Shown here piece after piece: positions 1-64,000 of a stretch of 64,000 bases of DNA. The stretch lies in NCBI GenBank assembly GCA_001775095.1, contig MFCA01000025.1, positions 22,994-86,993 on the forward strand, given 5' to 3'. The translations under genes were made by a program, and so were the position numbers. Below the pieces are notes generated by a model. The model searched no databases, had not been told where the DNA came from, and was given only the letters and a program-made list of their open reading frames with translations. Position 1 is the stretch's first letter. Each line of letters opens with the position of its first letter. Origin of the DNA: Candidatus Curtissbacteria bacterium RIFOXYA1_FULL_41_14. Lineage in GTDB: Bacteria; Patescibacteriota; Microgenomatia; Curtissbacterales; GWA2-41-24.

Positions 1-75
1 TCGAAAGACTTGTCCAGAATCCCTACCGGGTAGATTCTGGAGTCACTCTACAATGTAGAGTTCCCCAGAATGATA
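1..75. repeat. Partial copy, cut by the window edge, of the palindromic structured element family (terminal inverted repeat tgtcattctgg/ccagaatgaca)
   Basis: Positions 1-75 match the 43683-43790 copy in module order: ggtcgaaag-cttgtccagaatcc-[variable loop]-gattctggagtc-[variable self-complementary hairpin]-ccccagaatga. The loops differ between copies but stay palindromic. Confidence 0.7.
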
Positions 76-159
76 ACTGAAAGACTCATAATAATTTTAT
101 TCCCCGGGTCTTAGCGTCGGAAATATCTTCCTCTTTAGTAAAGAGCGATATTTCCTAGC

Positions 160-1608
160 TCAAGTTTTTGACCTGAGTGTCGGAAATAATATTACATCTT
201 TGATCGAGGGAGAGTTTGTAAGAATCATCACTAAACGATCCATTGACGGGCCAATACCTGAAGTCGGCGGCATGCCATATTCAAGGGCCTCGTTAAAATC
301 TGTATCTGTTTGATGGGCTTCTTCCTCGCCTAATCTTTCTTTTTTCCTTTCGTCTTGAAAGCGAAGTTTAAGGTCCTGCGGGTCGTTTAGCTCGCTGTAA
401 TTATTGGAGGCTTCCATCCCGGCGACGAAATGCTCAAAGCGCTGGACAAATCGGGGATCTTTACCTTTTTTAGCAAGGGGTGAGGTTTCAACCGGGAAAT
501 CGTAAATAATTGTCGGGGAAATTAAAGTTTCGACAACTTTTTGGTCAAAAATTTCGGCCAGGATTAGCCCTGCGGTTTTCTGGAAAGGCTTTAGAGGTAC
601 ATTTAATTTTTTTGCATGCTGTTTGGCCTTGTCAGCATCTGTTATTTTGGAAAAATCAACTCCGGTTGCTTCTCTGACTGCATCAATCATTGTTACCCTC
701 TTCCAAGGCCTTTTAAAATTAACGGCCGAATTCTGGTATTTAACTTTGGTTGATCCTATGGTTTTTTTGACAACATATTCGGTCATCTGCTCAACCAAAT
801 CCATATTAACTTGATAATCGGCATAAGCTTCCATGGTCTCCAAAATAGTGAATTCGGGATTGTGCTGTCTGTCAATTCCTTCATTTCTAAAGACGCGGGC
901 AATTTCAAAAACTTTTTCAAAACCGGCAACGATTAATCTCTTTAAGTAAAGCTCGGTGGAGATTCGAAGATAAAGAGGGATACCCAAAGCATTGTGATAA
1001 GTTTTAAAAGGCCGTGCTAAACCTCCACCGTAAAGCGTTTGCAGAACCGGTGTTTCAACTTCGATGTAACCGCGATCCAGTAAGAATTGGCGGTGAGCCT
1101 GGATGACTTGCGATCGCAGCTCGAAAACTTTTTTGACCTGCGAATTAAATAGAAGATCTAAATAGCGTTTACGGTATCTTTCTTCGATATCTTTTAGGCC
1201 GTACCAGGTAGAAGGCAGAGGTCTTGTTGATTTGGTAAGCAGTTCAAAATCTGAGGCGAAAATTGTTGTTTCGCCGGCTTGGGTTTTGTCGACTTTGCCT
1301 GTAACCTGGATAAAGTCGCCGATATCCAAAAGCGTTAACAGTTCACGGTTCACAGTTGACAGTTTGTCTTTGGAAAAGAAGAGCTGGATTTTGCCGGACT
1401 CGTCAACAAGGTCAGCAAAAGTTGACCCGCCGTGTGACCGAAGTGCCATGACGCGGCCGGCAGTCTGCACATTTTTACCCTGTGATTTTAGACAATCGGA
1501 GATATTTACTTCTTTTTGGCTTTTGGCAGGATAAGGATTAATGCCTAATTTCCTGATTTTTTCAAGCTTTTCAAGGCGAATTTTACGCAGTTTCTCCAGC
1601 GGCTCCAT
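160..1608 (-). CDS. lysS: Lysyl-tRNA synthetase, class II
   Basis: The ORF-track protein has a typical LysRS N-terminal OB-fold domain and class II catalytic core (FRNEG..., GGxGxGxDR-like C-terminus). The likely start is the internal Met (MEPLEKL) at 1608, not the track start at 1704. Confidence 0.9.
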   Translation of the reverse strand: MEPLEKLRKIRLEKLEKIRKLGINPYPAKSQKEVNISDCLKSQGKNVQTAGRVMALRSHGGSTFADLVDESGKIQLFFSKDKLSTVNRELLTLLDIGDFIQVTGKVDKTQAGETTIFASDFELLTKSTRPLPSTWYGLKDIEERYRKRYLDLLFNSQVKKVFELRSQVIQAHRQFLLDRGYIEVETPVLQTLYGGGLARPFKTYHNALGIPLYLRISTELYLKRLIVAGFEKVFEIARVFRNEGIDRQHNPEFTILETMEAYADYQVNMDLVEQMTEYVVKKTIGSTKVKYQNSAVNFKRPWKRVTMIDAVREATGVDFSKITDADKAKQHAKKLNVPLKPFQKTAGLILAEIFDQKVVETLISPTIIYDFPVETSPLAKKGKDPRFVQRFEHFVAGMEASNNYSELNDPQDLKLRFQDERKKERLGEEEAHQTDTDFNEALEYGMPPTSGIGPSMDRLVMILTNSPSIKDVILFPTLRSKT

Positions 1609-3082
1609 GAGGTAAAGTATACGAGGAAGGCGAAGAATTATCAATGAAGCTTGGAAGAGTTTGGGAATCGCTAAATGGAGCTCTAATTGAACCGTATCTT
1701 CCACTACGATCTGATACTAATTGTAAAAAGTAGTGGTATTCCTGTTCAGGTGTTGTTGACTGACTGAAGATAAACCTTAATAGTTCTCTTTTACCTTCTA
1801 TCGTAAGATTACCTGCATACCACTGATGAAGACGGAAACCAATTCCATAGGCGTAGAGATAAGTTCGCTTCACAGGGTCATCTCTTCTTTCTTGAATCTG
1901 ATTTCTTATTTCGTCTTCGGGTTCTGCTGGTAAAAATCTGTGCATATATGCAATCATTTCCTCATCAGTGGACCCTGTGGTGTTGACCATAATGTGTATA
2001 TTGTTATAGATCATCTGTCTCAAACCTTCCAGCTCAAGCTCTGACTCTGTATGTTCTGAGAAATGCCGATGCAAACTTGGTACAAAAAGATGGACTGTCT
2101 GGGCAAACCCTTCAATGGGAATCTGTCCCGGATAATGAACGGATGTCAGGCCTAAAACCCGCAATAACTCACCCCTATCTATGGCATTTTTCCAGCTCTC
2201 CATTTGCGCCGCGTGTCCGGCAATCTCATGGGCTGCCATAGCTTCAACTTTACCTTCTGTCCACCTGCTTGCATGCCTGACAGGGTGAGTATTAATCTTT
2301 AATGAAAATCTTTCGTGGTCTCCGTCAATCCAATCAATCCAATAATCGTCTTCTTTGACGGCTTCAATATCGAGCTCTGGTGTTATCTTTTTACCCAGGA
2401 AGTCTGAAACTGTTCCAAGGTAAGTTGCAACATAATCTCTCATCTTATCCGGAAGTGTTTCTTCGGAAACTAGGTGTTCACGTCTATAGCGTTCAATCGA
2501 TTCACTGTCGATAGCTCCAAATCCCTTTGTGATTGAGTCAATCTGAGCCATAAGTGTGCTTTCTTCGATCATTTGCGGTCTTATACCCTGAGTTAAGCTG
2601 ATAAATTCTTCAAATGGAAATTCTTGGTTTGTTTTTCCTCGATAAAAGGTGGAGTGGGCTATAAGTTCTGCTAGTAGGAATTCCCGTTGGAGTTGGAGGG
2701 CTGCTGTTTTCCCATTTCTGGGCAGTATAATTCTTTCTGCTCTGCTACGAAGTTCGTCAATAGACCCCACAATTTCTGTCCATTCTCTTTTTGTGGGAGG
2801 GCCTTGATGCCATTTCTTCCTTCTTTCTAGGGCCCTGCGATCTCTTGGGCTTACAGGAACGAGGTCGAAATCAACTAGTTTACGGTGTGGTCCTTCCATC
2901 ACATACGCGTCGCGTAACACCTCTATGGCTTCGTCGGAGAGCTCATAAAGTTCATACTCTGGCCCTTTTTGCTCCCTCCTTCTAAAGATAGAGGGTATTA
3001 TTCCCCTGTCTTTGAATACTATTGGTCCCCTATCTCTGAATTGTTCTGGCCTACTGGCCATGTTTTGCCTCCATAAACCCAA
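1583..3082 (-). CDS. Hypothetical protein with an HEXXH motif (HEIAGH); putative zinc metallopeptidase
   Basis: A 499-aa ORF with the single motif 'AAHEIAGHAAQ'. I recognise no confident family. The C-terminus is low-complexity. Confidence 0.5.
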   Translation of the reverse strand: MGLWRQNMASRPEQFRDRGPIVFKDRGIIPSIFRRREQKGPEYELYELSDEAIEVLRDAYVMEGPHRKLVDFDLVPVSPRDRRALERRKKWHQGPPTKREWTEIVGSIDELRSRAERIILPRNGKTAALQLQREFLLAELIAHSTFYRGKTNQEFPFEEFISLTQGIRPQMIEESTLMAQIDSITKGFGAIDSESIERYRREHLVSEETLPDKMRDYVATYLGTVSDFLGKKITPELDIEAVKEDDYWIDWIDGDHERFSLKINTHPVRHASRWTEGKVEAMAAHEIAGHAAQMESWKNAIDRGELLRVLGLTSVHYPGQIPIEGFAQTVHLFVPSLHRHFSEHTESELELEGLRQMIYNNIHIMVNTTGSTDEEMIAYMHRFLPAEPEDEIRNQIQERRDDPVKRTYLYAYGIGFRLHQWYAGNLTIEGKRELLRFIFSQSTTPEQEYHYFLQLVSDRSGRYGSIRAPFSDSQTLPSFIDNSSPSSYTLPHGAAGETA

Positions 3083-3094
3083 GATTATACTACT

Positions 3095-4456
3095 TTAAAT
3101 GAGTTTCTTCAAATTCGGTCTGAAGCGCTCGAAGATTTCCAACGAGGCATACTTCTCAACAAAATGCTGGGCATCTTCATAAGTACCTACTGCTAAAATA
3201 CGCTCAAGGGTATCGGCGAGTTCATTGATTGAGACAAAAAGTTTCGTAAAATTTGGCCAGGAGAACCCTCCGGCTTCCCTAATTGCGCCGCTTTCCAAGA
3301 AATAATTCAAAGCAATTGCAAAACCTTGGGCATAGTGAATAATACTAGGTTCTTTTAGGTAAGAAGTCCACCAGGAAAATGCCCGGGCTACAAACATAAC
3401 CATAATCGCTTCCAGTTCTTTTTGACTAATTACGTCTTTTAAAAGTAATGACCCGCAGGCTTTAACCCCGTAGATTGAGGCACTAATTTCATCAAAAACA
3501 GGGAAGTATTCTTTGAGTCTTCTTTCACTGTCACGATACCTTAAAAGGGTATGGGAAATTTCATGCAGGTAAGAATTACGCAGAGAACCCATCTTGAGTA
3601 CATCAATTGGATATCCTTGCTGGAATTTTCCTTCAAAAATGGCATGGAATATAGGGTGATGCTCGGCGTTAAATTTAATGTCAAATGAGGGTTTGAAAAT
3701 TGTAATTTCTGACCCATGTTTTTCCATTAAGCCGACATCGTTTGGTAAGTTCGAGCTGGTAAACATAAAGTGGGCAATCAAACCTGAAAAGATAAGAACA
3801 TCATCAACACGAATCTGAATTTTATCCAAGAAATCGACCTTTTCCGAAGGGGCTAAAACCTTTCTTCTTCCTGACACAATGTAATTTTTGAAAACTGTGG
3901 TGTCACTGGTCCTTTGCTCGTCCATAATGCCAACCCAAGATTGATAGGCACATTTTGTGAAGAAAAGTTTGTCATCATACCGCTCAATCGGGCCGATAAC
4001 AAAGTTGATTTTGTAGGGTTTTAATGAAAGCCAATAAATGTCACTTGTTTCATAATTGCCATCTAAAAGTGAATTGGCCTGAACCTCGAGGCGTTTAGCA
4101 AAATCATGATTTTGGGTAATTTTGGCAGCCTCTTTAACTAAACGGGCTACCTTCTCCAGTTGTTTTACGAATTTAACATGATAAGGGATAGCTATAAGTT
4201 CTCCCTTTTTATTTTTTTCGACCATCGTATAGGGTGAAAGGATAGCCTTGTTGTGCCTGGCAGCTTTGACAATTTCTTCTTTGGTAACATCGTGAGGATA
4301 AAAATTGGCGCCTAAGTAGTTGGAGTTTTCTTGTTGTTCATAAATGGCGGAAATAGCCTCGGCCGCATCGATAAGCTTAGTTACCACCCGCTTTTCGGAA
4401 GCTGACAATTTTCGAATGGCTTTTGCTGAAAATTTAATTATTGGTTTTTTGGTCAT
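3095..4456 (-). CDS. Hypothetical protein with an HEXXH motif (HEISHT); putative zinc metallopeptidase
   Basis: A 453-aa ORF with the motif 'YLHEISHTLL'. It lies directly downstream of greA on the same strand. Confidence 0.5.
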   Translation of the reverse strand: MTKKPIIKFSAKAIRKLSASEKRVVTKLIDAAEAISAIYEQQENSNYLGANFYPHDVTKEEIVKAARHNKAILSPYTMVEKNKKGELIAIPYHVKFVKQLEKVARLVKEAAKITQNHDFAKRLEVQANSLLDGNYETSDIYWLSLKPYKINFVIGPIERYDDKLFFTKCAYQSWVGIMDEQRTSDTTVFKNYIVSGRRKVLAPSEKVDFLDKIQIRVDDVLIFSGLIAHFMFTSSNLPNDVGLMEKHGSEITIFKPSFDIKFNAEHHPIFHAIFEGKFQQGYPIDVLKMGSLRNSYLHEISHTLLRYRDSERRLKEYFPVFDEISASIYGVKACGSLLLKDVISQKELEAIMVMFVARAFSWWTSYLKEPSIIHYAQGFAIALNYFLESGAIREAGGFSWPNFTKLFVSINELADTLERILAVGTYEDAQHFVEKYASLEIFERFRPNLKKLI

Positions 4457-4929
4457 TTAATTTCTAAGACCCTGATCTTACTTTTAACCGGGCCAACTGC
4501 TACTTCTATTGTCTCTCCGACTCTTAAACCGAGAAGTGCTTGACCGACAGGCGATTCATTGGATATCTTTTTCGTTGCAGGGTCAGCCTCCATTGACCCA
4601 ACTATAGTAAATTCGTGAACTTCATCCCCCATCTCTACTACCACTGTAGAGCCAATAACAACAAATCCATTTTTGGGGGTTTCACTTATAATTTGAGCTT
4701 TATGCAGAACCTCTTCCAGTTCTGATATACGATGTTCTAAAAGAGACTGTTCTTCTTTGGCAGCATCATATTCCGAATTTTCGGAAAGATCTCCGAATTC
4801 TCTGGCTCTTTCGATCCTTTGAATAATCTGTGATCTCTTAACATTAACCAACAGATCATACTCCCCTTCTAACTTAGCCAGTCCTTGAGGGGTAAGGATA
4901 AATTTCTTGGAACTTTGAGTCATGTTCAT
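4453..4929 (-). CDS. greA: Transcription elongation factor GreA
   Basis: A 158-aa protein with an N-terminal coiled-coil (DLSENSEYDAAKEEQ) and a C-terminal FKBP-like domain typical of GreA/GreB. Confidence 0.9.
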   Translation of the reverse strand: MNMTQSSKKFILTPQGLAKLEGEYDLLVNVKRSQIIQRIERAREFGDLSENSEYDAAKEEQSLLEHRISELEEVLHKAQIISETPKNGFVVIGSTVVVEMGDEVHEFTIVGSMEADPATKKISNESPVGQALLGLRVGETIEVAVGPVKSKIRVLEIK

Positions 4930-5238
4930 ATATGTAGGAAGCTAATTCTATTGCAAAAATACCTCCAGGTCAAGAATTGTGAGTTTAACTATTCACCTTT
5001 CCCCAAATGGATATGTCATCGCGAGGCTACGTAGTAGCCGTGGCAATCTAAAAGATTGCTTCTCCAGCTGCGCCGGATCGCAATGACGATTTGGCTGGAC
5101 AAAACTGAATAGTTACTTGTGAGTTTGTTATTAGTTTGTTGAAAACCTCGTTATTCTTCGAACAATGTGAGAAGTCTGACAGTTCTCGCTACGGAGAGTA
5201 TCAGACGGTACTCTCCTACGCTCGAACAATATTGGTTT

Positions 5239-5266
5239 TTAACAAGCTCTAAGATTGTTATATAAT
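5239..5266 (+). promoter_or_regulatory. Sigma70-like promoter upstream of tRNA-Glu (TTAACA - 16 nt - TATAAT)
   Basis: Consensus -10 'tataat' at 5261-5266 with a -35-like 'ttaaca' 16 nt upstream. The tRNA begins about 20 nt downstream. Confidence 0.4.
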
Positions 5267-5285
5267 GATGATCGAATTTAGATTC

Positions 5286-5360
5286 GGCGCTATCGTCTAG
5301 TGGTCCAGGACACATGGTTCTCATCCATGAAACCGGGGTTCGACTCCCCGTAGCGCTACC
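5286..5360 (+). tRNA. tRNA-Glu (anticodon CUC)
   Basis: Hand-folded cloverleaf: acceptor GGCGCTA/TAGCGCT with G1-U72, U8, D-stem GTCT/GGAC, anticodon stem CATGG/CCATG, loop TTCTCAT (anticodon CTC), T-arm CGGGG-TTCGACT-CCCCG, discriminator A. The 3' CC is encoded. Confidence 0.85.
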
Positions 5361-5606
5361 TCGTCGGAACTAAACTTTTATGTTTCGCGAAGATTGCAAG
5401 CAACTTCGCTCAACTTTTAGTTTGTTCCTCCTCTCAAAATCCTTCGGATTTTGGGTGGGATTTTTGTAAGGATTATTATGAGAGTATTTTCAGCCTGCCC
5501 CGTTAGAAACCTATTGCAAAAAATTTCTCAAAATTTTTTGCGTCAAGTTAAGCTGACCTCTTCTACAAATAAATCTTTTGAATTAAATTCGACTTTCTAC
5601 AGAAAG

Positions 5607-6314
5607 ATGGTTTTTAACGGGGCCTGCCTTATCAGTCTAAGCCTGTTTTTTGCTATTACTTTTTATCATCCTTTAACTTTTGCACAAGCTGAAAAATATC
5701 AGCTTCCAGACATAACCGAAGGACAAATTAACGAGGCGCTGCAAAAAACTGTACCGATAAGGCTGCTTCCCTCTCATCCTTTATATTTTTTAATTAGCGC
5801 CAAAGAGATAATTTCAAGGTTTTTTCAGCCATCTTCCATTGAGAAAACACGCTTTGATTTTATTTTGTTAGGAAAACGATTAAAAGAAACTTATCTGCTT
5901 TTTGAAAAAGGCGATTTTAAAGGGGGCAGTAAAAATCTAAAAAGATATAGTCAAAGGGCCTCTTCGCTGGTCAAGCAAATGGAGAAGGCAAGAGCGCAAA
6001 ACCAATCTGTGGTAGCTTTTGCAGACGAAACCGCGCAAGAATTACAATTTCATGAGATTTTATTTTCGGCAATCGCTAATAAATGGCAAAATACCAAAGA
6101 GTACGATATGGAAGATAATTTTGGTAACGCTTTAGGTGATTTTGTTAAGGTGGTTTTGGCAATAGATAATGTCCAGCCAGGACTAAAAAATCGTTTTAAA
6201 ACAGCAACCAGCTCTGCAATTTTAGAAACTGCACCGGCTGCAAGCCCAAGCCCTACCCCATCAACACTTTTTGAAACCTCACCTTCTGCAAGGCCGAGAA
6301 GGATAATTTATTAG
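5607..6314 (+). CDS. Hypothetical secreted protein (signal peptide; Pro/Ser/Thr-rich C-terminus)
   Basis: The track ORF 5451-6314 has a probable true start at MVFNGACLISLSLFFAITFY...AQA (signal-peptide-like), overlapping the tRNA terminator region. I assign no family. Confidence 0.45.
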   Translation: MVFNGACLISLSLFFAITFYHPLTFAQAEKYQLPDITEGQINEALQKTVPIRLLPSHPLYFLISAKEIISRFFQPSSIEKTRFDFILLGKRLKETYLLFEKGDFKGGSKNLKRYSQRASSLVKQMEKARAQNQSVVAFADETAQELQFHEILFSAIANKWQNTKEYDMEDNFGNALGDFVKVVLAIDNVQPGLKNRFKTATSSAILETAPAASPSPTPSTLFETSPSARPRRIIY

Positions 6315-6355
6315 GGTCTAGCGACTAGGGTTTAGGGTTTAGGGACTGTATAAGA

Positions 6356-8371
6356 TTAAACCAGAAGGGGTATAAGTAGTAAGGCAACTATGTTGATAAT
6401 CTTGATCATTGGATTTATGGCTGGTCCTGCCGTATCCTTATACGGATCACCAACCGTATCGCCGGTAATAGCTGCCTTATGAGCCTTTGACCCCTTCCCA
6501 CCAAAATTACCAGCCTCTATATACTTCTTGGCATTATCCCAGGCAGCACCGCCGGTTGTCATCGAAATTGCCACAAAGACTCCAGAGACAATTGAACCCA
6601 TTAAAAGACCGCCAAGAGCCTTGGTACCTAAGGTAAAACCTATTGCAACTGGCGCAAATACTGGAATAAGAGCTGGTATGACCATTAATCTAAGAGCTTT
6701 CTTAGTTACAATATCAACGGCTTTATCGTACTGAGGTTTACTTCGGCCGCTTAAAATTCCGGGTATTTCCTTAAACTGCCGCCTGACTTCGTCAACAACA
6801 GCTGCTCCCGCAATACCTACCGCTTCCAGTCCATACGAAGCAAAAAGGAATGGCAGCGAGGCGCCAATTAAAAGTCCGACTAAAACTTTAGGGTCCGATA
6901 GAGTAAACTCGACATATGAACCTCTGGCAATTAACTCCTGTGAATATGCGGCAAATAACACTAAAGCCGCAAGAACTGCTGATGCGATCGCATAGCCCTT
7001 AGTTACAGCTTTAGTTGTATTCCCGACAGCATCAAGTTCGTCGGTGATACTTCTTACTTCTTTTGGCAGTTGGGCCATTTCGGCAATTCCCCCGGCATTG
7101 TCCGTAATGGGGCCGTAGGCATCTATCGCCACAATCATACCGGTCAAAGAAAGCATGGCAACGACTGCGATTGCGATTCCATAAAGGCCTGCCAGTGAGA
7201 AAGCAACCAAAATTCCTGAACAAATTACAACAATTGGCCAGAATGTGGATCTTAGAGAAAAAGCAAGTCCGGTAATTATATTGGTAGCATGTCCGGTTGT
7301 AGCTGCTTTGGCGATATTTTGAACCGTTTTAAACTTTGTCGAGGTGTAATATTCGGTTATCAACATAATAAATATTGTCGCAATAATGCCAACCAACGAT
7401 GTTAAATATATATTGAAGGGATCAAAAGAACCGTTAGCATTCATAAGTATCATTGTTGCCGGGTAAAAACCAAGAGCCGAAAGGGCTGCCGCGATGATGA
7501 GTCCTGTGTATAGGGCTCCCATAATACTTTTATTCCTTGGGAGTCTTACAAAAAAAGCGGCAATTATAGTTGCGATAATTCCAATAGCTCCAAGAACCAT
7601 CGGATAAACAAGTGCACTTAACGAATCAGGAAAAAGAAAAGACCCTAAAAGCATTGCGGCGACTAAGGTTACAGCATAAGTCTCAAAAAGATCAGCGGCC
7701 ATTCCGGCACAGTCACCGACATTATCGCCGACATTATCGGCAATTGTCGCCGGATTACGGGGATCGTCTTCAGGAATACCCGCTTCTTCTTTACCGACTA
7801 AATCGGCACCAACATCTGCCCCTTTTGTAAAAATACCGCCTCCAAGTCTTGCAAAAATAGAGATTAAAGAACCGCCAAATCCCAGTCCGACGAGTCCATC
7901 TAAGCTGCCACTAACCCCAAAATAGCCGGCAACAGCAAGTAGTGCCAAACCGACAACTAAAAGTCCGGTAACCGATCCTCCAGCAAAAGCCAGTGAGAGG
8001 GCTTGGGCAAGACCCTTTTTTGCAGCCTGGGCAGTACGGACATTGGCCCTTACGGAAATATTCATTCCTATAAAACCGGAGGCAGTAGAAGCAGCAGCGC
8101 CGATAGCGAATCCAATGGCAGGTTCAAGTGATAGTAGTAACCAAATTGCCCCAAAAATAATTATGGCCACTACTGCAATAACCGAATACTGTCTTGCCAG
8201 ATAGGCAGATGCCCCTTCAGCAATCGCATCGGCAATGCGGCGCATTTTAACAGTACCCGGATCCTGTGAAACAATTCGAAATGAGGTAATTACTCCATAC
8301 AAAATAGCTGCAGTAGAAGCAGCTAAAGCAATAGGCAGGCCAAGTGAGGGGTTAATACTTTCTATATCCAC
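6356..8371 (-). CDS. hppA: Membrane-bound proton-translocating pyrophosphatase (H+-PPase), K+-independent type
   Basis: A 671-aa polytopic protein with the [21 protein letters not shown] signature. GNTTKAV (Lys rather than Ala) indicates the K+-independent subtype. Confidence 0.9.
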
Positions 8372-8445
8372 AATTAATATGGGCGGGAGTTAGACGTCTT
8401 TGAAAAATAATACAAACTTTTGTTAAAATTTGCAAGGCTTTGGGA

Positions 8446-10866
8446 CTATGCTGTTGATTGAGGAATTGAAAATGGGCGCGGGATTTTTTCTTTCTTTGTC
8501 GAACTCCTCTTTGCTCTTTGTGCCTCTATAACAGACCGCGTTAGGCCAACCTTTAGAACCTCGTCCATATGCTCAGTTAGAATAAATTGGAGGTCCCGTC
8601 TTACGTTTTTGGGTATTTCTTCCAAGTCCTTGGCATTGGCTTTTGGTAGAATAATGGTAGTTAATCCTGCCCGATGAGCCGCTAATACTTTCTCTTTAAC
8701 CCCACCAATTTCCAAAACTCTTCCTCGAAGTGTTACTTCACCAGTCATACCTACTCCGCGCCTTACCGCGATTTTGGTTACTGCCGAAACGAGTGCGGTT
8801 GTGATAGCAATACCAGCCGAAGGTCCTTCTTTAGGAACAGCTCCTTCGGGGACGTGAATATGGATATCGCACTTAGCAAAGAAGTTGTCTCCAACACCCA
8901 CAACTTTAGCTCTTGATTTTACATAAGAAAGAGCTGCCTGGGCGGATTCTTTCATAACATCGCCAAGCTGGCCCGTTAGTATCAAATGGCCCTTACCTGG
9001 CATAAGCGTAACTTCAACGAATAAAATCTCGCCTCCCGCAGGAGTTACGGAAAGGCCGGTCGACATGCCGACTTCATCTTTTGTTTCGGCAATAGTCTTG
9101 GAGAACTTAAACGGTCCAAGATAACTATGGAGTTGCTTGGGGCTGACTTTAATTTTTTTCTGTTTGTTGTTTGAGGCGAATTTTTTAGCGACTTTTCTCA
9201 AGATAGCGGCAATTTCTCTTTCCAGTTCTCTGACTCCCGCTTCCCGTGTATACCTTGAAATAATCTCTTTGATAGCTGCATCTGAAATTTCGACTTTTTC
9301 CTTGGCTAATCCATGGGCTTCAAATTGTTTTGGTTTAAGGAATCTTTTGGCAATATGGAATTTCTCTTCTTCTGTATAGCCCGGAAAGCTGATAACTTCT
9401 AACCGATCACGGAGTGCCGGCGGAATGGTATCCAGAACATTAGCAGTCGTAATAAACATCACGTCGGAAAGATCATAGGGAACCTCCAGGTAATGATCGG
9501 AAAAGGCATTATTTTGTTCCGGGTCAAGAGCCTCAAGAAGCGCTGAGGAGGGATCACCTCTAAAATCCGTACCAACCTTGTCGATTTCATCAAGCATAAA
9601 AACCGGATTTTTGGTGCCGGCATTTTTGATTCCTTGAATAATCCTGCCCGGAAGAGCACCGACGTATGTTCTGCGATGACCACGGATTTCAGCTTCATCA
9701 TGAATTCCGCCCAAGGAAACTCTTATAAATTTGTGGTCAAGAGCCCGGGCAATCGATTTTCCAATCGAAGTTTTACCTACCCCGGGCGGTCCAACAAAAC
9801 AAAGTATCGGTCCTTTAATTTTGCCGACTAACTTATGGACTGCCAGATATTCCAAAATTCGCTCTTTTACTTTGGGCAAACCGTAATGATCCTCTTCTAA
9901 AACTTTGGCGGCGAAATCAACGTCGGCGGACTTCTTGTTTTTCACTACCCAAGGCAGATCGACAAGCCATTCTAAATACGTTCGAAGGTAAGAAGATTCA
10001 GGATTATAAGATGACATCTTAGCCAGTCTTACGAGCTCTCTATCAGCTTTATTCTTAACTTCCTGCGGCATTGCTGCTTCTTTGATTTTCCTGCGAAATT
10101 CGGTAATCTCCCGGCCGTCTTCGTCCTCTCCTAATTCTTTTTCGATAGATTTCATCTTTTCGCGAAGGATTGCCTCTTTGGTTACCTTGCCAACTCTTTC
10201 TTGGGTCTCAGTATCGATCTTTGAAGATATTTCCAAAATCCGAATCTCACGGCTTAACAGTTCCGAAAGCCTCTCCAGCCTTGCTTTGGTATCAACCATT
10301 TCCAGAATCTGCTGTTTATCCTGGGTTTTAAGATCAATTGATGCAGAAATGATGTTTACAAGCTGGTTGGGGTCGTCAGTTGAAAAAATATGAATCGATG
10401 ACTCAAGAGTCAAAACTCCACCAAGTTCACCGTATTTTTTTATTTTATTCAGAATATTTCGGAATAAGGCTTCAATTTCCTCGGTTTTCTGGGCCAGTTC
10501 CGGTATTTCCTCGACTCTTACGGCTAAATATGGATCAATTTGGGAAAATTCTTTAAGATAGACTCTACTTAGGCCTTCAACTGCTAAATTGTATTCGTTG
10601 TCAACTTTCCAGAGTCTTCTGATTAAACCGACAGTTCCGACAGGATAAATATCGTTTGGAGCCGGGTTTTCGACCCGTGGATTTTTCTGGGCAACAAAAA
10701 CGGTAAGCCTGTCTGTTGCCCAAGCACTATCAAGGCCAAGCTTAACTTTGGGCCGGCCGACTGTTATTGGTACCATTGAAGATGGAAAAACAACTGTATC
10801 TCGAAGCGGAACTACGGGAATTTCGCTTTTTAATCTTGGTTTTTGCTGTTCTAAGAAAATAGCCAT
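8446..10866 (-). CDS. lon: ATP-dependent Lon protease
   Basis: An 806-aa protein with a LAN domain, Walker A GPPGVGKTS, and a C-terminal Ser-Lys protease domain (PKEGPSAGIA...). Confidence 0.95.
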   Translation of the reverse strand: MAIFLEQQKPRLKSEIPVVPLRDTVVFPSSMVPITVGRPKVKLGLDSAWATDRLTVFVAQKNPRVENPAPNDIYPVGTVGLIRRLWKVDNEYNLAVEGLSRVYLKEFSQIDPYLAVRVEEIPELAQKTEEIEALFRNILNKIKKYGELGGVLTLESSIHIFSTDDPNQLVNIISASIDLKTQDKQQILEMVDTKARLERLSELLSREIRILEISSKIDTETQERVGKVTKEAILREKMKSIEKELGEDEDGREITEFRRKIKEAAMPQEVKNKADRELVRLAKMSSYNPESSYLRTYLEWLVDLPWVVKNKKSADVDFAAKVLEEDHYGLPKVKERILEYLAVHKLVGKIKGPILCFVGPPGVGKTSIGKSIARALDHKFIRVSLGGIHDEAEIRGHRRTYVGALPGRIIQGIKNAGTKNPVFMLDEIDKVGTDFRGDPSSALLEALDPEQNNAFSDHYLEVPYDLSDVMFITTANVLDTIPPALRDRLEVISFPGYTEEEKFHIAKRFLKPKQFEAHGLAKEKVEISDAAIKEIISRYTREAGVRELEREIAAILRKVAKKFASNNKQKKIKVSPKQLHSYLGPFKFSKTIAETKDEVGMSTGLSVTPAGGEILFVEVTLMPGKGHLILTGQLGDVMKESAQAALSYVKSRAKVVGVGDNFFAKCDIHIHVPEGAVPKEGPSAGIAITTALVSAVTKIAVRRGVGMTGEVTLRGRVLEIGGVKEKVLAAHRAGLTTIILPKANAKDLEEIPKNVRRDLQFILTEHMDEVLKVGLTRSVIEAQRAKRSSTKKEKIPRPFSIPQSTA

Positions 10867-11015
10867 TTTTAAAAACTTCCTGACCTCCCTTTTTGCCGGT
10901 CTATATATTATATACGACCTTGTACAGCTTGTCTTGATCCAGCTCTACTGGAGAAAGATTAGCAGTTAGAATATCACGAGTGCTAATTGATGTCAAGCCC
11001 CGTTGGCGACTTTAA

Positions 11016-11037
11016 GAAGGGGCTAGCCCCTTCTTTT
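11016..11037. terminator. Perfect hairpin (gaaggggctagccccttc plus tttt) centred on the lgt stop codon; possible terminator
   Basis: A 7-bp GC-rich stem with a ctag loop followed by TTTT on the plus strand. Its orientation relative to lgt (minus strand) is ambiguous. Confidence 0.3.
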
Positions 11038-11781
11038 GCGGAGAAAATATAACCAAATTCCGATTAAGAACGCTAAAATGGCTACGACGTGGGCTACTTT
11101 GACTTCTCCAATCATCCAAGTATCAATTCGCCAGAATTCGACGGCAAATCTGCCGACTGCGTACAAAATCAGGTAAAGGCCGAAGACCTGTCCGGGCAGT
11201 TTGAGCTTTTTGGACAAAAATAGAAGGAGAATAAAAAATATACCATCCAAGATTGCTTCATAGAAAAAGGTTGGGTGAAAATGTGTGGAGCTTATATATT
11301 CGGCCGGTCGGTAAGCTTGATCAATAAAGATCCCCCATGGTTTATCGGTCGGAGGACCGAATCCTTCCTGGTTGATAAAATTCGCAAAACGGCCGACAGC
11401 TTGACCTAAAAGTATAGAAGGTGCCGCCAGATCAAGAATTGATAAGAAATTTACCTTTTTGACCCTTGCAATGATCCAAAAACCCAAAACCATCCCTGCC
11501 AAGGCACCTAAAATACCTAGACCCCCATTTCCGATTGCAAAAATTCTTATAAGATTATTTGAATAGTAATCCCAATAATCTACGACATGATAAACACGGG
11601 CTGTGGCAATTGCCAGGATCAGAGGAATAATTAGAATCGGATCATCGAAAAGTTTATGGGGGACTTTGTAAATGGCCGCCCTTTTTTTGGCCAAAAACCA
11701 GCCAAGAAAAATAGCAATTGCAATGACCAGGCCATAAATATGGATAGTCAACGGGCCGATTGAAATCTGTCTGAGAATCAT
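11023..11781 (-). CDS. lgt: Prolipoprotein diacylglyceryl transferase
   Basis: A 252-aa polytopic protein with the Lgt signature region (GNGGLGILGALAGMVLG..., Y...G...N...F). Confidence 0.85.
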   Translation of the reverse strand: MILRQISIGPLTIHIYGLVIAIAIFLGWFLAKKRAAIYKVPHKLFDDPILIIPLILAIATARVYHVVDYWDYYSNNLIRIFAIGNGGLGILGALAGMVLGFWIIARVKKVNFLSILDLAAPSILLGQAVGRFANFINQEGFGPPTDKPWGIFIDQAYRPAEYISSTHFHPTFFYEAILDGIFFILLLFLSKKLKLPGQVFGLYLILYAVGRFAVEFWRIDTWMIGEVKVAHVVAILAFLIGIWLYFLRKRRG

Positions 11782-12404
11782 TTAAGGCGCTTTTTGACAA
11801 AAACAGCCGAGATTAATGCAATAACTGCGCAAGTCACAATAATGTTTACTGCCAGTGAATTTGCGAATAAAATAAAGAATTGCTGGGGGAAAAGTTTTAC
11901 CAAATTATCGTGGGCAGGAAACAGCCACAACTCGTTTTTAAACAGTAATATGTGAAATTTGGTAAATATTGGTTCAAAGTCCCAAATCAGGCCAAAGGCG
12001 AGAAGACAAATTGCGAAAATAGTAACAATTGATGAGGTAAAAAATGAACTGGTTAGTCTTTTGTACTGTTTCTTAACAACAAATATTGTGGAAATAACTG
12101 CAGTTGCTACTGCGGATAAATAAAAAAGGCCGGATTCAAACTGCAGTAAGTTTTTAACATCAGCAAGGTGTAAGATGGCCTGTTTTGAGAAAAAAATGTG
12201 ATCGAGTTCATTTTTTCCTCTAAAATAGCCAAAAAGATTGTCAGTTGCCCAGTTGACAATTTCCCGATCAGCAAAAGTCTGGTAAACGCCAGTTTTTTGG
12301 TAAAGATTCTGGTAAAAGTTAAAATTTAATATGAGAAAGTGGAAATTTCCAAGTATAATTAGGAGCGGAATTAAAATAATTAAAAAATACCCGGCAATCC
12401 TCAT
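11778..12404 (-). CDS. Integral membrane protein, overlapping and co-oriented with lgt
   Basis: A 208-aa protein with several TM helices. Its stop overlaps the lgt start by 4 nt, which suggests translational coupling. Confidence 0.5.
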   Translation of the reverse strand: MRIAGYFLIILIPLLIILGNFHFLILNFNFYQNLYQKTGVYQTFADREIVNWATDNLFGYFRGKNELDHIFFSKQAILHLADVKNLLQFESGLFYLSAVATAVISTIFVVKKQYKRLTSSFFTSSIVTIFAICLLAFGLIWDFEPIFTKFHILLFKNELWLFPAHDNLVKLFPQQFFILFANSLAVNIIVTCAVIALISAVFVKKRLK

Positions 12405-12502
12405 TCCTATTTATTTTAACACTCCGGGGGGGCTTAATTAATTTAATTCGAGCCTTCTTAGTGAAATAGCATTGAGAACTACAATGATTGAGCTTGTGGA
12501 CA

Positions 12503-13012
12503 TCAATAGGACGACTTATTCCGTCTTATTAAATATGCAAGCGCTCCAATGATTAAAAAGGAGGAGATGATGATTGGAACCAAAACTGGTCCAACCCATG
12601 GTGTTGGAAGTAAAAAGAAAATATCAAGATCCCCAACGCTTTTTGGCCAACCAATTGTCAGCTTTAAAAAAACATAGTAGAAAATGTCCCAAATTCCGAA
12701 AGCTAAAAAGAAAAAAGCTATTTTGTCTGTCAATTTTCTGCCGACAATGGCAGCAATCGATGCTAGTATCACTAAAGTAGCTGCTTCTCTAAGACGCTCA
12801 ATGTTAAGAAGAGTCGTATCCTGAATTATTTTAACGGCAGTTTGGGGCTCCAAGAAAGCAATCCCGGGAGTTAAAAATAAAATTTCGCTTCGGTCAATAT
12901 GTGGAGGAGTAAAACCGATTCCCAGAAGATGACGGAGATAAACAACAACCGCAGCCTCGACAAAACCAAAGGCAACTGAAAAGATTAAGACTGCTAAAAT
13001 TGTTCTTGTCAT
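12503..13012 (-). CDS. Hypothetical membrane protein
   Basis: A 169-aa hydrophobic ORF at the distal end of the minus-strand copper/thiol cluster. Confidence 0.45.
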   Translation of the reverse strand: MTRTILAVLIFSVAFGFVEAAVVVYLRHLLGIGFTPPHIDRSEILFLTPGIAFLEPQTAVKIIQDTTLLNIERLREAATLVILASIAAIVGRKLTDKIAFFFLAFGIWDIFYYVFLKLTIGWPKSVGDLDIFFLLPTPWVGPVLVPIIISSFLIIGALAYLIRRNKSSY

Positions 13013-13031
13013 TGATAAAACTCATTTTAAC

Positions 13032-13514
13032 TCACTGCAATTCCCATTTGAAGCTTCTTTCGTTAACATCTCCCATCTTTTCAATTCTTAGTTCGATTGA
13101 TTTAGGTTTTGGGGAAAGACGTTTAAATTTCAAAATCCCACTGCGATGATGTCCTTGCGGCGGATCACCTTCCCAAGCGACTGGAGTAAATCTATTTTCT
13201 TTATCGTCGATCAAAATCGAGATCTCGGTAAGGTTTTGATCTAAATTACCAGAGTGAGTATCCAAAACTATCTCAAAATCCCAACTTGAGGAAGATTGTG
13301 AGAGATCTTTCGGTGTAACCTTAACAGTTACCTGGCCTTCAGAGTTAGTTTGTGTGGATAAAACTTCCTGCCTGCCGGCAGACAGGCCTTGATTCGAAGA
13401 AGGAATATCTTCCCTTAAGGTTGAATTATCAGAATGATGGGAGTAAAGAATGGCGATAATAATAATAATTACTATTACTCCAACAATTAAAAAAATTGCC
13501 TTTGGATTCTTCAT
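13032..13514 (-). CDS. Hypothetical membrane-anchored secreted protein (His-rich patches)
   Basis: A 160-aa protein with an N-terminal TM helix (IFLIVGVIVIIIIIAILY) followed by a soluble domain. It overlaps the upstream gene by 4 nt. Confidence 0.5.
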   Translation of the reverse strand: MKNPKAIFLIVGVIVIIIIIAILYSHHSDNSTLREDIPSSNQGLSAGRQEVLSTQTNSEGQVTVKVTPKDLSQSSSSWDFEIVLDTHSGNLDQNLTEISILIDDKENRFTPVAWEGDPPQGHHRSGILKFKRLSPKPKSIELRIEKMGDVNERSFKWELQ

Positions 13515-13960
13515 AATCCTTTATGGTATCGAAAAACTTTATTCGCCATATAGGTGATACCGACAAGATTTGCGGCTAAACCAATCCAAAATAATTGGAC
13601 CTGATATTGCGTAACAATAGTGATTAATCCAGTGATACCCAGAATTGGTAAGATGTTCGCCAGATAGTGCGCGCAGCAGGAAATCATCGCCGCGGTCGAA
13701 GTTGTACCGGAAGCTACTAGAACCTTAGTTGATTGATTTTTATCGCTAATTAAGTTTTTAAGATAGGTGTAAAGTCCCACTTGGATTCCAAATCCAAAAG
13801 CAAGAGCTAAAATAAAATACCAAAATCGCGAGAATTGGTCCTGTGCAAACTGCCAACCTGAAATAAAAGTTACAACCGCGAAATAAAATATCAGTAGTCC
13901 CGACGCAGCCAACAGTCCTTTTGGAATTGATCCTCGAAGAATTTTCCCCATACTCTTCAA
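13511..13960 (-). CDS. Membrane protein with a conserved CC motif (SCCAHYLANILP)
   Basis: A 149-aa protein with four predicted TM helices. It overlaps the upstream Sco-like gene by 4 nt. Confidence 0.5.
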   Translation of the reverse strand: MKSMGKILRGSIPKGLLAASGLLIFYFAVVTFISGWQFAQDQFSRFWYFILALAFGFGIQVGLYTYLKNLISDKNQSTKVLVASGTTSTAAMISCCAHYLANILPILGITGLITIVTQYQVQLFWIGLAANLVGITYMANKVFRYHKGL

Positions 13961-14550
13961 CTTATCTTCTTAAGTTCTGCTTTCAGTTGGTCATTTCTGG
14001 TAGCCATTTGTGGATCGTCAAGAACAAAGCGGACAATACCGTCTCTATCAAGAATCAGGTATGTGTGGCCGGGATACTGACCTTTGTGCATGGAAGAAGG
14101 CAGCGAGAGCACTCCGTAATCCCTTGAGATATTTTTTGATGTATCAAGTAGAACCGTAGCAGGAGCAAGCTCTGGCATTTTACTAACCGCTTTTTTCCAC
14201 TCGTTTTGAGTATCAACCATAATATTTAAAGTAACTGTATCCTCACTGTTAAATGCACTATCTTTACCAAAAGCGGCTATTTGATTCCAGCAGGAAGGAT
14301 AACACATTGCTCCTTCAGTAAAGAAAAGCACAACCTTTTTCCCTCGATAGTCTCTGAGACTAATTTGCTTACCATCATAGCTTGTGAGTGTAAAATCAGG
14401 TGCTTCTTTATCAACCCATGAATTAAATTTGCCCTCATCTTGTGTCGTACCGGATGAATGATCCATCGTCTCCTCTTTGCTTTTACCTACCAGCAGGAAA
14501 GAAGCACCGACAATAGCCGAAATAAAAAGGGCAATCGCTGTTACTATCAA
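13957..14550 (-). CDS. SCO1/SenC-family thioredoxin-fold copper chaperone (CxxxC plus His)
   Basis: N-terminal TM anchor, then 'KKVVLFFTEGAMCYPSCWNQ' (the CxxxC of Sco proteins), and downstream 'PGHTYLILDRDGIVRFV' (the conserved His followed by the LiD..G motif). Confidence 0.7.
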   Translation of the reverse strand: MIVTAIALFISAIVGASFLLVGKSKEETMDHSSGTTQDEGKFNSWVDKEAPDFTLTSYDGKQISLRDYRGKKVVLFFTEGAMCYPSCWNQIAAFGKDSAFNSEDTVTLNIMVDTQNEWKKAVSKMPELAPATVLLDTSKNISRDYGVLSLPSSMHKGQYPGHTYLILDRDGIVRFVLDDPQMATRNDQLKAELKKIS

Positions 14551-14564
14551 AACTGTTCGCTTAT

Positions 14565-15452
14565 TTATTTATCATCACCTTCCTTCCTGTTATTTTTGGC
14601 TAAATTTAAAAATTGCCTTACTGAAATTACCAGAATTATCAAAAATGCAATAAAGAAAATAATTGCCCAACCAACCTCCGGAATAATTTTTGTGTACCGA
14701 CCGATAAATTGTATCAGTCTAGTAAGATACACATTGATAGAAATCTGATAAGAAGCGTGGGCTGTTAAGTTATTGGTTAAGGCCAAATAGAAGATGAATA
14801 TTCCAAGTACCAAAAACATCAATCCTGAAAAAAGGTTGGATAGAGTCAGACGGATTCTTTTTCCAAAAAGGTTATAGCTGACTGTTTTTCTAAATGTAAA
14901 AAATTTCTGAGTAAATTTTCCTTTATCAAGAAACGCGCTTAAGATAAATAAAGGTATAACCATGCCTAGAACATAGGCCAAGGTGTATGCTCCGCCTAAA
15001 AGAAATGACCCAGGCATAGCAGCAAGTGCCAAGACTCCTGCCAACACTGGCGCGCAACAAGTCGTGGCAATTCCGGAAAATACGCCTAAGACAAAAACGG
15101 ATCCTAAGCCAGAATTCTTGAGTTGCGGATGGACTAAGACGGGGAATGAAAATTGGACTCCAGAAATTAAAGTTAGACCGAGAACAATCAAAAAAATTGA
15201 ACCCAAAGTAAAAATGACATTATGGTAGGTATTGAATAATTGACTAAGTGCTGATGCCCCAAATCCGATTGGCAAGAAAACTACTAAAAGACCAAGGAAA
15301 TAGATGAAGGTCATTAAAAATATAGTAGAGCGCTGTTTAAAGATCGAGGCAAAGTATGTGGGCAGAAGAACCGTCACGCAACAGGGAGCAAACAGGGCGG
15401 CAACACCGGCAAAAAAAGAAGCAATAAATGACGCGCTAATTAAGAGTTCCAT
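14565..15452 (-). CDS. ccdA: Cytochrome c-type biogenesis / thiol-disulfide transporter CcdA (DsbD transmembrane domain family)
   Basis: A 295-aa protein with the polytopic CcdA/DsbD-beta topology. Conserved Cys pairs sit in TM segments (APCCVTVLLP ... TTCCAPVLAG). Confidence 0.75.
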   Translation of the reverse strand: MELLISASFIASFFAGVAALFAPCCVTVLLPTYFASIFKQRSTIFLMTFIYFLGLLVVFLPIGFGASALSQLFNTYHNVIFTLGSIFLIVLGLTLISGVQFSFPVLVHPQLKNSGLGSVFVLGVFSGIATTCCAPVLAGVLALAAMPGSFLLGGAYTLAYVLGMVIPLFILSAFLDKGKFTQKFFTFRKTVSYNLFGKRIRLTLSNLFSGLMFLVLGIFIFYLALTNNLTAHASYQISINVYLTRLIQFIGRYTKIIPEVGWAIIFFIAFLIILVISVRQFLNLAKNNRKEGDDK

Positions 15453-15456
15453 AATT

Positions 15457-15636
15457 TTAATGATGTTTTTCTCTATGTCCTCTCATCATTAGGATATGAC
15501 TGAGGGGACATAGGAGGAAAAGTAAAACGATTAAACTATTATTTGTAAATCCGAATAGAAGAAAAAAGCCAAAGATTAAAATTGGAGCAATACAACCAAT
15601 AATCATCAAAAGCCTATGTTTAAAAAAGTTATTCAT
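15457..15636 (-). CDS. Small His-rich membrane protein (59 aa; absent from the ORF track because under 60 aa)
   Basis: [59 protein letters not shown]. Its ATG overlaps the TGA of the upstream YHS gene (ATGA). It resembles the small proteins found beside heavy-metal ATPases. Confidence 0.5.
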
Positions 15637-15809
15637 GATAAATACTTTTCAGGGTCTTGTTTGAATTCTTCCCTACAATTTTCAGAACAAAAATAATAGG
15701 TTTTGCCTTTATAACTGTAAGTTATTGCTTTTTCGTCTTTTTCAACTTTCATTAGACAAACGAGGTCGGTTACTTTATTTGATGACTTAGTAAGAAAATT
15801 TAACTTCAT
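15633..15809 (-). CDS. YHS/TRASH-domain metal-binding protein (58 aa; absent from the ORF track because under 60 aa)
   Basis: [58 protein letters not shown] carries the YHS signature (C.M.V ... YYFCS..C...F). Its ATG follows the copA stop directly. Confidence 0.7.
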
Positions 15810-18059
15810 TTAAACTTCCACTAAATTTTTTTCCGCTCGGTTTAAAAGCACGGCATTTGTGGCGACAATAATTGAGGACAGACTCATCAAAAGTGCTGCC
15901 CATTCCGGGCGCAGTGAAATACCAAACTTAGGATAGAGAATTCCGGCTGCTATCGGAATGGCCAAGAGATTATAAATTGAAGCCCAGAATAAATTTTGTT
16001 TCATTTTGGTCACCGTGGCCTTTGATAGACGGATGGCGCGTAAAACATCTGCGGGGTCTGATTTCATCAAAACCACCTTGGCTGTTTCAATAGCAACATC
16101 GGTTCCTGCTCCAATGGCAATACCAATATCTGCCTGAGCTAAGGCCGGCGCGTCATTTACTCCATCGCCAACCATAGCTGTAAATTTCCCCTCATTCTGA
16201 AGCTTTTTTACGTACTTAGCTTTGTCTTCCGGCAAAACTTCGGCAAAAACCCGCTTAATACCAAGTTGCCTGCCTATCGCCTCTGCAGTTTTTTGGTTAT
16301 CACCGGTAATCATCGCTACTTCAAGACCCAATTGTTGCATGCGATCGATAGTCTTTTTGGCGGAAGGTTTAATTGGATCGGCAGCGCCTGCAACACCTGC
16401 AACCTGACCATCCACAGCAAGAACCATAATCGTTTTTCCTTCAGAAAGTAACCGATCAATATCTTTCTGTATAGGTACCAGGTCAACGTTTTGATCATTC
16501 ATGAGCTTAACTGTTCCAACTAGGACATACTTCCCTTCAACCTGCGCTTCAACACCGTGTCCTGCAATATTTTTAAATTTCTCGACTTTTGATGGAATTT
16601 TTATGTTCCTTATTTTCACCTCTTCCAGTATCGCCTGACTTAAGGGATGACTTGATTTAGCTTCAGCCGCAGCATCGAGTCTCAGAATTTCATTTTCCGT
16701 CAGTCCTTTAACGGTAACTATATCTGTAATCTTTGGCTTACCTTCCGTTAACGTTCCTGTTTTATCTAAAACTACAGCCTGGATCTTGGAAACCTGTTCC
16801 AAAGTTGGTGCATCCTTAATCAAGATATTGTGTTTGGCACCAAGACCTGTTCCTACCGCAACAGCGGTCGGAGTTGCCAAACCGAGTGCATCCGGACAAG
16901 CAATGACAGTTGTAGAAATAGCAAAAGTCAGGGCGATAAGAATCGGTACGCCCATCACAAAGTACCAGCCTCCAAAGGCAAGCAGGCCTCCACCGACTGC
17001 GACAATAACTAAATACTGAGCAAATTTGTCTGCTATTTTTTGGCCAGGAGCTTTGGAACTCTGGGCAGTCTCAACCATTTTGACGATTTGCGCCAGCGCT
17101 GTATCTTCACCGACTTTCGTTGCCGCAAATTTGACCGATCCTGATTGATTAATAGAACCGCCAATTACTTTGTCACCTTTTACCTTAGCGACTGGAATTG
17201 ATTCACCGGTGACTAATGATTCATCAATTGCCGTTTCTCCTTCTATAATTTCTCCGTCAACTGGGACTTTATCACCAGGCTTTAGAATAATAATGTCGTT
17301 TACTTTCACTTGAGCTGTAGGTATAAGAACTTCTTTCCCTTCCCGAATAATTCTTGTTTGCGGGGGAACTAAGTTAAAAAGGGCTTGTAGAGCATCAGTT
17401 GTTCCACGCCTTGATTTCATTTCCATCCAATGGCCAAAGAGCACAAAAGTGATAAGAAGAGTCGCTGCTTCGTAATATGAATCGCTTGAACCAAGAAATG
17501 TCAAGAGTACACTGAATGCATAGGCTGCGGTGATACCTACTGCTATCAAAACTGCCATATTAAGAGTTTTTGCCTGCAGTGCTTTATAAGTCGAATAAAG
17601 AAAGATCCAACCGGAGTAGAAAAATACCGGTGTAGTTAAAATGAATAGAATCCAAGCTGCCGGAACCGGTGTTGGTAATTGCAAGTTGAAAATCTTTTCA
17701 CCTAATGGAGAATAAGCAATAATTGGGATTGAGAGGATCAGAGCAAAGAAAAACTTATTGCGAATATCTTCTTCCATTAGTTTGGCCATTTCCCGGCCCG
17801 CCAAACCCCCGTGTTCCATACCCATGGCCATAAACATTCCCATCTTAAACTTTTCCCAAAACGACATTTCGGCAACGGGTTTCATTTTGTGTTCTGCCAT
17901 TTTGTGTCCTGCGTGATTTTCTGTTTGACTTTTTGACGGCTCTAAATTCATCCCACACTTTGGGCAATGGCCGGGTTTATCGGATTTTACTTCCGGATGC
18001 ATCGGGCAAGAATATGTATTTTTGGATGACATTCTAATTGACTGCTTATGGTCATTCAT
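15810..18059 (-). CDS. copA: Copper/heavy-metal translocating P1B-type ATPase
   Basis: A 749-aa protein with an N-terminal CPMHPEV...CPKCGM metal-binding motif, DKTGTLT and GDGVNDAPAL. The TM6 motif reads 'ACPDALGLATP', CPD rather than the usual CPC. Confidence 0.9.
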   Translation of the reverse strand: MNDHKQSIRMSSKNTYSCPMHPEVKSDKPGHCPKCGMNLEPSKSQTENHAGHKMAEHKMKPVAEMSFWEKFKMGMFMAMGMEHGGLAGREMAKLMEEDIRNKFFFALILSIPIIAYSPLGEKIFNLQLPTPVPAAWILFILTTPVFFYSGWIFLYSTYKALQAKTLNMAVLIAVGITAAYAFSVLLTFLGSSDSYYEAATLLITFVLFGHWMEMKSRRGTTDALQALFNLVPPQTRIIREGKEVLIPTAQVKVNDIIILKPGDKVPVDGEIIEGETAIDESLVTGESIPVAKVKGDKVIGGSINQSGSVKFAATKVGEDTALAQIVKMVETAQSSKAPGQKIADKFAQYLVIVAVGGGLLAFGGWYFVMGVPILIALTFAISTTVIACPDALGLATPTAVAVGTGLGAKHNILIKDAPTLEQVSKIQAVVLDKTGTLTEGKPKITDIVTVKGLTENEILRLDAAAEAKSSHPLSQAILEEVKIRNIKIPSKVEKFKNIAGHGVEAQVEGKYVLVGTVKLMNDQNVDLVPIQKDIDRLLSEGKTIMVLAVDGQVAGVAGAADPIKPSAKKTIDRMQQLGLEVAMITGDNQKTAEAIGRQLGIKRVFAEVLPEDKAKYVKKLQNEGKFTAMVGDGVNDAPALAQADIGIAIGAGTDVAIETAKVVLMKSDPADVLRAIRLSKATVTKMKQNLFWASIYNLLAIPIAAGILYPKFGISLRPEWAALLMSLSSIIVATNAVLLNRAEKNLVEV

Positions 18060-18072
18060 AATTACTGTTCAG

Positions 18073-18339
18073 TCACTTTTTGGAAAATTTGTTATAAAGC
18101 CAGGCAAATGCATAACCGGCTACCCAGCCAGCTGCAACAGCCGTTACAAATCCGAAAATCAGACCACCAGTATTTGGAGAAATGTATGGCAAGGTTTCCA
18201 GATCGATACCATGGATCCAGTTTCCAGAAAAGGCCATAAAACTATCTCTGGCAATTACAACCCAAGCTGCGCAGATAACATATATTGCGGCAATGATAAC
18301 TGCAAAAGCATTAGCGAGTGCCTGTTCTTTCATATTCAT
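18073..18339 (-). CDS. Small membrane protein (2 TM)
   Basis: An 88-aa hydrophobic ORF between csoR and copA on the same strand. Confidence 0.45.
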   Translation of the reverse strand: MNMKEQALANAFAVIIAAIYVICAAWVVIARDSFMAFSGNWIHGIDLETLPYISPNTGGLIFGFVTAVAAGWVAGYAFAWLYNKFSKK

Positions 18340-18350
18340 TAAGTCTTTTT

Positions 18351-18569
18351 TTAGCGACCTTTATCGCCTTTCTTCCAGAGCCAACGGATTAAAGCGATTA
18401 AGACAACGATAACCAATATCCAAGTTGCTAACCACAAAATCCCAAAAAACCAAAAAGCACCGGTATTACCTCCCATCCAGCCCATCATCGGGTGATGACC
18501 CCAAAAATAACCATTATCATAACCTTGCGGCGGGGGACTTGCACCATAACGCATCATGTCACCAAACAT
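18351..18569 (-). CDS. Small Gly/Trp/Met-rich membrane protein
   Basis: A 72-aa protein with an N-terminal G/M/W-rich segment (HHPMMGWMGGNTGAFWFFG), one TM helix and a basic C-terminus (IRWLWKKGDKGR). Confidence 0.45.
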   Translation of the reverse strand: MFGDMMRYGASPPPQGYDNGYFWGHHPMMGWMGGNTGAFWFFGILWLATWILVIVVLIALIRWLWKKGDKGR

Positions 18570-18574
18570 TCATC

Positions 18575-18841
18575 TCACCTCCTAGCCTTTCCGAACACAT
18601 CTACGATTTCCTGGATTGACTCTTGTTGATCCTTACCGTGCATGGCATGGGTAACATGTTCTTCTAAATGGCCTTTTAGAATAATATTGTCGATGGCACG
18701 AAGGGCTGCTTGAACCGCCAGTGATTGTTGCAGGATATCAATGCAATATTTTTCTTCTTCAACCTGCTTAATGACGTGATCTAAATGACCTTGCGCCGAC
18801 TTTAATCTTTTTAGAGCATTTTCCTTTACATACTTTTGCAT
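18575..18841 (-). CDS. csoR: CsoR/RcnR/FrmR-family metal-sensing transcriptional repressor
   Basis: An 88-aa protein alignable by eye to B. subtilis CsoR: RLKSAQGHLDHVIKQVEEEKYCIDILQQSLAVQAAL ... GHLEEHVTHAMHG. The conserved Cys (YC) and His are present. The second ligand position appears to be His rather than Cys. Confidence 0.8.
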   Translation of the reverse strand: MQKYVKENALKRLKSAQGHLDHVIKQVEEEKYCIDILQQSLAVQAALRAIDNIILKGHLEEHVTHAMHGKDQQESIQEIVDVFGKARR

Positions 18842-18851
18842 TTCTATATCC

Positions 18852-18876
18852 TACCCTATTGGGGAGGGTATGTCAA
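18852..18876 (-). promoter_or_regulatory. CsoR-type operator TACCCT-N7-AGGGTA in the spacer of a TTGACA / TAGGAT promoter for the csoR-copA operon
   Basis: The palindrome 'taccctattggggagggta' lies 11 nt upstream of the csoR ATG. On the minus strand it reads TTGACA-taccctccccaatagggTAGGAT-atagaa-ATG. It closely resembles the B. subtilis copZA operator (TACCC...GGGTA). Confidence 0.7.
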
Positions 18877-18890
18877 CCCGTCTCTTTTCT

Positions 18891-18981
18891 GTCATTCCGG
18901 ACCTGATCCGGAATCTATACTTATCTGGATTCCCGCCCTTCGGTCTTGAACTCAGGGTCGAAAGACTTTCGCGGGAATGAC
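18891..18981. repeat. Copy of the palindromic structured element (gtcattccgg ... ggaatgac) in the csoR-pduO intergenic region
   Basis: Has terminal inverted repeats, an inner hairpin ttccgg-acctgat-ccggaa, and the module 'cccttcggtcttgaactcagggtcgaaag' shared with the 43683 copy. Confidence 0.65.
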
Positions 18982-19001
18982 ATCTAATATATAATTCTGA
19001 C

Positions 19002-19670
19002 GTGAAGATTTATACAAAAACCGGGGATGGTGGTACCACTTCCCTGTTTGGTGCCCGAAGAGTGGATAAAAATTCGGCAAGGATTGCAGCTTATGGAGAA
19101 GTTGATGAGTTGAATTCGTTAATCGGCGTAATACTTGCAGAATTAACTCCATATCCTGACTGTCATTCTGGGGAGCGAAGCGACTCCAGAATCGATTCTG
19201 GACAAGTCCTTCGACCTCGCTCAGGACCGTTTAAGGATCGTGAGTTTAATCGAACGGCCAGAATGACAAAGCAGAAATTAATCATCAAGAAACTTTTGAG
19301 GATTCAGTCGGAACTTTTTGTTTTAGGTGCTGACTTAGCAACACCAGCTGATGTTAAAACCAAGGTGCCAAGAATCACTAAAAGATATATAACAAGACTT
19401 GAGGAAGAAATTGATTCATGGAGTGATAAATTACCCAAACTACGTAATTTTATATTGCCTGGTGGAAATAAGGTGGGATCAAAGCTTCATCTGGCAAGGT
19501 CGGTTGTCCGGCGTGCAGAAAGAGCAATTGTTGACCTTAATAGGCAAGAAAAAATTAACCAAAATGTATTAATTTACACCAACCGCCTCTCCGATTGGTT
19601 TTTTGTCGCAGCAAGATATATTAACAAACTGGAAAATATCAGGGAAAATATTTGGAAAGGCAGGGGTTAA
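19002..19670 (+). CDS. pduO: ATP:cob(I)alamin adenosyltransferase, PduO type
   Basis: GTG start. MKIYTKTGDGGTTSLFGARRVDKNSARIAAYGEVDELNS... and ...IQSELFVLGADLATP match the PduO/MMAB family. The ORF carries an extra ~36 aa between the first two helices, described in the next feature. Confidence 0.85.
   Translation: MKIYTKTGDGGTTSLFGARRVDKNSARIAAYGEVDELNSLIGVILAELTPYPDCHSGERSDSRIDSGQVLRPRSGPFKDREFNRTARMTKQKLIIKKLLRIQSELFVLGADLATPADVKTKVPRITKRYITRLEEEIDSWSDKLPKLRNFILPGGNKVGSKLHLARSVVRRAERAIVDLNRQEKINQNVLIYTNRLSDWFFVAARYINKLENIRENIWKGRG
19161..19268. mobile_element. Palindromic element copy (reverse orientation) inserted in-frame within pduO (108 nt = 36 codons)
   Basis: tgtcattctgg...ccagaatgaca with inner ccagaatcgattctgg. 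It aligns to the 43683 copy in reverse complement. It encodes PYPDCHSGERSDSRIDSGQVLRPRSGPFKDREFNRTARMTK, with no stop codon, in a loop region of PduO. Confidence 0.7.
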
Positions 19671-19680
19671 TCGATTAGAT

Positions 19681-20280
19681 ATGGCCCTCAACAGAACCGT
19701 GCAACTTAAAAAGATTCGCGATGAAATTTGGAATCTTTCTAAATCCCCTCTTTATAATTATCGCAAGAAAAACAACTACTTTCCGGTTATCGGTGAAGGG
19801 AATCATTTCTCCAAAATTATTTTTATTGGCGAAGCGCCGGGTCAGAGGGAAGCTGAAACGGGTAGGCCTTTCTGCGGAGCGGCTGGAAAAATTTTAGATG
19901 AGCTTTTGGTATCGATTGATTTAAAACGGAAAGATGTCTATATCACTAATGTAGTTAAGGATAGACCTCCTAATAATCGTGATCCGGAGCCTGAGGAAAT
20001 TAAACTTTATTCCCCTTTTTTAGATCGGCAAATTTTAATTATTAAACCCAAAATTATTGCGACCCTGGGGCGTTTCTCAACCAAATATATTTTGGAAAAG
20101 TTTAATTTGTCCGAGAAAAACGAGTCGATCACAAACCTTCATGGCAAGGTTATCGAAGCAAAAGTACCGTTTGGCAAGACAAAAATCATCCCTCTTTATC
20201 ATCCAGCAGTCGTACTTTACAGCGCAGGCAGCAGAAAAGTACTTGAGGAAGATTTTAGAATTTTGAAGGACTTAGTATAA
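19681..20280 (+). CDS. Uracil-DNA glycosylase, family 4
   Basis: The GEAPGQREAETGRPFCGAAGKILDELL motif is typical of family-4 UDG. The track ORF begins at 19603 inside pduO. The probable start is MALNRT at 19681. Confidence 0.8.
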   Translation: MALNRTVQLKKIRDEIWNLSKSPLYNYRKKNNYFPVIGEGNHFSKIIFIGEAPGQREAETGRPFCGAAGKILDELLVSIDLKRKDVYITNVVKDRPPNNRDPEPEEIKLYSPFLDRQILIIKPKIIATLGRFSTKYILEKFNLSEKNESITNLHGKVIEAKVPFGKTKIIPLYHPAVVLYSAGSRKVLEEDFRILKDLV

Positions 20281-20287
20281 TTAAGTT

Positions 20288-20734
20288 GTGAAGTTGATAG
20301 TTATTGCTTTACTTTCTCTGGGATTTGCAAGCGTCTTGGAGTACTTAGGGGCTTTCGTGATAAGCCCACCTTTATGTGGTATGTTCAACCTAGATGATGG
20401 CCTTGAATGTCTTCCACTGTATTTCTGGATTGCACTGCTACTTCTCCTGCTTGGATTATCTTTAGGTTTTGTGATTGGCAACTATCTTGTAAGCAAAGAG
20501 AGATTAACTTTTAACTTGAAAAATTTTTACCTATCATTAATTACTGGCAGTCTAACGATACTTATCGACGGTTTGATAATTGCTGGAGTGATTAATATTG
20601 CTAATAGCCGCTTTTTCGGAATGCGTGGGGTGCCTAGTCACCTAGACGGTCCCGGTTTTGTTTTACTTGGTGGACTTAGTTTTCTTTTCTGGTTATGGAT
20701 TACGACAAAACTAAAGCAAAAATTTTTGGCCTAA
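20288..20734 (+). CDS. Hypothetical membrane protein (4 TM)
   Basis: A 148-aa hydrophobic ORF with a GTG start. Confidence 0.45.
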   Translation: MKLIVIALLSLGFASVLEYLGAFVISPPLCGMFNLDDGLECLPLYFWIALLLLLLGLSLGFVIGNYLVSKERLTFNLKNFYLSLITGSLTILIDGLIIAGVINIANSRFFGMRGVPSHLDGPGFVLLGGLSFLFWLWITTKLKQKFLA

Positions 20735-20743
20735 ATTGATTTT

Positions 20744-20770
20744 TAGCTGCACTTGCTCCAGCCGCAGGAG
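20744..20770. repeat. 27-bp direct repeat (left copy) duplicating the last 8 codons plus stop of nrdJ
   Basis: tagctgcacttgctccagccgcaggag matches tagctgcatttgctccagccgcaggag at 21256-21282 at 26 of 27 positions. Its reverse complement also encodes SCGWSKCS*. It directly abuts the DUF2283 stop codon. Confidence 0.8.
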
Positions 20771-21001
20771 TTAAACTGAGTGAGAAATCCTCCCCCGATA
20801 TGTTGGGAGTGTAAAAGTCACCGAATCTAAATTTTTCTTTGAGAGCTTTTTGGAAGCGTCGAGAACTTCGATTCCAATTAGTTCTCTGCCTGCATAATCC
20901 ACAATAAGATCAGCACTCACCTCTTCTGTTCGAGTACTTTTCTTTTTATCCGAAAGATAAATATACATGGCATCTGCCACCGGATCATATGTGATTTTCA
21001 T
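20771..21001 (-). CDS. DUF2283-family protein (putative antitoxin paired with DUF4258)
   Basis: MKITYDPVADAMYIYLSDKK... is the characteristic DUF2283 N-terminus. It is 76 aa long. Confidence 0.7.
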   Translation of the reverse strand: MKITYDPVADAMYIYLSDKKKSTRTEEVSADLIVDYAGRELIGIEVLDASKKLSKKNLDSVTFTLPTYRGRISHSV

Positions 21002-21013
21002 AGTCAGTCTATT

Positions 21014-21250
21014 TTACTTTTCTGACCTTTTTTTCGCAAGCCAGTACAGAGTTACCACTACTAACTGTTTTTCTTCTTCGGATATTATTAATTTCAGGTA
21101 ATTTTTGCCGAAATTTTTTAAATAGATTTTTTTGTCTTCTCTTGCTGGCAATATTTTATCCGGGTTTTTAGCACATTCGTCCGCTAACTCTTTTTTAAGC
21201 TTGCGTTGTGCAAGCATTTCCAGAGCATGTTTTGTGTAAATAATAGTCAC
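21014..21250 (-). CDS. DUF4258-family protein (putative toxin)
   Basis: (V)TIIYTKHALEMLAQRKL... matches the DUF4258 pattern (I.FT.HA...M..R.I). The track ORF start (TTG at 21319) reads through the nrdJ 3' end. GTG at 21250 or ATG at 21217 is more likely. Confidence 0.6.
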   Translation of the reverse strand: MTIIYTKHALEMLAQRKLKKELADECAKNPDKILPAREDKKIYLKNFGKNYLKLIISEEEKQLVVVTLYWLAKKRSEK

Positions 21251-21254
21251 GTAC

Positions 21255-24080
21255 CTAGCTGCATTTGCTCCAGCCGCAGGAGGGATTGATGCATTGACGG
21301 CAGCCTTCGGCAAAGACAACCGGGCTTGCGCAATCTGGGCAAACTACAAATTTATTTTCAATTATTTTTTCCTGATGAATGCTACTTACCGAACCGGTGT
21401 CGATTTGGTACTTACCCCCGACTGGGATATTCATCTGGGTACTTTTGGTGTTTCCCTTTGTTAAACCATTACCACTTCCTGTTTGACCGTTGGTATAAGC
21501 TGATTTGGCCGGGTAGTTTGTATGGCCGTTGGTTAAGGGAGTTTTTACAATGGATTCGATTGGTTCGTCTTGCCCAACTACTGGAAGGGTAAGTTGTTTG
21601 GCTTTGGCAATCTCCAATAAGGATTTACCGACGGCATCAAAGGCGGAAAGGACGCTGTCCGGTCCGATACCATAGGGCGTACCACAGGATATCCCGACTA
21701 GGTCTGTAGCAACCTCCTCCAAGCTCGCACCATATTTCAGGGCGCGGGATGCCAATCTGCCTGTAACTTCAGCGGCACCAGCCACATAACCGCCTGTTTT
21801 ACCGATAGTTACAAAAACCTCAACCGGCATACCTTCAGCATCCCGAAATACGGATGTATAAACATATCCAACATCAGCTTTCTTGCGAACTCTCATTCCC
21901 ACAGCTTCAGTTGGGGTCGACTTTTTTCTAGGAATTTGTGGTTGTGGTTCTTGGTAAATACGTTTACCGGTAAGCTGGTCATAATAAGAGTTATCTTTTT
22001 TAACCTCCAGGACTTGCTTAATTCTTGAACCGTCGCGATAAATTGTAGTCATGCGGCAACCAAGTTCGTATGTCAGCCAATAAGCTTGCCGGACATCTTC
22101 GACAGTCGCTTCATTTGGAAAATTGATTGTTTTGGAAATTCCGTTGTCAGTGTATTTCTGGAAAGCTGCTTCCATACGGATATGATCAGCAGGAGAAATA
22201 TCTTGGGCAACTACAAAAACCCTTGTCAGATCCTGAGGTATCTCACCTAAATTCTGAATTGAACCACGATTCTCTTCAATCTTGGAAAGTAATTGGTCGG
22301 AATCAATCCCCTTATTTTTCAAGGCCCCTAAAAAGTAGGAGTTAGTATTAAAAAGTCTTTTACCCTCGATGGTATTTTTGGCAAATGTCAGCGCAAAATA
22401 CGGTTCAATACCGCTGGAACAATCAGCAAGCAGGGAAATTGTGCCGGTTGGAGCGATAGTTGTTCTGGCAGCATTTCTTGGATGAATTTTACCTGGTTGG
22501 TTGTAGATAGAATCTTTGAAGGATGGAAATACCCCGCGAACCTTTGCTAGGTTCACACTGGCATTGTCTGCTTCATCTTGAATGAACTTCATGACTTTTT
22601 CTGCCAAGGAGAAAGCTTCAAAAGTGTTATAGCCAATACCAAGTTTGGCCAGCATATCTGCCCAGCCCATAACTCCAAGGCCGATTCTTCTGATTTTTGA
22701 GGTCATCTGGTCAATTTCCGCAACCGGATATTCGTTCATATCAAGAACGTTATCCAAAAAGTGAACTGCCTTGTGGATTGTTTGTTTTAACTCTTGCCAG
22801 TCGATTCTTTCTTCGACCGGTTCATCATATTGAGCGGAAGCCCTTCGACTTTGCTCAGGATCTTCGACCCTTCGACTTTGCTCAGGATCTTCGACCCTTC
22901 GACTTTGCTCAGTGTCTTCGACTTCGTCTTTAACGAACTTGGAGAGATTAACAGAGCCTAAAGTACAGGCATCATATGGGAGAAGCGGCTGTTCTGCACA
23001 GGGATTGGTAGCTTCGATTTGGCCAAGTTTTGGAGTTGGATTAGCCCGGGAATCGTTGATTCTATCAATTAAAACCACTCCCGGATCTCCGTACTGCCAG
23101 GCAAGTCTGGTTATTAAATCAAAGACTCTTTTGGCATTGAGTTTGTCAGTAACTTCACCGGTCCGAGGATTAACAAGGTTGTATCCTTCCCCTTTATGTT
23201 TAGCACGACAAGCTTCATATAACTTTCTAACTGCTTCTTCAACGCGAACATTTTTAAGATCAAGGTCGCGAATTGTGTATGCTTCTCTTATTTCTTCTAT
23301 AATCTCGTTAATTTCCAACTCGCCATCCGCACCTCGACTACGCTCGGTGTCTTCGACAAACTTGGCATCTTTTTTGACTTTTTCCATAAATTCCTCAGTT
23401 ATACTTATGGAGATATTAAAGTTAGTTAGCGAAAACTCATCGACTTTGTGAACTGCAAAACGCAAAATATCAGGGTGTGTATAGTGAAGGATTCCCATAT
23501 TAGCACCGCGGCGAACTCCACCCTGTCTTATTTGCGAAGTTACGTCGTTATAGGCTTGCAAAAAAGCAACTGGACCGGTTGATTTGCCCTTTGAGGTACC
23601 AATAATATCGTCTTTTGGACGGAGCTTGGAAAAAGAAAAGCCTGTCCCACCGCCCATTTTATGAATCATTGCCATATCCCGCATCGTTCTGAGAATTGAT
23701 TCCATATCATCCTCAATAGGTAAGACAAAACAAGCTGAAAGCGATTGGCCGGTTTTACCGGAGTTGACTAAAGTCGGAGTATTGGGAATAAATCTCTGGG
23801 AAGCCATAAGTTTGTAAAATTCTTTGGCTGTCTTTTTGTGGATATTGCCTTCGTAAATTCTGTCGGCAGCGGCAATATAGTAGGCAACACGCCAGAAAAG
23901 TTTTTTTGGAGTTTCTACCGGTTCCCCTTTCTCGTTACGGAAAGAGTAACGGGTTTGGGCAATATAGGCAGCATTTTCGGATAGAGTCGGTTCAAATAAA
24001 TCTTTCGGGACAGCCGGAATCTTTCTGCCTATTGCGCGAACATCTTCTCTTGTGAATTTCTTCTTTAACACTTTTTTCAT
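21255..24080 (-). CDS. nrdJ: Ribonucleoside-diphosphate/triphosphate reductase, class II (adenosylcobalamin-dependent)
   Basis: A 941-aa protein with the class II RNR fold signature and a C-terminal Cys-rich zinc ribbon (CPDCASP...CRQCINPSCGWSKCS). It overlaps nrdR by 4 nt. It contains in-frame repeat insertions, described in the next feature. Confidence 0.9.
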   Translation of the reverse strand: MKKVLKKKFTREDVRAIGRKIPAVPKDLFEPTLSENAAYIAQTRYSFRNEKGEPVETPKKLFWRVAYYIAAADRIYEGNIHKKTAKEFYKLMASQRFIPNTPTLVNSGKTGQSLSACFVLPIEDDMESILRTMRDMAMIHKMGGGTGFSFSKLRPKDDIIGTSKGKSTGPVAFLQAYNDVTSQIRQGGVRRGANMGILHYTHPDILRFAVHKVDEFSLTNFNISISITEEFMEKVKKDAKFVEDTERSRGADGELEINEIIEEIREAYTIRDLDLKNVRVEEAVRKLYEACRAKHKGEGYNLVNPRTGEVTDKLNAKRVFDLITRLAWQYGDPGVVLIDRINDSRANPTPKLGQIEATNPCAEQPLLPYDACTLGSVNLSKFVKDEVEDTEQSRRVEDPEQSRRVEDPEQSRRASAQYDEPVEERIDWQELKQTIHKAVHFLDNVLDMNEYPVAEIDQMTSKIRRIGLGVMGWADMLAKLGIGYNTFEAFSLAEKVMKFIQDEADNASVNLAKVRGVFPSFKDSIYNQPGKIHPRNAARTTIAPTGTISLLADCSSGIEPYFALTFAKNTIEGKRLFNTNSYFLGALKNKGIDSDQLLSKIEENRGSIQNLGEIPQDLTRVFVVAQDISPADHIRMEAAFQKYTDNGISKTINFPNEATVEDVRQAYWLTYELGCRMTTIYRDGSRIKQVLEVKKDNSYYDQLTGKRIYQEPQPQIPRKKSTPTEAVGMRVRKKADVGYVYTSVFRDAEGMPVEVFVTIGKTGGYVAGAAEVTGRLASRALKYGASLEEVATDLVGISCGTPYGIGPDSVLSAFDAVGKSLLEIAKAKQLTLPVVGQDEPIESIVKTPLTNGHTNYPAKSAYTNGQTGSGNGLTKGNTKSTQMNIPVGGKYQIDTGSVSSIHQEKIIENKFVVCPDCASPVVFAEGCRQCINPSCGWSKCS
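21256..21282. repeat. 27-bp direct repeat (right copy) equal to the authentic 3' end of the nrdJ CDS
   Basis: Pairs with 20744-20770 at 26 of 27 positions and brackets the DUF4258/DUF2283 cassette. Confidence 0.8.
22841..22921. repeat. Three tandem in-frame copies of a 27-nt unit (ccttcgactttgctcaggatcttcgac) within nrdJ
   Basis: Encodes ...VEDTEQSRRVEDPEQSRRVEDPEQSRR... A further single copy sits at about 23332-23357 (VEDTERSRG). The same unit is in gltX and in the palindromic elements. Confidence 0.85.
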
Positions 24081-24541
24081 TTATTTTTTAATCCTTTCGA
24101 TAGCTTGGAAAGCTCTTTTTCAAAATCAGACAGATCAGCAAATTGTCTATAGACACTGGCAAAGCGAATATAAGAAATCTCATCTAATTTCTTGAGTCTT
24201 TTAATAACCATTTCTCCGATTTTCTTACTTAAAATCTCGCTAGCGTTAATCTTTCGCAGTTCAGCTTCTGACTCGTCGACAATTTTTTCAATATCCCCGG
24301 CAGAAACGGGTCTCTTTTCGCATGATTTTATAATGCCGCCCCTCAACTTTGCCCTATCAAAGATTTCTCTTCTGCCGTCTTTTTTAATAACCAAAAGATC
24401 CAGAGTCTCAATTTTTTCAAATGTAGTAAACCGACGACCACATTTCAGACATTCACGTCTGCGCCTGATTGTTTTGACATCATTGCCTTCTCTTTTATCG
24501 ACAACACGAGTCTTTCTGTGCTCACAAAAAGGACAAATCAC
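24077..24541 (-). CDS. nrdR: Transcriptional repressor NrdR
   Basis: MICPFCEHRKTRVVDKREG...CLKCGRRFTTFE zinc ribbon plus an ATP-cone domain. It is translationally coupled to nrdJ. Confidence 0.9.
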   Translation of the reverse strand: MICPFCEHRKTRVVDKREGNDVKTIRRRRECLKCGRRFTTFEKIETLDLLVIKKDGRREIFDRAKLRGGIIKSCEKRPVSAGDIEKIVDESEAELRKINASEILSKKIGEMVIKRLKKLDEISYIRFASVYRQFADLSDFEKELSKLSKGLKNK

Positions 24542-24632
24542 ACTACTTCCCTCACAAAATTATTCACTGCCCTGTACTTGAAAATCTTTGCCCTTAGCTG
24601 CAGGTTTCAATGTTTCACGAAATTGCTAAAGG

Positions 24633-24646
24633 CACAATATATTGTG
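24633..24646. promoter_or_regulatory. NrdR box (CACAATATATTGTG) upstream of nrdR-nrdJ
   Basis: A perfect 14-bp palindrome matching the established NrdR-box consensus (aCaCwAtATaTwGtGt), about 90 bp upstream of the nrdR start. Confidence 0.55.
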
Positions 24647-24786
24647 GTCTAATTCCAGATTAGACACTACATCTACGATTTGTCAAGACCCTAAAAATAT
24701 TAAATTCCAATTTCCAAATTCCAATTTCCAATGAAGAATAAGACAAGTATAAACCGAAGGAAACCCGAAGTCAAGAAGGTCGAAGC

Positions 24787-25128
24787 TTAATTAATAAACC
24801 CAAGAAGCTCCTTTGAGTCCTGGGACATTTTTGAAGGATTCCAGGGAGGATCAAATGTTAATTCGACTAAAACAGCAGAGACCCCCTTAAGGGCTCGAAC
24901 CTTGTCTGTGATATCTTTTATGAAGAATGAGCCCATCGGGCATCCAGAAGTGGTAACGGTCATTAAGACATTGACTCTGCTGCCTTCGATATTGACAGCG
25001 TATATTAGGCCCAAATCAACAATATTGATACCCAATTCGGGATCGATACACTGCTTTAATTTCTTAATTACCTCTTCTTGAGTAATCATTTTAACCTTAA
25101 ATTCATTATACGGCTTATCCCCAGTCAA
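24787..25128 (-). CDS. DUF59-family protein (MIP18/SufT-like Fe-S assembly factor)
   Basis: CIDPELGINIVDLGLIY... is the core DUF59 motif. It is 113 aa long. Confidence 0.7.
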   Translation of the reverse strand: MTGDKPYNEFKVKMITQEEVIKKLKQCIDPELGINIVDLGLIYAVNIEGSRVNVLMTVTTSGCPMGSFFIKDITDKVRALKGVSAVLVELTFDPPWNPSKMSQDSKELLGFIN

Positions 25129-25236
25129 TGATAGTTTGACAAATTATATTTGACTTCTTAAGAAATATTGATCTATTCTAACATAGAGTGGAGCTCTCTT
25201 TCGTTAAAACTTTGGAGGGCGAGGGAGGTGATTGTA

Positions 25237-25638
25237 ATGGACCAAAAAAAGGTTGTTAATTTTTTAAGCTTTTGGGTAGCAAATACGGTAGTTCTGCTTT
25301 TAGGCTCGGTCGTTTTGAAAAGTAATGTAGTTTTGGGAAATGATAAACTTTCGGCTCCCCTGGCCGCCATTATTTCGGGTCTTATTCTGACTGGCCTAAT
25401 CTACTTGGTTCCTGAGGTTGTTAAAAGAAGCGGTTATAAAATAAAGGACCAGAATATCTGGGTCGCAGCATATTTTATAGCCAATGTGGCCATCATCTGG
25501 ATTATTAAAAGGCTGGCGATAATAACTGCTTTTGGGATTTCAAGTATTTTTTGGGTACTGGTTGTGGCTTTAGTTGTCACGCTCGTTGAATTGGGCGTTG
25601 CCAAAATTACGGGAGCGATGAAATTGGCCAAAAAGTAG
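25237..25638 (+). CDS. Hypothetical membrane protein
   Basis: A strong SD (gggaggtg) lies 5 nt before the ATG at 25237. There are four predicted TM helices. The track start at 25168 is probably too early. Confidence 0.5.
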   Translation: MDQKKVVNFLSFWVANTVVLLLGSVVLKSNVVLGNDKLSAPLAAIISGLILTGLIYLVPEVVKRSGYKIKDQNIWVAAYFIANVAIIWIIKRLAIITAFGISSIFWVLVVALVVTLVELGVAKITGAMKLAKK

Positions 25639-25698
25639 AAATTAGGACACTGGGAATTAAATTTGCTCAAGTACAAATTTTTTACTCGATAGCTTCTT

Positions 25699-26262
25699 GT
25701 GAACAATTTTGACAAAAAAACACTCAGAGATATTTTTCTTTCCAAGAGACTTGCGCTTTCCAAAAAATTTATTGCCCAAACAAGCCGGAACATAACAGAC
25801 AAAATTCTTTCTGTTGGTAAGATTGCAGACAGTCAGCTTTTCTCCATATATTTACCAATCAAAAATGAGGTTGAAACTAAATTAATTATTGACTCTCTTA
25901 ATCTACGGGACGCCAAAATCTTGGTACCTGCCTATTCTACAAAGATTAAAGACTACGTATTTAGCAAATTTGGAAATTGGCAAAGTTTGGAAAAAGGACC
26001 AAGGGGAATTCTCCAGCCAAGAATCATTGAGCCTGTCGATCCATCACTTGTTGACGTGGCTATTTTGCCCGGACTGGCATTTTCCAAAAGGGGCGTAAGA
26101 CTTGGGTACGGTAAGGGAGTTTTTGATAGACTATTTTCCAATTCAAAAGCTATTAGAATTGGGCTTGCCTATGACTTCCAGATTGTCGATAAAATTCCCC
26201 AAGAAGAACATGATCTGGTGATGGACATTATAATCACGGAAAAAAGAGTTCTTCGTTCATAG
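25699..26262 (+). CDS. 5-formyltetrahydrofolate cyclo-ligase
   Basis: ILVPAYS...LPGLAFSKRGVRLGYGKGVFDRL is the 5-FCL family signature. Confidence 0.75.
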   Translation: MNNFDKKTLRDIFLSKRLALSKKFIAQTSRNITDKILSVGKIADSQLFSIYLPIKNEVETKLIIDSLNLRDAKILVPAYSTKIKDYVFSKFGNWQSLEKGPRGILQPRIIEPVDPSLVDVAILPGLAFSKRGVRLGYGKGVFDRLFSNSKAIRIGLAYDFQIVDKIPQEEHDLVMDIIITEKRVLRS

Positions 26263-26283
26263 TTCACAGTTCATAGTTCATGG

Positions 26284-27189
26284 TTATTTGATAATGACCG
26301 CGTTTGGCAAATTGCGTCCCGGACCGACTTTGTAGCCACCGTCGTAGAGGGCAACTGAGCCTCCCCCATCAAGATTTAAGGCTTCTTGGGCGCCAAGAGA
26401 CTTAAAGATATTAGCAAGGTCAAAGTAACTTGAGGATCTGGCAACAACTAAAAACAATTTACCTCCCCCGAATCCGATTCCGCTTCTCGTACCTTTGGCG
26501 CCGTCACTAACCAATACCTGGCCGCCGGAGACTAAAGAGGGATAATTAACGATACCTCCGGTGATATCGGCTGGTGCTCCGACACAACCTGCACAAGGAA
26601 AGAATTGAGCAGATCCGGGGCGAAAAACCATCATTCCCCTGCCGCCCCAAAAAAGGGTTGTGGCGTTAATCCATTTTTTGTTGCGGTTGTTCCAAACGGC
26701 AAAATCGAAAGAATTAACTTTACCACCGCAGGACGCATAATCCGGCGGGCAAAAGTATGTACCGTTCATGCCTGCTCTTCCTCCGTTTTCAGCTATGTAT
26801 TGAGCTAAAGGTTTGACCGGACAATCGTTGCCGCAATCATTATCATTGGCGCTATCTGTAACTATGGTTGTTGAGGCAAGATCGAAAGTTAAAACGGTGT
26901 AGTTGCCGCCTGAGGTGACAGTTGCATTTGACGATTGAGAAGAAGATGTTGGAGATGGCTTCGGCGAAAGAGAAGGCGTGGGATTTGGAGTTGGTGTTTG
27001 GGTGGGACTTGGGCTTGGAGTTGGACTTGGTGTAATAGAAGGTGTCGGGGAAACTTCGGAAGTTGGGGTTGACAAAACGGCTTGCGTATTTGGTAACTGG
27101 CTCTTGAAGGTGACGTAGGCGATTGAAATAAGGCTGGTTATGGCGATTGGGATAACGATGAGGAAGGCAGTGAATCCCTTTTTGCTCAC
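26284..27189 (-). CDS. Secreted phosphodiester glycosidase-like protein (DUF2233) with a Pro/Thr/Ser-rich linker
   Basis: N-terminal TM/signal sequence, a PT-rich low-complexity linker, and a C-terminal domain with the NLDGGGS motif. Confidence 0.55.
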   Translation of the reverse strand: MSKKGFTAFLIVIPIAITSLISIAYVTFKSQLPNTQAVLSTPTSEVSPTPSITPSPTPSPSPTQTPTPNPTPSLSPKPSPTSSSQSSNATVTSGGNYTVLTFDLASTTIVTDSANDNDCGNDCPVKPLAQYIAENGGRAGMNGTYFCPPDYASCGGKVNSFDFAVWNNRNKKWINATTLFWGGRGMMVFRPGSAQFFPCAGCVGAPADITGGIVNYPSLVSGGQVLVSDGAKGTRSGIGFGGGKLFLVVARSSSYFDLANIFKSLGAQEALNLDGGGSVALYDGGYKVGPGRNLPNAVIIK

Positions 27190-27239
27190 TGTCTAATTAT
27201 AACTTGCTCAAAGATATTGCGCATGCGGATTATTTTTAA

Positions 27240-28130
27240 TTAAGATGTGTCTTTTAAATCTCTAAGATTCTCAAGTGCATTAAAAGCAAGCGCCGCATGT
27301 TGGCCTGGATGAATTGATAGCTCATTGTGTCCGCCTATTACAGAATAGTACCCTTTTATTTCTATAGGTAATACACCATTAGACTCCTTAGACTTGAGCA
27401 TATTTGCAGTTTGGCGGCTAACCGGAAATAACGGATCATCAACGCCTGCTATTACACTAAATTTGATGCCTTGCTCCCAAAGCTTCTTCATTATTTCCCC
27501 AAGATCAAAACTGGTTAGCGCACCCACTTCTTTAGGCACTCTTAAGGGATGCTCCACGAAGTATCGTGCGGTTCTTCCACCTGCCCTAATTGAACTTGTA
27601 GAATCCGTCAGTGCTTTAGGTCGAGTCTTCATCTCTTGAGATAAGAGCTCTTTAAATCTTCCGGCCAAAGCTTTTATTGAATCTTGTCCAATGAGACCGG
27701 CCGGCTTATCAAGGACTATATTGCGAAATTTATCCGGCTTAAGCATAGCCGCAATCAAACTATTTATTGCCCCTTCCGAATGCGCAATAACGTCTGCTTT
27801 TTCTATTCCTTTTTTATCAAGAACATCAAGAAGTAATAAGGCTTTTTGAAGCTCTATTTTTGGATATTCTCCCCCACTTGTAACTTTGCCTCCATGGCCT
27901 GAATATTCAACTGTCAAAACTCTTCTTCCTTCTCTAAAACCAACAGCTAAAGTTTCCTCGTAGGTTTTAGGATTTTCGGCCCAGCCGGGTGCGATAAGCA
28001 CCGGTACATCATCTTTTAACACCTCCGGCGCAACATCAACAACTGTTATTTTACCTTCCGGGAATTTTAAAGTGTCACGATTTCTGAATTGTTGTTCAAA
28101 CGAGGGGGCTGGTGCTTCTCCGGTTTCCAT
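27240..28130 (-). CDS. Alpha/beta-fold hydrolase
   Basis: GxSxG nucleophile elbow (AHSEGA), 296 aa. Confidence 0.55.
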   Translation of the reverse strand: METGEAPAPSFEQQFRNRDTLKFPEGKITVVDVAPEVLKDDVPVLIAPGWAENPKTYEETLAVGFREGRRVLTVEYSGHGGKVTSGGEYPKIELQKALLLLDVLDKKGIEKADVIAHSEGAINSLIAAMLKPDKFRNIVLDKPAGLIGQDSIKALAGRFKELLSQEMKTRPKALTDSTSSIRAGGRTARYFVEHPLRVPKEVGALTSFDLGEIMKKLWEQGIKFSVIAGVDDPLFPVSRQTANMLKSKESNGVLPIEIKGYYSVIGGHNELSIHPGQHAALAFNALENLRDLKDTS

Positions 28131-28233
28131 TCGAATATTATAGCATCAGATAAGGCTAAAACATTTAACAGCTGAGGGTATAAGTAGCGAGGGTACAGTT
28201 ACATTGGTGCGCAGTCGTGCTGAAATGGCCGGT

Positions 28234-29208
28234 CTAGAATCTTCCGATTTTGTTAGTATATCGAAGGCCGATTCTTCCCATTCCTAAGAAGTATTCATTT
28301 TCGGCAGATGTATTACCATTTACAACCTTTTCATAACTGGCTAAAAGAACATGCATTGCATGGGCTAATTTTACATAATCAGGCAATTTCTTGATTTCAT
28401 CTGCAGTTAGTGTAATATACTTCTGATACTCGCTTAAGGCTAAATCGTAGTTTTTGGGAAAGCTCCCAAAACCCTTTGGATTAAAGAACAAATCACATAA
28501 AATAACCGCAAGTTCTTGAATTCTTGGGTAATAGTTTGCTACCGCGAAATCTAAGATATAAATATCCCCATTAACACTCTTCATTGTATTTGTCTTGGTA
28601 ATATCCCCATGTACAAAACAGTGAGGTAAATTTTCGACGGATAGAGAATTAAATACATCCACAAGCGGTTCTATCAGGTTTTTATCCTCTTTATTAAGAT
28701 ACTGGCCTTTCTTTTTATACTCTTTGGGGAAATTTGTTATCGCCCATTGGTCATATACCAGTGATGGACGAATATCAATCTTATTGACTAGTGCTGCCTG
28801 TTTGATAATAAAACGCATTTCTTTGACAGTTGGCGTAGTTTGAAGCTGGTAGAAATTTTGTCCATCGATAAACTCCATCACACAAAGTCTATCTGTTTGG
28901 CTATTATTTGATATCTCGTAAAGATGGTCTTGGTTAGATTTGTAAAGTCTGGGGTATGATATACCGGCTTTTAAAACACTATCCATAATTTCAACATATC
29001 GGCTGCATTCGTTCTTATTCCGAAAAGAGGCAAAGATTTTGACAAAATACCTACCCCTTTTTGTTTTTAAAAATAGGTTAAAATCTTCATAGCCAATCGG
29101 GACTATTTTGCAAGAACCATATTCGCCAATATGGAAGTCTTGGCAAACTTGCTTAAGAAATGGCTTTAAGTCACCTCGATAATGAATTCTTTTTTGAAAG
29201 TTATACAT
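28234..29208 (-). CDS. Aminoglycoside/choline-kinase-like phosphotransferase (APH family fold)
   Basis: HGDITKTN catalytic-loop motif and ILDFAVANY (DFG-equivalent) typical of APH/ChoK-like kinases. Confidence 0.6.
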   Translation of the reverse strand: MYNFQKRIHYRGDLKPFLKQVCQDFHIGEYGSCKIVPIGYEDFNLFLKTKRGRYFVKIFASFRNKNECSRYVEIMDSVLKAGISYPRLYKSNQDHLYEISNNSQTDRLCVMEFIDGQNFYQLQTTPTVKEMRFIIKQAALVNKIDIRPSLVYDQWAITNFPKEYKKKGQYLNKEDKNLIEPLVDVFNSLSVENLPHCFVHGDITKTNTMKSVNGDIYILDFAVANYYPRIQELAVILCDLFFNPKGFGSFPKNYDLALSEYQKYITLTADEIKKLPDYVKLAHAMHVLLASYEKVVNGNTSAENEYFLGMGRIGLRYTNKIGRF

Positions 29209-29277
29209 TTCAGTCAGCTGGGCATGCCGGTCAAGACCCTATTCTTTTGACTCCTCAATTTATTTCTCGTTTGTGTT

Positions 29278-29685
29278 TTATACGAGACCTACGCCGGAAA
29301 CATATTTGCCATTTCTTTTAACTTTTACTCTTTTAAATATATCTGGGTAGGTTAAAAGAAGATCATTTATATTTTTCTCTGTAAATTCATTTTTCCAGTT
29401 CCATTCTTTACTGAGATGACTAATGCTGTGTCTCTTTTCCTTTTCCAAGTAGTTAAGTAGGATGGTTTTCCGGCGCCATGTTATTATCTCTTTTCTTAAT
29501 CGAAAACCCGCGATAACCCACATTACTATGATTAAAAAGACCACTGGCGGTCTCCACGATTCTGGAAACTGAGACCCCCATTGATTAAATATAAAAGGGA
29601 GAAACACTATTGACAATATAATCAACACCGACCAGGGCTCATCCTTGATAATATTTGCTATTTCTCTCACAGATTTGGTGTTCAT
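29278..29685 (-). CDS. Hypothetical membrane protein
   Basis: A 135-aa protein with two TM helices. Confidence 0.4.
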   Translation of the reverse strand: MNTKSVREIANIIKDEPWSVLIILSIVFLPFIFNQWGSQFPESWRPPVVFLIIVMWVIAGFRLRKEIITWRRKTILLNYLEKEKRHSISHLSKEWNWKNEFTEKNINDLLLTYPDIFKRVKVKRNGKYVSGVGLV

Positions 29686-29703
29686 ATCTACTTGTGTCCA
29701 ATC

Positions 29704-29719
29704 TGGCTGCCAGACTAGG
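29704..29719. repeat. Duplicate of the tRNA-Gln 3' end (tggctgccagactagg versus tggctgccggactagg at 30151-30166; 15 of 16 match)
   Basis: Same orientation as the tRNA copy and 431 bp away. The enclosed segment carries the GIY-YIG ORF plus repeat-derived sequence. This is an att-like direct-repeat signature. Confidence 0.6.
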
Positions 29720-29775
29720 TATCTTTCGTTCTTCGAACTTCAGAATACCATGGGGTCCATCAGAAAAATCTTTCA

Positions 29776-30045
29776 CTAAAGCTTCTTTAGTAATTCCAAC
29801 TCCCCTTTTATCAAAGCCTCTTTTTTAGCTCTTGTCCATTTTTTTACTTGAAGCTCTCGGTTCATTGCAGATTTTATGTCTAGATACTTTTCTGTGTAAA
29901 CAATGCTTACTGGTGTTTTGCCTCGCAAATATTTTGCGCCTCTTGATGAATTTGAATTATGTTCTTTTAACCTTTTATCTATATCGGTCGTCATCCCACA
30001 ATAAAAGGAATTATCCGAACATCGAAGAATGTAAAAGTGGTACAT
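29776..30045 (-). CDS. GIY-YIG nuclease domain protein (UPF0213/YhbQ-like)
   Basis: MYHFYILRCSDNSFYCGMTTDIDKRLKEHN...GAKYL is the stand-alone GIY-YIG domain. It is 89 aa long. Confidence 0.8.
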   Translation of the reverse strand: MYHFYILRCSDNSFYCGMTTDIDKRLKEHNSNSSRGAKYLRGKTPVSIVYTEKYLDIKSAMNRELQVKKWTRAKKEALIKGELELLKKL

Positions 30046-30150
30046 GAGTTCTTCGATTACCCTTCGACTCGGTCAATAAATTGATCTCGCTCAGGGCATT
30101 CAACTCACTTCTTAAGGGGCAATAGTCATGAGCGAACGAAGTGAGTCGAA

Positions 30151-30224
30151 TGGCTGCCGGACTAGGATTCGGACCTAGATAAGCAGATCCAGAATCTGCT
30201 GTCCTACCATTAGACGATCCGGCA
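30151..30224 (-). tRNA. tRNA-Gln (anticodon CUG)
   Basis: Hand-folded on the minus strand: acceptor TGCCGGA/TCCGGCA with U1-A72, discriminator G73, CCA encoded, D-stem GTCT/GGAC, anticodon arm GCAGA-TTCTGGA-TCTGC (CTG), T-arm CTAGG-TCCGAAT-CCTAG. The T-loop has C at position 55, which is unusual. Confidence 0.7.
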
Positions 30225-30317
30225 ATATGAGATGTATTTTACCAAATTTCGAGCTTGGCTGATATTCCGAGAATGCGACTGGACAAGGAATAGAAAGCAT
30301 CCTATAATCTCATACTA

Positions 30318-31190
30318 ATGATAAGAGGTCCTGAAGCTAGTGTTTATAAGGGTTTTGGCCCAGAAGATCAAGACATGTTCTCACGTACACTTCGTGAATG
30401 CGAGGCGACTTGGAATTGTACAGAGTTAAAGCCTGGAACGCTTGACGACATGCTTGTTTATCAGTTTGAATTAGCAATTGCTCAAGGTAGGAATGCAGTA
30501 AATGTTCTAGATCTGGGATGTGGCAGTGGTGCTGCAATCAAAAATATCATTAATGACTCAGCAGTACCAGAAAGACAACTGATACCTAAAAGCCGTGGGA
30601 TACTTACCAGTCATCCTAGCCTTACCCTTAGAGTTGTCGGTTTGACTGATGCAACTGACACACAGCAGTTTTTACAAAGAGAACCGATTGTACTTTCTGC
30701 TTACTCTACTCCGCCCCTAGTAAGCCAACAAGTTGAAGCCGAAATCGTTTACTATTCTATTACAGAAGCCCAAGGGCTCGGACAATTTACAGAAGCTGTA
30801 GGAATGCCAAAAGTAGACCTTATCATAGCGACGGGCTTTTTCTGTTACATCGAAGGCGATGATCAATTCAGACAAATACTCTCAGATGCAATCAGTGTAC
30901 TCAGAGCAAATGGGGGAAGATTATTAGCCTTCAAGTACGGTAATATTCCTGATAGAGAGTGGTCGGAAGAATATATCTCCAATGCCCTATGCCAGTTAAT
31001 GGCTTTTTCTGGAAAAGATCTATTGGAAGCGGGCGAAAGTGTATGGCAAGAAGCACGTGGCAAGATAGAATTGTCAACTAAGAGGAGAAATGAAATACTA
31101 GAACAGTTTGAGACCGATAAGGGATTATCTCTTCAATACAACAAGGATATTTTAATTGTTGATAGAGTAAGGTCAACTCCAGATCGATAG
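30318..31190 (+). CDS. Class I SAM-dependent methyltransferase-like protein
   Basis: Motif I 'VLDLGCGSGAA'. Its composition is noticeably more GC-rich and codon-distinct than its neighbours. Confidence 0.5.
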   Translation: MIRGPEASVYKGFGPEDQDMFSRTLRECEATWNCTELKPGTLDDMLVYQFELAIAQGRNAVNVLDLGCGSGAAIKNIINDSAVPERQLIPKSRGILTSHPSLTLRVVGLTDATDTQQFLQREPIVLSAYSTPPLVSQQVEAEIVYYSITEAQGLGQFTEAVGMPKVDLIIATGFFCYIEGDDQFRQILSDAISVLRANGGRLLAFKYGNIPDREWSEEYISNALCQLMAFSGKDLLEAGESVWQEARGKIELSTKRRNEILEQFETDKGLSLQYNKDILIVDRVRSTPDR

Positions 31191-31289
31191 ACGATTTTTA
31201 GACGATTTGCAAGTATTTTCTTAGTTCAAATTATTACTTCGTGCCTGTGGACGACGAGGATATAGTTAGAATCGCATTCCGCAAATTTT

Positions 31290-31434
31290 ATAAACTTCCG
31301 AGGGCTAAGAGCACTCGGTATTGTTCTTTAAGTTTACATGAGCGAGCAGATGTTTCCTCGGCTCGGAAGTATGTATTCGTTCTCACATTCATCCGTGGGC
31401 TAATAGTCCATGGTCTTCTGCGAACGAATATAAA
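31290..31434. repeat. Structured repeat family 2, copy A (about 145 nt)
   Basis: About 80% identical to 38156-38295. Shared blocks are ataaacttccgagggctaa, aagtttacatgag.gagcaga, aagtatgtattcg, cattcatccg and ctgcga.cgaatataaa. The hairpin ccgtgg...ccatgg corresponds to ccgagg...cctcgg in copy B with a compensatory change. Confidence 0.7.
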
Positions 31435-32278
31435 TTTCCTCGAAACCAAACAGTAACTCTTTCGCACCGTTTCTGTTAAACAACGCTATTGAATGCGACC
31501 AGGCACTAGGAAGATCTGGCCGATTCTTTAATCTCAACCTTGGTTCTATAGTAAAAGCCATCGGAGCTTCTATTTTAAAATCTTCAGCTTCGTTTACAAA
31601 TATCCTCTTTTTACTTATCAGCTGGCAAACCTTTCCCCATTCATTTTCTCCACCTTTCAACATATCTCTTTCATCACTAGTCCAGTCTTCATAAGTTGCA
31701 GGAATTGTGTGGCCAATATTGACACTTTGAGGATCACTTGTGCTTAGAATGTTGTTTGTAAAACCTCTACTTGTTATTAATTTGTTGGCAAATTTAGTAA
31801 CATCAGAAAATTGTTCGCCAACACGGACAAATTCAAAAATTTCTCTATTTATCTCGATACAAGTTTTTAAAGTTTTTATAACTTCTTTATTATTTCCTAA
31901 ATAAATCATTACTTCGGTATCTCCAATAATTCCTGATTCTTTGTCAACGGGAGAACCATAGAAAGCGAGAATACCATCTGTTTTATCTAAATAGACATCG
32001 TCCCTAGGCCATGTTTCTTCAAGCCTCATGTTGGGGTATAAAACTCTCTTTGGATTCTTAACAGTTGCAAACAGAACAATAAGCCCGTTAGGTGGAGGAA
32101 TATACCAGCCGTTTGGAAAAATCTTTGGGTTTTTTCTGAGTTCTCCCAGCCATAGGTCTCGAAATTCTTTTTCCGAAATCCTATTTTTCCTCAGAGATTT
32201 TCTTAACGCTTTAGCCAACGCATCGGTCGCTATTTTTCGAGTTTCTTTGCAAACTTGAAGTTTTTTATTAGGATCCAT
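31400..32278 (-). CDS. M24-like (creatinase/prolidase fold) domain protein
   Basis: C-terminal 'NIGHTIP...KIEAPMAFTIEPRL' resembles the M24 pita-bread motif. Its 3' end overlaps repeat copy A. Confidence 0.4.
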   Translation of the reverse strand: MDPNKKLQVCKETRKIATDALAKALRKSLRKNRISEKEFRDLWLGELRKNPKIFPNGWYIPPPNGLIVLFATVKNPKRVLYPNMRLEETWPRDDVYLDKTDGILAFYGSPVDKESGIIGDTEVMIYLGNNKEVIKTLKTCIEINREIFEFVRVGEQFSDVTKFANKLITSRGFTNNILSTSDPQSVNIGHTIPATYEDWTSDERDMLKGGENEWGKVCQLISKKRIFVNEAEDFKIEAPMAFTIEPRLRLKNRPDLPSAWSHSIALFNRNGAKELLFGFEEIYIRSQKTMDY

Positions 32279-32779
32279 AGGTTTATGATAGCAAATTGAA
32301 GCTAATTAGAGCTGGCACAGGCTAAAGTTCTGAATACTCTTTACTCCAACAATCTTTCTCAGGACCGTCCCAAATCACCCCTGGATATTTGGTAAGTTCA
32401 GCCCAATTCGCGGTTCGGAAATCATCAACTACTCCCAGCACGACTGTGCACCCATGTAACCGTACCCTCGACATTCACCCTTCAAATACCCCGATAATGA
32501 GGCTACGGTTGCAAAAGCGTCCTTGTTTTCACCTTGTTAACGATACACCCCCAACCATAGTCTTGGTTTCCAGTAAGGTTTTTAGGGTTAATAGAAATTT
32601 AATCTCGCCCGCTTAGTGAAGAATGTATGGTAGAGTCTAAGAAAGAGGTCTAAGCTACGTTAATTGAAGTACCAGACTATCTATCGATAAGTCAGAATTT
32701 TGCTCGTGAGTTATCACTTGCGTCACAAGGGGAAACTACGAGCGTACCATTTATAAAAAATCCACTTCCAGAATACCCA

Positions 32780-33799
32780 TTGGTTCAGTCAAATCAGGTA
32801 TTTCAAGCATTCGTTATCGGTGGAACGCATGGAGCCATGGTAGTTGTAAAACTCAATGAGGATAAGAAATTTGCAATTTTGAAGCAGAAAACATTCACCC
32901 CTCTTCCTAGGTTTGCTACTAAAGATGATTTTTTAGCATTCATTGAAGCCAATCTTGAACAGCAAACGGCTGCGATAGGAATCAATTTTGCGTACAATCT
33001 TATTCCTGTTGTCGGAGAAATGGGAGAACTTGATGGCATTATGAATCAAGGAGATACCAAAGGACACGCCTTTCAGGGACTGCAACAAGAACAAGTTGGA
33101 AAAACCATTGAGGATTACCTAAAAGAAACAACTAACAGAGATATTGCAGTGACAGTTGCAAATGACTCAGTATGTCTTATTACTTCTGGGCTAGAAGAAG
33201 ATACAGATAGAGAAAATCTTATAGCAGCTATTGCTGGAACGGGATATAACGTTGCGATATTTTTAGATAATAATACTGTCGTTAATCTTCAGGCTTCTGA
33301 CTTTACTGGATTTACACAAACTTCAACAGGAAAAGTGGTTGATTCGGAATCTAAAAATGCTGGTGAGCAGTTATTTAATAAAGAAGTTGCTGCTGGTGAT
33401 CTATATAAACACTACAATGTGCTTATTCCATTAATGCACTTGGCGACACCGCCCCTCCAATCGAGCGAAGAACTATCACGGTTAGCGCAAAAAGGAATTG
33501 GAGCAGAATCACAAGTTGCAAGGGAACTTTTTAAACGATCTGCCTCACTTATTGCTGCTCAATTAGCAGGTATATATGAATTCAAAGGTAGGCCTGTAAG
33601 ATTAACTTGTATTGTGCAAGGAAGTCTTTTCTTAAAAGAACCAGGCTACCTTTTAAACATACAGACTCAACTTGAAGCACTCGGAGTATCACAGAATGCC
33701 TTTGAATTTAAGAAAATAGAAAATAGCGATGTCTTGGGAATGATAAAGTTGATAACTGGAATAAATGCCTCGTTGATGGCAGAGGAGTTATTTATTTAA
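32780..33799 (+). CDS. ASKHA-superfamily sugar kinase (ROK/BadF/hexokinase-like)
   Basis: N-terminal 'FVIGGTHGAMVVVK', central 'VTVANDSVCL', and 'AAIAGTGYNVAIF' match phosphate-1, connect and phosphate-2 type motifs. Confidence 0.5.
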   Translation: MVQSNQVFQAFVIGGTHGAMVVVKLNEDKKFAILKQKTFTPLPRFATKDDFLAFIEANLEQQTAAIGINFAYNLIPVVGEMGELDGIMNQGDTKGHAFQGLQQEQVGKTIEDYLKETTNRDIAVTVANDSVCLITSGLEEDTDRENLIAAIAGTGYNVAIFLDNNTVVNLQASDFTGFTQTSTGKVVDSESKNAGEQLFNKEVAAGDLYKHYNVLIPLMHLATPPLQSSEELSRLAQKGIGAESQVARELFKRSASLIAAQLAGIYEFKGRPVRLTCIVQGSLFLKEPGYLLNIQTQLEALGVSQNAFEFKKIENSDVLGMIKLITGINASLMAEELFI

Positions 33800-33842
33800 G
33801 TCGCTATGTTAATGTAGTATTACTTAATTAAATTCTATTATA

Positions 33843-35039
33843 ATGCAGGATTTTAAAACAAAAGTTTACGAAATAATGCTTGCTAATAGGAGGCACAAAG
33901 GTAAGTATCAATACACACTCCCTTCACCTGACTCCTATCCTTATCAATGGCTTTGGGATTCCTGCTTTCATGCTATCATTCTCACCCACTACAACACCGG
34001 GGATGCTAAAAAAGAATTATTATCTCTCGTAGCCAAACAGTTTACCAACGGAATGATACCTCACATGAACTATTGGCAAGAACCTGAAAAAACGAATTTC
34101 CCTAAGATTGATTGGGGGAAAGAAGATAGTTCATCAATTACTCAGCCACCAATGCTTGCTTACGCAGTTTGGCAGATTTATCAAAAAGATCAAGACTTAG
34201 AGTTTTTATCTAACATATATGGTCATATAAAACGTTTTTATGATTACCTTTTAAAAGAGAGAGATCCGAGAGGACATCATCTAGTCAGCATTATCAACCC
34301 AGATGAATCTGGAGAGGATAACTCTCCTCGTTTTGATCTTCCTTTGAATCTACCGCCCAAACAAACAATTGAAGAAAATTATAAAAAAAGGCTTGAATTA
34401 ATTAGTAAGAATCATAAATGTAATTTTGATGCACCTTTTTGTATGAAAAACTTTTTTTGGGCTAAAGATGTACCATTCAACTCCATTTTAGTTGAAAATT
34501 TAAAGATCTTGTCATCTATAGCCGATAAATTAAACTTTGATGAAGAAAGTGAATATTATCATCATCAGGCATCGCTTATAAAGGAGGCGATGAGAAGTTT
34601 AATGCTTGAAGACGGAATTTTTTGGTCAACATATGGAAAGGATTATAAAAAAATTAAAGTTAAAACTTGGGCAATTTTTTCCCCTTTATTTGCTAAAGTT
34701 GCAACTGATTCGGAAGCGAAGAATTTAATTAAAAACTATTTTTTAAATCCAGATGAATTTTATCTACCTTTTATCCTTCCAACAACTTCAAAGTCTGACC
34801 CGGCTTTTGATCCAAAGGGATTCTGGCGTGGTCCAATTTGGATCTCAACGAACTGGATAGTTTTTAAAGGATTAAAAAATTATGGGTTTGAGGTGGAAGC
34901 TAAATATCTGCTTGATTGTTCTATCAAATTATTAGAAAAATCTGGCTTTAGGGAACAATATAATCCGCTTACCGGTGAAGGGTTTGGTGCGAGAAACTTT
35001 ACATGGGGTGGCCTAATTGCAGATATGTTAGAAAATTAA
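33843..35039 (+). CDS. Glycoside hydrolase, (alpha/alpha)6-barrel GH63/mannosylglycerate-hydrolase-like
   Basis: YQWLWDSCFHAII and WRGPIWISTNWIVFKGL are hallmark GH63/GH37-like motifs. Confidence 0.65.
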   Translation: MQDFKTKVYEIMLANRRHKGKYQYTLPSPDSYPYQWLWDSCFHAIILTHYNTGDAKKELLSLVAKQFTNGMIPHMNYWQEPEKTNFPKIDWGKEDSSSITQPPMLAYAVWQIYQKDQDLEFLSNIYGHIKRFYDYLLKERDPRGHHLVSIINPDESGEDNSPRFDLPLNLPPKQTIEENYKKRLELISKNHKCNFDAPFCMKNFFWAKDVPFNSILVENLKILSSIADKLNFDEESEYYHHQASLIKEAMRSLMLEDGIFWSTYGKDYKKIKVKTWAIFSPLFAKVATDSEAKNLIKNYFLNPDEFYLPFILPTTSKSDPAFDPKGFWRGPIWISTNWIVFKGLKNYGFEVEAKYLLDCSIKLLEKSGFREQYNPLTGEGFGARNFTWGGLIADMLEN

Positions 35040-35044
35040 GTTTG

Positions 35045-36115
35045 TTATTGACTTAAAATTTTGTTGTAGATCTGCTCATACCCGTCGACCATATTTTTGA
35101 CATTGAATTTATTCAAAACGTATTTCCTACAATACTCCCTGTCAATTTTTAAGATATTAGCGACTGCCTCTATCATCGAAGAAACATCTTCGACTATATA
35201 TCCTGATTTTCCATTTTCAATTACTTCTGGTATCGAACCTAAGTTAAATGCCACTACCGGAGTTCCGCAAGCCATCGATTCGATGAGTGTTAACCCAAAC
35301 GGTTCTGGCCAAGTAACAGGATGTAAAGAACACATCGCCTCACTCATTAACTTATTTCTTTCTGTTTCATTAACTTCACCAACCCATTTGATTTGGTCAG
35401 ATAATTTGGGTTCAACAAATTGTTTGAAATACGAAACATCGTGAGGAGCATCTACTGCACTATCTAATTTGGCTGCAATTATCAAGGGGATGTCTAAATA
35501 TTGAGCAACCTCAATCGCAAAATGTACCCCTTTTTCCATGGATATCCTTCCTGTGAAAAGTAAATATTTACCCGGCTTTTTCGAAAATGGAAAATGTTTC
35601 ATCTCTAAACCATGGTAGACATTCCCCATAAATTTTAAATTGGGAGCGGAAGCCGCTTGAGCTTTTGAAACAGGAACCAGGTATGGGTTTTTTAAATTTT
35701 CAAAGATTCTTTTTTCATTTACACCAAAATACCCGTGTATAGTCATTACTACGGGAGTTTTGGAAAAGTTAGCTGTTGGTAAGCTTAGATAACCGTTATG
35801 ATCATGGATTATGTTAAATTGATCTTGTCTTTGATAAGCATAACCTATATTTAGCAGGGATAGGATATTCGCACCATATACATTATCCAAAACCCTGGAA
35901 TAACGCAGCGCCTTTGGATAAATCGAAATGAGTTTAGCAGAAGTAATAGAATCACCACTAGCAAACAGAGTAACCTCATGACCTCTTTTAACTAACTCCT
36001 CAGTCAGCGCATAAACAACTCTTTCTGTTCCTCCATATTTTTGTGGCGGAACTCTTTCTGCAATATTTGCTAACTGCGCTATTCTTAATCTTCTTTTTGC
36101 CATACTACTTGCCAT
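35045..36115 (-). CDS. Glycosyltransferase family 4 (GT-B)
   Basis: EPFGLTLIESMACGTPVVAFNLGSIPEVIENGKSGYIV is the GT4 E-X7-E region. Confidence 0.8.
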   Translation of the reverse strand: MASSMAKRRLRIAQLANIAERVPPQKYGGTERVVYALTEELVKRGHEVTLFASGDSITSAKLISIYPKALRYSRVLDNVYGANILSLLNIGYAYQRQDQFNIIHDHNGYLSLPTANFSKTPVVMTIHGYFGVNEKRIFENLKNPYLVPVSKAQAASAPNLKFMGNVYHGLEMKHFPFSKKPGKYLLFTGRISMEKGVHFAIEVAQYLDIPLIIAAKLDSAVDAPHDVSYFKQFVEPKLSDQIKWVGEVNETERNKLMSEAMCSLHPVTWPEPFGLTLIESMACGTPVVAFNLGSIPEVIENGKSGYIVEDVSSMIEAVANILKIDREYCRKYVLNKFNVKNMVDGYEQIYNKILSQ

Positions 36116-36533
36116 TCCTAAATCATTTTACACTTCATATAATGATTATGTTTTTGCGAAGCAAAAGGCAAGACTTCGACGATGAGCTCAGTCGAATCGC
36201 TTCTGCGAATACGAAGTATAATTTAACATTAATTAAGAAATTTGATCTAATCAAAAAATATTTTCAAAGTTAAACAGACATATTACTTAATCTGCTAATT
36301 ACGAAGCTAAGCATATCTGGGAGTACTCTTAAGGTCAAATTTTCTTATGCTAAAGTAGCTTATTAGAAACTGATGCTAGTTGGATCTACTGAATAGCGAA
36401 GCTAGGGAGAGAATCGCAACGCGGCAATCGCCTGAGACTATAACCCTAGGCACCGCATCCGACTATAATGACGGAATGGGTCTTGACCGACACGCTCAGC
36501 TTTTTTCCCAGCAGGAAGTAAAGGTCGCTTTGG

Positions 36534-37763
36534 TTACTTAGTGAAATAGTGTTTAATTAAATTCCAAAGATCCGGATAGTCTTTGTCATATCCTAGGGTC
36601 CAGATAGCAATCCCTCCTAAATTATGTGTTTTTGCAAAATCAAACTTTATTTCAATTGATTTATTATCTTCTAACCAAACCTCTCTTTGAATTTTGTTTA
36701 AATCTGTGTAAGCACACCAGGTTGCTTTGGCCGTATCATCCCATTGACAGTTTTGGGGCTTCAGGTCTGTGTTTGTTCTGGCTCTCCCGTAAGAAATAAC
36801 CTCAGGATACCCATTTTCGTCATTTTGAGGAAGAACCTTACTTAGGGCGACAGTATTGTCTTCAACCGGATAATCCCAACCATAATAAGGAACTCCCATA
36901 ATCAATTTTTCTTTTGGCACCACTTTCTGGAAATCGTTGTAGGTGGTCTTAACATCGAAGAAGTAACTTGTTTGGTCGGCAGAAGGGTTGGCAATATAGC
37001 CAAAGATGGGGGCTACCGGACCGGCAAGGTCAGAAGAGCCTGAGTAGTAATCATAAGACATAACAATTACTTTATCGAAAAGCGGCGCCAGGGAAGCTAC
37101 ATCATTAAGCCTGGGTTTTTCGACAGATAAAGGGAAAAAATCTATGCTCAGCTCTGTTTTAGGAGATTGGGTTCTAAAAGTTGAGGTCAGCTCTTTAGCA
37201 AAATTGGTAAACTCGGATTGGTATTTATCATCCGGCTCTCCATCATATTCAAAATCAAGATTTAGTCCATCGATTTTATTTGACTTTACAATCTGGATCA
37301 GGTTACTGATAAGAGTCTTTTGAGCCGAAGGGTTATCAAGAAAGCTTTCCAAAGTTTTATTCTTTTGCATGGCAATAGTTAAACCAAATTTTGCCCCTGT
37401 GATTTGAGTTTTAGCAATTAAATTTTGGATTGTGGGAGAGCTCCACCACCTCCAGCCGGGATCAGTTTCATTGTTAACTATTTTAATAATTTGCCCATTC
37501 TCATCGACGCTTAAGCTGAAAAAGAAAACCTCTGATAAAAGATCAAAGTGCAGATATTTTGAATTATCTAAATTCCAATAGGGTAAAAATCCGACTACAT
37601 CTTTTTGCATCTTCGCATGAGAGTGACCTAAATTAGAAAGTATGTATTGTCCGGAAACTAAAGGAGAGACAGTAGGATAACGGAAGTGAAGATATAAGCC
37701 TATGCCAGTAAAAATCAAAAAGAGAGCAGGAAAAATATAAAAAAAGGCTTTTTTATCCACCAT
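36534..37763 (-). CDS. Glycoside hydrolase family 18 (chitinase-like), membrane-anchored
   Basis: N-terminal TM helix. The DGLNLDFEY catalytic motif (DxxDxDxE) is present. Confidence 0.75.
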   Translation of the reverse strand: MVDKKAFFYIFPALFLIFTGIGLYLHFRYPTVSPLVSGQYILSNLGHSHAKMQKDVVGFLPYWNLDNSKYLHFDLLSEVFFFSLSVDENGQIIKIVNNETDPGWRWWSSPTIQNLIAKTQITGAKFGLTIAMQKNKTLESFLDNPSAQKTLISNLIQIVKSNKIDGLNLDFEYDGEPDDKYQSEFTNFAKELTSTFRTQSPKTELSIDFFPLSVEKPRLNDVASLAPLFDKVIVMSYDYYSGSSDLAGPVAPIFGYIANPSADQTSYFFDVKTTYNDFQKVVPKEKLIMGVPYYGWDYPVEDNTVALSKVLPQNDENGYPEVISYGRARTNTDLKPQNCQWDDTAKATWCAYTDLNKIQREVWLEDNKSIEIKFDFAKTHNLGGIAIWTLGYDKDYPDLWNLIKHYFTK

Positions 37764-37765
37764 TT

Positions 37766-38110
37766 TTAGTAACCTACATCCTTGTAAAACCTAAGCTGGT
37801 TGTTAAGTTCCCTGTTGAATGAATTTATAAAGCTTGTGGTTAGCCAAATTGTTAATAAAATTGAAATTATGGTTAGAAAAATCGCGGCAAGTCCAATTTT
37901 TTTTGATTTTTCATCCTGTTGTCTTAAATAACGAACGGCAGGCCAAAGTCCAAAAGGCGGAAGAAAAAAACTTATAACATAAACTGTCAACTGCCGTGAG
38001 AAGGTTGTGGACGGGGGTTTATCTTTTAGCTTCTTCCCGCACTGGTGGCAAAAATATTCTGTTGGTAAAATATTCTTATTACAGTTGGGACAAGTTAGTT
38101 GTAATTCCAT
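37766..38110 (-). CDS. Zinc-ribbon plus TM small protein
   Basis: CPNCNKNI...CHQCGKK followed by two TM helices. It is 114 aa long. Confidence 0.45.
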   Translation of the reverse strand: MELQLTCPNCNKNILPTEYFCHQCGKKLKDKPPSTTFSRQLTVYVISFFLPPFGLWPAVRYLRQQDEKSKKIGLAAIFLTIISILLTIWLTTSFINSFNRELNNQLRFYKDVGY

Positions 38111-38155
38111 ATCATGTCAATATTACTACATTTCTTGATATGTATAATGAAATCA

Positions 38156-38295
38156 ATAAACTTCCGAGGGCTAAAAGCCCTCGGTATTTGCTCTTCAAGT
38201 TTACATGAGAGAGCAGAATACCCTCGGAAGTATGTATTCGCTTTCGCATTCATCCGAGGATTAATAATCCTCGGTATTCTGCGAGCGAATATAAA
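38156..38295. repeat. Structured repeat family 2, copy B (about 140 nt), immediately 5' of the 38307 gene
   Basis: See copy A. It contains five ccgagg/cctcgg hexamers in alternating orientation, able to form mutually exclusive hairpins. It ends 11 nt before the ATG at 38307. Confidence 0.7.
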
Positions 38296-38306
38296 ATCTA
38301 CTTGAC

Positions 38307-39863
38307 ATGAGCTATCTTGCTTCCCGAAAAAAAGTTTTGGCGCTTTTGTTGATTTTAGTGGTGTTTTATGTCTTTCAATTAAAATATTTACAGAAGAGCA
38401 TTTTTAACATTCAATTTGTAGATGAGGACGACAATTTTGTAACAGGTGCTTGGATACTACGGGGCCAAAAATTATATAAGGACATATTTTTTCAGCATCA
38501 GCCAACTGCAACATATATCAGTGCCACAGTACAAGAAATAACAAAGCCAAATAGTATCTTTCTTTTGGTTAAGCGTCATCGGGAGTTAATTTATCTTTAT
38601 TCTGCTGCCGCTTTTTTCTTCTTAACTCTAAGGTTTGGTTTTGCGGGCTTTGCGACAGCAGTACTATACGAGACAACTAAGTTCTATTTTTTGGGTAATT
38701 TATTTTTGGCTGAGACTCTCGTAATACCGCCGCTATTATTCGTGACCGGACTCATTCACGAAACAGTTTTCAAAAGAGAAAAATTATCCAGTAGACTTAA
38801 TTTGGCGGTAGCATTAATTTCGATAATCTTTATTCAATGGACCCTGTTACCCTTGGCTCCATTTGCAATAATATCTTTTGCCATTATTTGGTATTTATCT
38901 TCAAAACATTTGAGGAGTTTCTTTCTGAAATTCATAGGTATTTATATCCTACTTTTATCTTTCATTTTTCTTAAGTTATTCCCCATTTCTGGTTACCTCA
39001 AAGACACCGTATTTATAACTTCAACTCAAAATATTCCGGCAGAAGTTGGTCATCTGGGTATCTTTATTGCAAGATTTTTCTTTTATCCTTTATTTGCCAT
39101 TGATTTTCAAAACAGCGGATTTTTCCTTACATTTAAAGTTTTATCTATCTTCTTTGTAATTTCGCTTCTATTTCTTGTAAAAAGAAAGTGTAACCTTCTT
39201 GCTTTTCTTTCTGTTTTACTTTTTTGGCTTACAAATTTGCGGCCGGCCCCTTTTGGTCTTTTCTACAGCGGATTTCATTTGTTGCCAATGTATGTCGCCC
39301 TTCTCTGGCTCACCGTTTTAAATGCTAATTTTATAATTTTAAAATCAAATGGGAAAATTTCTAAAATATTAATTTCAAGTATTTTCTTTGGGACTTTAAT
39401 TTCGCTTTCTGCGATTTCGTACAAAAAAGAAATCACCACCACATTTGACAGGGAAAGTATTTTTTACACAAACTATTCACCCAGATTTGATTATGGAGAA
39501 GCTGTAAAACTTCTTTCTGAACCTCAGGATAAATTGATAGTCGGCTCCAGTGAGTCATTAATCTATTGGCAAAGCAAATTACTTCCTAGTTCGCCATTTT
39601 TCTATACTTACGCGTTTATGTATAAAAGTGATGCCTTGAAAAAGGAGGTAGGTGATAATTTTTCTAAAAGTTTACCAAAATTTTTCTATATTAATGGGGA
39701 TTTCGAGAATGACGCTATATATAGCAGTCAAGCAAACTATTACTCAAATGTGCTGCTTCGCGATAAACCTTCCAGACTTTATGTTTTAAAAAGCAAGTTA
39801 AAAGATATAACAGATGATAAATGGGAGGAAGTAAAAAGGTTAGGGTTTACTAAAAAGAAATAA
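38307..39863 (+). CDS. Polytopic membrane protein, putative GT-C-fold glycosyltransferase
   Basis: A 518-aa protein with more than 10 TM helices and an early acidic loop motif (FVDEDDNFVTGAW), reminiscent of PMT/ArnT-type enzymes. Confidence 0.4.
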   Translation: MSYLASRKKVLALLLILVVFYVFQLKYLQKSIFNIQFVDEDDNFVTGAWILRGQKLYKDIFFQHQPTATYISATVQEITKPNSIFLLVKRHRELIYLYSAAAFFFLTLRFGFAGFATAVLYETTKFYFLGNLFLAETLVIPPLLFVTGLIHETVFKREKLSSRLNLAVALISIIFIQWTLLPLAPFAIISFAIIWYLSSKHLRSFFLKFIGIYILLLSFIFLKLFPISGYLKDTVFITSTQNIPAEVGHLGIFIARFFFYPLFAIDFQNSGFFLTFKVLSIFFVISLLFLVKRKCNLLAFLSVLLFWLTNLRPAPFGLFYSGFHLLPMYVALLWLTVLNANFIILKSNGKISKILISSIFFGTLISLSAISYKKEITTTFDRESIFYTNYSPRFDYGEAVKLLSEPQDKLIVGSSESLIYWQSKLLPSSPFFYTYAFMYKSDALKKEVGDNFSKSLPKFFYINGDFENDAIYSSQANYYSNVLLRDKPSRLYVLKSKLKDITDDKWEEVKRLGFTKKK

Positions 39864-39871
39864 CTTGTACC

Positions 39872-40639
39872 TTACGCAGTCCTGATTAACTGAAGCATTT
39901 GCGGGTGAAGTAAGCCGTTTGTGGCAAGAGATGTTTCGCCTAAAGCGTACTCATCACCTTTAAAATTGGAATATTTCCCTCCGGCTTGTTTGATAATTAT
40001 TTGGTATGCTGATATATCCCAAGCCTTCATCCCTATTTCAAAAAAGACGTCTGATCGACCAGTAGCAATAAGATGGTAGCCATAGGTATCGGCAAATCCC
40101 CGCATATTCAAAGCTTGTCTATCAACGGCTTTCACGATACTGGTAAATTTTGGGTTATCAAAATGATTTGGAGCGAAGTTTACAAAGGCCTTTTCAAGTT
40201 TTTTAATTTGGGAAACATGTATTGGTTTATTATTAAGAGTGGCTTTTTCAATGGATGAAGCAAATAAAAGTTCATCAATAGCAGGCATATTAGAGACGCC
40301 GAGTATTATTTTCCCCTGATGTTTTAAGCCAAGTACAGTTCCAAAGAAGCCTAAGCCGTGAATAAAATTCTTCGTGCCGTCAATCGGGTCTATAATCCAT
40401 ATAAATTCGGCGTTCTTCTTATCTTCCCCAAATTCCTCTCCCATAAAACCATGCGACGGGAAAGTTTTCCTTATTGTGGTTACAATTATTTCTTCTGCTT
40501 CCCTATCCGCTTTGGTAACAGGCGTACTGTCGGCTTTTGTTTCAACCTTTGGTTGATTTTTAAAATAATAAAGGATCCTTTTCTCTGCTTTCCATATAGC
40601 CTCAAGTGCTACCTTTTTGAATTCAGTAAGGTCATTCAT
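39872..40639 (-). CDS. Inositol monophosphatase family protein (SuhB/CysQ-like)
   Basis: WIIDPIDGTKNFIHG and the metal-binding motifs of the IMPase fold. Confidence 0.8.
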   Translation of the reverse strand: MNDLTEFKKVALEAIWKAEKRILYYFKNQPKVETKADSTPVTKADREAEEIIVTTIRKTFPSHGFMGEEFGEDKKNAEFIWIIDPIDGTKNFIHGLGFFGTVLGLKHQGKIILGVSNMPAIDELLFASSIEKATLNNKPIHVSQIKKLEKAFVNFAPNHFDNPKFTSIVKAVDRQALNMRGFADTYGYHLIATGRSDVFFEIGMKAWDISAYQIIIKQAGGKYSNFKGDEYALGETSLATNGLLHPQMLQLIRTA

Positions 40640-40688
40640 ATTTCAAATTGTACCAAATATTAATGTACCCTTCTGTTATAATTCGTTC

Positions 40689-40994
40689 ATGCAAATTACT
40701 TCCGAAATTAAGGATATATTTTCAACTAGAGATAAGGCTGTTGCAAAACAGGATGAAAAGCTCTTTTTGTCCACTCAAATTGCGGAGATTGAAGGTGGAT
40801 CGAGTGAAGGGTATCTGGATATAGACAAAATGAAAACAGAAGTGCTTTACGTCCTAAATGAGAGTGAAATTGAAAAAGTTGTTTTTGCTAAGGAAACCTA
40901 TCTGCCAAAGGGAAAAAAGTCACATCACGGCTTCATAATCTACTTTTTGACCAACACTGTCAAAGGTTGGAAGATTTACAAAGTTCGTTACTGA
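40689..40994 (+). CDS. Hypothetical protein
   Basis: A 101-aa ORF. The track start at 40617 overlaps the IMPase gene. MQITSE at 40689 is more likely. Confidence 0.35.
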   Translation: MQITSEIKDIFSTRDKAVAKQDEKLFLSTQIAEIEGGSSEGYLDIDKMKTEVLYVLNESEIEKVVFAKETYLPKGKKSHHGFIIYFLTNTVKGWKIYKVRY

Positions 40995-41044
40995 TTTAGG
41001 TGTATCTCGACTTTATTTGGAGAACGAGGTATATTTGATCTAGA

Positions 41045-41236
41045 ATGAAAAACGGAAAATGGAGAGGGCCGTGTACCCCAGGTGGAGGTGCAGTTTATGG
41101 ACTGGGCTTAATCGGCGCGCTGGTTTATTTCATCCAACAGTCAACTACGTTTGGACAGGGAGTTCTTGGTGTGTTAAAATCCATCGTCTGGCCGGCAATA
41201 CTGGTATACAAACTCCTTGAGCTTCTCCAATTATGA
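41045..41236 (+). CDS. Small membrane protein
   Basis: A 63-aa ORF with one TM helix, overlapping the next ORF by 4 nt. Confidence 0.35.
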   Translation: MKNGKWRGPCTPGGGAVYGLGLIGALVYFIQQSTTFGQGVLGVLKSIVWPAILVYKLLELLQL

Positions 41237-41709
41237 TTCTTAAAATCATCTATTCAATATTTATTGGAGTTCTTTTTGCTGTGCTTGTTGGGGTTGGAAT
41301 TGCGGCGTTTTATCCTGAACCTAAGCCTCCCGAATACCCTTCCGCATTGAAAATTCCAAGAGAAGGAGGATTGAATCAACCGGTTTTTAACGAGTTGAAG
41401 GGGGAGCAGGAAGAATTCGATCGGCTTGAGAAAGCTTTTGAGCAGAATTTGGAAACCTATAACCGTAATGTTTCAATCATAGCAATAGTTGCTTCAATTA
41501 TTACCTTAGTAGTCAGCCTGACGCTTTTTGGCAAACTTCTTCTTATTGCTGACGGATTACTTCTCGGGGGCGTATTAACACTTCTTTATAGTATTATCCG
41601 GGGCTTTGGTAGCGGTAATAACAAGTTTCAATTTATTATAGTTTCTTTAAGTTTTACTGTTGCTCTTATTCTTGGATATATTAAACTAGCCAAACCTCCA
41701 AAAGCTTAG
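41233..41709 (+). CDS. Hypothetical membrane protein (3 TM)
   Basis: A 158-aa protein with an N-terminal TM helix, a coiled soluble segment and two C-terminal TM helices. Confidence 0.45.
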   Translation: MILKIIYSIFIGVLFAVLVGVGIAAFYPEPKPPEYPSALKIPREGGLNQPVFNELKGEQEEFDRLEKAFEQNLETYNRNVSIIAIVASIITLVVSLTLFGKLLLIADGLLLGGVLTLLYSIIRGFGSGNNKFQFIIVSLSFTVALILGYIKLAKPPKA

Positions 41710-41736
41710 TTACCAAGAGATTGATGCATGTAAATT

Positions 41737-42036
41737 TCAGGGAGTGAATTTGATTTCCAGATGAGAATTAAGGGCTTGAGCTAATTTTTTAAGGAAACCA
41801 ATGGAAGGATTAGCCCTGCCCGATTCGAGTCTCGAAATAACTGATTGTTTTGTACCAAGTTTTTTAGCTAGTTCTTCTTGTGAAATGCCATTCATACTTC
41901 TTGCTCTGACAATAGCTCTAATTACTGCGAATTCCGGCTGTTGACGGTCGTACTCCGCTTTTAATTCAGGATCTTTTAAAACTTGCTTTTTCCAAGTATT
42001 AAAATCCAAATGTTTTCTGTCTTTAGGTTGAATCAT
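41737..42036 (-). CDS. XRE-family HTH antitoxin (HigA-like)
   Basis: C-terminal HTH 'ISQEELAKKLGTKQSVISRLESG'. It lies immediately downstream of the RelE/HigB-like gene. Confidence 0.75.
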   Translation of the reverse strand: MIQPKDRKHLDFNTWKKQVLKDPELKAEYDRQQPEFAVIRAIVRARSMNGISQEELAKKLGTKQSVISRLESGRANPSIGFLKKLAQALNSHLEIKFTP

Positions 42037-42060
42037 ATTATAAGGATTATAGCATATATG

Positions 42061-42390
42061 CTATACTAATTCTCCCATCCTGTCAAGTGCGGTTTTCAAT
42101 TCTTTTGCTGGTGTTTTTTGAGACTTCTTTTTAAAAGCATGCAAAAGGTAATATTCCCCGTTTTTGATTGTATAAAAGATTCTAACTGCTACTTTCCCCG
42201 AAATCCGCAACTCATACAATTTATTTTTGACTTTTTTAATATAAGGTGGTTTCAGGTAAGGACCATCGGTTTCCAAAAGTTCAATAGCACCTATGAGCTT
42301 AGCATATGTCGGTTTATTCTGTTCGATCATAAAATCTTGAACAGGATAATTGCCTCTTGTGATTTGGAAGAATTTAACTTTCCATGCCAT
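42061..42390 (-). CDS. RelE/ParE-superfamily toxin, Gp49/HigB-like (DUF891)
   Basis: A 109-aa protein. The MAWKVKFF...YLLHAFKKKSQKTP pattern is typical of HigB/Gp49-like toxins, with a toxin-first arrangement. Confidence 0.65.
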   Translation of the reverse strand: MAWKVKFFQITRGNYPVQDFMIEQNKPTYAKLIGAIELLETDGPYLKPPYIKKVKNKLYELRISGKVAVRIFYTIKNGEYYLLHAFKKKSQKTPAKELKTALDRMGELV

Positions 42391-42419
42391 GACTTTAGTC
42401 TAGCAAAAAACAAGTTATC

Positions 42420-43607
42420 TTAAGAGGTCAGGGTAAGATTTCGACTTCTTGTCAGAATTAACAAAGCAACGCTGCCGACCCCTGCAAAAATGGCTCCGTA
42501 GATAAAAACAGCCGAGTGACCGACTTTATCCCACAATTGTCCGGCAACAACACTTGCAATGAGTCCGGTTAAACCAACCGTTGTGTTATACCAGCCTACC
42601 CCGCTTGCCCTAAGCGCTTGAGGCACAAAATCGGTCGCGAATGCTTTACCGACAGAACGAAAGGTACCCTGATATAGACCGTACAGGGCAAAAAGTCCGG
42701 CTACAACCAGAATATTTCCGGTTATGGCGAAGCCGACATAGGTAGTAAAAAAGATAAGAAAGGCAGCAAGCAGTATATTTTTCCGGCCGAATTTGTCCGA
42801 CAAAAATCCTGAAGGGTAGGAAATCAGGGCTGCTATCAGGTTATATACCGCATAAATTAAGATGGTTGCCTCAAGTGAGACCCCCAGGCTTTTAGTCTGC
42901 AGAATCAGGAAAGCATTGCTTGAATTACCAATCCCAAAAAGCATAATCACAGAAAGGTATTTCCAATAATCTTTGGGGAACTGACGAAAGTTAACGTCAA
43001 GCTTGGCCTTTGATTTTACTTTGACTTTCCCCTCTTTAACAAACAGGATCATCAAAACTGCCAAAAGACCCGGTATTATTGCCAGGTAGAAAATATGGCG
43101 GATATCTACATGAAATGAAAAAAGGATAAGCACAGCAATTAAAGGGCCCAAAAATGCCCCCAAGTGATCCCCGATTCCTTCCAGCCCGAAGGCTTTGCCT
43201 CTGCTTCTTTCGTCTGCCGATGCGGCGATCAATGCGTCTCGAGGGGCTGAGCGAGTTCCGGTTCCTATTCTATCGATAGATCTAAAAGCTAAAACTGCCT
43301 GCCAAATTGTGGCCAATCCAATTAAAGGTTTGGAAATTGCTGCCAGAATATAACCAAAAAGAGCAATTGGTTTCCTTTTTTGAATTTTGTCCGATAAATA
43401 GCCTGAAGCCCCCTGAATAATATTTTGAGCGGCCTCGGCTATGCCTTCCACAATGCCGACAATACTGCCCCCGACTTTGAGGTTTTGGGTTAGGAAGATG
43501 GGCAACACAGGATAAAGCATTTCTGTGGAAATATCGGCAAATAAACTGGCAAAAGCCAAAAGAAAAGTATTTTTTGATAGTCCACGAAAATATTTTTTAG
43601 CTAACAT
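42420..43607 (-). CDS. MFS transporter
   Basis: A 395-aa protein with 12 TM helices and MFS-type loop motifs (G..SDK.GRK). Confidence 0.8.
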   Translation of the reverse strand: MLAKKYFRGLSKNTFLLAFASLFADISTEMLYPVLPIFLTQNLKVGGSIVGIVEGIAEAAQNIIQGASGYLSDKIQKRKPIALFGYILAAISKPLIGLATIWQAVLAFRSIDRIGTGTRSAPRDALIAASADERSRGKAFGLEGIGDHLGAFLGPLIAVLILFSFHVDIRHIFYLAIIPGLLAVLMILFVKEGKVKVKSKAKLDVNFRQFPKDYWKYLSVIMLFGIGNSSNAFLILQTKSLGVSLEATILIYAVYNLIAALISYPSGFLSDKFGRKNILLAAFLIFFTTYVGFAITGNILVVAGLFALYGLYQGTFRSVGKAFATDFVPQALRASGVGWYNTTVGLTGLIASVVAGQLWDKVGHSAVFIYGAIFAGVGSVALLILTRSRNLTLTS

Positions 43608-43682
43608 TTTAGATATGCATATCGTAACATTTTTTGTTATTTAACTTCTTCTTGTATAATGAGGGGCACGTTCCGCACGTCT

Positions 43683-43790
43683 GTCATTCTGGCCCTTCGG
43701 TCTTGAGCTCAGGGTCGAAAGGCTTGTCCAGAATCCATATCTTGATTAGATTCTGGAGTCGTCGAGTCAGACTCGACTCCCCAGAATGAC
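43683..43790. repeat. Full-length copy (108 nt) of the palindromic structured element in the dxr 5' region
   Basis: gtcattctgg-[cccttcggtcttgagctcagggtcgaaaggctt]-gtccagaatcc-atatcttgatta-gattctggagtc-gtcgagtcagactcgac-tccccagaatgac. It has nested inverted repeats and a -10-like tataat about 25 nt upstream. Confidence 0.8.
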
Positions 43791-43822
43791 AAATGGGAAA
43801 TCGTGATGACAAAAAGTACAGC

Positions 43823-45001
43823 ATGAAAAATATTGCACTTTTAGGATCAACAGGTTCTATCGGTACCCAAACACTTGATGTCGTTAGTCAATTCCCCGGT
43901 TCCTTCAAAGTCACAGGCCTTGCTGCGGGTTCAAATATACAGCTATTAAAACAACAGGTTTCTAAATTTCACCCAAAGGAGATTTCAGTTAAAGACGAAG
44001 GGGATGCCGCGATATTGCAGAAAGATTTTAAAAAGGACAATTTGAAGGTTTATTTCGGTGACGAGGGTATTGTAAGAGTCGCAACCAATCCAAGAGTTGA
44101 GACAGTCGCGGTGGCAACTTCGGGCCTAGCCGGTATTAAGCCGACTCTTGCCGCAATTAGGGCGCACAAAACCGTGGCTTTAGCAACTAAAGAAGTTTTA
44201 GTCTCGGCAGGTAGTGTCGTGATAACCGAAATCAAAAAAAAGAAAGTTAAGCTTCTGCCTATAGATTCTGAGCACAGCGCAATTTTTCAATGCTTGGAAG
44301 GTAAAAGCACCCAAGAAATAGCCACAATATATTTAACATGTTCGGGCGGGCCCTTCCGTACAAAAACTTTCAAAGAATTAAAAAACGTGAAGGCTAGCCA
44401 AGCTCTTAAACACCCTACCTGGAATATGGGCAAGAAGATAACTATTGATAGTGCAACTCTGATGAATAAGGGTTTTGAGATTATTGAAGCGATGTGGTTA
44501 TTTAAAGTTCCACTGGCCAAAATTAAAGTTATTGTCCATCCGCAAAGCGTCATCCATTCGGCCGTAGAATTTGTCGATGGGTCGATTATCGCCCAACTTG
44601 GTCCTGCCGATATGCGCCTGCCTATTCAACATGCTCTTTTCTATCCCCATGAAAGAAGACCGAATAATTTCAAACGCTTCAGATTTAGCGACTATCCAGC
44701 TCTTTCTTTTGAAGAACTGGATTTAGACAAATTTCCATGTCTGGCACTCGCTTACCAAGCGGCAAGACTTGGTGGTACCTGTTGTGCTGTTTTAACAGCA
44801 GCAAATGACGTAGCTGTTGAGGCGTTTTTAAAGGATGAACTATCCTTTTATGGTATACCCAGGGTTATCGAAACGACCCTGGCAAAGCATCGCAACAAAA
44901 AGCGTCCTAAAATCGAAGAAATTTTAGAAAGCGATCTTTGGGCAAGAAAGACAGCAGGGCAACTTGTTAAAATTTCAGGCCGAGGATTTGGCCGCAGGTA
45001 G
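43823..45001 (+). CDS. dxr: 1-deoxy-D-xylulose 5-phosphate reductoisomerase
   Basis: The NIALLGSTGSIGTQTLDV NADPH-binding motif and the DXR core. The alternative start at 43793 lies inside the element terminus. Confidence 0.9.
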   Translation: MKNIALLGSTGSIGTQTLDVVSQFPGSFKVTGLAAGSNIQLLKQQVSKFHPKEISVKDEGDAAILQKDFKKDNLKVYFGDEGIVRVATNPRVETVAVATSGLAGIKPTLAAIRAHKTVALATKEVLVSAGSVVITEIKKKKVKLLPIDSEHSAIFQCLEGKSTQEIATIYLTCSGGPFRTKTFKELKNVKASQALKHPTWNMGKKITIDSATLMNKGFEIIEAMWLFKVPLAKIKVIVHPQSVIHSAVEFVDGSIIAQLGPADMRLPIQHALFYPHERRPNNFKRFRFSDYPALSFEELDLDKFPCLALAYQAARLGGTCCAVLTAANDVAVEAFLKDELSFYGIPRVIETTLAKHRNKKRPKIEEILESDLWARKTAGQLVKISGRGFGRR

Positions 45002-46151
45002 ATATCAACTCCCCCGCCTTTTGACCTCTGGTTCTGGCGAGGTTGACAAGAATTTCCAAAGCTCTTGGCGTATTAAGATTTTCATCCATGACTTTAAAAA
45101 ATGCCGGCAATAATTTTTTGGCTTGTTGACTGGTTAGTTTTGGATTTTTTTGAGAAGATTTTTCTAAGGTTTGGGCAGTTTTAACAGATTCATCCAACTT
45201 TCTTTGTTCATAATTCCATGCTTTTTGCCAATGATGAGAGAGAAGAAAAATTCTAATTGCATTAGGGCTATATTTCTTAAGAAGGTCATAGACAAAAACC
45301 ATGTTGCCAAGGCTTTTGCTCATTTTCTTGCCTTCACAGTAAACCATGGCTGTATGCATCCAGATTTTGACAAATTTTTTACCTGTGTAGTTTTCACTTT
45401 GGGCGATTTCCGCCTCGTGATGAGGAAAAAGCAGATCTGACCCCCCACCGTGGATGGTGATTGTCTGCCCGAGGTATTTCATACTCATTGCTGAACACTC
45501 AATATGCCATCCGGGTCTGCCTCTACCCCATGGAGAATTCCAAAAAGGCTCGATAAATTTCTCGCTTGCAGACCAGCCGGCAGATGTTTTGGACTTTTGC
45601 CAAAGGACAAAATCCAATGGATCCTTTTTATTGGGATCCAAGGGAAAATTTCCCCGGTCATTGGCGATTTCCAGCATTGCCCCATAGCTGAATCTGGAAA
45701 GATCGCCAAATTTTTGGTCGCTTTTGACATTAAAATACACCGAACCATTGACTTCGTAAGTCAAACCCTTGTCAACTAAAACCTTAATAATCGAAATCAT
45801 TTCGTTTATGTGTTTTGTCGCCCAAGGAAAGAAGTCCGGCCGGAGAAGCCCAAGTCTATCCATGTTTTTCAAGTGTTTTTTGGTTTCCGTTGTTGCCAGT
45901 TTTTTCCAATTGGTACTGGTCAATTTGGCGTGGATTAATATATCGTCATCAATGTCCGTGACATTCTGGACATAAATGACTTTGCCGCCCAAAAACCTCA
46001 AATATCTGACAAGAACATCATATATAAGAAATGTGAAAGCGTGACCGATATGAGTTGTATCATAAGGCGTAATCCCGCAGACATAAATGCCAATCTTTTG
46101 AGAAATATCAACGTTTTCAAATTTGCGGGAGAAAGAATTGTAGAGTTTCAT
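44967..46151 (-). CDS. cysS: Cysteinyl-tRNA synthetase
   Basis: HIGH motif (TTHIGHAFT), KMSKS, and zinc-binding Cys. Confidence 0.9.
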   Translation of the reverse strand: MKLYNSFSRKFENVDISQKIGIYVCGITPYDTTHIGHAFTFLIYDVLVRYLRFLGGKVIYVQNVTDIDDDILIHAKLTSTNWKKLATTETKKHLKNMDRLGLLRPDFFPWATKHINEMISIIKVLVDKGLTYEVNGSVYFNVKSDQKFGDLSRFSYGAMLEIANDRGNFPLDPNKKDPLDFVLWQKSKTSAGWSASEKFIEPFWNSPWGRGRPGWHIECSAMSMKYLGQTITIHGGGSDLLFPHHEAEIAQSENYTGKKFVKIWMHTAMVYCEGKKMSKSLGNMVFVYDLLKKYSPNAIRIFLLSHHWQKAWNYEQRKLDESVKTAQTLEKSSQKNPKLTSQQAKKLLPAFFKVMDENLNTPRALEILVNLARTRGQKAGELISTCGQILGLKF

Positions 46152-46155
46152 CTAT

Positions 46156-46863
46156 TTAGCGAAGGACTATTCTTTTAAAGCCTTCTGCATATTTTGCCTT
46201 GATTTTTCTACCTGAACGCCTGGCCCACAATTTAATCATTTTTTCCATTTGGCTGGGGTCTTTAATCTGACTTTTATGTTCCTTAAGGGCCTTGATTTTT
46301 AAATCGAGAGTATCAGTGATATCAACAATAAAATTCGGCTTTTCAAAAGCAGTTAATAAGATTTCTTTGACTTTATGAGGTGCAAATCCTTTTTTCGCGA
46401 GGTCTGGAAATGTTAAGCGGTCGCGGGCTAGGGGGAAAACCGCAGACAAAGTGGCTTCGGCAGCTGCGATATGATCCGGGTGATTGATATAGCCGAGATC
46501 GATCGAGTAGCGTGCAGTTGGATCCAGGGTAACTACCAAGGCCGGTCTAATCTTTCGAATAACTTTAACTATCTCTTTTTTAAGTTCGAGTGTCGGTTCA
46601 AGCTCAGTATCGTGATGATTCAAAAAATATACTTTTTTGACCCCTAAAACTTTGGCCGCATCTTCCTGTTCTTTCCTTCGGATTTTGGCAAGTTTTGCCG
46701 ATGTCATTTTAGGATCATCGGAACCCTTGTTGCCATTTGTGCAAAGGAGGTAATAAACAACTGCCCCTTCCCCAATCCATTTGGCGATTGAGCCGGAAGC
46801 TATAAAATCAATGTCGTCTTGATGGGCTCCAACAGCAAGAATTACCTCATTTCTTTTTGACAT
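46156..46863 (-). CDS. PIG-L/LmbE-family N-acetylglucosaminyl deacetylase
   Basis: The AHQDDIDF and HPDH motifs of the LmbE-like fold. The start is probably MSKRNEV at 46863 rather than 46899. Confidence 0.7.
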   Translation of the reverse strand: MSKRNEVILAVGAHQDDIDFIASGSIAKWIGEGAVVYYLLCTNGNKGSDDPKMTSAKLAKIRRKEQEDAAKVLGVKKVYFLNHHDTELEPTLELKKEIVKVIRKIRPALVVTLDPTARYSIDLGYINHPDHIAAAEATLSAVFPLARDRLTFPDLAKKGFAPHKVKEILLTAFEKPNFIVDITDTLDLKIKALKEHKSQIKDPSQMEKMIKLWARRSGRKIKAKYAEGFKRIVLR

Positions 46864-48181
46864 AATTTTTAAGTCTGGTAATCGTCTCCTCTTGACCAAG
46901 TTGTTCCATAGATTCGTAAAGAGGAGGGGTAATTATACTACCTGAGACAATATTTCTGACAGCAGAAATTAACTCTATCCTGTCGATTTTTTTAAGGACA
47001 GCTGTTTCCTCGATTAATTTCCTGATGACAGAATTATTCCAAACCTTACTTTTTTCAAAAACTGAGATTACATCAGCAATCAATGAAACAGACAGTGATA
47101 TTTTGGGAATATTTGAAATTTTCGGGCGGTTGAAAAAGAAGTCCGCCATTTTTGGGAATTCCAACAATGTTTTCATCCGTTCCCTGACAAGTGGTATTAA
47201 AGATCTGATTTTTTCAAGATCATATTGGGGAAAAAGGGTTTTAATCTGTTTGGCAAGTCTGTCGTCTTTGATCTTTTTCATCCACTCCCGATTAAACCAA
47301 TTTAATTTTTCGCCGTTGAAGATCGGGCTGTTTTTGTTAAGGCGATCAAGCGAAAATTCGCGAGTTAAATCATTTAGAGAAAATATTTCTCTATCGTCTT
47401 TGGGCGCCCAACCAAGAAGGCTCAAAAAGTTAACTAGAGCTTCGGGCAGATAACCTTCATCTATATATTCGATAACTGATTTTGCACCTTCGCGCTTTGA
47501 AAGCTTTTTACGATCAGGTCCCAGGATTGGCGGCAGATGAATAAAAGCAGGATATAGCCACGAAAAGGCCTCGTACAAAAGAAGATGTTTTGGAGTTGAT
47601 GATATCCATTCGTCCCCGCGGATGACGTGGGAGATTTGCATATCGTGATCATCAACAACAGAGGCAAAGTGATACGTCGGGAAACCGTCGGATTTTACTA
47701 TGATAAAGTCTTCGAGTACATCGGATAAAAACTTAATTTCGCCATGAACCAAATCTTGCCATTTTAGGGTTTTTCCTTTTGGAATTTTGAAGCGCCAAGA
47801 TCCTTGGTCTTCATAAACCAGCTTCTGGTCTTTTAGAATTTTCAGGTGTTTCTGGTAAAGATCCAGTCTTCTGGACTGCTCGTAATACTCATCCCATTTC
47901 AAACCAAGAACCGAGAGGCTTTCTTGAATTATTTCTCGAGAGCCTGGAACTAGTCTTTTACGATCGGTGTCCTCAAGCCTGAGTATGAAGGTGCCATCCT
48001 GATTTTTTGCATACAAAAAATCAAAAAGGGCTGTTCTTATATTGCCGATATGAGGAACTCCAGTTGGCGACGGGGCATATCGAACACGGACCCTTCGACT
48101 ACGCTCAGGGTCTTCGACCTTTCGACTACGCTCAGGGTCTTCGACCTTTCGACTACGCTGCGGGTCTTCGGTCTTTTTCAT
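46847..48181 (-). CDS. gltX: Glutamyl-tRNA synthetase with an N-terminal repeat-encoded extension
   Basis: RVRYAPSPTGVPHIGNIRTA (HIGH) and KLSKREG (KMSKS). The first 30 residues, MKKTEDPQRSRKVEDPERSRKVEDPERSRR, are encoded by the 27-nt tandem repeat. There is no alternative start downstream of the repeat. Confidence 0.85.
   Translation of the reverse strand: MKKTEDPQRSRKVEDPERSRKVEDPERSRRVRVRYAPSPTGVPHIGNIRTALFDFLYAKNQDGTFILRLEDTDRKRLVPGSREIIQESLSVLGLKWDEYYEQSRRLDLYQKHLKILKDQKLVYEDQGSWRFKIPKGKTLKWQDLVHGEIKFLSDVLEDFIIVKSDGFPTYHFASVVDDHDMQISHVIRGDEWISSTPKHLLLYEAFSWLYPAFIHLPPILGPDRKKLSKREGAKSVIEYIDEGYLPEALVNFLSLLGWAPKDDREIFSLNDLTREFSLDRLNKNSPIFNGEKLNWFNREWMKKIKDDRLAKQIKTLFPQYDLEKIRSLIPLVRERMKTLLEFPKMADFFFNRPKISNIPKISLSVSLIADVISVFEKSKVWNNSVIRKLIEETAVLKKIDRIELISAVRNIVSGSIITPPLYESMEQLGQEETITRLKNYVKKK
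48092..48172. repeat. Three tandem in-frame copies of the 27-nt unit (ccttcgactacgctcagggtcttcgac) at the 5' end of gltX
   Basis: It is the same unit as in nrdJ with 2-3 substitutions, and it encodes VEDPERSRK repeats. Confidence 0.85.
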
Positions 48182-48198
48182 GGTAAAATTGTATCACG

Positions 48199-49233
48199 GT
48201 GACAAACTTAACCGAAACTGCATCTTTTTCAAGAAAATCTTTTATTTGGGTCCTTCGGTTGGTTGGGGTAATTATTATTTTAATCCTTTTAATATCACTG
48301 GGCAGAGTTTTAAAAAATACGATCTTTCCACCCAAACCACTGCCCGCAACGGTTGCCTTCGGCAAATTACCAAAGCCTGATTTGACAGAGGGTATAAAGC
48401 CAAGTGCAGGAATTACCTATAAAATCGAGACGATCAGCGGTCAATTACCAACGCTGCCCAATACGGCTAAAGTTTTTGCGATAGTCGCCAATGAATCTTC
48501 ATTTGGAGCACTGGAGAGGACCCGTACAATTGTTTCAAAACTTGGATTTACACAGGAGCCTCAAAAAATCTCGGGTAATATTTATAAGTTTCAAAACACT
48601 AAAGAGGGAGGAACTATTACAATTGATATTTCCAGCAATAACTTTATTCTGGAGGGTGACTATTTTAATAATCCAGAAATAATTTCAACACGACCGAGAA
48701 GCCTTGAGGATGCTGTCGATTTGGCCAAAGATTTCTTTAGTAACTTTGATCTTGTCTGGGAAGAATTTCCTAAGGACAGGATCCAAACTTCTACTCTGCG
48801 ACTTGACGCCGGACAGTTAACAGAAACACCATCGCTTTCTTCTGCAAATTTAGTGCGGGTAAATTTTCAGAGGGCAAGTTTGGATGGCTTAAATATAATC
48901 AGCCCGCAAGAGGATAGACCCCCGGCACAAGCATTGGTTTCTGAAAGAAAAGTAGTCGAAGCAGAACTTTCAAAGCTTTCAACTGCCCATAACGAATTTG
49001 CAACATATCCTCTAAAGGGAACAGCAAAAGCATTTGAGCAGATAACATCAGGTCAGGGTGCTTTGAACAAAAGACCAACAGGCGCAAATATTCCAATAAG
49101 AAGTGTTGATCTTTGTTATCTTGAAACTAAAAACTATCAAAGTTATTTGCAGCCGGTATACGCTTTTAAAAGTGACGATGGCTTGATAGTGTATGTGGCA
49201 GCGGTTGATGATTTTTGGATCACTGCGGATTAA
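48199..49233 (+). CDS. Hypothetical membrane-anchored secreted protein
   Basis: A 344-aa protein with an N-terminal TM helix and no recognised domain. Confidence 0.45.
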   Translation: MTNLTETASFSRKSFIWVLRLVGVIIILILLISLGRVLKNTIFPPKPLPATVAFGKLPKPDLTEGIKPSAGITYKIETISGQLPTLPNTAKVFAIVANESSFGALERTRTIVSKLGFTQEPQKISGNIYKFQNTKEGGTITIDISSNNFILEGDYFNNPEIISTRPRSLEDAVDLAKDFFSNFDLVWEEFPKDRIQTSTLRLDAGQLTETPSLSSANLVRVNFQRASLDGLNIISPQEDRPPAQALVSERKVVEAELSKLSTAHNEFATYPLKGTAKAFEQITSGQGALNKRPTGANIPIRSVDLCYLETKNYQSYLQPVYAFKSDDGLIVYVAAVDDFWITAD

Positions 49234-50113
49234 GCCACTGGTGGTTGGTAAAGGCCCACTCTATAAGCTGCTTTGATTCTCCAAAACGGTCATATGAGCC
49301 TAAGACTACAGTGGTAATTGTATGGTCATTGCGAGTCGTTTTGGTAATTAAAACTTCTAGAGAGCCTTCTGTTTGGCCTGTTTTGACGCCTTCAACCCCT
49401 TCTATTTCGCCAAGTAACTCGTTAATATTTTCTAAATAATAAATTTTGAAACCATTAACATCATTCAAAACAGCGTTCTTTGTGGCGACTATTTTGGATA
49501 TTAAGGGACTAGCAACCGCAACTTTGGCGAGCTTCGCAAGATCACGGGCAGACGAATATTGAAGTGGATCGTCGAATCCGGCCGGATTAAGAAAGTGGCT
49601 ATTTTCCATTTTCAATTCCTTGGCCTTTTGGTTCATTGACTCCACAAAGCGATAGGAGGAGTCCGAACAAGAATCAGCCAACACAAAAGCCGCATCGTTA
49701 CCGGAGGCAACTAATAAGCCATAGAGTAAATCTTTGACCGTAACTAAATCACCCTGGGTAAGTCCCATCTGGGTTCCTTCTCCAACTACCTTTCCAACCC
49801 TTATTACTTGCTCTGGATCACATTTCTCAAGCGCAACAATTGCTGTCATCAATTTGGTAGTTGATGCGGGTAAATGGCGAGTATCGGGATTTTTCGTAAA
49901 AAGCTCAATTGCTGTTTTACTGTCGATTACAATTGCTGAGCTTGCGGAAATCTCCGGCGGTTGATGGGGGTTTTCAACTGCGACCGGGTAAGGATAAAGT
50001 TCAGGTACCTCGTTTATAATCGGCAATTTTTGAGGCTGACTTTTGGCAAAGGCAATAAATACAGTAAAAGATAGAAGTATTAAAACTGCGCAAAGATAAC
50101 GGGTAAGATTCAC
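49220..50113 (-). CDS. D-alanyl-D-alanine carboxypeptidase (S11, PBP5-like)
   Basis: SxxK (ASTTK), SGN (ASGND) and KTG (KTGQT) motifs are present. Confidence 0.8.
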   Translation of the reverse strand: MNLTRYLCAVLILLSFTVFIAFAKSQPQKLPIINEVPELYPYPVAVENPHQPPEISASSAIVIDSKTAIELFTKNPDTRHLPASTTKLMTAIVALEKCDPEQVIRVGKVVGEGTQMGLTQGDLVTVKDLLYGLLVASGNDAAFVLADSCSDSSYRFVESMNQKAKELKMENSHFLNPAGFDDPLQYSSARDLAKLAKVAVASPLISKIVATKNAVLNDVNGFKIYYLENINELLGEIEGVEGVKTGQTEGSLEVLITKTTRNDHTITTVVLGSYDRFGESKQLIEWAFTNHQWLNPQ

Positions 50114-51471
50114 AACTGTCTAATGCCAAGTTCTTTCAGGGTTTCTTTGTCGACATCCGAAGGCGCATCCATAACCGCAGTCCGGCCGGTTGAAGTCATC
50201 GGAAAAGGAATGACCTCGCGTATATCTTTCTCTCCGGTTAAAAGCATTAACCAGCGATCAATGCCGCAAGCAATTCCGCCGTGAGGAGGAGCGCCATAGG
50301 CAAAAGCCTCAAGCATATGGCCAAACTTTTCCTCAATATCTTTTCTCTTGTGGCCTAAAACTTCAAAAACTTTGGTCAGAATTTGCCCATCATTACTTCT
50401 GATGCTCCCGCCTCCCATCTCAACACCGTTAGCGACCAGATCGTATTGGCAGGTTTTAATCCCTTCAATTTGGCCCCTTAAAAAGGCCTCTTTATCATCC
50501 GGGGCAAGATCGGAAAAGGGATTGTGGGAATAAGTCCATTTACTGTTTGCATCTTTTACAAAAAACGGGAAATCAACCACCCAGGCAAAGGCAAAAGTGT
50601 TTGGCTTTTTCTCGCCTTCTGCACGCAGATCGAATTTATCTGAACCGAATTTTTTCATTGCCTCCTCATAGGTAAAGACTGGAAAGGGTTTTTTAAAAAT
50701 CTTAGCACCCATTTTTTCAAAAACTTGAGTCGCCAGGCCTTCTGTCATGGCCATCACATCTTCTCTTTTGACAAAGCTCATTTCCAGATCAATCTGGGTA
50801 TGTTCAAAAGCCCGGTCTGAACGCAGGTCCTCATCTCTAAGGCATCTGGCAATTTGGAAATACTTCTCAAAACCGGCAATCATCAAAAGTTGTTTATATT
50901 GCTGGGGAGATTGGGGGAGGGCATAAAATTTGCCTTTCTGAAAACGGGAAGGGACGATGAAGTCTCTAGAGCCTTCCGGTGTTGATTTGGTTAAAATTGG
51001 AGTTTCAATTTCGACAAAGTCGTTTTCAAAAAGATACTGACGGGCAATTTCGACAAGTTTTGACCGCAGCTTAATATTTTTCTGCAATCTTTTGCGCCTC
51101 AGATCGAGATAACGGTACTTAAGCCTTAAATCTTCCTCTATATCATATCCATCCGTATCAATTGGGAATGGTGGGGTTTTTGACTCGTTTAAAACGGTAA
51201 ATTTTGTTGCTTTAACTTCAACTTCGCCGGTCTCAATTTTAGGGTTGACGAGATTTTTTGGTCGTTTGTTTACTTCTCCTTCAATCTCGACCACAAATTC
51301 GGGCCTTAAACTTTTGGCTTCTTGGCCGCAGACAACTTGGATAATCCCCGATCGGTCCCGAAGATCAAGAAAAATTAGTTTTCCATGATCGCGACGGGTA
51401 TCGACCCAGCCCTGAAGTTTTACTTTCTGACCGATTTTTTTAATACTTTCAACGGCTAATGTCCTGTCCAT
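50110..51471 (-). CDS. aspS: Aspartyl-tRNA synthetase, archaeal/eukaryotic type (no GAD insertion)
   Basis: N-terminal OB fold, FYALPQSPQQYKQLLM and FRDEDLRSDR class II motifs. Its length of 453 aa lacks the bacterial insertion domain. Confidence 0.85.
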   Translation of the reverse strand: MDRTLAVESIKKIGQKVKLQGWVDTRRDHGKLIFLDLRDRSGIIQVVCGQEAKSLRPEFVVEIEGEVNKRPKNLVNPKIETGEVEVKATKFTVLNESKTPPFPIDTDGYDIEEDLRLKYRYLDLRRKRLQKNIKLRSKLVEIARQYLFENDFVEIETPILTKSTPEGSRDFIVPSRFQKGKFYALPQSPQQYKQLLMIAGFEKYFQIARCLRDEDLRSDRAFEHTQIDLEMSFVKREDVMAMTEGLATQVFEKMGAKIFKKPFPVFTYEEAMKKFGSDKFDLRAEGEKKPNTFAFAWVVDFPFFVKDANSKWTYSHNPFSDLAPDDKEAFLRGQIEGIKTCQYDLVANGVEMGGGSIRSNDGQILTKVFEVLGHKRKDIEEKFGHMLEAFAYGAPPHGGIACGIDRWLMLLTGEKDIREVIPFPMTSTGRTAVMDAPSDVDKETLKELGIRQL

Positions 51472-51529
51472 TGACTTTTGGAAAATCTATCTATTTTATT
51501 TTCTTCAGTCAATTCTAAACTAAACAAGG

Positions 51530-51559
51530 TTGACAATCAAAGATTATGTTGAGTAATAT
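51530..51559 (+). promoter_or_regulatory. Near-consensus sigma70 promoter TTGACA - 18 nt - TAATAT
   Basis: ttgaca at 51530-51535 and taatat at 51554-51559, in the aspS/recJ intergenic region. Confidence 0.5.
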
Positions 51560-51566
51560 TTTTAAG

Positions 51567-51701
51567 TATGGTTTTTAACTTAAACAGAACTCCCCTTACT
51601 TTAGGTCTCTTGCTTTGCAGGAGCTACGGGGAGGTTATGGTTTAGGTTACAAAAACCCAACCGAATCGGAAAAGATACCTCCCCAAAAGGGAGGGTTTTT
51701 T
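51567..51701 (+). ncRNA. Candidate small RNA or cis-regulatory leader (about 135 nt) between the consensus promoter and an intrinsic terminator
   Basis: Bounded by the promoter above and the hairpin cctccc-caaaa-gggagg plus TTTTTT. It contains a long-range pairing ggggaggt...acctcccc. I recognise no match to a known RNA family. Confidence 0.35.
51678..51701 (+). terminator. Intrinsic terminator (cctccc caaaa gggagg tttttt)
   Basis: A 6-bp GC stem with a 5-nt loop and a T6 tract. Confidence 0.55.
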
Positions 51702-51718
51702 ATGGGTGAAAGGTTAAA

Positions 51719-51886
51719 ATGCCGGAAAGAGAAAATCAGGATAATAATCAGTTTGATCAAGATAAATCCCCGGATACTAACAAAGATCAACGAGTTGGCC
51801 CTCAGAACTATGACATTCTCGAGGAGGTTGGAAAGATTGTTGATGAAAAGTCAAGACAAGATTTCATTGATCAAATGAATGCCTAA
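51719..51886 (+). CDS. Small acidic ORF (55 aa) downstream of the leader
   Basis: MPERENQDNNQFDQDKSPDTNKDQRVGPQNYDILEEVGKIVDEKSRQDFIDQMNA. It competes with the overlapping track ORF 51615-51878 in another frame. Neither frame is supported by homology. Confidence 0.25.
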   Translation: MPERENQDNNQFDQDKSPDTNKDQRVGPQNYDILEEVGKIVDEKSRQDFIDQMNA

Positions 51887-51919
51887 TTTTAGATTTATTG
51901 TCGAGAACTTCTCGACTCT

Positions 51920-51944
51920 CCCGCCCTTTTTGAAAAAAGGCGGG
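51920..51944. terminator. Bidirectional terminator hairpin cccgccctttttgaaaaaaggcggg downstream of recJ
   Basis: A near-perfect palindrome with a GC-clamped stem and A/T tracts on both sides, 25 nt past the recJ stop. Confidence 0.55.
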
Positions 51945-51968
51945 ATCGCTCGAAGAATAAAAAGGGGG

Positions 51969-53600
51969 TCAGGATTTGATTTTTAAATCCCTTAGCTTGA
52001 GCTGGATTGCGTTGTTGCCGTTGTAACGGTCTTCGGCTAAAGTATAAACCGCATCTACTGAATATCCCGGCCTGATTTGGGATCTAAATTCACCCATGTT
52101 AAATCCGATTGCCGAAAAACCGTCAATTTGAAGTTTTAAATGATCGTTCTTTTGACCGACACACCTAACATCTTCAACTAACATTCCTTTTGTTAAAAAT
52201 AGAGGTTCACGATTACCAACACCAAAAGGCTCAAACTCGTCGATAATTTCCAAGGTATTGCGGCTGATATCATCGAGTTGCAACTCACATTCGATGGAAA
52301 GTTTTCGTGCAAGCGATTCCACCGATAGCTTTCCTTTGGCATAGTAGTTTATCGAATCTGAAAAACTTTGGATATGGCAAGTTTCGATGGTAAATCCGGC
52401 TGCCATTGGGTGTCCGCCAACATTAAGTACCAGATTACTTGACTTACTAATCGCTTCAACAATATTAAAACCGGCAACAGAACGGGCGGACCCTTTGGAA
52501 AAAGTCTCTCCTTGCGATATGACAATCATTGGCTTGTTATGGATTTCCATTAGCCGAGCGGCGACTAACCCGATAATTCCCTCGTGCCAATTTGGGTGTG
52601 ATATGACTCCAATTGGACTCTCTCCATTAACCATTACTTTTGCTTCCTGAATAATTTTGGAGGTTAAATCCTGTCTTTTGGTATTGGTTTTACAAAGCAA
52701 TCTAGCAAGACTAGCAGCTTGATCCTGATTTTTGGCACAAATGAGCCTTAAAGCATCAATTGCGTGTTCGATTCTGCCCATGGCGTTAATCCGCGGAGCT
52801 ATAATATGGCCTATTTCAAAAGTTCCAATTTGCCCCGAAATTGAAGTTTCTCTGATTAAAGCCTGTAGCCCTGGCCTTGAAGTTTTTGAAATCTTTTCCA
52901 GCCCAAGTTTAACAATCGCCCGATTGGCACCAAGAAGGGGCACCAAATCCGCAACAGTAGCTATGCTTGCCAGCTCCAGTTTCTCGATCAGGTTTTCTCT
53001 ATATGAAGGTTTTAATTTTTCTGAAATTTCATAAGCTAAACGCCAGGCAACTCCGGCCCCGCACAAATCAGTCGAGTGAACAAGGGCAACAGCTTTAGGG
53101 AGTTTTTTGGGTAAAATGTGGTGATCAGTGACGATTACATCGATTCCTAGATCTTTCGCGTGATCGACTTGATCGACAGCTGCTACGCCATGGTCTACCG
53201 TGATAATTAACTTTACTTTTTTCTTGGCAAGTTCTGAAATTGCTTCTTTGGAAAGACCGTATCCTTCCTTTATTCTATGAGGTACATAGGGTAAGGTATC
53301 AGCGCCAAGATCATGGAGAGTTTCCCATAAAATTGCTGTACCGCAAATGCCGTCAGCGTCATAATCGGAATAAATAATTACCTTTTCCTTACTGCTGATG
53401 GCTTTTGAAATCCGTTTCAACGCTTTCTCAACATCAGTCAGTTTGACCTCAAGAATCTGTTCGAACTTGGGATTCAAAAATTCTTCAAGTTTCTTTTTAG
53501 AAGTCAGTCCCCTATTTTTTGCAAGTAGGGAGGGGAGCCAATTTTTACCTTTATTGCTAACAGAAGGTGAAATTACGTTCCAGATGTGTGTAACCACCAA
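51969..53600 (-). CDS. recJ: Single-stranded-DNA-specific exonuclease RecJ
   Basis: DHH motifs (YSDYDADG, VIVTDHH) and a DHHA1 domain with a C-terminal OB fold. Confidence 0.85.
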   Translation of the reverse strand: MVVTHIWNVISPSVSNKGKNWLPSLLAKNRGLTSKKKLEEFLNPKFEQILEVKLTDVEKALKRISKAISSKEKVIIYSDYDADGICGTAILWETLHDLGADTLPYVPHRIKEGYGLSKEAISELAKKKVKLIITVDHGVAAVDQVDHAKDLGIDVIVTDHHILPKKLPKAVALVHSTDLCGAGVAWRLAYEISEKLKPSYRENLIEKLELASIATVADLVPLLGANRAIVKLGLEKISKTSRPGLQALIRETSISGQIGTFEIGHIIAPRINAMGRIEHAIDALRLICAKNQDQAASLARLLCKTNTKRQDLTSKIIQEAKVMVNGESPIGVISHPNWHEGIIGLVAARLMEIHNKPMIVISQGETFSKGSARSVAGFNIVEAISKSSNLVLNVGGHPMAAGFTIETCHIQSFSDSINYYAKGKLSVESLARKLSIECELQLDDISRNTLEIIDEFEPFGVGNREPLFLTKGMLVEDVRCVGQKNDHLKLQIDGFSAIGFNMGEFRSQIRPGYSVDAVYTLAEDRYNGNNAIQLKLRDLKIKS

Positions 53601-53657
53601 ATCATTCTATCAAGAAATATGAATGTCTGCTTAAGAAAAGAGATATAATTTTAGTAG

Positions 53658-55013
53658 ATGGATAAAGAACTTGTAAACATTCTGCAGGCCATAGTAAAAG
53701 CCGGTTTTGAGGTAGCTATTGTTGGAGGTGCGGTCAGGGATTTTTTGGCAAAAAAAGATATTAGCGATTGGGATTTTACAACCAATGCCAGACCCGAGGA
53801 AATTTTAAAATTAATTAAGGGGTCATTTTACAATAATCGATTTGGTACGGTGGGGGTAGTACTTCAAAGTCAAAAGTTAACTATTCAAATTACGACTTAC
53901 CGAACGGAAGAAAAATATACAGACAAAAGACATCCCGACGTAATTGTCTGGGGAAAGACACTAGAGGAGGACTTGTCACGGCGTGATTTTACGATTAATG
54001 CAATGGCCCTGCGAATTGAAAATGGAAAGTTGAAAGTTGAAAAAGACAATTTGGTTGACCCGTTTGATGGCCAAAAAGATCTAAGAAACAAACTAGTTCG
54101 CGCGGTTGGCGATCCGGATAAACGATTTAGGGAGGACGCATTAAGACTTTTAAGAGCGACTCGTTTTGCTACAACATTAGGTTTTAAAATTGAAGATAAA
54201 ACAGCTGCAGCAATCAAGAAAAATGCTAAAGCTCTTTTGTTAATCTCCGGCGAGAGAATTCGGGATGAACTTTTTAAAATACTAGGATCTGAGAATGCTG
54301 CTGACGGCATTCTCTTGGCTCGTGATCTTGGACTTCTGCAAATAATTTTGCCGGAACTTAATGAGTGTTTTACTGTTGAGCAAAAAAGTCCCCAGCGCCA
54401 TCATATTTATGACGTCGGAACTCACTGTGTCATGAGTCTGAGAAATTGTCCTTCCAAAGATACAATCACTCGTCTGGCGACCCTACTTCATGATACTGGT
54501 AAAGCCAAAGTAGCGGCTGTTACCGAAGAAGGCGTAAGAACTTTTCATAATCATGAGCTTGTCTCCTCAAGACAAGCTTTACAAATTGCCAAAAGACTCC
54601 ATCTTACTAATACCCAGAGAGAAAAATTATTCAAATTGGTCCGTTGGCATCAATTTAGCGTTAATGAAAATCAGACAGACAAGGCTTTGCGACGATTTAT
54701 CAGAAATATCGGGATCGAAAACATCGAGGATATGATGGATTTGAGAATCGGCGACAGGCTTGGCGGCGGATTGCAGCAGCCGGAATCCTGGAGACTTAAA
54801 CTTTTCAGAAAACGGCTAAAGGATGTTATGAAAAAACCGTTTACTGTTGCTGATCTTAAAGTCGACGGTCACGACGTAATGAAGATTCTAAATATCAAAC
54901 CTGGACCAAAAGTCGGCGAAGTGTTAAAAATGCTTTTCGAACAAGTCGCCGACGATCCTAAGAAAAATAACCGCGATTATTTGCAAAAAAGATTAAAAGA
55001 ATATAAAAATTGA
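53658..55013 (+). CDS. cca: CCA-adding tRNA nucleotidyltransferase / poly(A) polymerase family with HD domain
   Basis: N-terminal IVGGAVRDFLAK...DWDF polymerase-beta-like head and a central HD domain (LLHDTGK). Confidence 0.85.
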   Translation: MDKELVNILQAIVKAGFEVAIVGGAVRDFLAKKDISDWDFTTNARPEEILKLIKGSFYNNRFGTVGVVLQSQKLTIQITTYRTEEKYTDKRHPDVIVWGKTLEEDLSRRDFTINAMALRIENGKLKVEKDNLVDPFDGQKDLRNKLVRAVGDPDKRFREDALRLLRATRFATTLGFKIEDKTAAAIKKNAKALLLISGERIRDELFKILGSENAADGILLARDLGLLQIILPELNECFTVEQKSPQRHHIYDVGTHCVMSLRNCPSKDTITRLATLLHDTGKAKVAAVTEEGVRTFHNHELVSSRQALQIAKRLHLTNTQREKLFKLVRWHQFSVNENQTDKALRRFIRNIGIENIEDMMDLRIGDRLGGGLQQPESWRLKLFRKRLKDVMKKPFTVADLKVDGHDVMKILNIKPGPKVGEVLKMLFEQVADDPKKNNRDYLQKRLKEYKN

Positions 55014-55571
55014 AGAATTATTTTTAATCTTCTTTTTAATTAACTCAATAATTTCCGGAAATTCTTTTTTAGGGTTAGGGTAGCCAAAATGTTGCTCATT
55101 TTCAAACTCGAAATATTCCGTATTTAATTTGTTATTAATGAATCGTGAATGCTCAATTGGAATAAAGGGGTCATCTTTAGAGGCAAACTGAGCAATCCAT
55201 TTGGTATTCTTTTTAATTGTCGACCACTTCCAAGGTTCATCAAAATAGCCGCTTAATTTATCTTCCCTATAACCAAGGTCTGTGTAATGCCCAGCAACTA
55301 AAATTGCACCAAAAACTTTTATCTTTTCAAGCACACGCATAGTCGCGGCTGCGCCGGATGAGTGTCCAACAAGAATTGAGTTTTTGTCTGCTTTTAATGT
55401 ATCAATAATAAAAGGCTCCCAATATTTCCGACGTGCAAGATACCAGTCCGGCATATTTTTGGCAATAACTTCTAAGCCCAAATGTGTCAGTTTTTCAATT
55501 AAGTATGGGAACCAGTAATATTTATTAATGTCATCATGATAACCATTCCCTGGAAGCAATACTACTTTCAT
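54993..55571 (-). CDS. Alpha/beta hydrolase, RBBP9/YdeN-like serine hydrolase
   Basis: GHSSGA nucleophile elbow. It is 192 aa long. Confidence 0.6.
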   Translation of the reverse strand: MKVVLLPGNGYHDDINKYYWFPYLIEKLTHLGLEVIAKNMPDWYLARRKYWEPFIIDTLKADKNSILVGHSSGAAATMRVLEKIKVFGAILVAGHYTDLGYREDKLSGYFDEPWKWSTIKKNTKWIAQFASKDDPFIPIEHSRFINNKLNTEYFEFENEQHFGYPNPKKEFPEIIELIKKKIKNNSSIFIFF

Positions 55572-56467
55572 TTTTTATTTCGAAGCTTTAAATTCTGCCA
55601 GACGACTAGGAGTGGGCTGGCGCTGAAGATTGAGGAGTAGGTACCGGAAATTATCCCTACCAAAAGCGCCAGTACGAAGTTTCTGATAGATGCACCGCCA
55701 AAAAGCAGAAGTGCCAGAAGAACAAAAACTACTGTCAGTGATGTGGAAAGTGATCTTCCCATCGTCTGCAGAAGCGAATGGTTAACTACTTCTTCAAATG
55801 GAAAATCACCATGTTTTTTGAGATTTTCGCGGATTCTGTCAAAAACGACTATTGTGTCGTGAACCGAAAACCCGATAACAGTCAAAAGTGCCGTTATAAA
55901 AAGCGAATCAACTTCAATTGCAAAGAAATGTCCCAAAATTGCAAAAATCCCTACAACTACAATAACGTCGTGGATCAGCGCGATTATCGTACAAATACCA
56001 AAGGCAATCGACGATGCCGGCTTTGGGACTTGCCTAAAAGCCCAAGTGATATATAAAACAATTGCCAAGATTGAAATGGCGACAGCGATGAAAGCTTTTT
56101 GGGCTAACTCTTTGGAAACAACCGGCCCGACAGTCTCCAGACGGACATCTTCGGTTTCACCGAAATTTGAATTGAGTTTAGTCTTTAGATCATTGATTTT
56201 TGCTTCATCGGTAACTTTCATCCGCACTAAGGCTGAATTATCGGAAGTCTGAGCAACTGATGAGGCTTCCACTTGTTCTTGAACAAAGAAGTTGTGGATT
56301 TCGTCTCTTTCAACTTTTTCCTTTTGTGTAAATTTAATTTCCCATAAAGTTCCACCGGCAAAATCAATTCCCAGTTTTAGCCTCCAAGTCGAAAGGGCAA
56401 TCACGCCAGGAATAATGACCAGAAGTGATAAGACAAAAAACCAGTTGCGGTATTTTATAAGATTCAT
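55568..56467 (-). CDS. secF: Protein translocase subunit SecF
   Basis: Six TM helices and a periplasmic P1 domain. It is translationally coupled to secD. Confidence 0.85.
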   Translation of the reverse strand: MNLIKYRNWFFVLSLLVIIPGVIALSTWRLKLGIDFAGGTLWEIKFTQKEKVERDEIHNFFVQEQVEASSVAQTSDNSALVRMKVTDEAKINDLKTKLNSNFGETEDVRLETVGPVVSKELAQKAFIAVAISILAIVLYITWAFRQVPKPASSIAFGICTIIALIHDVIVVVGIFAILGHFFAIEVDSLFITALLTVIGFSVHDTIVVFDRIRENLKKHGDFPFEEVVNHSLLQTMGRSLSTSLTVVFVLLALLLFGGASIRNFVLALLVGIISGTYSSIFSASPLLVVWQNLKLRNKK

Positions 56468-57777
56468 TCTATCTTCCTCACCCAGAACACTCTAATAAAG
56501 GTTCTGGTTACTGTAATTGCCGAAAACATCGAGACTAAAATTCCGATTGCCAGTGTTAGGGCAAATCCTCTGATTGAACCCGTACCAAAATTAAAAAGGA
56601 TAGCCGTAGTAATCAAAGACGAAACATTTGAATCACGGATTGACGACCAAGCTCTGTCAAATCCTGTAAAAAAAGCGTCGTGTTTGGGCTTACCCCAGCG
56701 GAGTTCCTCTTTTATTCTTTCAAAGATCAATATGTTGGCATCGACGGCCATACCAATAGAAAGGACGAAACCGGCAATACCTGCTAAAGTCAGGGTAACT
56801 GGAATTATTTTGAAAATTGCAAAAACAATAAGAGTATAGATACAAAGGGCGGCAACTGCGAATATACCAAGTACCCGGTAACAAACGATCATAAAAATTG
56901 CAACGGACACCAGACCAACTGCCGTTGCAAAGAGACTTTTTTGTATTGAATCAGTGCCAATCGTTGGGCCGATTCTGGTTTGGCTTTCAATGTTTAAAGG
57001 TACTGGAAGTGCACCGGCATTAAGTTGGATAGCTAGTTGTTTGGCTTGCTGGGAAGTAAACCCACCAGTGATTTGAGCATTGCCATCGGTTATAACGGCT
57101 TTAATAATAGGCGGTGGCCAGGAGATTGGTTGATCGTCAAGATACATAGCCATAGGTTTTTCGAGGTTGTTTGTAGTAATTTCTTCCAATTTCTTGGCTC
57201 CTTCACTGTTAAATTCTAAGTTGACCACATAGCCTGGTGATTGGGGATCTTGACTGGGAGCAGCGGTGGCTCTTTTTAGATCTTTACCAGTAAGCCCAGA
57301 AGCTTCAAAGTATTCCGGTGTAGCGGCATAAGTAGCTTCCGGTGGAGCATCAGCTTTGATAATTTGAAACTCAAGATGAGCTGTTTTTTTAACTATTGAG
57401 ACCGCCTGATCAATATCGGAAATTCCCGGAATTTCTACAATCAGCCGGTATTGACTCTGTGTTTTAGCAGTTTGAATCACCGGCTCAGCAACACCCAGCG
57501 AATTTATTCGATTCTCCACAATGTCTTTAGCAGAACCAAGTGCCGTATCACGATCCTGCGGTTCAATATTGGTCATATCTGCCGACATTGTTAACTGAAC
57601 CCCTCCGGCAAGATCTAAACCGAGTTTTGGTTCCAGGTCTCTTTTGAATATTCTTGTATTAATTTTTGGATGGGAAAGTTCTACACCTTTAAACTTAATT
57701 ATGGGAAGATCAAGATAAAACGCGGCGACTGTTAATATTAGAATTAAAAAAAGGATACGTCTTGGCTTTTTAAGCAT
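56464..57777 (-). CDS. secD: Protein translocase subunit SecD
   Basis: A 437-aa protein with the typical SecD topology and conserved C-terminal TM bundle. Confidence 0.85.
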   Translation of the reverse strand: MLKKPRRILFLILILTVAAFYLDLPIIKFKGVELSHPKINTRIFKRDLEPKLGLDLAGGVQLTMSADMTNIEPQDRDTALGSAKDIVENRINSLGVAEPVIQTAKTQSQYRLIVEIPGISDIDQAVSIVKKTAHLEFQIIKADAPPEATYAATPEYFEASGLTGKDLKRATAAPSQDPQSPGYVVNLEFNSEGAKKLEEITTNNLEKPMAMYLDDQPISWPPPIIKAVITDGNAQITGGFTSQQAKQLAIQLNAGALPVPLNIESQTRIGPTIGTDSIQKSLFATAVGLVSVAIFMIVCYRVLGIFAVAALCIYTLIVFAIFKIIPVTLTLAGIAGFVLSIGMAVDANILIFERIKEELRWGKPKHDAFFTGFDRAWSSIRDSNVSSLITTAILFNFGTGSIRGFALTLAIGILVSMFSAITVTRTFIRVFWVRKIE

Positions 57778-57788
57778 TGGCAGAAATC

Positions 57789-58367
57789 TTAAAGCTTAAC
57801 CATTTCCTCTTCATCGCCAATTAGCATGACTTTGGGTTTTGCTAAAATTCCCATGACGAATGGGTCACGGCGATTTTTGCGAAAATTAAATTCTTCCTCG
57901 GTCATTGGAGTAAAATTTATCTCGCGGTTACGCCTTGCTTCTTCTTCCCGAATAATACTGCCAAGTTCCGGCAGAATAATTGTACCGACAACAAAAAGAT
58001 CAACTTCATTCTGCGTATAGGGTCTTCCTTTAGCAAATGAGCTCGAAAGCATTGCATACTTAATTTTGCCAAGTTTGGCTTTACTTGTTAAAATTGCCCC
58101 TCCAAGACCCACACTTTTATTGATAATTGAGAGTAATTCATTAAAAAAGACATAATCACGACGAAGAGAATAGAATCTCCTGTTAGCCCGCCACTCACTC
58201 AGCAAAAGTCCGGTTTTTTCAAGCCTTGCAAGCTCTCGCCTGACAGCATTTATTTCCTCATCCACTCTTCTTACGATCTCTCTGACATGGTAAATTTGAC
58301 CCGGATTACTCAAGAAAAGCTCAAGGATTTTGACTCTGACTTTTGAGATTAAAATATCAACTAACAT
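57789..58367 (-). CDS. Winged-helix DNA-binding domain protein
   Basis: N-terminal wHTH (KVRVKILELFLSNPGQIYHVREIVRRV...LARLEKTGLL). The C-terminal half is of unknown function. Confidence 0.45.
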   Translation of the reverse strand: MLVDILISKVRVKILELFLSNPGQIYHVREIVRRVDEEINAVRRELARLEKTGLLLSEWRANRRFYSLRRDYVFFNELLSIINKSVGLGGAILTSKAKLGKIKYAMLSSSFAKGRPYTQNEVDLFVVGTIILPELGSIIREEEARRNREINFTPMTEEEFNFRKNRRDPFVMGILAKPKVMLIGDEEEMVKL

Positions 58368-58447
58368 TTATTATCGCTTTCAAATCAAAGATTTGATTGT
58401 TAGATTAAATGGCAGACTGGAAAATAGTTTTTGGGCAGGCTACTTTG

Positions 58448-59575
58448 TTAATATTCGATATCACTGTCAACTGGCACAGTTTCAATCCAAATCATACCTC
58501 TATTAAGTTGAATTTCTTTACCTTGGGCATCTACAAACTGGGTTCTTGATATTCTATCTTTCTTAACCCATTTACCTTTAATCACCTGGCCGTCTAGAAA
58601 AACAAGAGCATTGCCTGTGCCTGTTGTTCCGTAAAGAAGATGGCCGTCGGGATAACCGTCATTAGCAGTCTTTTCAATCTGAAACTGAACTATCATATTT
58701 TTGGCGGAAAGCTGTTCATTAGTAATTGGATCGTTTTGGGCCACGTTTTGATGAGTCCTACGATACAAATTCGCTTGTTTGTCGTAATTCCAAGTAACTG
58801 TGTAATCGGAAGACTGCTGCCAAAAAGGAACGATAACTGGTTTCTGATCGCCACGCGCCTCAAGGCTGGCATCATCTTTAAATTTCCACTCTATAAAATT
58901 CTTATCCCATCTGACGCCTTCTTCATCTTCCGGGCCAAATTTACGCTCACTTGCTGCTTCCCAAAGTTTTTGAGTCGTTGAGTGAACGTTATGGGGAGCA
59001 AGCTTATCCGTGCCTCGCCAGAAAGTCGGGAATCCTAAACCAAACTGATCCATATCCAAAATACCGTACTGTCTTATTTGACCAAGAGCATCGGCAGGTC
59101 CGGGTGTATTCGCACCGCCTACATGAGCATAGAGTGCATTGTACTCAGATACCCAGTCTAAAAAGTAAGTCCTGGCAGATCTTACAGGTGCAATATCTCC
59201 AGCGTCTTGACAGAGATAGACAGCTAAAAACCTGGTAATACCCCCTTCGGCAACTGCTTCATAAATTACGTCTGCCCGAGACAAGCCAAGTGTTGGTCTG
59301 GCATCCACGTGATTTTCAACCATAACACCAAGCGGCCTTCTCTCTTGCCATTTTTGTTCCCTATTCTTGGTGTAAAGGGCACCATTTAATGGGCAAGGAC
59401 GATCTTTTACGCCTTCCTCGTTGCCCGAAGTGACATCAGTTAAACTCCCGAAAGGTGTGACTATATTTACTGGTCCCTTCAAAACTGCATTAAATACCAT
59501 ATATGACAGTCCTGCCGACGCAAAATATAAAACTAGTATCCCAATAAGAACTAATAGCAGTTTTTTCTTATTCAA
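58448..59575 (-). CDS. DUF3048 (YerB-like) lipoprotein/secreted protein
   Basis: The RPLGVMVENHVDARPTLGLSRADVIYEA motif of DUF3048, with a signal/TM N-terminus. Confidence 0.7.
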   Translation of the reverse strand: MNKKKLLLVLIGILVLYFASAGLSYMVFNAVLKGPVNIVTPFGSLTDVTSGNEEGVKDRPCPLNGALYTKNREQKWQERRPLGVMVENHVDARPTLGLSRADVIYEAVAEGGITRFLAVYLCQDAGDIAPVRSARTYFLDWVSEYNALYAHVGGANTPGPADALGQIRQYGILDMDQFGLGFPTFWRGTDKLAPHNVHSTTQKLWEAASERKFGPEDEEGVRWDKNFIEWKFKDDASLEARGDQKPVIVPFWQQSSDYTVTWNYDKQANLYRRTHQNVAQNDPITNEQLSAKNMIVQFQIEKTANDGYPDGHLLYGTTGTGNALVFLDGQVIKGKWVKKDRISRTQFVDAQGKEIQLNRGMIWIETVPVDSDIEY

Positions 59576-59603
59576 AGTTATTTTTTACCAAGCCGAGCTT
59601 TAG

Positions 59604-60077
59604 TTAAACGGCTTGGCGGGCAGCTTTTTCAACTACCTCTTTTTCCTCCTTAGAGAATGGATGGGTTGTTGGTTTTGCACCAGAAACCCCTTTCGCATAA
59701 ACTCTAGTTCCGCCTCTTGAGTGTAGAGATGATATAACCACGCCATTATTAGCACCATCCAGAAGGGCTAAAACAAAGCTTTGGTCTCCTCCCGTATCCT
59801 CAAAAGGGTTGAATCTGATAAGTGCGTGTTTAGTAAAACTGCCCTTCTGGGCCTGGTCAAGTTTTTGAATTTGTTTTGTAAGCTGCTGTCTATTTTCATT
59901 TTGCAAGTTAACTTTTTCAATTACCTCTTCTAATATCCTATCGAGGGTCTGTCCCTTAGCTCCTTTTGTAAGTCTTCGATAGTGGCCAATCGTTTTTATA
60001 AGATAAACACTTAAGATTGCCAGCCAGATTCCTAATACGATAAGTAAATAATCGGTGGCTCTTACCTGTTGCCACAT
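59604..60077 (-). CDS. DUF4446-like membrane-anchored protein
   Basis: N-terminal TM helix, coiled region, and C-terminal RFNPFEDTGGDQSF motif. Confidence 0.5.
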   Translation of the reverse strand: MWQQVRATDYLLIVLGIWLAILSVYLIKTIGHYRRLTKGAKGQTLDRILEEVIEKVNLQNENRQQLTKQIQKLDQAQKGSFTKHALIRFNPFEDTGGDQSFVLALLDGANNGVVISSLHSRGGTRVYAKGVSGAKPTTHPFSKEEKEVVEKAARQAV

Positions 60078-60170
60078 CTTTTAGCCTAAGCTTTGCTTGG
60101 AAAACACCAGTGTCATGTTGAATAAATTTAGTACCCCTTCTTTTACCATGCAAGTTGCAGGATTGTCAAT

Positions 60171-60242
60171 CCTTCGACTTCGCTCAGGATGACTCTGAGT
60201 TAAATCGAAGAGTCAATGGGTTCGACAAGCTCACCATTGACT
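60171..60242. repeat. Repeat-derived segment: one 20-nt core unit (ccttcgacttcgctcaggat) plus the hairpin gagtcaatgg...ccattgactc
   Basis: The core is identical in pattern to the nrdJ/gltX tandem unit. The 10-bp inverted repeat is separated by 14 nt. Confidence 0.6.
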
Positions 60243-60310
60243 CTTCAGTCAAATCGAGTGATTGATGGATCGGTGAGTCGGAGTGTTGTGTTAATATATG
60301 TCATAGAGTT

Positions 60311-60580
60311 ATGCCGTTTAAAACCAGGAGAGCAAAAATTTCTGCAGCCTCCCGTCGATTTATTATTGTTAAGGAGCAAGTTTTTGATTATCTGGGAAAA
60401 GAAGCAAAAACTGAATCAGAAAAGAAACTGTCTTCATCAAATGTTAAACAGGGAGTTGGTATACGGACAATCGAGAGTAATTATAATTACGTAAAAGGAG
60501 ATTTAGTGAAAATTATCTTACTCACTAGCTTAATTATATCAGCTCAAATTACACTGCTTTTCTTCCTAAGATATCATTGA
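60311..60580 (+). CDS. Hypothetical protein (weak)
   Basis: An 89-aa track ORF with no homology support and a C-terminal hydrophobic helix. Confidence 0.25.
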   Translation: MPFKTRRAKISAASRRFIIVKEQVFDYLGKEAKTESEKKLSSSNVKQGVGIRTIESNYNYVKGDLVKIILLTSLIISAQITLLFFLRYH

Positions 60581-60784
60581 TTCTAAAACCAAATTGAGGA
60601 GCGGCTGTAGCCTGATGGGGACTGCGCACTACCCATTTAGATTGGTGGTGCTTGACTTTAGCTTCGAGGCTATGCTATGGTTGAGGCTAGTTGAAGCTAG
60701 GTAGCCTCAAATTTATCCTGAGTGAAATCGAAGGATAGAACCTAGACTTTCAAATATTTCTGTCTAAGGAGGTGATTAAATAGA

Positions 60785-60925
60785 ATGGCTGAAATGTATT
60801 GCGTCAAGTGTCGCGCAAAGAGAGACGATCCCAATGCTCAAAAAGTAACCATGAAGAATGGGAAACCAGCAATGAAAGGTAAATGTCCGGTTTGCGGCAC
60901 GACAATGTTCAAAATTGGTGGTTAG
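60785..60925 (+). CDS. Small zinc-ribbon protein (46 aa; absent from the ORF track because under 60 aa)
   Basis: MAEMYCVKCRAKRDDPNAQKVTMKNGKPAMKGKCPVCGTTMFKIGG. A strong SD (aaggaggtg) lies 8 nt upstream. Two CxxC pairs are present. Confidence 0.6.
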   Translation: MAEMYCVKCRAKRDDPNAQKVTMKNGKPAMKGKCPVCGTTMFKIGG

Positions 60926-60965
60926 AAAACGACTAAATATTTTTAAATTCGGTTACGAAATTAGA

Positions 60966-61010
60966 GAAAACCCCAAGATAAACTATGTAGTTATTTTTGT
61001 GGGGTTTTTT
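60966..61010. terminator. Possible bidirectional terminator (aaaacccca ... tggggtttttt)
   Basis: A 9-bp stem with a long loop and a T7 tract, between convergent genes. Confidence 0.35.
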
Positions 61011-61019
61011 CTTTCCATA

Positions 61020-61640
61020 TTAGCCTCCAAGTAATCCTATTACTAAATGAGGAAGACTATAAAGTATCTTCAATATGAATGAAGGATATGCAGCTAATTT
61101 AGTATATTCTTGAGTCAAATCCTCAGTCAGATTCACCTTATCATACTGCCAAGTAATTTTGACTGTTTGTTGGGTATCTTCTTTAACTGAAAGCATTATT
61201 TTGCTATATCCTGATTCCTGATTTGCTGATAAATTTGCTTTTTTAACATCAAGAGCTGAATTTACCGATTGCTTATCGGTTATTATCGCCGGCAAAACTT
61301 TATCAAAAATACTGGCATCTGACCCTTCGGGCATTTCCAAAGTCGCCACTATGACATTTTGATCTTTCAAAAAGGCAGGCGTGTAGGTAAATTTTACGCC
61401 GATCACTTCTTTTTCAGTTGTTTCCATTTCCCAAAGATAACTGGTTTGGTTGAAATCTATATTCGGAGGCAAAATACCTTTGGGAATACGCACAATTTTA
61501 GAAAAATGCTCCGTTAGTTTTTGATTGATTGCCTCGGTGGTAGGTTTTACAATCACAAAGCTGGCAATAACCGCAGCAACTGCCAAAACAATTAGAAAAA
61601 TAATGACGAGTAACAGGAAGATAATAGTAATTTTCTTCAC
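61020..61640 (-). CDS. Hypothetical membrane-anchored secreted protein
   Basis: A 206-aa protein with an N-terminal TM helix (IIFLLLVIIFLIVLAVAAVIASFVIV) and a soluble domain of unknown function. Confidence 0.5.
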   Translation of the reverse strand: MKKITIIFLLLVIIFLIVLAVAAVIASFVIVKPTTEAINQKLTEHFSKIVRIPKGILPPNIDFNQTSYLWEMETTEKEVIGVKFTYTPAFLKDQNVIVATLEMPEGSDASIFDKVLPAIITDKQSVNSALDVKKANLSANQESGYSKIMLSVKEDTQQTVKITWQYDKVNLTEDLTQEYTKLAAYPSFILKILYSLPHLVIGLLGG

Positions 61641-61740
61641 GCTCTTATTCTAACATCTCTCATATTTTACTAGACAGGTTTAAATTAATAAGAAAGTGGG
61701 GTTTACTGCTAAGCGATTATAAGTTTATTATTAAATTAGG

Positions 61741-64000
61741 ATGACAGATGGAAAAGACGGCCGTTTTCCCCAAATAAATCAGGATTCATTACCGCCTGTT
61801 GGGAATACTTCCAATGTTTCCCAAGTTGATTCGCCTCCTGAAGAACCTCTTCCGGAAGCCTCACTTCCAACTGATCCTCCGCCTCCGATTCCCCAAAATC
61901 CCACTTCAGCTCTATTTCAATCGCCCCAAGCTCCTCAAGAAGAACCAGCACTGCCTGCATCTCCCTCCCAGTTTCCACCTATTCCCAGTGCAGGGGTTTC
62001 TGTCAATCAACCACCAGTCCCGCCTCCCGGTGAATCTCCATCGAGATTAGGTTTTCTAAAAAGTAAGCTGGTTTTGGCCTTTGTTTTGTTGGTTCTTGTT
62101 ATCGGTCTTGGGGCAGGAGGAGTCTTTTACTACTTAAACCAAAGAGTTACCAGCTACACATTACTGCCCGATGATACCCAGTTCTATTTGGGACTTTCCG
62201 TTAAAAAACACCCCCAAGTGCAAAAACTTTTGGATTTATCCAAAAAACTGCCGGGAGGAGAGAAGATGATTAAGTATCTTGATGATTGGCGAGGGGAAAT
62301 TTTTGGCACCCAAAAGGATCCGTTTAAAGAGATTCTAAATTTGGCAGAGGAGGAAATTTTCCTGGCTAAAATCTCCCCTGAAGACTCAAGCGTAGGGGGA
62401 AATGCTTTAGAACAGCTTGTTAATATTGTCGCCTTGAAAGATGCAAAAGAAGCCAAGGAAAAGCTTGCCAACCTTGAAGATGACGCAAACATTACAACAA
62501 CTAAAGAAGCCTATGGTAGTGCCAAAATTGCAAAGTTTGAACTTAAAAGTCAGAAGATGGATGAAAGTGCGCAAAGATTTTCCACCGGCCCTATTCCTTA
62601 CCAAGTGACCTTGCCTCTTTCTAAGTCAATCTTTTCGGTAAACCTCAATGAGTTTTTGGTAGCAGCAGAAAGAGAAAGCGATGTTAAAAAAATTATTGAT
62701 TTGGCAACAAACGCTAAGGAGAAAAAACTAAAAAGTATTGAGGAGGACGAAGAGCATAATGAAATTACCAGCCACTTTCCCAAAGAATATCTTTTGAAAT
62801 TTTATCAAAGGCAAGTTTTGGACCCGTTCTCAAACATAATGCCTGCAACAACTTTGCCACAGAATTTTTGGTTTGGCCAAAGTTACGATACGCGTGAAAG
62901 AAATAGTCAAGGTGATAACGTTTTTACAACCAAACGAGGCTTAACCATTGTTGCCCAAGACAATGGTGTCGATTTTACTTCTTATCAGCTAACCAAAAAA
63001 TCAGAAATTAGCGAAAAAATCGAGAATATGCTTAAGCACGGATTTTCCATGGAAAGTTCGCTGGCCAATAAGCTGCCGGCTACTTTCGACGGTAAATCGC
63101 CACTGTTTTACGGAGAGGCTAAAAACATTAGAGATTCGATTCAAGACCAGCTAAACCAATTGGAGGATGTTTCAAAAAATTCCAGTGACGAGCAGCAGAA
63201 GAAGGCTTTTGAGGATGCGAAAAAAGGCATCGAGGAATTTAAAAAGCAGATTAAAGAGGCTTTTCAGATTGATGTTGATGCGGATTTACTTTCCTGGATG
63301 GACCAGAATGCGGCCATGATTGTCGCCGCGGATTCCCAAAAAGCTCCGGAGATTTTGTTTGTCTTTGAGATCAAAGATCCTCAACTGGTGGAGCAAAAAT
63401 TGGTCAAATTTAGAATGGTGGATTTTATGGGTACCAGATTAAAACAAGCGCAAGACGCAAGTATGAAAAACGACGTCGGACAAATAGCGACAGCTCTTCA
63501 GGCGTATTACACTACACCAGGACAGGGTTTGTATCCGACTTCCTTGAATGATCTGGTATCTTCTGAGTACCTTAAAACCTTACCTAAACCAGCTTCAGGG
63601 GGAAATTACAATTACTTAAGATGTGATAACGGGACAGAAGCTGCCATTTTTGCAAAGTCTGAAGAAACCGGACGTTATTGGGCTTTTAGTTCCAAATTAG
63701 GAAGAGCCGGTTATATCGATGGAACAAATCCTCCTGTTGATTGCAATTTTAATGTTCTTAAACAGACTCCGGAAACTCTTTTCGACAAGCCGCGGATCGA
63801 ACCAGAAATTGAACCCTATCAAACCAGTAAGATCTATTCATTTCCCATTTATGATTATGAGGGCGATAAGTTTGCTTTTCGTTTTACGGTGACTGACAGT
63901 TTGACAATTTTTTCCGTCGGTGCTTCCAGCCAATCGCTGAAAGAACTTATTGATTTCCCAAAGGAGAGCGATAGTACCTTAATCAAAGATCCTCGCTGGA
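61741..64000 (+). CDS. Large membrane-anchored protein (over 753 aa, runs off the window end) with a Pro-rich N-terminus and a type IV pilin/pseudopilin-like (GspG-like) domain
   Basis: An open frame from the ATG at 61741 to the window end with no stop. It is not in the ORF track because it is unterminated. It has a Pro-rich segment, a TM helix (LVLAFVLLVLVIGLGAGGVFYYL), and 'GQIATALQAYYTTPGQGLYPTSLNDLVSSEYLKTLPKPASGGNYNY', which resembles pseudopilins. The antisense track ORFs 61736-62783 are spurious. Confidence 0.6.
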   Translation, partial: MTDGKDGRFPQINQDSLPPVGNTSNVSQVDSPPEEPLPEASLPTDPPPPIPQNPTSALFQSPQAPQEEPALPASPSQFPPIPSAGVSVNQPPVPPPGESPSRLGFLKSKLVLAFVLLVLVIGLGAGGVFYYLNQRVTSYTLLPDDTQFYLGLSVKKHPQVQKLLDLSKKLPGGEKMIKYLDDWRGEIFGTQKDPFKEILNLAEEEIFLAKISPEDSSVGGNALEQLVNIVALKDAKEAKEKLANLEDDANITTTKEAYGSAKIAKFELKSQKMDESAQRFSTGPIPYQVTLPLSKSIFSVNLNEFLVAAERESDVKKIIDLATNAKEKKLKSIEEDEEHNEITSHFPKEYLLKFYQRQVLDPFSNIMPATTLPQNFWFGQSYDTRERNSQGDNVFTTKRGLTIVAQDNGVDFTSYQLTKKSEISEKIENMLKHGFSMESSLANKLPATFDGKSPLFYGEAKNIRDSIQDQLNQLEDVSKNSSDEQQKKAFEDAKKGIEEFKKQIKEAFQIDVDADLLSWMDQNAAMIVAADSQKAPEILFVFEIKDPQLVEQKLVKFRMVDFMGTRLKQAQDASMKNDVGQIATALQAYYTTPGQGLYPTSLNDLVSSEYLKTLPKPASGGNYNYLRCDNGTEAAIFAKSEETGRYWAFSSKLGRAGYIDGTNPPVDCNFNVLKQTPETLFDKPRIEPEIEPYQTSKIYSFPIYDYEGDKFAFRFTVTDSLTIFSVGASSQSLKELIDFPKESDSTLIKDPRW

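Follow-up and report, generated by a model that had tools for sequence, protein, structure and literature searches.

The 497-nt gap that separates aspS from recJ, two genes on the minus strand, raises the question of what is transcribed between them and what the transcript does. In the window (the whole stretch of DNA that was analysed, 64,000 nucleotides), a preliminary description had placed a stand-alone promoter-to-terminator unit inside this gap and read it as either an independent sRNA or a riboswitch or attenuator for a small gene. We find that it is a genuine cis-regulatory unit that is conserved and lacks annotation, and we regard it with moderate confidence as a ribosome-mediated (leader-peptide) transcription attenuator. 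The attenuator option is strengthened by a conserved, mutually exclusive antiterminator and by the lack of room for a promoter in front of the downstream gene, while the riboswitch kind of control is not borne out. The outer features of the locus are as follows.

50110 to 51471, minus strand: aspS, encoding an archaeal-type AspRS of 453 aa
51540 to 51512, minus strand: predicted divergent promoter of aspS, with its -35 box abutting the -35 box of the plus-strand promoter
51530 to 51559, plus strand: sigma-70-type promoter TTGACA-18-TAATAT, matching 10 of 12 consensus positions
51678 to 51701, plus strand: intrinsic terminator composed of CCUCCC (51678-83), the loop CAAAA, GGGAGG (51689-94), a G and U6 (51696-51701)
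51900 to 51945, either strand: two adjacent hairpins (51900-51916 and 51919-51945) between recJ and a convergent 55-aa ORF
51969 to 53600, minus strand: recJ, after which comes the gene for the CCA-adding enzyme

The promoter and the terminator are present as the preliminary description had given them, with the added detail that a G precedes the U6 run. A stretch of 4 kb contains 16 promoter-like sites, compared with 7.8 in shuffled sequence, and this promoter ranks among the top two; transcription from it would start at about 51564-51566. Terminator-like sites number three, against 4.3 expected from shuffles. No single motif is significant alone, and it is the conservation of the unit in six lineages that lifts it above chance. 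Each motif class being common in shuffled sequence, the unit might be no more than promoter-like and terminator-like motifs that happen to lie together in an AT-rich intergenic region. However, the whole arrangement recurs at the same site in lineages in which the AspRS proteins are only 56-65% identical, and the leader described below is far better conserved than the neighbouring synonymous sites, and we give this explanation next to no weight.

A real hairpin (51919-51945) does exist where a bidirectional terminator had been described at 51920-51944, but neither this hairpin nor its neighbour at 51900-51916 has a 3' U-run on either strand, and the former was not picked up by the terminator scan and is missing in the relatives. 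Even without U-runs, the two hairpins could terminate either of the convergent transcripts. The possibility that the element belongs to the minus strand, as the 5' leader of aspS or as a T-box, was considered and rejected: the G-U wobble pairs and the U-run fit the plus strand only, and there is no T-box match. It is further ruled out by the predicted aspS promoter, which stands between the element and aspS.

Six distinct versions of the unit were identified at a single site, between recJ and aspS and on the opposite strand: those of the window, L093/L094, L109, L015/L110, L007 and L010. The preliminary description had proposed a comparison with related genomes; the unit is conserved at the same position in six lineages. 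A search with nhmmer and a covariance model retrieved L015 (Curtissbacteria, E 1.7e-15) and, more weakly, L007 and L010. Model R1 was run against the window and 86 loci; it recovered L015 and L007 and no other locus except for a weak match in L010 (E 2.9), and detected no paralogous copies of the unit in the window. The 55-aa protein, used as query in a full HMMER search, led to the homologue P0122, which is 60% identical and whose contigs, L093 and L094, carry the unit. A specific pattern scan of metagenome contigs gave three loci, one of which was new (L109). The generic terminator/antiterminator pattern had 14 matches in viral contigs, all of them unrelated and most of them to one repeated terminator sequence, so there is no phage link and the generic pattern is too noisy. 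In the following, clade A refers to the window, L093, L109 and L015, and clade B to L007 and L010.

Over the intergenic region, L001-L006 and L092 match the window at 100%. These are close strain variants and uninformative for conservation, and L092 is a recombinant or a chimera. Among six long contigs, a single base is the only difference in this region. The nearest relatives of the AspRS are from Patescibacteria, namely from Microgenomates-type lineages, WWE3 and Curtissbacteria. In the relatives that are closer by AspRS (72-84% identity), the unit is absent or present only as a remnant; recJ is located directly beside aspS in these genomes, or else relA/spoT or other small ORFs lie between the two, and L091 retains just the promoter and a remnant. 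Absence from closer relatives and presence in distant lineages indicate that the unit is old but dispensable, and that it occupies a variable slot. Between the promoter and the terminator, the window contains the following elements.

51568 to 51645, plus strand: leader ORF of 25 codons plus UAG (MVFNLNRTPLTLGLLLCRSYGEVMV), with its ATG 8 nt past the -10 box
51590 to 51595, plus strand: segment 1, CUCCCC, predicted to pair with segment 2 (anti-antiterminator helix) or, in the read-through fold, with segment 4
51607 to 51623, plus strand: hairpin Pa, CUCUUGC-UUU-GCAGGAG, inside the leader ORF
51628 to 51635, plus strand: segment 2, GGGGAGGU, Shine-Dalgarno-like, the 5' strand of the predicted antiterminator
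51639 to 51657, plus strand: hairpin Pc, GGUUU...AAACC, with the leader UAG in its 5' arm and loop
51677 to 51684, plus strand: segment 3, ACCUCCCC, anti-Shine-Dalgarno-like, the 3' strand of the predicted antiterminator, overlapping the 5' arm of the terminator

The claim that no protein-coding gene lies between the promoter and the terminator does not hold, since the 25-codon ORF at 51568-51645 is located there and is kept in every relative. Its length is 24-27 codons in the members at the recJ-aspS site and 21 codons in L037, a unit of unrelated sequence described below, giving a range of 21-27 over all seven units. The leader ATG is placed 7-19 nt past the -10 box in the members, and none of them has a Shine-Dalgarno sequence ahead of it. 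In the window, L093 and L109 the distance is only 7-8 nt, which implies a leaderless mRNA; as judged from this spacing, the leader mRNA of the window is probably leaderless.

Read in the leader frame, the six sequences contain no stop codons, whereas the two alternative frames contain 12 and 9. A frame of this length and composition would stay open by chance with a probability of 0.11-0.29 in a single sequence and of approximately 0.002 in four independent lineages. Alignment gaps within the leader ORF, as placed by MAFFT, which is blind to codons, are 3 nt long, and the indels are thus in frame. The leaders of the window and L093 are 82% identical, while synonymous change in the neighbouring 55-aa ORF has reached saturation (pS 0.78), which indicates a strong constraint on the RNA. 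The leader substitutions are spread evenly over codon positions 1, 2 and 3, so purifying selection does not act on the leader peptide. Between the window and L093 there are nine changes, none of them at third positions, which amount to six non-synonymous and no synonymous codon changes. Only an L-(T/S)-L-x-L-x-L core departs from this pattern; it is loosely kept and shows synonymous changes between distant members. An open frame with a free sequence is the pattern that would be predicted for a regulatory leader ORF, and it argues against a functional micropeptide.

All members have the leader stop codon inside or just past segment 2. In the window, segment 2 covers codons 21-23 of the leader, and its 3' end is located 8 nt ahead of the stop codon. 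The leaders of clade A contain 6-11 Leu among 25-27 residues, compared with a background of 10%, and those of clade B are rich in Ile. No regulatory codon or tandem codon run common to all leaders was found. The codon usage of the leader is ordinary, so any amino-acid specificity would come from its composition. Stalling at rare codons was considered and rejected, the mean RSCU of the leader being 1.18 versus 1.21 for the 55-aa ORF.

The leader peptides show a hydrophobic run followed by K/R, and the run reaches about 17 residues in L015 and L109. Together with the patchy distribution in a variable spot, this could point to a gene for a small hydrophobic protein, such as a membrane micropeptide or a type I toxin, with its own terminator and with the pairing of segments 2 and 3 as mRNA structure. 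However, the run of 6-9 residues in the window, L007 and L010 is too short to span a membrane, and the peptide lacks the purifying selection expected of such a gene, as seen from the six non-synonymous and zero synonymous changes. Moreover, neither an antisense partner nor a long structured 5' UTR is evident, and the downstream genes need read-through. We therefore consider a gene of this kind very unlikely. The hydrophobic-then-basic pattern of the peptide is possibly in part a by-product of the pyrimidine-rich and purine-rich arms of the hairpins.

The naked transcribed segment has a folding energy of -49.2 kcal/mol (z = -3.65 versus shuffles), and the corresponding RNA of L007 has a z of -6.15. 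The long-range stem of the preliminary description exists as the pair GGGGAGGU (51628-51635) and ACCUCCCC (51677-51684), but it is not part of the minimum-energy fold and represents an alternative that is approximately 5 kcal/mol less stable. Since the 5' arm of the terminator is part of ACCUCCCC, the stem and the terminator compete. Two alternative sets of pairings are thus predicted for the four segments: segments 1 and 2 pair together with segments 3 and 4, which forms the terminator, or segments 2 and 3 pair together with segments 1 and 4, which forms the antiterminator and would permit read-through to the 55-aa ORF.

The helices of clade A are paired at approximately 92-93%, compared with at most 72% for slid controls. 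The segment 1 helix has 87.5% of its cells paired in this clade. Hairpin Pa is paired at 96%, with one compensatory pair (G-C to U-G in L109), and the 3-nt insertion of L093 is located in its loop. The pairing count of hairpin Pc is only 87.5%, with MAFFT leaving the arms out of register; by eye, L015 has GGCUU...AAGCC at this site, with both sides changed. Formal covariation within clade A is weak: it consists of that single compensatory pair, and a score as high as the observed one was obtained in 115-121 of 500 shuffles. The helices formed by segments 2 and 3 and by segments 3 and 4 are invariant inside clade A, and their support therefore rests on the comparison between clades. The pair is GGGGAGGU:ACCUCCCC in clade A and GGGGUGAUU:AAUCACCCC or GGGGUGA:UCACCCC in clade B, and a further version of it is GGGAGGUA:UACCUCCC. 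The terminator is kept in all relatives and takes the form CCCCGC/GCGGGG in clade B. Complementarity between segments 2 and 3 that overlaps the terminator has thus been retained despite a complete replacement of the sequence. In the covariation analysis that had been proposed earlier, clade A on its own is thus not significant against shuffles, and the case is built on the pairing retained between the clades, on the terminator scan described next and on the conserved frame.

About 815 kb of loci were also scanned on both strands for strict terminators with a perfect upstream complement of at least 7 nt. Such a complement was present in 8 of 53 strict terminators, compared with about one estimated by chance. 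Seven of the eight belong to the family described here, and the eighth is the unit of L037. It contains the promoter TTGACA-17-TAAAAT, a 21-codon ORF, a 10-bp helix between segments 2 and 3 (CGGCCCCUAA:UUAGGGGCCG) and a terminator, and the ATG of a gene for GTP cyclohydrolase II is located 10 nt further on. All seven units contain a TTGACA promoter (seven of seven), a short ORF whose 3' end includes a segment able to pair with the terminator 5' arm, and a downstream ORF with too little space ahead of it for its own promoter. In the members at the recJ-aspS site, segment 2 is purine-rich and located in the last codons, segment 3 follows about 26-42 nt downstream, and the U-run has 6-7 residues.

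The effect of a ribosome on the choice between the two folds was modelled by constrained folding of the RNA up to the 3' arm of the terminator, with the ribosome represented by a mask of 28 nt. In the naked RNA of the window, L093 and L109, the terminator is preferred by 5.3-6.7 kcal/mol; this margin shrinks to only 0.3-2.7 kcal/mol in L015 and clade B. The naked RNA of L037 favours the antiterminator by about 10 kcal/mol. When the A site of the masked ribosome is at the stop codon or at one of the final 6 to 10 sense codons, segment 2 is covered and the terminator is the only possible fold in every member. When the mask covers earlier codons (about 1-11 in the window), the antiterminator is favoured in every member, by a small predicted margin of about 2 kcal/mol in clade A, by up to 9 in L010 and by about 10 in L037. 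The outcomes of early and late masks suggest a common logic, in which a timely finish of the leader would force termination and slow translation would allow read-through.

On the attenuator reading, the strong promoter would give an mRNA that starts at the AUG of the 25-codon leader or a few nt away from it. A ribosome that keeps pace with the RNA polymerase to the end of the leader would cover segment 2, so that the terminator forms and transcription stops at about 51701. If no ribosome is loaded, the naked RNA of clade A would also pair segments 1 with 2 and 3 with 4, and terminate. A ribosome that lags or stalls within roughly the first 11 codons would instead cover segment 1 and the 5' end, leaving segment 2 to pair with segment 3 and permitting read-through. 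In the window, only a lagging or stalled ribosome is thus predicted to give read-through. The unit would report slow translation of its Leu-rich leader, and the response would be expression of the small downstream gene. Candidate signals are a scarcity of charged tRNA-Leu or tRNA-Ile, or general translation stress. That the leader is translated, that the response has this direction and what the physiological signal might be are points that we infer from the arrangement of the segments and the predicted folds.

Terminator/antiterminator architecture is common to riboswitches as well, and the unit could instead sense a ligand, a protein or a tRNA directly, as a riboswitch, a T-box-like element or a protein-binding leader, with the ORF being fortuitous. 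The helix between segments 1 and 2, with its internal loop, and hairpin Pa could form a small aptamer, and the unit adjoins a gene for an aminoacyl-tRNA synthetase. However, a covariance-model search of Rfam gave no match at the gathering score in the element of the window or in the six homologous loci. At E-values up to 10, only chance matches were obtained in the window (51621-51992), with 9.6-19.3 bits compared with gathering scores of 40-88. No Rfam family thus matches the element, in line with the earlier remark that it resembled no known RNA family by eye. Furthermore, no unpaired nucleotides are conserved between clade A, clade B and L037. The loop between segment 1 and hairpin Pa varies in a synonymous-like manner (CUU/CUA, ACU/ACA and UUA/CUU) with L-T-L kept, and the open frame is retained. 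The unit is also transcribed away from aspS and has no T-box features. Direct sensing is, in our view, quite unlikely.

If the unit is an attenuator, the gene that it controls should be located past the terminator, where two start codons are found.

51702 to 51704, plus strand: AUG directly after the U-run (UUUUUUAUGG in four of four clade A members), with GGGAGG 7 nt upstream
51719 to 51886, plus strand: acidic ORF of 55 aa, the putative regulated gene, which starts 17 nt past the U-run

Two overlapping ORFs had been described here, with a preference for the acidic one, and both are present: one frame of 58 aa begins at 51702, and the acidic frame of 55 aa spans 51719-51886. The preference is well founded. 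The comparison of the 55-aa ORF with P0122 (L093/L094) gave a pN of 0.235 against the pS of 0.78, and the pN/pS ratio of about 0.3 shows that it is a real gene under purifying selection. The ORF opened by the AUG at 51702, on the other hand, is not conserved, with 58, 14, 10 and 4 codons in clade A, and shrinks to 14 codons in L093. The GGGAGG ahead of this AUG is a possible Shine-Dalgarno sequence that may serve in translation. More speculatively, the terminator hairpin may also mask the ribosome-binding site in read-through transcripts of clade A.

Gene callers have called the 55-aa ORF in many assemblies, and an identical sequence is present in many public assemblies, including ones from anaerobic digesters. 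Only two relatives were found among 1.8 billion representatives. The AlphaFold model (pLDDT 68) has a disordered, acidic N-terminal half and one C-terminal helix (residues 28-54). A single helix is too simple for a fold search. Neither the 55-aa ORF nor the other downstream proteins belong to a family in Pfam, PADLOC or PHROG. In the other members, the downstream genes encode proteins of 87, 121, 205+114 and 66+57 aa that are unrelated or marginally similar between lineages. The downstream start codons are located 7-17 nt past the U-run in the window, L015, L007, L010 and L037, which leaves no room for a promoter of their own, so read-through is needed. L093 carries an insertion of 115 nt between the U-run and the downstream ORF.

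The fact that the leader is conserved and the downstream genes are not could also mean that the conserved product is the terminated RNA of about 135 nt, acting in trans as an sRNA or as an attenuator-derived sRNA similar to rnTrpL, and that the downstream ORFs are incidental passengers. The naked RNA is well structured, as the z values of the window and L007 show. Segment 3, which mimics the 3' end of 16S rRNA, could pair with Shine-Dalgarno regions. Attenuator RNAs with functions in trans are known (PMC6614838). However, a pure sRNA needs neither an ORF kept in six lineages nor a strand that competes with its own terminator. The downstream ORFs are promoterless, one of them is under purifying selection, and no target is predictable. 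A product that acts only in trans is thus fairly unlikely.

For the attenuator reading, which we prefer, the unit contains a short ORF near the likely transcription start, a terminator in front of a promoterless gene, and an exclusive antiterminator that a ribosome could occlude. Regulatory codons cognate to the controlled operon are missing, as the leader is Leu-rich or Ile-rich and the downstream genes are not biosynthetic. This excludes only the subclass of attenuators that control amino-acid operons and leaves the general mechanism unaffected. Other observations that speak against an attenuator are that the downstream genes are orphans for which no alignment between lineages is possible, in which they are unlike those of classical biosynthetic attenuators, that the family has no regulatory codon in common, and that close relatives are without the unit.

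A broader proposal, which we put forward tentatively and consider doubtful, is that Patescibacteria may have a family of leaderless elements that sense how fast translation runs, in which the Shine-Dalgarno-like end of a mini-ORF is set against an anti-Shine-Dalgarno-like strand of the terminator. The switch between recJ and aspS would then gate a slot for fast-evolving, orphan small proteins made only when translation falters, and the abundant terminated RNA or the peptide may act in trans as well.

The mechanism corresponds to that of the classical attenuators of E. coli (trpL, leuL, ilvL/ivbL, pheL and hisL), which likewise contain a short ORF near the promoter and four segments that pair as 1:2 and 3:4 or as 2:3. 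Segment 2 is likewise blocked in these leaders once a ribosome has reached the stop codon, and they show superattenuation when translation is absent. The leaders of leuL and ilvL are rich in Leu, as is the clade A leader. However, there is no similarity in sequence or by covariance model to the Trp, Leu, His and Thr leader families of Rfam. The leader studied here also differs in that it has no Shine-Dalgarno sequence, is probably leaderless and has no tandem regulatory codons across the family. Finally, no cognate biosynthetic operon lies downstream; the genes there encode orphan small proteins or, in L037, GTP cyclohydrolase II. Patescibacteria are generally described as having little amino-acid biosynthesis.

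To our knowledge, little has been published on gene regulation in bacteria of the candidate phyla radiation, and a full-text literature search found no report of leader-peptide attenuation in Patescibacteria. Most likely, the mechanism is a textbook one and the family is undescribed, with the probable leaderless start and the orphan downstream genes as its unusual traits. The gain thus lies in annotation and phylogenetic breadth and not in a new principle. The unit offers a concrete and testable case of translation-coupled transcription control in Patescibacteria, probably on a leaderless mRNA, and it draws attention to a genuine gene of 55 aa and to an ORF of 25 codons that lacks annotation. 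Metatranscriptomes from samples of the anaerobic-digester type could test the model directly.

Other known systems resemble the unit in single traits. In Sinorhizobium meliloti, the freed attenuator RNA rnTrpL and the leader peptide peTrpL can have functions of their own (PMC6614838, PMC7298713). A similar function in trans would explain why the leader has outlasted its downstream genes, and represents a rival or an additional reading in the present case. Mycobacteria have leaderless polycysteine short ORFs that form the first cistron and sense ribosome pausing for the downstream genes (bioRxiv 10.1101/834739). They share with the unit the leaderless and sensory short ORF in first position, but the output is here an intrinsic terminator and there is no run of Cys.

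A closer resemblance is seen to attenuators whose leader peptide follows no particular amino-acid logic and in which slowed translation replaces the terminator by the antiterminator. These include the antibiotic-responsive leaders of bmrB-bmrCD in B. subtilis (PMC4191407) and of mef/mel (PMC4335068), which control resistance transporters, whereas nothing observed connects the genes downstream of the present unit with antibiotics. In S. meliloti, a gene for a small DUF1127 protein is subject to attenuation that depends on a uORF, and the authors propose that ribosome availability or translation efficiency is monitored, with reciprocal expression (PMC12218461). Both cases involve attenuation of a very small protein gene that depends on uORF translation. 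They differ in organism and sequence, and in that the critical strand is here located at the 3' end of the ORF and takes part in a canonical switch between the 2:3 and 3:4 pairings. The closest parallels to the unit in function are attenuators that respond to the general status of translation, namely the DUF1127 uORF (PMC12218461) and bmrB-bmrCD (PMC4191407).

Canonical terminators seem to be rare in these Patescibacteria genomes, since a scan of both strands of approximately 815 kb of Patescibacteria loci yielded only 53 strict intrinsic terminators, each defined as a stem that is 5 bp or longer, includes at least 4 G-C pairs, and precedes a U-run. For this reason, a terminator placed within a 5' leader, such as that of the putative attenuator between aspS and recJ, stands out. 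The search of the 64-kb window against Rfam at gathering score returned only two matches, both of which are tRNA genes:

5286-5358, plus strand: tRNA gene
30154-30224, minus strand: tRNA gene

The content of the recJ-aspS junction varies among the relatives L087-L091 and L112-L114. The relA/spoT gene is located between recJ and aspS in L087, L089, L113, and L114, unrelated small ORFs are found on the opposite strand at the junction in L090, L112, and L114, and the gap of 104 nt in L088 contains nothing. The block AATTCTAAACTAA, which adjoins the TTGACA box of the leader promoter, is present in the window and at the homologous positions in L091, L023, L060, and L109, and it is kept even at loci that have no leader. 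It fits a divergent aspS promoter arranged back-to-back with the leader promoter, such that the two -35 boxes abut:

51512-51540, minus strand: predicted aspS promoter, TTGATT-17-TAGAAT

Over the compared span (49908-52125), the related locus L092 is 100% identical to the window at approximately 51008-52125, but only 77-94% identical at 49908-51007. The breakpoint falls within aspS, and L092 stems from a recombinant strain or else is an assembly chimera. Many close homologs of the aspS product, AspRS (P0031, P0041, P0045, and others), are about 610 aa long and contain an inserted PF04073 (YbaK/aminoacyl-tRNA editing) domain, which separates the anticodon-binding domain from the catalytic domain. 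The AspRS in the window (453 aa) has no PF04073 domain.

In the L093 version of the unit, an insertion of about 115 nt (1350-1459), which contains the inverted repeat ATTCCCGC...GCGGGAAT, separates the terminator from the small ORF, and a U-to-C change in segment 3 of this lineage weakens the terminator as well as the antiterminator. In L112 and L114, the short leader that follows a promoter contains a weak terminator-like hairpin and no leader ORF. The ORF downstream of these leaders is basic, conserved, and 89-97 aa long (MGAKERQ...). These leaders may be a decayed or simplified form of the putative attenuator unit in the window.

L112, 2867-3000, minus strand: hairpin, CUCCCU-AAAA-AGGGAU-U6
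L114, 2910-3000, minus strand: hairpin, AUCCC-AUUGAA-GGGAU-U6

Another putative attenuator is located in L037, where gltX is divergent from it and the ATG of the GTP cyclohydrolase II gene is placed 10 nt past the terminator:

Within 1692-1830, minus strand: promoter, TTGACA-17-TAAAAT
Minus strand: leader ORF of 21 codons, MLVKTLMSICLFIFGRRPLTF
Overlapping the terminator: antiterminator of 10 bp, CGGCCCCUAA:UUAGGGGCCG
Minus strand: terminator, GGGCCGG/CCGGCCC-U5

The predicted fold of the naked L037 RNA prefers the antiterminator by about 10 kcal/mol. The attenuator in L037 (1692-1830, minus strand) is analogous to the unit in the window and unrelated to it in sequence.
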